Part shown: positions 1-17,677 of the stretch, piece by piece
Position numbering within the stretch: position 1 is the first letter of the stretch
Layout of the letters: every line of letters starts with the position of its first letter
Assembly: GCA_011364975.1 (NCBI GenBank)
Contig: RDOE01000068.1
Span: 1 to 17,677 of the forward strand
Origin: Promethearchaeota archaeon
GTDB lineage: Archaea; Asgardarchaeota; Lokiarchaeia; Sigyniarchaeales; SOKP01
Length of the DNA: 17,677 nt
Direction of reading: 5' to 3'
Notes under the pieces: model-generated
What the model was told of the DNA's origin: nothing
Databases searched by the model: none
What the model saw: only the letters and a program-made list of their open reading frames with translations
Program-made: the position numbers and the translations under genes

Positions 1-1
1 A

Positions 2-1504
2 TATTTTATAGCCCCCTATTATTTGAGAGAAAACTCGATCATAATTAAAAAAGTACGAGATTTGAGAGAACCCATTGAAAATGTTATTAAATTTACCTCA
101 ATTTCACTTTCAAGACTTATTGCTTCGTTAATCTTAATAATTTCGGGTATTTTTTCATTAATTGTATTCGGTACGGATGTAGGACATGAAGTAAAATATG
201 GTAGTGCGATATCTCTTGGAGGGCCCTCCTGGTTTTATCTCACAGGGCTCCCTGCGTTAGGAATTGGGTTTGGATTATTATTATACTTTTTTTTAAGTCC
301 ATTTCGAGGAATATTTTCTAAATCACAAAATTTTTTCTTTTTTTACGAGATTAGACCTGGATTTCCTTGGTTAACGGAGATCCCTAAAAAAGATATCGAA
401 GCGATTCGTTATCAAAATAATCATTTAGGGCCAAAATTATCATGGATTCTCCTTTTAATTCCGTTTATTGTACAACAATTAATGACAGCAATTTCTTTAT
501 TTTCAGCTGAAAGAGCTGGTCCCTCTTATGTTTTATCATGGACTTTTATAATAATTTCAATTTTTGAAATGATTGTTTTGATTTTATTAGTTATATTCCC
601 TCAAAATTATTTTGAGATTGCTACAAAAGATAGATTGTATGAGATGTGGTTTTCTCCAATCAAATTCAAAAAGCTCCCTAAATTTAAAGAGGATTTTAGT
701 AACTTTTTAGAATGTAACCCTAAGCTTAGAGATATTGAACCAAAAAATAATGATGATGCATTTTTAAAAGTTAGTGATAACCATCTTCAATATTTTAAAG
801 CTGTCTTCGGTGCATTTCTAGTTATTTCTGCTATTCTAATGCTTACCCAAATGATCTTATTTGGTCCATTAGTATGGTGGATTTCATTAATGTATGGATT
901 AATATTGATTGTAAAATCATTATTTTTTGATTTTAGTAAAAAGGGAGCAACTACCTTAGAAATTAATGAAGATTTGAATATTTTAAAATTTAGAAGACAA
1001 TCAAAATTTAAATTCTACTATGTAATGGGAAAAAAGATTAAAGTTCTTAGTGTTAGAAAATGGTTTAGAAAAATAGATTTCTTTGATCTTTTTGGGATGG
1101 GAGGAATGCTAATTTTCCTTACAATTCAACAAATACAGGGATGGGCTATCGCAGACACTATTTCTCTAATCAATGACAACATAGGAAGTACCGTATATAT
1201 GATTATTGTTATAGTTTTTATCTTATTTTATATATGTTTTCCAATTAATGTTATTGAATTTAAAACAAATTCAATTACGTATCGCATTGAGATTACCTTA
1301 AAATCCAAATTAAGGGAGAACGGCAATTCTATCACTAAAAATGAGAACAGATTCTACCGACATATTTGGAATTTTAAAAATACAATTACAGAAATTTTTC
1401 ATTCAGATATGAAAAAGACTTTCCTGTTGCGTATAGCTTTTATTGGGAGCTTAATTATTGGTCCACTTCTTTATATGTTAGTGTATTTCATAGTAGTGTA
1501 TTGA
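2..1504 (+). CDS. Multi-pass membrane protein, 5'-truncated by the window, with an apparent internal duplication
   Basis: The frame is open from base 2 (YFIAPYY-LRENS...), so TTG at 23 is probably not the true start. About 9 hydrophobic segments. The motif FPxNxxExxTxxxxY occurs twice (FPQNYFEIATKDRLY and FPINVIEFKTNSITY). Confidence 0.8.
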   Translation, partial: YFIAPYYLRENSIIIKKVRDLREPIENVIKFTSISLSRLIASLILIISGIFSLIVFGTDVGHEVKYGSAISLGGPSWFYLTGLPALGIGFGLLLYFFLSPFRGIFSKSQNFFFFYEIRPGFPWLTEIPKKDIEAIRYQNNHLGPKLSWILLLIPFIVQQLMTAISLFSAERAGPSYVLSWTFIIISIFEMIVLILLVIFPQNYFEIATKDRLYEMWFSPIKFKKLPKFKEDFSNFLECNPKLRDIEPKNNDDAFLKVSDNHLQYFKAVFGAFLVISAILMLTQMILFGPLVWWISLMYGLILIVKSLFFDFSKKGATTLEINEDLNILKFRRQSKFKFYYVMGKKIKVLSVRKWFRKIDFFDLFGMGGMLIFLTIQQIQGWAIADTISLINDNIGSTVYMIIVIVFILFYICFPINVIEFKTNSITYRIEITLKSKLRENGNSITKNENRFYRHIWNFKNTITEIFHSDMKKTFLLRIAFIGSLIIGPLLYMLVYFIVVY

Positions 1505-1562
1505 AATTCATTGTTGCAAGAATTACTAAAAATTAATTAAATACACCATTTTAATAATCATT

Positions 1563-1835
1563 ATGTCAGATCAGTTGAAACTTGTTTTATATATAAAAAG
1601 CATGATATCAGATCTCATTTATCTCAATAGCGTTATTGCTTCAGAACTCATGAAAATAACTGAAAATCTTGCTGCTATACGGCATGGTGAGAATTTTTTA
1701 GAAGAGAGTAGTTGTATCTCCGAACATAAGGCATTAAATCAAGAAGTCATAAAAATCGTGAGTAAATATAATAAGGAAGAAATAGACTTAGAAAGACTAA
1801 ATAAGCTAGAAAACCATTTATTGAAACATCCATAA
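1563..1835 (+). CDS. Hypothetical 90-aa helical protein
   Basis: ATG-start ORF in a + strand gene run with protein-like amphipathic helical composition; no motif recognised. Confidence 0.7.
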   Translation: MSDQLKLVLYIKSMISDLIYLNSVIASELMKITENLAAIRHGENFLEESSCISEHKALNQEVIKIVSKYNKEEIDLERLNKLENHLLKHP

Positions 1836-1848
1836 CGAGTAGATTGTA

Positions 1849-2269
1849 TTGGGAAAAAATGAGAAAAATATTGATGATTTCGTCGAAAATTTACAAAAAG
1901 AAATAATAAGTAATGAGATTGAAGCCTTTAACGCTTATATTGTTGAATTATTTCATAATCCAAGGAATTGGGGTAAACCTTCACAATGAATCGTTAGAAT
2001 TTTTTGCTCAAATTAAAAATAATATGATCCAAAATATCAATTTTTTAACAGATGGGTGCGGTGTTACAATTGCGACAGCAAGTCAGATTACTTTATTAAC
2101 TCAAGGGAAAACTATAGATTATGCTAAAAAGATTACAATTGAACAAGTTAATAGGTCATTAGGAGGATTGCCTGAAGGTCATAAAGACAGCATAGAATTA
2201 GGATTAGATGTGTTAAAAGAATTGATTAATAAGTATCAAAATGCAAATTTTGGGGAGATAACCAAATGA
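1849..2269 (+). pseudogene. iscU: IscU/NifU-N-like Fe-S scaffold homolog, split by a frameshift/deletion near 1985
   Basis: The frame from TTG 1849 gives LGKNEKNIDDFVENLQKEII...IVELFHNPRNWGKPSQ* (TGA 1987-1989), with the IscU-like F-x-NP-x-N-x-G motif. The C-terminal half continues in the +1 frame (NESLEFFAQIKNNMIQNINFLTDGCGVTIATASQ...LGGLPEGHKDS). The first-Cys segment (usually GPCGD/NPxCGD) is missing and the third Cys appears as Ser. Confidence 0.7.
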
Positions 2270-2988
2270 ACGAGATTACAATCGAAAAAGTGGATATTCC
2301 TATAAAAGAGGATAATATCTTGTTAAAAGGCAGTATTTATTATGGTAACAATACACCTGAAAAAGCACCTTTTATTATTAATTGTCCAGCGTTTAGGGAA
2401 GATAGAGAGAGTAAATTTGTTAAATTTTATAGTGAAGGTTTTTCAAAAGCGGGATGTTACGTTTTAACGTATGATTATCGCGCTCATGGTGAAACTGCCC
2501 GTCAAACAGGATCAAATTGGCTAAAATATGTCCCACAAATTTTTTCTGACCTTCAAAAAGTAATAACTTGGGTATTTGAATCTCAAAAACATCATTTATT
2601 AAATGAAATTGTCGCTTTATTTGGAAGAAGCATTGGTGGTGCCATTATCCTTACTTATGGATATACAGATGCAAGAGTAAAAATCCTCTTTGGTTTATGT
2701 GCACGTTATGATTATGCTACAGTCCCAAATGTTTCATTCTCTCCAGAGAACGTAAAAATAATGAGTCCAAAATATTATCTTAAAGCTGTCCCATCAAATA
2801 ACGAGAGAATTTTCATAGCTCATTGTAAAGATGATGATGTCATTCCTTTTGAGAATTTCATTAAAATTAAAAACCAATTAGGTCTAAATGCTAATAATGC
2901 GTTAGAATTTGAATCGGGGGGTCATTCTTTTAGGGGTCATCGAGAAGAAATTCTCTCTTATGCTCTAAAAGTTTTAAAACGATTATAG
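2266..2988 (+). CDS. Alpha/beta fold hydrolase
   Basis: YDYRAHGE motif, nucleophile elbow GRSIGG, Asp in KDDDVIP and His in GGHSF complete the triad. ATGA overlap with the upstream gene. Confidence 0.9.
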   Translation: MNEITIEKVDIPIKEDNILLKGSIYYGNNTPEKAPFIINCPAFREDRESKFVKFYSEGFSKAGCYVLTYDYRAHGETARQTGSNWLKYVPQIFSDLQKVITWVFESQKHHLLNEIVALFGRSIGGAIILTYGYTDARVKILFGLCARYDYATVPNVSFSPENVKIMSPKYYLKAVPSNNERIFIAHCKDDDVIPFENFIKIKNQLGLNANNALEFESGGHSFRGHREEILSYALKVLKRL

Positions 2989-3042
2989 GTTATAAATTCA
3001 TTAGTAAAGCTATATTATTTGATTGTGAAGGTGTTAGAATAC

Positions 3043-3951
3043 ATGAATAAATTTCTAATTATAGGGCCAGCATCCCAAATGCTTGGTGTGAAAGTTGCAA
3101 AAGAATTGGGTATAAATTCAATTAATACAGAATTTAAGACCTTTCCTGATGGTGAAAACTATTTAAGAATAAATCTTGAAGATGAATCCCTCATACAAGG
3201 TAATGAAGTAATTATTATTCAATCGACAGGTCCAAGTGCTAGTGCAAATCAAAATGCAAGAGTGGTTGAACTAGCTATGATGATAGATTCTGTAAAAAGA
3301 ATGGGAGCATCAAAAGTCACTGTGATTGTACCTTATCTTGCCTATGCTCGCCAAGATAAAATTTTTAGACCAGGAGAGTGTCCTTTTGCTAAAGTATTAT
3401 TAAGAATGATCAATTCCTTGGGAATAGATGAATTCTATACTGTTGATGTCCATGAACCAAAAATCCTAAATGAATTAAATTGTAAAACCATAAACATTGA
3501 TTCAATGAAGGTATTAGCTGATCACGTGAAATCATTAGGAGCTAAAGATATTGTTGTAGTTTCACCAGATAAAGGAGCTGTTGAAAGATCAAAAACATTC
3601 GCTAAGTTCTTTGGACAGAATGTTCCAGTAGAATTTTTTGAAAAGAAAAGAGATGTAAAAACTGGAGAAATTGTAATGTCCGGTGAATTAGGATTGAAAG
3701 ATAAGGATGTTGTAATTGCAGATGATATTATCTCTACTGGCGGAACAATGGCGAATGCAATTAAACTATCAAAGGAAAGTGGTGCTAAAAGAATATTTGC
3801 TGTAGCAACTCATGCTTTAATGCTACAGCATGCTAAATACCGAATTTTAACTGCTGGAGCTGATTACATAATCGGAACCGATTCTATAGATAATGAAGTT
3901 GCTTTAGTTTCACTAGCGAAAACAATTGCAGATTATTTTAGATTTGAGTAA
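3043..3951 (+). CDS. prs: Ribose-phosphate pyrophosphokinase (PRPP synthetase)
   Basis: Motifs FPDGE, PYLAYARQDK, VDVH, SPDKGA and DDIISTGGTM. ATG 3043 is preferred over TTG 3019. Confidence 0.97.
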   Translation: MNKFLIIGPASQMLGVKVAKELGINSINTEFKTFPDGENYLRINLEDESLIQGNEVIIIQSTGPSASANQNARVVELAMMIDSVKRMGASKVTVIVPYLAYARQDKIFRPGECPFAKVLLRMINSLGIDEFYTVDVHEPKILNELNCKTINIDSMKVLADHVKSLGAKDIVVVSPDKGAVERSKTFAKFFGQNVPVEFFEKKRDVKTGEIVMSGELGLKDKDVVIADDIISTGGTMANAIKLSKESGAKRIFAVATHALMLQHAKYRILTAGADYIIGTDSIDNEVALVSLAKTIADYFRFE

Positions 3952-4493
3952 TTTTTATTCCCTATTAATTTAAGAATTAACTTTCTTGTTTTAGTTTTTA
4001 AATCTTCAATACTAGTATCATTAGAGATGTAATAGTCTGCCGCTTTAATCAGTTCAATTAAACCTAAATTAATTTCTCTTATATCTCTATCTCTTATGAA
4101 TTCTTCCCCGTTAGAATCGTCACTTCTAGCACGATCTAAAATTCTTTTATAACGATACTTTTTTTTTGCTTTAATAGCAATTAAGGGAAATTTCCAATTT
4201 TTCCTAAATACCACCAGTTCAGAAAGAGATCTAACTCCATCTACAAATATTATTTCTGAATTTAGAGTTTTTATTAAATCTTTAGTTTTTTCTGCAATGA
4301 TCTCATTTCCTCCTAATAATCGTAATTCTTTAGCAATCCTCCCTAAATTTTTATCATTAAGAGTTAAATTCTGATTTTTTGCTTCATTACGGATAATATC
4401 TCCCATTGTTATGATTACACCTAAATCACTGATTGCTTCTAATGCAGTTGATTTACCCGAACCTGGAAGTCCACAGAATCCAATAACAATCAT
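3933..4493 (-). CDS. P-loop nucleotide kinase, archaeal UPF0200 / dephospho-CoA-kinase-like family
   Basis: Walker A GLPGSGKS plus MGDIIR, VDGVRS, R-x-R-x-DD and RDxRE motifs. 19-nt convergent overlap with prs. Confidence 0.85.
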   Translation of the reverse strand: MIVIGFCGLPGSGKSTALEAISDLGVIITMGDIIRNEAKNQNLTLNDKNLGRIAKELRLLGGNEIIAEKTKDLIKTLNSEIIFVDGVRSLSELVVFRKNWKFPLIAIKAKKKYRYKRILDRARSDDSNGEEFIRDRDIREINLGLIELIKAADYYISNDTSIEDLKTKTRKLILKLIGNKNYSNLK

Positions 4494-4597
4494 AAAGAAA
4501 TTATCTATTATTTTTAATAATATAAAAAAACTATAAAAAAATAAAAAGCATTCCCACTATAATTAATTTGTCGATTACAATAGAAAATTGATTTTGC

Positions 4598-5848
4598 ATG
4601 GTTGAGAAAGACAATAAAACGCAGAATGAAGCAATCAATGGAACTCACGAAAATGATCTAATTCAAGAGAAATTGAGTACATCAGAATTGGAATCCACTG
4701 GAAAGGAGGATTTAAGGTTTTCAAAATTAAAATCATTTTCGGATCAAATAAATCTCGTTAAAACACCTATTTTTCTAACTTATAATGCTTACAGGAGAAT
4801 GTTATGTTATGCATTAAGATATGCTCGAGAGGATATTCCAGAGAAAAATTGGAAAGAAGTATATGGAATATTAATTGGATCTATTGGGAGTAATTCTGAA
4901 TTAATTGTTAAAGATGCAATACCAATGATAGTTGGAGATCGTGCAGGTGTAAAATATGAAAGTAAGCAATATGTAGATATGGCCGAAATTAATGAATCTG
5001 TTTATGAGAAGTCTGTTCAAGATAAAAAAAATGATTTTATAATTGGCTGGTGGCATACACACCCTGGTTTTAAATTTATGTTTTCGGATATTGATATCCA
5101 AACTCAACTTGGGTATCAAATTCCCAACCCTTATGCGATTGGGTTGATCTTTAATCATACTGAATTAAAATCAACGAATTATTATTTAGGATTAGCCGCT
5201 TTAAGACTTGTAAATCCTAATCGAGGAATTCTGGCCACATATGATTATATTGATATTAAAACTGAATTAGAAAAAAAATTAATGGTAGAAACCATTGAAG
5301 AAGAAGTTAGAAACGTAAGCAAACATATAAACACAGTAATTAAAGAGTTAAAATATATTGATCAGGTTTTGAGGAAGAGATATTTAGCACAACTGCAAAG
5401 AAATTATGGTTTAATAATGATTCCTAAGGATGAAGTCAAGTTAACTAATAACCCTGATGAAGCTGAAGATGATGAACGTATTCTTTATGAATGGGATTCT
5501 GATTTTTATAAAAAGCGGTATCGTATACCAAAATTCAGAGAAAAGGTTGAAAATAAGATAACTGATTATGAAAAAGAACTGCAAGACCTAAGAAATTTAG
5601 GTGACCTTAAAAGTTATGAAAGCCAAAAAAAAAAATATACAAAAAAAATAAAAAACCTATTAAAGCAACCTTTAAATTGGTTAAATAAAATAAATCTTGA
5701 ATTTACAAAAAGAGTTGAGATAATATCTCCTTATTTTGATTATTTAGATACGAATGAAAGAAAGATTATTGAGATATTTGAATCCAGAAGTTCAGAATAC
5801 CGAATGATATATGACGATCTACAAAAAAAAGCTGAATTCGAGATTTAA
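4598..5848 (+). CDS. JAB1/MPN+ (JAMM) metalloprotease, Rpn11/CSN5-like, with long helical C-terminal extension
   Basis: Catalytic Glu in KEVYGILIG. Complete H-x-H-x7-S-x2-D motif in GWWHTHPGFKFMFSDID, followed by IQTQLGYQ, resembling eukaryotic Rpn11 GWYHSHPGFGCWLSxVDxxTQ. Confidence 0.88.
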   Translation: MVEKDNKTQNEAINGTHENDLIQEKLSTSELESTGKEDLRFSKLKSFSDQINLVKTPIFLTYNAYRRMLCYALRYAREDIPEKNWKEVYGILIGSIGSNSELIVKDAIPMIVGDRAGVKYESKQYVDMAEINESVYEKSVQDKKNDFIIGWWHTHPGFKFMFSDIDIQTQLGYQIPNPYAIGLIFNHTELKSTNYYLGLAALRLVNPNRGILATYDYIDIKTELEKKLMVETIEEEVRNVSKHINTVIKELKYIDQVLRKRYLAQLQRNYGLIMIPKDEVKLTNNPDEAEDDERILYEWDSDFYKKRYRIPKFREKVENKITDYEKELQDLRNLGDLKSYESQKKKYTKKIKNLLKQPLNWLNKINLEFTKRVEIISPYFDYLDTNERKIIEIFESRSSEYRMIYDDLQKKAEFEI

Positions 5849-6005
5849 TATTTTAAAGTATTAAACTCTTACTATTATTCACTTTTTTAAAAATGGGAAG
5901 TTGATATTGATGTTTTTAAAAAAGTTTTATATTAATTGCTGTATATTTTATACTTAGACTTTTTTTATAACAATTGTAATAAATGTCTGCTTAAGAGGTT
6001 CAGTA

Positions 6006-6329
6006 ATGACTGCGGATGCTACTTTCATAATAAAAAATCGCTCAGAAATGGACAAAACTATTAAGGATGCAATTTTTGCATTCTCAGGAGGAACAAAATC
6101 ATTATTAATTAAGGGGGAAGGGGATGAAATATCTACTGCAGTTGAAGTTGCTGAAATTTTAAAAACTAGAATGTATCCTGGTGTAGAAATTGCTAATATT
6201 TCATTAGGAAGTCGTCCATTTTTTAGAAATACACAGCGCGGAAGACAGAAAAAGTATTATAAGACAAATTCCAATCAGAAAGATTTAATTTCAAAAATAG
6301 AAATTACACTTTCAAAATCTATTCTCTAG
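6006..6329 (+). CDS. albA: Alba-family DNA/RNA-binding protein (divergent)
   Basis: LLIKGEGDEISTAVEVAEILK matches Alba IKARGRAISxAVDVAEI. Also I-x-LGS and C-terminal ISKIEITL. Possible SD GAGG at 5995-5998. Confidence 0.85.
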   Translation: MTADATFIIKNRSEMDKTIKDAIFAFSGGTKSLLIKGEGDEISTAVEVAEILKTRMYPGVEIANISLGSRPFFRNTQRGRQKKYYKTNSNQKDLISKIEITLSKSIL

Positions 6330-6337
6330 CGAAGTAT

Positions 6338-6505
6338 ATGTCATTCGATAATTTAGGTCCGTTATTAGGAGAAACTCGTACTCAAAGTGTATGTGCTATA
6401 TGTGGTAATTTTATTTATAAATGTATTTATTTTGATGAAAATTCTAAGAGTAAACAAAAAACTGTGTTTATATGTAAGAATTGTTTAAAGAACAATAACA
6501 AATAG
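6338..6505 (+). CDS. Small 55-aa zinc-ribbon protein (not in ORF track)
   Basis: ATG 8 nt after the Alba stop. MSFDNLGPLLGETRTQSVCAICGNFIYKCIYFDENSKSKQKTVFICKNCLKNNNK* has two CxxC pairs. It fills the gap and ends 3 nt before the convergent gene. Confidence 0.8.
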   Translation: MSFDNLGPLLGETRTQSVCAICGNFIYKCIYFDENSKSKQKTVFICKNCLKNNNK

Positions 6506-6508
6506 ACC

Positions 6509-7333
6509 CTATTCAATCATTTTGTTATTGTGCTTTTGATGTTTCTCGATATATTTATTCCAATTAAAACCCATAATAAAATACATTATCGATATTGTAA
6601 TTAATAACATTATCGCTTCAGTTATCACACTTGAAATATCATTAAACTCAATACCAGAAGCATTAAATCCTAATAAAATTAATATTGGTAAAGTCACATA
6701 AAATAACATAGTTATATTTTTACCCATCCAAGCCCAAAATAAACATCCAGTGAAATTTATTTTTTTTTTCGACATACCTAAGGCAATCCATAATGGATCA
6801 TCAGGTATCGGAAGTGCTGCTGCTATAAATATAAAGAAATATAAAGCTTTAGGATATTGTAGTACTAGTTTACCAAATCCTTGAACATTTGCAAGTGTCG
6901 GAGAATTTTTCGTTGATGCTATTTTTCTAGCACCCCTTCCAATCAAAAAGCTTACTAACTCTCCTAAGGCACTCCCAAAACCTCCTATCAATGCAATTCC
7001 TGAAATTTCAACCCAAAAACCCATGTTAAACAAAATCTCTCCAAATGAAAACCCCATAACAGAATAACGTATGAAAATTGAATCTGAAAGTGAAAAAATG
7101 ATAAAAGGATAGGGAACAGGAAAACCTACACTAGCATTGCCTATTAGGCAAATAAAAAAAGAAAAAGCTAAAGCTAAAAAATAATTGTTGCCTTGAGTGA
7201 GGCTAGCGATGTTCTGTCGGGATTCAATTATAATGTTTTTAAAATCTGGAATAGTTATAAAGAGAATAAGATAAATTATTACGCTTACGTAGAAAAAAAT
7301 GAATACCATTGTCAATTTATTTGATATAGTCAT
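6509..7333 (-). CDS. DedA/VTT (SNARE-associated) family membrane protein
   Basis: Motifs GNASVGFPVPY, GGFGSALGELVSFLIGRG, AALPIPDDPLWIALG and GK; multiple TM segments. Confidence 0.85.
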   Translation of the reverse strand: MTISNKLTMVFIFFYVSVIIYLILFITIPDFKNIIIESRQNIASLTQGNNYFLALAFSFFICLIGNASVGFPVPYPFIIFSLSDSIFIRYSVMGFSFGEILFNMGFWVEISGIALIGGFGSALGELVSFLIGRGARKIASTKNSPTLANVQGFGKLVLQYPKALYFFIFIAAALPIPDDPLWIALGMSKKKINFTGCLFWAWMGKNITMLFYVTLPILILLGFNASGIEFNDISSVITEAIMLLITISIMYFIMGFNWNKYIEKHQKHNNKMIE

Positions 7334-7363
7334 AATAGTCGTTCTTTTTTATATCGTTTTGAG

Positions 7364-7750
7364 CTAGAACATAGTAATTTTTGTATTAAGGCCATTTCTT
7401 GCTTTTAAGAAAAAATCAATATTATCAGTAATCTCTCCTATTTTATTTACTTTGTTAGAGAAGGTGAAATCCTCTAAAATGAAAATAAGTTCATCACTTT
7501 TAGGATTATATACAATATCATTTTTTTTAGCAGCTTGACTTGATTTTATATTTGTCCCTTTAAATATTTCTATTCCCGGGAGAGTCCAATAAGCCTTCTT
7601 TCCGAAACTAAATCGGCCTCTCAGGATAATAGGCAAATGGTCAATAATTGCATCAGCAGATAATGGAGCTAAGTGTCGCATAATTTTACCTTTTACTGCA
7701 CCTATCCCAAAAAGTTCAATTTTTATAACTACTTCTCCACCATCAGACAT
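7364..7750 (-). CDS. Cyclophilin-like fold protein (AF2241/TM1367-like)
   Basis: RHLAPLSADAIIDHLPI and DIVYNP...VNKIG motifs resemble this small archaeal family. Confidence 0.7.
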   Translation of the reverse strand: MSDGGEVVIKIELFGIGAVKGKIMRHLAPLSADAIIDHLPIILRGRFSFGKKAYWTLPGIEIFKGTNIKSSQAAKKNDIVYNPKSDELIFILEDFTFSNKVNKIGEITDNIDFFLKARNGLNTKITMF

Positions 7751-7861
7751 AATATTTCTCGAATTTAATAATAATTATGTATAAGGTAATGTCTTAACTA
7801 TTAAATTATTACGTTTTAGATCTATAAATGTTGAGAATTGTTATTGTTATTAATAACAACA

Positions 7862-7869
7862 TTTAAATA
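7862..7869 (+). promoter_or_regulatory. Archaeal TATA box for the putative ncRNA
   Basis: TTTAAATA with an A-rich upstream segment. Its centre is ~26 nt upstream of G7892, the start of the closing helix. No + strand CDS follows. Confidence 0.6.
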
Positions 7870-7890
7870 TTCATTTCACCATGTTATTAT

Positions 7891-8376
7891 TGGACAATAG
7901 TATATGTGCATTGGTTTTTGACACAATTTGACGGTTATAACAACGATCCAGTTGTTACTAAACGTATTTCCTACGTATGATTTCTGGTTGGTTTTTTTTA
8001 GTATCCCAGAGAAAAATAAATGCTTAATTTACCATAATTAATACAATTTAGTTTTTTCCTTTAGTGCTAGTATGAATTGTAAACTATAGAATTAATTTGA
8101 AATAATCCTAAGGTTCTAGGAGAAAAGCACTTTGGGCAATTTTAACGGTGATAATTTTACTTAAAATTAGTACACAGAATAAATAATAAGATATGACATT
8201 TTTCTATGTTTTCTAGTTGAATAGAGTGCTATTATAGATACATTTGACAATGAAACATAGTAAAAATTAAATTATAAATTTCGATAGAAGCTCCAATATT
8301 AATATAATTATACTCAGTAAAGGTTAAGTCTTTGAACCATGAATTCTGAGATTTTCGGAGCTACTATTGTCCACCT
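7891..8376 (+). ncRNA. Putative large (~485 nt) structured non-coding RNA of unknown class
   Basis: Perfect 12-bp terminal pairing TGGACAATAGTA (7891-7902) / TACTATTGTCCA (8362-8373). Internal hairpins at 7905-7925, 7938-7957, 7981-8012, 8042-8081, 8106-8121, 8138-8168, 8198-8267 and 8289-8362. Candidate pseudoknot 8126-8134 / 8222-8230. Upstream TATA, downstream T7, no long ORF. Confidence 0.65.
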
Positions 8377-9254
8377 TTTTTTGTATTATTTAAGTTTTGT
8401 AAATCTTCATAAGTATCAATATCAATAAAGCCCAGATTTTGGTCGATTTGTTGTAGAGAGATATTATTTTCTTTTTTGGCAATCAAATTAATGACTTCTC
8501 TTACAGAATTAATGTTTGATTTTTGAATTATATCTTTAATTTTTTGAATAAAGTTAAAGTTAAACATAAAACAAGGGATAATTTGAAATATATCTTTTTT
8601 TTTTGAAATCTTTGATAAATCTTTTTGTATTATTTTTTTAAGATATTTTTGCTTATTTATTGATTTAGATTTTGCAATTGAAATAAAAATCTTTGAATCA
8701 TGGAGAGAAGTTTTAGAGAGCCCTTTTAGTGAACCTATTTTAATCTTTCGAAAAGGAATAACGCAGGTACTTTTATTTTTATTTATTAGTTTATTCGTTT
8801 GGCTAAAAATTTCATTTAATAGGGAAAAATCGAAAATCGTGTCACCTGGTAAGAGTATATAAACCTTATCCTCTTTAAAAAAATCTTTATTGCGAGTAAA
8901 ACTGAGAAAGGAGTATAAAGAACCTTTGCGATATTCAAAACCCGAATCAAATAGCAAAATTTTATCTTTTAAGTTTTTAGGTTGGAATGTTAGATTTTTT
9001 ACGTATTCTTCAATATTTTGCTTTAAATAGCCTGTGATTATGATTAATTTTTCAATATCAAATTTAAGTAATTTATTAATAGTATCGTAAAGAATGGGTT
9101 TATTTTGTAGATAAGCTAGAGAAATTAAAGCTTTAGGGATATTTTCAATATGATTACTAATGCGAGTGCCCTCTCCAGCACATAGAAGAATGCAGATGAT
9201 CTTTTTTTTTACATTATTCCCTAGTGGTAACAACGGGGGTTCCATCAACATCAA
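8364..9254 (-). CDS. NTP-transferase (sugar/choline-phosphate nucleotidyltransferase family); start uncertain
   Basis: LCAGEGTR...IPKAL signature, ITGYL, LPGD and C-terminal FIDIDTYEDL. All in-frame starts (ATG 9254/9251/9245, TTG 9233) lie inside the map 3' end. Confidence 0.85.
   Translation of the reverse strand: MMLMEPPLLPLGNNVKKKIICILLCAGEGTRISNHIENIPKALISLAYLQNKPILYDTINKLLKFDIEKLIIITGYLKQNIEEYVKNLTFQPKNLKDKILLFDSGFEYRKGSLYSFLSFTRNKDFFKEDKVYILLPGDTIFDFSLLNEIFSQTNKLINKNKSTCVIPFRKIKIGSLKGLSKTSLHDSKIFISIAKSKSINKQKYLKKIIQKDLSKISKKKDIFQIIPCFMFNFNFIQKIKDIIQKSNINSVREVINLIAKKENNISLQQIDQNLGFIDIDTYEDLQNLNNTKKGGQ
8376..8382 (+). terminator. Oligo-T archaeal terminator of the putative ncRNA
   Basis: T7 run 2 nt after the 3' strand of the closing helix. 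Confidence 0.5.
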
Positions 9255-10131
9255 TTACAATTGTATGTTCTTCTTGAGCGACAGGTGCCCCTGTCTGCTC
9301 GATTAAAATGGGATAATGAGTAAGGATTTGTTTTCTTAAAAATATATCAATAACTTTCTGTATCTTATTTTTTGGGATTACATTATGAAATTCTAATAAC
9401 CTTGGAGAGAAAGGCAGCTTTTTTGTAATATTATCAATCTTATTCATATAATTTAATTCTTCATAGGGCATATTTTTCTTAGCCTTTTTTATTATACGAT
9501 AAATATAGGAATTCTTTCCATTTGTAACCCAACCATCTCCAGAGGTTGCGAAAGGCTCACAAGCATAAGCATCACCTGATTTTAAAACTTGTTTGTGATT
9601 CATGTCTTTATAATTTGGTATAAAAGGACCTGCATGAAGTTCATACTGTTTCAGCTCATGTCCTCCAAGATTTCTGATAGGTTTAAGTCCAAATTCGAGT
9701 ATTTTATTTGCGATAACTTCACCTAATTCATATAACTTAACACCTGGTTTAAAAATCTCAATGGCGGCTTCTAATCCATTAAGCGCAGCATCAACGAATT
9801 TTTGAAGCATATCATCCTTATCTATATTTATTGTTATCGCGGAGTCAGCAATAAAGCCGTTATAATGAGCCCCTAAATCTATCTTCAATAAACCCCGGTC
9901 AGGAACTATGGAAGGATCATCAATTATAGGACTATAATGGGCCGCAATTTCATTTAGGGAGATATTCGCAGGGAATGATAATTCACATCCCTCATTTAAA
10001 ATTTTCTCTTCACATTTATTTGCAATATCTAAAAGAGATACCCCAGGTTTTACCATAGCCCTTGCTACTCGTTTAGCTGCACCTACTGCTTTTCCCGCGA
10101 TAATATAAGATTCCAACCAATTGTCAGTCAT
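9214..10131 (-). CDS. map: Type II methionine aminopeptidase
   Basis: SFPANISLNEIAAHYSP, KIDLGAH, ADSAIT, NLGGH, LHAG, ACEPF and AQEEHT, plus the type II helical insert. Confidence 0.97.
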   Translation of the reverse strand: MTDNWLESYIIAGKAVGAAKRVARAMVKPGVSLLDIANKCEEKILNEGCELSFPANISLNEIAAHYSPIIDDPSIVPDRGLLKIDLGAHYNGFIADSAITINIDKDDMLQKFVDAALNGLEAAIEIFKPGVKLYELGEVIANKILEFGLKPIRNLGGHELKQYELHAGPFIPNYKDMNHKQVLKSGDAYACEPFATSGDGWVTNGKNSYIYRIIKKAKKNMPYEELNYMNKIDNITKKLPFSPRLLEFHNVIPKNKIQKVIDIFLRKQILTHYPILIEQTGAPVAQEEHTIVIDVDGTPVVTTRE

Positions 10132-10174
10132 GATATTAGGTTAATTTATAATTAATTATTTAAATTAATACATT

Positions 10175-11497
10175 TTAGGGAGTTAATCGTTCAGGAGTTC
10201 TGGGATACATTACTGCCTCTCTAATATCATTTAACCCGCATAAGACAGTTAACCATCTTGCAATCCCAAGTCCTAATCCCGCGTGCGGAGGCATTCCAAA
10301 ATCGAAAGTATTTAAATGAGATTCAAATGCAATAGGATTTAATCCTTTTAATTCAAGCGCAGATATTAAATGTTCTTTATTATGAACACGTGTTCCTCCT
10401 GATGATAATTCGAGCATTCCTTTCTGCAGATCAAATGATTCACTATATTTGGGGTTTTTAGAAGGCATAATATAAAATGGTTTTATAGCCATTGGCCAAT
10501 GAGTAATATAGTAATACCCTGGTAAAATATTTTCTAATTCTCGATAGGCTTCTGTAGAAATATCTTCTCCCCATTCAATTGGAATTTTACATTTTTTTTG
10601 AATAAGGTCTAAAATTTGATCATAGGTATAACGCGGAAAAGGAAGTTCGGGTAATAGTGTTTTTTCTTCCATTTCTAGAATTTTTAAAGATCCTAATTGG
10701 TTATTTCTTATGTTCTTAATGACAAAATAAATTAACTCTTCCAATGTTTTAAGAACATCTGTCATGTCCGCAAAAGCTATTTCGATATCTAATTGTACTA
10801 TCTCACATAAATGCCGTTTTGTGTGAGATTTTTCAGCCCTGAAGCTTGGACCTATTTCAAATACTCTCTCAAAAACCCCACTTAATTGTTCTTTATATAA
10901 TTGTGCGGATTGAGTAAGAAATGCCTCTCTATCAAAATACATTATTGGGAATAGTTCAGTACCCCCTTCAGTGGCAGATCCAATTATCTTGGGAGTATAA
11001 ATCTCTTTAAATTCATTATCAAAAAGAAATTCTCTTGCAGCTTTTATTAATTCTCCCCGGATTGCAAATATAGCTTGGTTACGAACTGATCTTAAATCTA
11101 ATGCTCTATTATTAAGTCTCAAGTCTAAGTCCGTAGTTGTTTCTCCTGTCATATCTATAGGAAGTTTATCAGGCGTTTTGTTGAGTATTTTAATTTCAGA
11201 AGGTATAATTTCTATTCCTCCGGGTGCATTACCAAATTTTTTTACTTTCCCTCTTACCATAATACAATATTGATATCCCAATTTAGTGTTATTAAATAAC
11301 TCATCACTTACAACACCTTTTTTCATAGTAATTTGGCGTTCTCCATATGAATCTTGGAGATTTATGAATTTTAATCCTCCTAAATCTCTAAAATTGCGAA
11401 TCCACCCTCCTAATACAACTTCCTGCCCAATTAACTTTGAAGTAACCTCTTTAGTTAAATGAGTCTTCCTCCAATCGGCCATTTCATCAAGTGACAT
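10175..11497 (-). CDS. aspS: Aspartyl-tRNA synthetase, archaeal type, probably non-discriminating Asp/Asn
   Basis: OB-fold RDLGGLKF, RxLDLR, ATEGG, QSAQLYK, FRAE and GMPPHAGLGLG motifs. Pro in the L1 loop (APGG). Confidence 0.96.
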   Translation of the reverse strand: MSLDEMADWRKTHLTKEVTSKLIGQEVVLGGWIRNFRDLGGLKFINLQDSYGERQITMKKGVVSDELFNNTKLGYQYCIMVRGKVKKFGNAPGGIEIIPSEIKILNKTPDKLPIDMTGETTTDLDLRLNNRALDLRSVRNQAIFAIRGELIKAAREFLFDNEFKEIYTPKIIGSATEGGTELFPIMYFDREAFLTQSAQLYKEQLSGVFERVFEIGPSFRAEKSHTKRHLCEIVQLDIEIAFADMTDVLKTLEELIYFVIKNIRNNQLGSLKILEMEEKTLLPELPFPRYTYDQILDLIQKKCKIPIEWGEDISTEAYRELENILPGYYYITHWPMAIKPFYIMPSKNPKYSESFDLQKGMLELSSGGTRVHNKEHLISALELKGLNPIAFESHLNTFDFGMPPHAGLGLGIARWLTVLCGLNDIREAVMYPRTPERLTP

Positions 11498-11587
11498 TTT
11501 TATAAAAAAAAAACATTGTAAACCTAAAAATTATTATTGAAAAGGAAATTAAGAATAAATTTTTTGCTATCTTATTATGGAATAATT

Positions 11588-13132
11588 ATGCCAACTCTAA
11601 ATTGGGGCGGAAAAAATTTAGAAATAGATAGTATAAATGCAGATGATTTAAAGACTAAAAATTTCTGCTTGCTAGAATTTAATCATACTCCTATTATAGA
11701 CAAATATGATTTTGATGAAAAACCAATAATAAAATCGAGAGAATTATCCATAAGCAAAAAAGATTACAGGGATGATTGGTGTAATTTATTATTTTGGGGC
11801 GATAATTTAAGTGTAATGATTTACCTATTGAAGGCTTACTCAAATAGTTTAGATCTCATATATATCGATCCTCCATTCGCAACAGGAAATAATTTCAATT
11901 ATAAAATATTAATTGGTGAAAGAAGTGGCTCTGAAATATCAGAAGCATATTCGGATGTATGGAGTGGTGGGATAGATACATATATTTCCTTTATTTATGA
12001 TAGATTAAAACTTATGAAAGCTTTATTGTCTGAACGGGGCAGTATTTATTTGCATTTAGATTGGCATATCAGCCATTATATTAAAGTTATTATGGATGAG
12101 ATTTTTGGAAAAGAAAATTTTCGAAATGAAATTATATGGGCGTACCCTGCAGCCTCAGCTAAAACTAGAAGATTTTTTATTAGGTCTTATGATGCTATAT
12201 TATTCTATTCCAAATCGGATAATTATATTTTTAATGATGATCCTGAAATTTATATGGAATTCTCAAACCGTGTAAAAGATAATTTAAAAAAAGATGAGCA
12301 TGGTACCTTCTATTATCGAGGAGGAAGTCATGATGGAAAAAAGTTATCTCAGAAAGTGTATCTCCAAGAAGATGGTATTTTCCCAAGAGATGTGTGGAAT
12401 GATATTCCATATATTAGAGCTAATACCTTAGAATATCAAGGATTTTCTACGCAAAAACCAGAAAGATTGTTAAAAAGAATAATTCTTGCCTCCTCTAATC
12501 AAGGAGATATAGTAGCTGATTTTTTTTGCGGCACAGGAACGACATTATCTGTTGCAGAAAAACTTAATCGAAGATGGATTGGCTCTGATATGATGGCCAC
12601 TTCTATAAATATAACAAAAAAAAGAATTTTCAACATTTATTCAAGCAATGATTTATACTCCTGGAATAAAAGATATAAATCGTTGCCAAAACCGTTTAAC
12701 TTAATTACTTTCAATGGTAAAATGGAAGATTTCACAATACCAAATAATTTACTTAAACAGGATTTAGGATATGAACTTAGAATAAAAAATTCAGAACCAA
12801 GATTTACTTTTAATGTTGAGTGTCAAGAGCAATTAGTGAATATTCATCTTTTAAACTACATTATGCCAAAATTAGAGTTAATAAGTGACAGGATAATTAA
12901 AAACGTAAACACTTTTTCAGATTGGATTGATAATTGGGCTGTTGACTATGATTATAATGAAAAATATTTCAACACTTCCTGGATTTCATTTCGTTCATAC
13001 AAAAAAAGAACCTTAAAACTAATCTCGAAACCTTACTACTATGAAAAAAAGGGTGAATATATAATAGCTATAAAAGTAGGTAATATTTTTGGTGGTGAAG
13101 CCATTCAATCTTATAAGATTATAATAGAATAA
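11588..13132 (+). CDS. Beta-class amino (N6-A/N4-C) DNA methyltransferase, Type III Mod-like, orphan in this window
   Basis: Motif IV IYIDPPF precedes TQKPE and motif I DFFCGTGTT. Mod-like C-terminal domain (DWIDNWAVD...IAIKVGNIFG). ATG 11588 (MPTLNWGGK) is the likely start. Confidence 0.92.
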   Translation: MPTLNWGGKNLEIDSINADDLKTKNFCLLEFNHTPIIDKYDFDEKPIIKSRELSISKKDYRDDWCNLLFWGDNLSVMIYLLKAYSNSLDLIYIDPPFATGNNFNYKILIGERSGSEISEAYSDVWSGGIDTYISFIYDRLKLMKALLSERGSIYLHLDWHISHYIKVIMDEIFGKENFRNEIIWAYPAASAKTRRFFIRSYDAILFYSKSDNYIFNDDPEIYMEFSNRVKDNLKKDEHGTFYYRGGSHDGKKLSQKVYLQEDGIFPRDVWNDIPYIRANTLEYQGFSTQKPERLLKRIILASSNQGDIVADFFCGTGTTLSVAEKLNRRWIGSDMMATSINITKKRIFNIYSSNDLYSWNKRYKSLPKPFNLITFNGKMEDFTIPNNLLKQDLGYELRIKNSEPRFTFNVECQEQLVNIHLLNYIMPKLELISDRIIKNVNTFSDWIDNWAVDYDYNEKYFNTSWISFRSYKKRTLKLISKPYYYEKKGEYIIAIKVGNIFGGEAIQSYKIIIE

Positions 13133-13133
13133 A

Positions 13134-14528
13134 TTACATTTTCATGATTTCTCTCAATAGCATAGTAGCATAAGATCCTTTGGATAGAGAGAATTCAATT
13201 TTTACTTTTTGTTTATTTTGAAAAATATCATCAGGTTCAATTTCTATTAAATTTAACTCTTTAGGTCGAACTAACATTGATCTATAAGAACCTTTAAAGT
13301 CATGGTCTTTAAGTAGTTCATGATGGAATATAGAAGGGTTAATTTGTTCCTCTTCGAGTATATCTAATAATAATGATTGCATTAGCGGAAATTCATCTAA
13401 GTTTGAATCATATCCGACTAGTGGAATTACTATAGAGGCCCGTTTTAAGTTTAAAGCTTCTTGAAGATATGTATCATAAGACCCTCCAAAAATGTATTTT
13501 ATTTGAGTCAATTGACCATCCATATCATCTAAAATGCTTATTACATCTCCATCAGCTGGTTTGAATAAGGAATACCCTTTTTTTACCCTTAAGCTCAATA
13601 GTTTGTTAAAAAGATATGATTGAAAAGAACTAAGGATGAGTTTGATGAGATAGGACGGGAGATGGTGCATAGCACCCTCATAATCACCGGGATTGTTAAT
13701 CAAATATTTCAAGATTTGACGTTCATAATTCAGGCTTTTAGGAAATTGTTCGAGTGCTTTTTCAAGATTAGCTGTATCCCTTAGTTCAGTCCGTACATTT
13801 CTTGATAATTCCGATTCAGTTGAATATGTATTTAGAATAAACTCATTATATGCTTCTTTAAATTTATTTTCCAAAAGATACCTCCCTATTAAGTGTGAAT
13901 TTGGTCGAAATGTTCCAAAACGCTGAAGTCCATAATAGTTAGGAAAACCGGATTCCTTAATTTTAAGAAGACTTTTCTCGATACTTTTTTTATTTTTAGA
14001 TTTTTTTTCTATATTTCTTATCGTAATAGTGAATTTATTGCCCCAATTACTGCCTAATCTGATTGACCTTTTGGACAAGCTTATATCTCGAACAAATACA
14101 TCCCTAATGTTCAATTTCTTCAATCGATCTACGAAATTACCAGGTATAGATATTCGTTGCACGCTTATAGAACACTTATCTTTTAATCCTGAATATTCAA
14201 TCTTATCCACTGGAATTTTAAGAGCTTTACTTATCAATCTTACTGCATCAAATGTGTCTCGATTTACCTTAACTAAATTGAATGTTGTATATTTGTATTT
14301 TGAATAGTTATCTGTTGTTGATAATTGCTTATCTTTCCTAAATCCTAATACATTTCCATTTTCAGTTATTTCTTGAACAACAAAATCTTTATAAGAATTT
14401 TTATAAACGCCCCCAATACCCTTTAATTCAAAAGTGGAATAAATTTGAATTCCAACAAACTTTTCCAGTTCGCTTTCTTTATTATCCTCAAAAAAACAGA
14501 TGTTATTTCTATATTCAACCAAATCCAA
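13134..14528 (-). CDS. truD: tRNA pseudouridine(13) synthase TruD/Pus7
   Basis: DFVVQE, SGLKDK (catalytic Asp), GNKFTITIR, FPNYYGLQRFG, FQSYLFN and FSLSKGSYATMLLRE. Confidence 0.97.
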   Translation of the reverse strand: MDLVEYRNNICFFEDNKESELEKFVGIQIYSTFELKGIGGVYKNSYKDFVVQEITENGNVLGFRKDKQLSTTDNYSKYKYTTFNLVKVNRDTFDAVRLISKALKIPVDKIEYSGLKDKCSISVQRISIPGNFVDRLKKLNIRDVFVRDISLSKRSIRLGSNWGNKFTITIRNIEKKSKNKKSIEKSLLKIKESGFPNYYGLQRFGTFRPNSHLIGRYLLENKFKEAYNEFILNTYSTESELSRNVRTELRDTANLEKALEQFPKSLNYERQILKYLINNPGDYEGAMHHLPSYLIKLILSSFQSYLFNKLLSLRVKKGYSLFKPADGDVISILDDMDGQLTQIKYIFGGSYDTYLQEALNLKRASIVIPLVGYDSNLDEFPLMQSLLLDILEEEQINPSIFHHELLKDHDFKGSYRSMLVRPKELNLIEIEPDDIFQNKQKVKIEFSLSKGSYATMLLREIMKM

Positions 14529-14546
14529 TAAGCCTTATGATCTAAA

Positions 14547-14903
14547 TTATAATAATTTTAAATCTCCTGTTATCTTATCAATCTTATCTGAAATTACGGG
14601 CCCAATTCCTACAGCAGTTGTAGTACCAGGGGGTAATTGAGTTAGTCCTGCATCTTGTACGATAAAAAATATAATTTTTTCTTTTTCTAGTTGAATAATA
14701 ATATCATGCAATTCATCAAGATTATTAATTTTCAATACGATTTTTTTTTGACCCATATCTTTCCATTGTTTCCATACTGCCTTTTCTTTAACCCGAACTA
14801 AATCAGCTGCAGATAATGAAGCATGACACGACTGAGCACACTTTTTCCCTGTACCCATTTTTAAATCGGTCCTCAATAGTATAACTTGTTTATAATCTGG
14901 CAT
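14547..14903 (-). CDS. pth2: Peptidyl-tRNA hydrolase Pth2
   Basis: KQV...[24 protein letters not shown] and [19 protein letters not shown]. Confidence 0.97.
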
Positions 14904-14949
14904 GATAAGATAAACTCATTAATAATTAAGAAGAAAATCAATATAATAC

Positions 14950-15459
14950 TTATTCAAATTCGACTCTAATAACATTTCCAGTAATTTCTAATACTAATTC
15001 TTCAAGCTCCTCTTTTGTAAATAATATCTTTTCTTCTTCTTTCTTAGATAAGACTGCTTTAAATTCAATATCTCCTGTTGCTAAAAAGATTTCATTTAAC
15101 GAAAGCAATTTATAAGGAGCGATTAATGCTTCAATTACTGGTCTAGGCTTATTAGTTTTTTCAATCAATATCAATGTTTCTATTTCATAGGTTTCCTTTA
15201 TCCAATCAATTAGCTTTGGTGATATTTTTATTTTATCCTTTATACCTACGATTATTATAACCACATCCTCGAAATCTATTGATTTATAAAAGGAAACGTT
15301 CCTTAAAAACCCAAATTCGTCCTTTTCTTCCAGTTCCAACAAATCTTTGGCTAAATCTAAATCAAATTCAGAGATCTCTCCCGTATCTAGCTTTTCTTGG
15401 CAACTAGTACATAAAAATCCAGAATTTACACATGTTATGCACGCTGGAAGATTTTTCAT
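14950..15459 (-). CDS. Archaeal NusA-like paralog with N-terminal Cys4 Zn-binding motif
   Basis: N-terminal PACITCVNSGFLCTSCQEKL..GEISEFD is typical of the archaeal NusA-like family. The C-terminal KH-like region is degenerate. Confidence 0.75.
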   Translation of the reverse strand: MKNLPACITCVNSGFLCTSCQEKLDTGEISEFDLDLAKDLLELEEKDEFGFLRNVSFYKSIDFEDVVIIIVGIKDKIKISPKLIDWIKETYEIETLILIEKTNKPRPVIEALIAPYKLLSLNEIFLATGDIEFKAVLSKKEEEKILFTKEELEELVLEITGNVIRVEFE

Positions 15460-15491
15460 TCAGATTTAACCAAAAATATTATTAATATTGC

Positions 15492-15692
15492 TTATAATTC
15501 AATAATTTCGCAAGTAACCCCTTTTAACAATCGATCCGCAACAGTAGGATTGGTTTTAAAGGTATAAAGATGCTTCTTTGTTCGTAATTTCAGCTTAACA
15601 CTATTCTTTAATCTTTTTACTCGGCAATGAAATGCAAATTTTGATAATTCTAAAAATTTTTCTTCATCAAATATCTCTTTGGGCAACTTCAC
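15492..15692 (-). CDS. rpl38e: 50S ribosomal protein eL38
   Basis: PKEI...FL...CRVKR...VKLKLRTKKHLYT signature. The start may be TTG at 15686. Confidence 0.92.
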   Translation of the reverse strand: MKLPKEIFDEEKFLELSKFAFHCRVKRLKNSVKLKLRTKKHLYTFKTNPTVADRLLKGVTCEIIEL

Positions 15693-15901
15693 TCAACTTC
15701 GTTTTAATATCGTATATCTTATTCTATTAATTATAAAATTTTAATTTTTTCTTTAGATTCCAAAAATTTTTTAGCTTTCCTATGTTTAGAAAATTATTCT
15801 TTAGTTTTTACATAACGAATTATAATTTAGCCTTACTGTTTTGTAAAAACATTCACATTAGATTGAGTTTTAAAAATATTAAAACATAGAGGATTTTAAA
15901 G

Positions 15902-16066
15902 ATGAGTCCAATTGATGACCCTGAAAAAAGAAAGATCGCTCGACATCATTTACTAGAAAAAAGTGTTTGCCGCAAGTGTGGGGCATTGAATCCAATTCGG
16001 GCAAAGAAGTGTCGCAGATGCAAATCAAAAGATTTAAGGCTAAAGAAGAGAGAACTCACTAAGTAG
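15902..16066 (+). CDS. rpl40e: 50S ribosomal protein eL40 (not in ORF track)
   Basis: [54 protein letters not shown] carries the CRKC-x-A-x-NP-x2-A-x-KCR-x-C...LR signature. SD-like GAGGA at 15889-15893. Confidence 0.96.
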
Positions 16067-16092
16067 ATTTTGTTATTTTTATTTATAACGTT

Positions 16093-16566
16093 CTAGCACT
16101 CTTTATTGCGGATAATCAAAATTCGTTCTTTTATTTTTCTAATGTAGATAATTAAAAGCCCTGCAGGAATCACCAGACTTAATCCTAAAATTGGATTTTT
16201 AAATATAAAGATAATACTACCGAGAGGGTATAAAAAGCGAATTAGAAATTTTAATCCTCGACTGTTGAGTGGCTTTCTAAGAATAATTTGAATTGAATAT
16301 TGGAAAATTGAGGGAATCCAAGAGGATATAAAAAGTATCAGAATGACCGGTAGATCTACAAGATTGACAATGTAAAAATAAAACGCATTCCCTAAAATTA
16401 GAGCTATGGTAGTACCCATTAAAAAAGCAGAACACCCAATACAAAATGCATAATTAAATAAATAAAATACATGTTGCTCAAAATCAACACGATTCGGATT
16501 ATGATGTGCTAATGAATGGAGTATGATTCTCCCATTATTTTTACCATTCTGTTTTTCATTGAGCAT
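16093..16566 (-). CDS. Membrane protein, DUF2085-like
   Basis: HH-x-P-x-R...FCIGC followed by ~4 TM segments resembles the DUF2085 H...CxxC pattern. Confidence 0.6.
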   Translation of the reverse strand: MLNEKQNGKNNGRIILHSLAHHNPNRVDFEQHVFYLFNYAFCIGCSAFLMGTTIALILGNAFYFYIVNLVDLPVILILFISSWIPSIFQYSIQIILRKPLNSRGLKFLIRFLYPLGSIIFIFKNPILGLSLVIPAGLLIIYIRKIKERILIIRNKEC

Positions 16567-16659
16567 TTTTCATCTTTTTTTTTTGCCTTAAACTTAATAT
16601 CATTAATAGCATGTCCACATTTGATTCATTATTAGACATATATTATTTTTGATAGATTC

Positions 16660-17481
16660 TTAACAATCACAATCGCAATCATCACAGGCAAGAAATATTA
16701 AAAAGCATCGTCCTTTAGTTCCTATACCAAGCAATATTATGCTTATTACTATAAGCGTAATCCCTGAAGAGGGGTTTCTGAATACTGAACTTACCCCCGA
16801 TATCAACAATATAACACCAATTATTGAAAAAATAACAAGTACAAATATCGCCGAATCTGTTTGTTTTTTTGGTTTTGATATCGTTCCCATCGAGCTTTTC
16901 TGTGTCATCTGTTGGTTAGCTTGTTCCAATGGAGTCAATTCTGGTTTTAATTGGGAATTCTCCTCTTCCAATCTTCTCTGATTTGCCTCCTCTTGCAGAA
17001 TTATTCTTTCTTTCATTTCTTGAGCGTAATTATAGCTATTTTCTTTTTCCTGATCCCCTCCTTCTTCGGTTAAAGTGATATTTTTTTCTTTAAATGAAGT
17101 CACTTTGGTTCCTTGATTAATAAAATAATATGCCTCTCCATTATAATAAGTAGCCTTGATAGTTCCGTCCCAAACCATTTCATGTAAAAAGTCCTCAATA
17201 ATTCTTAATGGGGTTTTTGAATCATTTGTACCATCAAACAGATAATTCGTTTTATTCAGTAAAGTCCTACTCGTAAAGCTCGAATCGTGATTTTGCACTA
17301 AAAAGTTATAAATTTTATCCTTCAAATCTCCTTCTTCAATTGATCCATTAGAAAGTTCATTTCTAGGAATGATGACAGAAGATTTCTTTGAATTTATTGA
17401 TTCTTTTTTTAAAATTTCTTCACAAAATGGACAAAAATTGAAGTCATCACCCAATTCTGTACCACAATTTGGACACAACAT
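16660..17481 (-). CDS. Zinc-ribbon membrane protein with Cys/Asp-rich tail
   Basis: N-terminal CPNCG-x8-CPFC, central soluble domain, charged linker, two C-terminal TM helices and tail CFLIFLACDDCDCDC. Confidence 0.8.
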   Translation of the reverse strand: MLCPNCGTELGDDFNFCPFCEEILKKESINSKKSSVIIPRNELSNGSIEEGDLKDKIYNFLVQNHDSSFTSRTLLNKTNYLFDGTNDSKTPLRIIEDFLHEMVWDGTIKATYYNGEAYYFINQGTKVTSFKEKNITLTEEGGDQEKENSYNYAQEMKERIILQEEANQRRLEEENSQLKPELTPLEQANQQMTQKSSMGTISKPKKQTDSAIFVLVIFSIIGVILLISGVSSVFRNPSSGITLIVISIILLGIGTKGRCFLIFLACDDCDCDC

Positions 17482-17677
17482 AATTATCTAATCACGTATT
17501 ATTGAATTTGACTTTTCTATCTAATCTATTCTAGTAAGTGTAATTTTCATTTTTAAGGCTTATACTAGTAATATTAGAAAAATAGTGGTATTTTTTGGCT
17601 AAAACCCCCAAATTTAACCTTTTCTGAAGTCAGTTTTATGGTAAAATTTCCTTAAAAAATATTAATCTGAATTAAAT

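What the first reader, a model, noticed from the sequence alone, without database searches (positions are those of the whole stretch)
7862..8382. Candidate previously undescribed ~485-nt structured ncRNA with its own promoter and terminator
Seen: this is the largest CDS-free gap in a gene-dense window. It is bracketed by a perfect 12-bp inverted repeat, TGGACAATAGTA (7891-7902) / TACTATTGTCCA (8362-8373). TTTAAATA (7862-7869) lies ~26 nt before G7892 and T7 (8376-8382) follows. The interior is tiled by stems: TGTGCA/TG(A)CACA (7905-7925); TAACAAC/GTTGTTA (7938-7957); TTTCTGG/CCAGAGA (7981-8012); TACAATTTA/TGAATTGTA (8042-8081) nested in AATTAA/TTAATT (8036-8097); TCCTA/TAGGA (8106-8121); AATTTTAA/TTAAAATT (8138-8168); ATTTTTCTATGTTT/AAACATAG(T)AAAAAT (8198-8267); and AGCTCC..CTCAG..GGTT/AACC..CTGAG..GGAGCT (8289-8362). 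The last stem abuts the closing helix with no spacer, so coaxial stacking is possible. Several imperfect pairs are G-U on + but would be A-C on -, which favours + transcription. Established: 5'/3' closing helices typify stable RNAs such as RNase P, SRP and tmRNA, but their conserved motifs are not visible here. Inference: a new or very divergent large RNA in an Asgard archaeon. Caveat: short AT-rich stems arise by chance.
Basis: partly seen in the sequence, partly recalled or inferred. Interest (0 to 1): 0.9.

Follow-up and report, generated by a model that had tools for sequence, protein, structure and literature searches.

The report
New structured RNA in Asgard archaea
A gene of about 490 bases in an Asgard archaeon makes a folded RNA rather than a protein; a whole family of these microbes keeps it, it matches no known RNA family, and its job is still unknown.

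Summary
The finding holds. Window 7891-8382 (+) is a single-copy non-coding RNA gene. It has an archaeal BRE/TATA promoter (TTTAAATA, 7862-7869), a 5'/3' closing helix P1 (7891-7902 with 8362-8373) and a T7 terminator. Orthologues of 366-639 nt occur in all 13 sampled genera of one family of Promethearchaeota (Lokiarchaeia). None turned up in 19 genomes of the sister families. Among 246 other Asgard genomes there were 2 pattern matches, and both look like chance. P1 covaries across genera (C-G/U-A/G-C at position 4; U-A/G-C/A-U at position 10). The 3' domain is 84% paired against 36-50% in slid controls, and 19 of 44 pairs carry compensatory changes. Contigs from four RNA libraries (one study) cover 7905-8368. 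Rfam 15 gives no match, and the genome's RNase P and SRP RNAs lie elsewhere. There is no conserved ORF, no second copy and no viral copy. The weak points are these: the 12-bp inverted repeat alone is expected by chance, the window's + strand folding z-score is only -1.4, the interior diverges quickly between genera, the transcript strand is inferred, and the function is unknown. My best guess, as inference, is an abundant trans-acting RNP scaffold RNA recognised through its conserved terminal platform.

The parts
7844..7861 (+). Promoter-upstream region. It holds a perfect 16-nt palindrome, TTGTTATTAATAACAA (7844-7859). Its TTAATAA core and the A-rich BRE-like bases just 5' of the TATA box are conserved.
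   Evidence: Read. The conserved '..TTAATAA.AA.ATTTAAATA' is seen in 19 same-genus loci, and 'ATAAAAAGATTTAAATA' in other genera.
7862..7869 (+). TATA box TTTAAATA. It ends 22 nt before T7891 and 23 nt before G7892, the likely start.
   Evidence: It is TTTAAATA or TTTATATA at the same distance from the 5' helix strand in all orthologues read and in 83 of 134 same-family genomes by exact pattern.
7891..8382 (+). The non-coding RNA gene, from the first base of the closing helix to the end of the T7 run (about 485-492 nt).
   Evidence: Orthologues of 366-639 nt in 55 sequences from 13 genera. RNA-library contigs cover 7905-8368. The longest + strand ORF has a median of 33 aa and a minimum of 12 aa across the 55 orthologues.
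7891..7902 (+). P1, 5' strand (UGGACAAUAGUA).
   Evidence: Pairs with 8362-8373. In the same-genus alignment of 20 sequences all 11 pairs are standard pairs in every row; 10 never vary and one is U-A in 18 rows and U-G in 2. It covaries between genera.
8362..8373 (+). P1, 3' strand (UACUAUUGUCCA). It also holds, on the other strand, the TAG stop (8364-8366) of the convergent NTP-transferase ORF.
7905..7925 (+). Short hairpin that presents the family-wide box (G)CAUUGGUUU (7909-7918) in or beside its loop.
   Evidence: The box is present in all genera read (and the matches listed). By eye the closing stem differs between lineages: UGUG/CACA, UAUUG/CAAAUA, UUUUG/CAAAA, UAUG/CGUA. One same-genus subgroup uses another register, AUCAU/AUGAU. 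None of this was tested formally.
7938..7957 (+). Hairpin UAACAAC/GUUGUUA.
   Evidence: Predicted in the window and in three same-genus subgroup consensus folds. Across genera only 57% of cells pair (helix 1), so the hairpin is genus-level only.
7981..8012 (+). Hairpin UUUCUGG/CCAGAGA with a U-rich loop (T8 at 7991-7998).
   Evidence: Compensatory changes across genera: C-G 16 against G-C 6; A-U 18 against G-C 11; U-A 20 against C-G 3 (helix 2; 67% of cells paired on a plain MAFFT alignment). RNA contigs run through the T8 tract (records 1, 5, 7, 8).
8057..8136 (+). Candidate long-range middle helix: UCC..AGUGC (8057-8067) with GCACU..GGG (8127-8136). It encloses a variable insert.
   Evidence: Predicted by RNAalifold in two independent subgroups (S2 and S6). 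Seen in alignment rows as AGUGC/GCACU, AAUGC/GCAUU and, in another genus, UUCCUG/CAGGAA. These were read by eye, not counted formally.
8198..8267 (+). Long hairpin AUUUUUCUAUGUUU/AAACAUAG(U)AAAAAU. It is the window's version of the conserved UCUCUUGU...ACGAGACA hairpin.
   Evidence: These are helices 1-3 of model R1, with 71-89% of cells paired in 40 sequences.
8283..8362 (+). 3' domain. The outer helix AGCUCC/GGAGCU (in relatives AGCUUUGAU/AUCGGAGCU, with two G-U pairs) abuts P1. It has nested inner helices. The GAUAG at 8283-8287 can alternatively pair with CUAUU at 8364-8368.
   Evidence: The G-U pairs (U-G in 36 and 37 of 40 sequences) would be C-A on the - strand.
8376..8382 (+). T7 run, the archaeal oligo-T terminator, directly after P1.
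   Evidence: A T-rich run follows the 3' strand of P1 in all orthologues read.
7364..7750 (-). Divergent neighbour: a 128-aa cyclophilin-like (TM1367-like) protein. It is context, not shown to be a partner.
   Evidence: Next to the RNA in 91 of 92 loci examined; the exception is a chance match without the RNA. Weak Pfam hits to PF18050 (E 0.0055) and PF04126 (E 0.038); the Atlas neighbours carry the same families. It also occurs in sister families that lack the RNA, and it lies apart from the RNA in genus g17.
8364..9254 (-). Convergent neighbour: a sugar-phosphate nucleotidyltransferase-like ORF. Its last codons (..KKGGQ*) are the antisense of the RNA's T-run and P1 3' strand.
   Evidence: The convergent arrangement is kept in every genus whose flank was read, including g17.

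Best explanation
Window 7891-8382 (+) is a real, single-copy, non-coding RNA gene of a family that is in no RNA database searched. A strong archaeal BRE/TATA promoter starts transcription at about G7892, directly at the first pair of a closing helix (P1). RNA polymerase stops at the T7 run that follows the 3' strand of P1. The 5' and 3' ends pair (P1). The last internal helix abuts P1 on the same 3' strand, so the two can stack. Just inside the 5' end sits the family-wide box GCAUUGGUUU. Between these conserved ends lie several hairpins and a variable middle that change quickly between genera. How it works is inferred, not shown. I judge it most likely (about 40-45%) to be an abundant, stable, trans-acting RNA that scaffolds a ribonucleoprotein. 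On this reading the near-invariant terminal platform (P1, the box, and UCGGAG before the 3' strand) is the site a protein recognises, and the variable interior forms structural arms. Oligo-U loops make Sm-like archaeal proteins one candidate partner, which is a weak lead. The confidence given below is for the claim that this is a real, expressed, structured ncRNA gene of a new family, not for the mechanism.
For: PROMOTER AND TERMINATOR. A TATA box lies at a fixed distance, and a T-run follows the 3' strand, in 19 of 19 same-genus loci, in 20 loci of four other genera, in loci of seven further genera and in four loci of g17. The combined pattern (TATA, spacer, 5' strand, box) matches 83 of 134 same-family genomes, 0 of 19 genomes of sister families and 2 of 246 other Asgard genomes. 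Both of those 2 look like chance. The reversed-pattern control gave 3 hits.

COPY NUMBER. There is one copy in the window's own genome. The 3'-domain model found one copy per genome, except two in one genome with 9% contamination.

SPREAD. The 3'-domain covariance model R1 finds the RNA in 90 of 131 same-family genomes and in 0 of 19 genomes of the other families of the order.

STRUCTURE. In P1, 94.5% of cells pair over positions 1-11 in 55 sequences, against 34-67% when the partner is slid. The pair types are: position 4, C-G 44, U-A 3, G-C 2, U-G 3; position 10, U-A 29, G-C 9, A-U 9; position 11, A-U 27, U-A 5, G-C 2. One subgroup moves P1 outward to GAAAAGGACAAU/AUUGUCCUUUUC. In the 3' domain, 84.4% of cells pair against 36-50% slid. 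There, 19 of 44 pairs have changes on both sides, against 11.0 +/- 1.9 in shuffles, and 0 of 500 shuffles reach 19. On the unfitted same-genus alignment the figure is 89.4% against 37-50%.

STRAND. The BRE lies 5' of the TATA box and the T-run lies 3' of P1. Conserved U-G pairs occur in 36-38 of 40 sequences at three positions and would be C-A mismatches on the - strand.

EXPRESSION. Contigs of four RNA-Seq libraries (runs X1-X4, one study) cover 7905-8368 at 99-100% identity with word depths up to 166. They run through the internal T8 tract.

NOT CODING. The longest + strand ORF in 55 orthologues has a minimum of 12, a median of 33 and a maximum of 91 aa, and its place and length are not conserved.

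NOT A KNOWN FAMILY. There are 0 Rfam matches at gathering score in the window and only sub-threshold noise at E up to 10. The genome's RNase P RNA lies at C1:2993-3306 (117 bits) and its SRP RNA at C22:1607-1845 (77.6 bits).
Against: The window's + strand folds no better than 10 of 100 dinucleotide shuffles (z -1.43), and its - strand scores better (z -3.11). In 10 orthologues the z-scores are negative on both strands (+ -0.9 to -5.7; - -1.0 to -4.5), so they do not tell the strands apart.

GC content is not raised above that of the neighbouring genes, unlike many stable RNAs of AT-rich genomes.

Within the genus, RNAalifold on plain MAFFT alignments finds only P1 and its extension, with 0 compensatory pairs. 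The two 5' hairpins tested across genera are only marginal: 61.7% of cells pair, and 17 to 38 of 500 shuffles reach the observed values.

Alignment A3 was fitted to the model, which favours the model's structure. The sequences are also related to each other, so the shuffle counts overstate significance.

The interior differs so much between genera that R1 misses at least seven genera that do carry the conserved ends.

Contigs carry no strand information and the RNA's ends were not mapped. All four libraries come from one study.

Internal T6-T11 runs could terminate archaeal transcription early.

No partner protein, target or phenotype is known. The scaffold reading rests only on the pattern of conservation.
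Confidence: 0.88

Rival explanations
1. The RNA is a trans-acting regulator rather than a scaffold. It would either pair with target RNAs through its conserved single-stranded boxes (GCAUUGGUUU, the loop UUCAUUGGA) or soak up a U-binding or sequence-specific protein as a sponge.
For: Family-wide conservation is concentrated in a few short boxes, while the interior evolves fast. The motifs CAUUGG, CAAUAG and GGAGC recur within the RNA. Internal U-runs of 6 or more occur in 44 of 55 orthologues, often at about 0.2 of the length.
Against: There is no excess complementarity between seven conserved boxes and the LSU rRNA, the partial SSU rRNA, the RNase P RNA or the SRP RNA of the same genome. In 28 box-by-target tests the fraction of 100 shuffled boxes that bound at least as well was 0.05 or more every time. 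The 10-mer complement of the 5' box occurs 6 times in the genome, which is near the roughly 7 expected by chance; my script counted 8 hits, 2 of which are copies of the box itself, one of them the RNA's own. U-runs are only 1.45 per RNA against 0.98 per 480 nt genome-wide. A length of 370-640 nt with conserved long-range helices is unusual for a pairing sRNA.
Confidence: 0.25
2. The element acts in cis on its neighbours. It could act as an antisense or convergent transcript that controls the 3' end of the NTP-transferase gene, or as a divergent transcript coupled to the cyclophilin-like gene. On this reading the RNA body has no role of its own.
For: The convergent overlap with the NTP-transferase 3' end, and the divergent pairing with the 128-aa gene, are conserved. 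The overlap with the NTP-transferase is kept even in g17.
Against: The overlap with the ORF is only about 10-20 nt. Covariation maintains helices hundreds of bases from either neighbour. The 128-aa gene sits elsewhere in g17 while the RNA persists, and that gene also exists in families without the RNA.
Confidence: 0.07
3. It is a very divergent member of a known RNA family (RNase P, SRP, MRP-like, Y RNA, a C/D or H/ACA sRNA precursor, OLE/GOLLD/ROOL-like) that Rfam models miss in this AT-rich lineage.
For: 5'/3' closing helices typify RNase P, SRP and Y RNAs (recalled knowledge). The genome's own SRP RNA scores below Rfam's gathering cut-off (77.6 against 96.5 bits), so the models are weak in this lineage. 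There is one sub-threshold SNORD107 match (23.7 against 50 bits) on the - strand.
Against: RNase P and SRP RNAs are found elsewhere in the same genome. No Rfam family reaches even E 0.05 on the interval with permissive filters. No TROVE (Ro60) protein is found in the genome. The SNORD107 match lies on the strand that conflicts with the promoter, the terminator and the G-U pairs.
Confidence: 0.04
4. It is not an RNA gene. It could be an mRNA for a small protein, a decayed gene, the remnant of a mobile element with terminal inverted repeats, or an AT-rich spacer whose stems are chance.
For: A perfect 12-bp inverted repeat at this spacing is expected by chance in this window. The z-score of the + strand is unremarkable. 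Short ORFs begin at UUG/GUG/AUG-CAU-UGG in some orthologues.
Against: The element is single-copy and syntenic, so it is not mobile. The two matches in viral contigs lack the RNA. ORF length from the conserved xUG ranges from 4 to 91 codons, and indels are not multiples of three. The ends covary. RNA-library contigs cover the element.
Confidence: 0.02

Closest known systems
Large orphan structured ncRNAs of bacteria (OLE, GOLLD, ROOL, raiA); recalled from the literature, all in Rfam
   Same: These are stand-alone genes hundreds of nucleotides long. They are confined to particular lineages, have multi-helix architectures, are abundant where measured, and had no known function when discovered.
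   Different: None of these Rfam models matches. This RNA is archaeal (Asgard), AT-rich, and far more variable in its interior. Only the terminal platform is conserved across the family. It is a chromosomal, syntenic, single-copy gene and is not found on viral contigs.
Archaeal SRP RNA (RF01857) and RNase P RNA (RF00373)
   Same: They are stable RNAs with their own promoter, a helix that pairs the 5' and 3' ends, one copy per genome, and high abundance.
   Different: Both are present elsewhere in this genome. No conserved SRP or RNase P motifs or model matches occur here. This RNA is confined to one family, whereas those two are universal.
Y RNAs with Ro60 (eukaryotes and some bacteria); recalled
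   Same: A conserved terminal stem formed by the 5' and 3' ends carries the sequence-specific recognition site. The interior is variable and the 3' end is an oligo-U.
   Different: Y RNAs are about 100 nt long. No TROVE/Ro60 gene is found in this genome and no Rfam Y_RNA match occurs. The resemblance is one of logic only.
Miniature inverted-repeat transposable elements (MITEs)
   Same: They are about 0.5 kb of non-coding DNA bracketed by a perfect terminal inverted repeat.
   Different: This element is single-copy and sits at one syntenic place in all genomes. Its repeat arms covary as an RNA helix, with G-U pairs. It has a promoter and a terminator, and RNA-library contigs cover it.

Membership tests
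Any Rfam 15 family (4227 models) | Covariance-model score at or above the family's gathering cut-off | tested here: not met
   There are 0 matches in the whole window. With permissive filters on 7700-8500 there are 5 matches, all far below cut-off; the best is SNORD107 at 23.7 against 50 bits, on the - strand.
Archaeal RNase P RNA (RF00373) | Match to the model, as the genome's single RNase P RNA | tested here: not met
   The genome's RNase P RNA lies at G000:C1:2993-3306, 117.4 bits against a cut-off of 84. There is no match in the window.
Archaeal SRP RNA (RF01857) | Match to the model, as the genome's SRP RNA | tested here: not met
   The best SRP match in the genome lies at G000:C22:1607-1845, 77.6 bits, model positions 67-307, below the 96.5-bit cut-off. 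There is none in the window.
MITE or other mobile element with terminal inverted repeats | Several copies per genome at varying places | tested here: not met
   Only the locus itself matches in the window's own genome; the next best match is 63 nt at 75% identity, E 0.0017. The same neighbours flank it in 91 of 92 loci.
Protein-coding gene or small-protein mRNA | An ORF conserved in place, frame and length | tested here: not met
   The longest + strand ORF across 55 orthologues has a minimum of 12, a median of 33 and a maximum of 91 aa. The alignment shows indels that are not multiples of three.
Y RNA / Ro60 RNP | A TROVE-domain (Ro60) protein encoded in the genome | tested here: not met
   PF05731 gives 0 matches in G000 (99% complete), while the control genomes Deinococcus and Bacteroides did match. 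The La search (PF05383) says nothing, because its control matched in no genome.
C/D box sRNA | C (RUGAUGA) and D (CUGA) boxes forming a K-turn near paired ends, and a model match | tested here: not met
   The only match is a sub-threshold SNORD107 hit on the - strand. By eye I saw no canonical C box next to the conserved CUGA of the 3' domain.
Stand-alone structured ncRNA gene (generic criteria) | Own promoter and terminator conserved at fixed positions | tested here: met
Stand-alone structured ncRNA gene (generic criteria) | Base pairs maintained by compensatory changes | tested here: met
   P1; the 3' domain; the U-loop hairpin, moderately. Other interior helices are unresolved.
Stand-alone structured ncRNA gene (generic criteria) | A discrete transcript of the predicted strand and ends | tested here: inconclusive
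   Contigs from four RNA libraries of one study cover 7905-8368. Contigs give neither strand nor true ends.

The most novel reading that the evidence does not exclude
This is the first large, family-specific, abundant structured RNA of Asgard archaea. It would be the RNA core of a previously unknown ribonucleoprotein, or an RNA-only assembly or ribozyme in the manner of OLE, GOLLD or ROOL. Its near-invariant terminal helix and GCAUUGGUUU box would be a specific recognition platform, and its rapidly evolving arms would be lineage-specific. It would then be a new kind of cellular machine in the closest prokaryotic relatives of eukaryotes.
Probability: 0.35. Interest if true: 0.9.

Novelty: categorically new. 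Interest (0 to 1): 0.8.

Why it matters
Few ncRNA classes of several hundred nucleotides are known in archaea beyond rRNA, RNase P RNA and SRP RNA. I found none described for Asgard archaea in Rfam 15 or in four full-text searches.

This RNA is universal and single-copy in a clade of 13 sampled genera and more than 130 species-level genomes. It has a strong consensus promoter, and RNA libraries hold it at high word depth. That profile fits a housekeeping RNA whose function nobody has yet looked for.

It gives RNA biologists a defined target: a covariance model, exact ends to test, and a conserved platform to use as bait. It also gives annotators of Asgard genomes a gene that currently reads as an empty 0.6-kb gap.

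A limit on tractability: I did not find it in the sister families, which include the four single-contig genomes of the order that were searched.

Tried and rejected
KNOWN FAMILIES. Rfam at gathering and at permissive thresholds gave nothing usable. ARAGORN found no tRNA or tmRNA.

MITE. Rejected, because the element is single-copy.

SMALL ORF. Rejected.

Y-RNA-LIKE READING. No TROVE protein is found. The La search is uninformative because its control matched in no genome.

GUIDE-LIKE PAIRING. Seven conserved boxes were tested against the LSU rRNA, the partial SSU rRNA, the RNase P RNA and the SRP RNA of the same genome. None bound better than shuffled boxes. The complement of the 5' box is not enriched in the genome.

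VIRAL ORIGIN. There are 2 pattern matches in viral contigs, and neither holds the RNA by R1.

HOMOLOGUE IN SISTER FAMILIES BY SYNTENY. Downstream of NTP-transferase-like genes in three genomes of family f2 there is no comparable gap. One 361-nt gap has no P1-like repeat. Upstream of the 128-aa gene in f2 lies a protein gene instead.

THE 128-aa NEIGHBOUR AS A FUNCTIONAL CLUE. It is cyclophilin-like and has no significant match to a solved structure by sequence. It is present in families without the RNA and is unlinked from the RNA in g17, so I draw nothing from it. I ran no structure or complex prediction.

FOLDING ENERGY. z-scores are negative on both strands and do not separate them.

PLAIN RNAalifold ON MAFFT ALIGNMENTS. 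This recovers little beyond P1. The full interior structure is not resolved, and subgroup folds differ.

5' HAIRPINS ACROSS GENERA. Support is marginal.

R1 WITH FILTERS OFF ON SEVEN FURTHER GENERA. Only 5 weak matches appeared, at E 0.04-0.9.

CONFORMATIONAL SWITCH. An internal AUAG-containing strand can compete with the 5' end for the 3' CUAU in about 10 of 15 representative lineages, but not in the other 5, including g13, g14, g15 and g22. It is therefore not universal.

U-RUN ENRICHMENT. Weak.

READ COVER. In one search the laid stretch outside 7905-8368, that is 7400-7858 and 8369-8900 (the flanking genes), had no contig cover in any of the four runs.

Supplements of papers were not opened. 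No paper was read beyond the search listings and abstract starts.


Full report
WHAT IS IN THE WINDOW

The interval 7751-8363 is the largest stretch of the window without an ORF of 60 aa or more. It lies between two minus-strand ORFs. One is a 128-aa protein (7364-7750). The other is a nucleotidyltransferase-like protein (8364-9254), whose TAG stop and last codons lie inside the right arm of the inverted repeat and the T-run.

RNAfold of the + strand recovers the closing helix and several of the listed hairpins.

On its own this evidence is weak:
- A perfect 12-bp inverted repeat at 300-700 nt spacing is expected by chance in this AT-rich window. There are 3 distinct pairs in the real sequence, and 82.5% of 200 block shuffles have at least one.
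- The + strand z-score is -1.43, against -3.11 for the - strand.
- GC content is not raised.

KNOWN FAMILIES ARE EXCLUDED

Rfam 15 gives no match at gathering score anywhere in the window and only sub-threshold noise on the interval. ARAGORN finds nothing. The genome has its RNase P RNA on contig C1 (117.4 bits) and an SRP RNA on C22 (77.6 bits, below the 96.5-bit cut-off). The interval is single-copy in its own genome, so it is not a MITE.

CONSERVATION

A DNA search of 41 relatives found two conserved blocks, about 7841-7928 and about 8330-8398, in 23 of 24 same-genus genomes. The blocks lie 480-500 nt apart.

Extracting the interval from 19 loci showed the following:
- an invariant TATA box;
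- an invariant 5' UUGGACAAUAGU 22-24 nt downstream of it;
- an invariant 3' CUAUUGUCCA followed by a T-run;
- conserved internal blocks separated by indels that are not multiples of three;
- element lengths of 420-521 nt.

An exact 18-mer from the 3' end occurs in 23 loci of a collection holding one genome per species. Of these, 21 are titled Promethearchaeota, Promethearchaeia or another Asgard name. One is titled as a bacterial MAG but carries the RNA and the same Asgard neighbours. One is a chance match without the RNA.

SPREAD

A covariance model of the 3' domain (R1) finds one copy in 90 of 131 same-family genomes. By genus this is g1 37/41, g12 46/53, g16 5/8, g19 1/1 and g23 1/1. It finds none in 19 genomes of the three other families of the order.

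In the genera that R1 missed, I looked upstream of the 128-aa gene. The TATA box, the 5' helix strand and the GCAUUGGUUU box are there in g13, g14, g15, g18, g20, g21 and g22. In all of these except g21, whose best partner was only partial, the complementary 3' strand plus a T-run lies 360-630 nt downstream.

A pattern made of the TATA box, a spacer, the 5' strand and the box matches as follows:
- 83 of 134 same-family genomes, including 4 of 6 in g17;
- 0 of 19 genomes of sister families;
- 2 of 246 other Asgard genomes, both with A-rich matches that look like chance;
- 3 hits for the reversed-pattern control.

All 13 sampled genera of the family therefore carry the gene. It was not found outside the family with these queries.

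STRUCTURE

P1 is proven by covariation between genera:
- g12: AUAGGU/ACCUAU
- g16: AUAGAAG/CUUCUAU and AGGAUAAUAG/CUAUUGUCCU
- g23 and g14: GGAUAA/UUAUCC
- g19: UGAACA/UGUUCA
- g18: AGACAA/UUGUCU
- g22: GGAGAA/UUCUCC
- one g12 subgroup shifts the helix outward to GAAAAGGACAAU/AUUGUCCUUUUC

Over 55 sequences, 94.5% of the cells at positions 1-11 pair, against 34-67% when the partner is slid (the per-position pair types are).

For the 3' domain, the unfitted same-genus alignment gives 89.4% paired against 37-50% slid, with four pairs of one helix changing on both sides. The model-fitted alignment of 40 sequences from five genera gives 84.4% against 36-50%. In it, 19 of 44 pairs have double changes, against 11.0 +/- 1.9 in shuffles. 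That alignment leans towards the model, and the sequences are related to each other.

The hairpin with the U-rich loop (7981-8012) shows C-G/G-C, A-U/G-C and U-A/C-G exchanges between genera, but it is paired in only 67% of cells on a plain alignment. The 7938-7957 hairpin holds within the genus only. A middle helix (8057-8067 with 8127-8136) is predicted independently in two subgroups and shows AGUGC/GCACU against AAUGC/GCAUU by eye.

In about 10 of 15 lineages its 5' strand also carries an AUAG that could compete with the 5' end for the 3' CUAU. This is not universal.

The interior as a whole is not resolved and changes fast. The g17 and g23 versions are only about 366-375 nt long.

STRAND AND EXPRESSION

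The + strand is supported by three things:
- the BRE-like A-rich bases lie 5' of the TATA box;
- a T-run lies 3' of P1 in every orthologue;
- U-G pairs are conserved in 36-38 of 40 sequences at three positions, and they would be C-A mismatches on the other strand.

Folding z-scores in 10 orthologues are negative on both strands and do not help.

Of the public RNA-Seq runs, four from one study hold 21-35% of the sampled words of a 1-kb stretch around the element. Laid on 7400-8900, their contigs cover 7905-8368 at 99-100% identity, with word depths up to 166. They run through the internal T8 tract. Contigs give neither strand nor true ends.

NOT CODING

Across 55 orthologues the longest + strand ORF ranges from 12 to 91 aa, with a median of 33. 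The frame that starts at the conserved xUG-CAU-UGG stops after 4, 10 or 24 codons in three close relatives (read).

CONTEXT

The 128-aa gene lies divergently next to the RNA in 91 of 92 loci examined. It is a cyclophilin-like, TM1367-type protein. However, it also occurs in the sister families without the RNA (136 of 151 genomes of the order). In g17 it lies elsewhere, while the RNA stays convergent with the NTP-transferase and methionine aminopeptidase genes. I therefore draw no function from the neighbours.

WHAT IT MOST LIKELY DOES

Shown:
- it is a conserved, single-copy, structured, non-coding gene;
- it has a strong promoter;
- RNA libraries hold it.

Inferred: the parts conserved across the whole family are the terminal helix, several of whose pairs never change although they are paired, the adjacent GCAUUGGUUU box, and UCGGAG before the 3' strand. 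The interior drifts. This pattern points to sequence-specific recognition of a terminal platform, as in RNPs built on a closing stem.

I therefore favour an abundant trans-acting scaffold RNA of an unknown RNP (about 40-45%). A pairing or sponge regulator comes next (about 25%), then a cis role (about 7%). Tests for guide-like complementarity to rRNA, RNase P RNA and SRP RNA were negative. No Ro60 homologue is encoded.

NOVELTY

No Rfam family matches, and four full-text searches returned nothing on such an RNA (I saw listings and abstract starts only, and supplements were closed). I file it as a new RNA class of unknown function.

Noticed in passing
window 8364-8382 (- strand ORF 8364-9254): The last residues of the NTP-transferase-like ORF (..KKGGQ*) are encoded by the antisense of the RNA's T-run and P1 3' strand. 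In several relatives the tblastn alignment of this protein also runs about 14 nt into the RNA's 3' end. The RNA therefore fixes the protein's C-terminus.
   Followed up: partly
G000:C22:1607-1845: The genome's SRP RNA scores 77.6 bits, below Rfam's gathering cut-off of 96.5, and matches only model positions 67-307. The SRP RNA of this lineage is divergent or lacks a recognisable 5' domain.
   Followed up: no
L041 (genome contigs record titled as a Nanopelagicaceae bacterium MAG), 3264-3464: This contig carries the RNA (R1, 173.5 bits) and the same four Asgard neighbour genes. It looks like an Asgard contig in a bin labelled as bacterial.
   Followed up: partly
G014:C57 and G014:C117: One same-genus genome (9% contamination) holds two copies of the RNA-plus-128-aa-gene locus on two contigs. 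This is probably two strains in one bin rather than a duplication.
   Followed up: no
window 7844-7859: A perfect 16-nt palindrome, TTGTTATTAATAACAA, lies directly upstream of the TATA box, in the spacer shared with the divergent 128-aa gene. Only its TTAATAA core is conserved in relatives. It could be a regulator site.
   Followed up: no
G000:C137:9328-12681: The LSU rRNA match spans 3354 nt for a model of 2987 positions. This is consistent with expansion segments, as reported for Asgard archaea (title and abstract of PMC7594248 seen in the listing).
   Followed up: no
window 15693-16092: This is the second-largest stretch without an ORF of 60 aa or more (400 nt). It has no Rfam match at gathering score. 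I did not examine it further.
   Followed up: no
window 9214-9254: The listed NTP-transferase ORF (TTG start at 9254) overlaps the 3' end of the methionine aminopeptidase ORF by 41 nt. The true start of the transferase is probably further downstream, since the Pfam match begins at residue 21.
   Followed up: no
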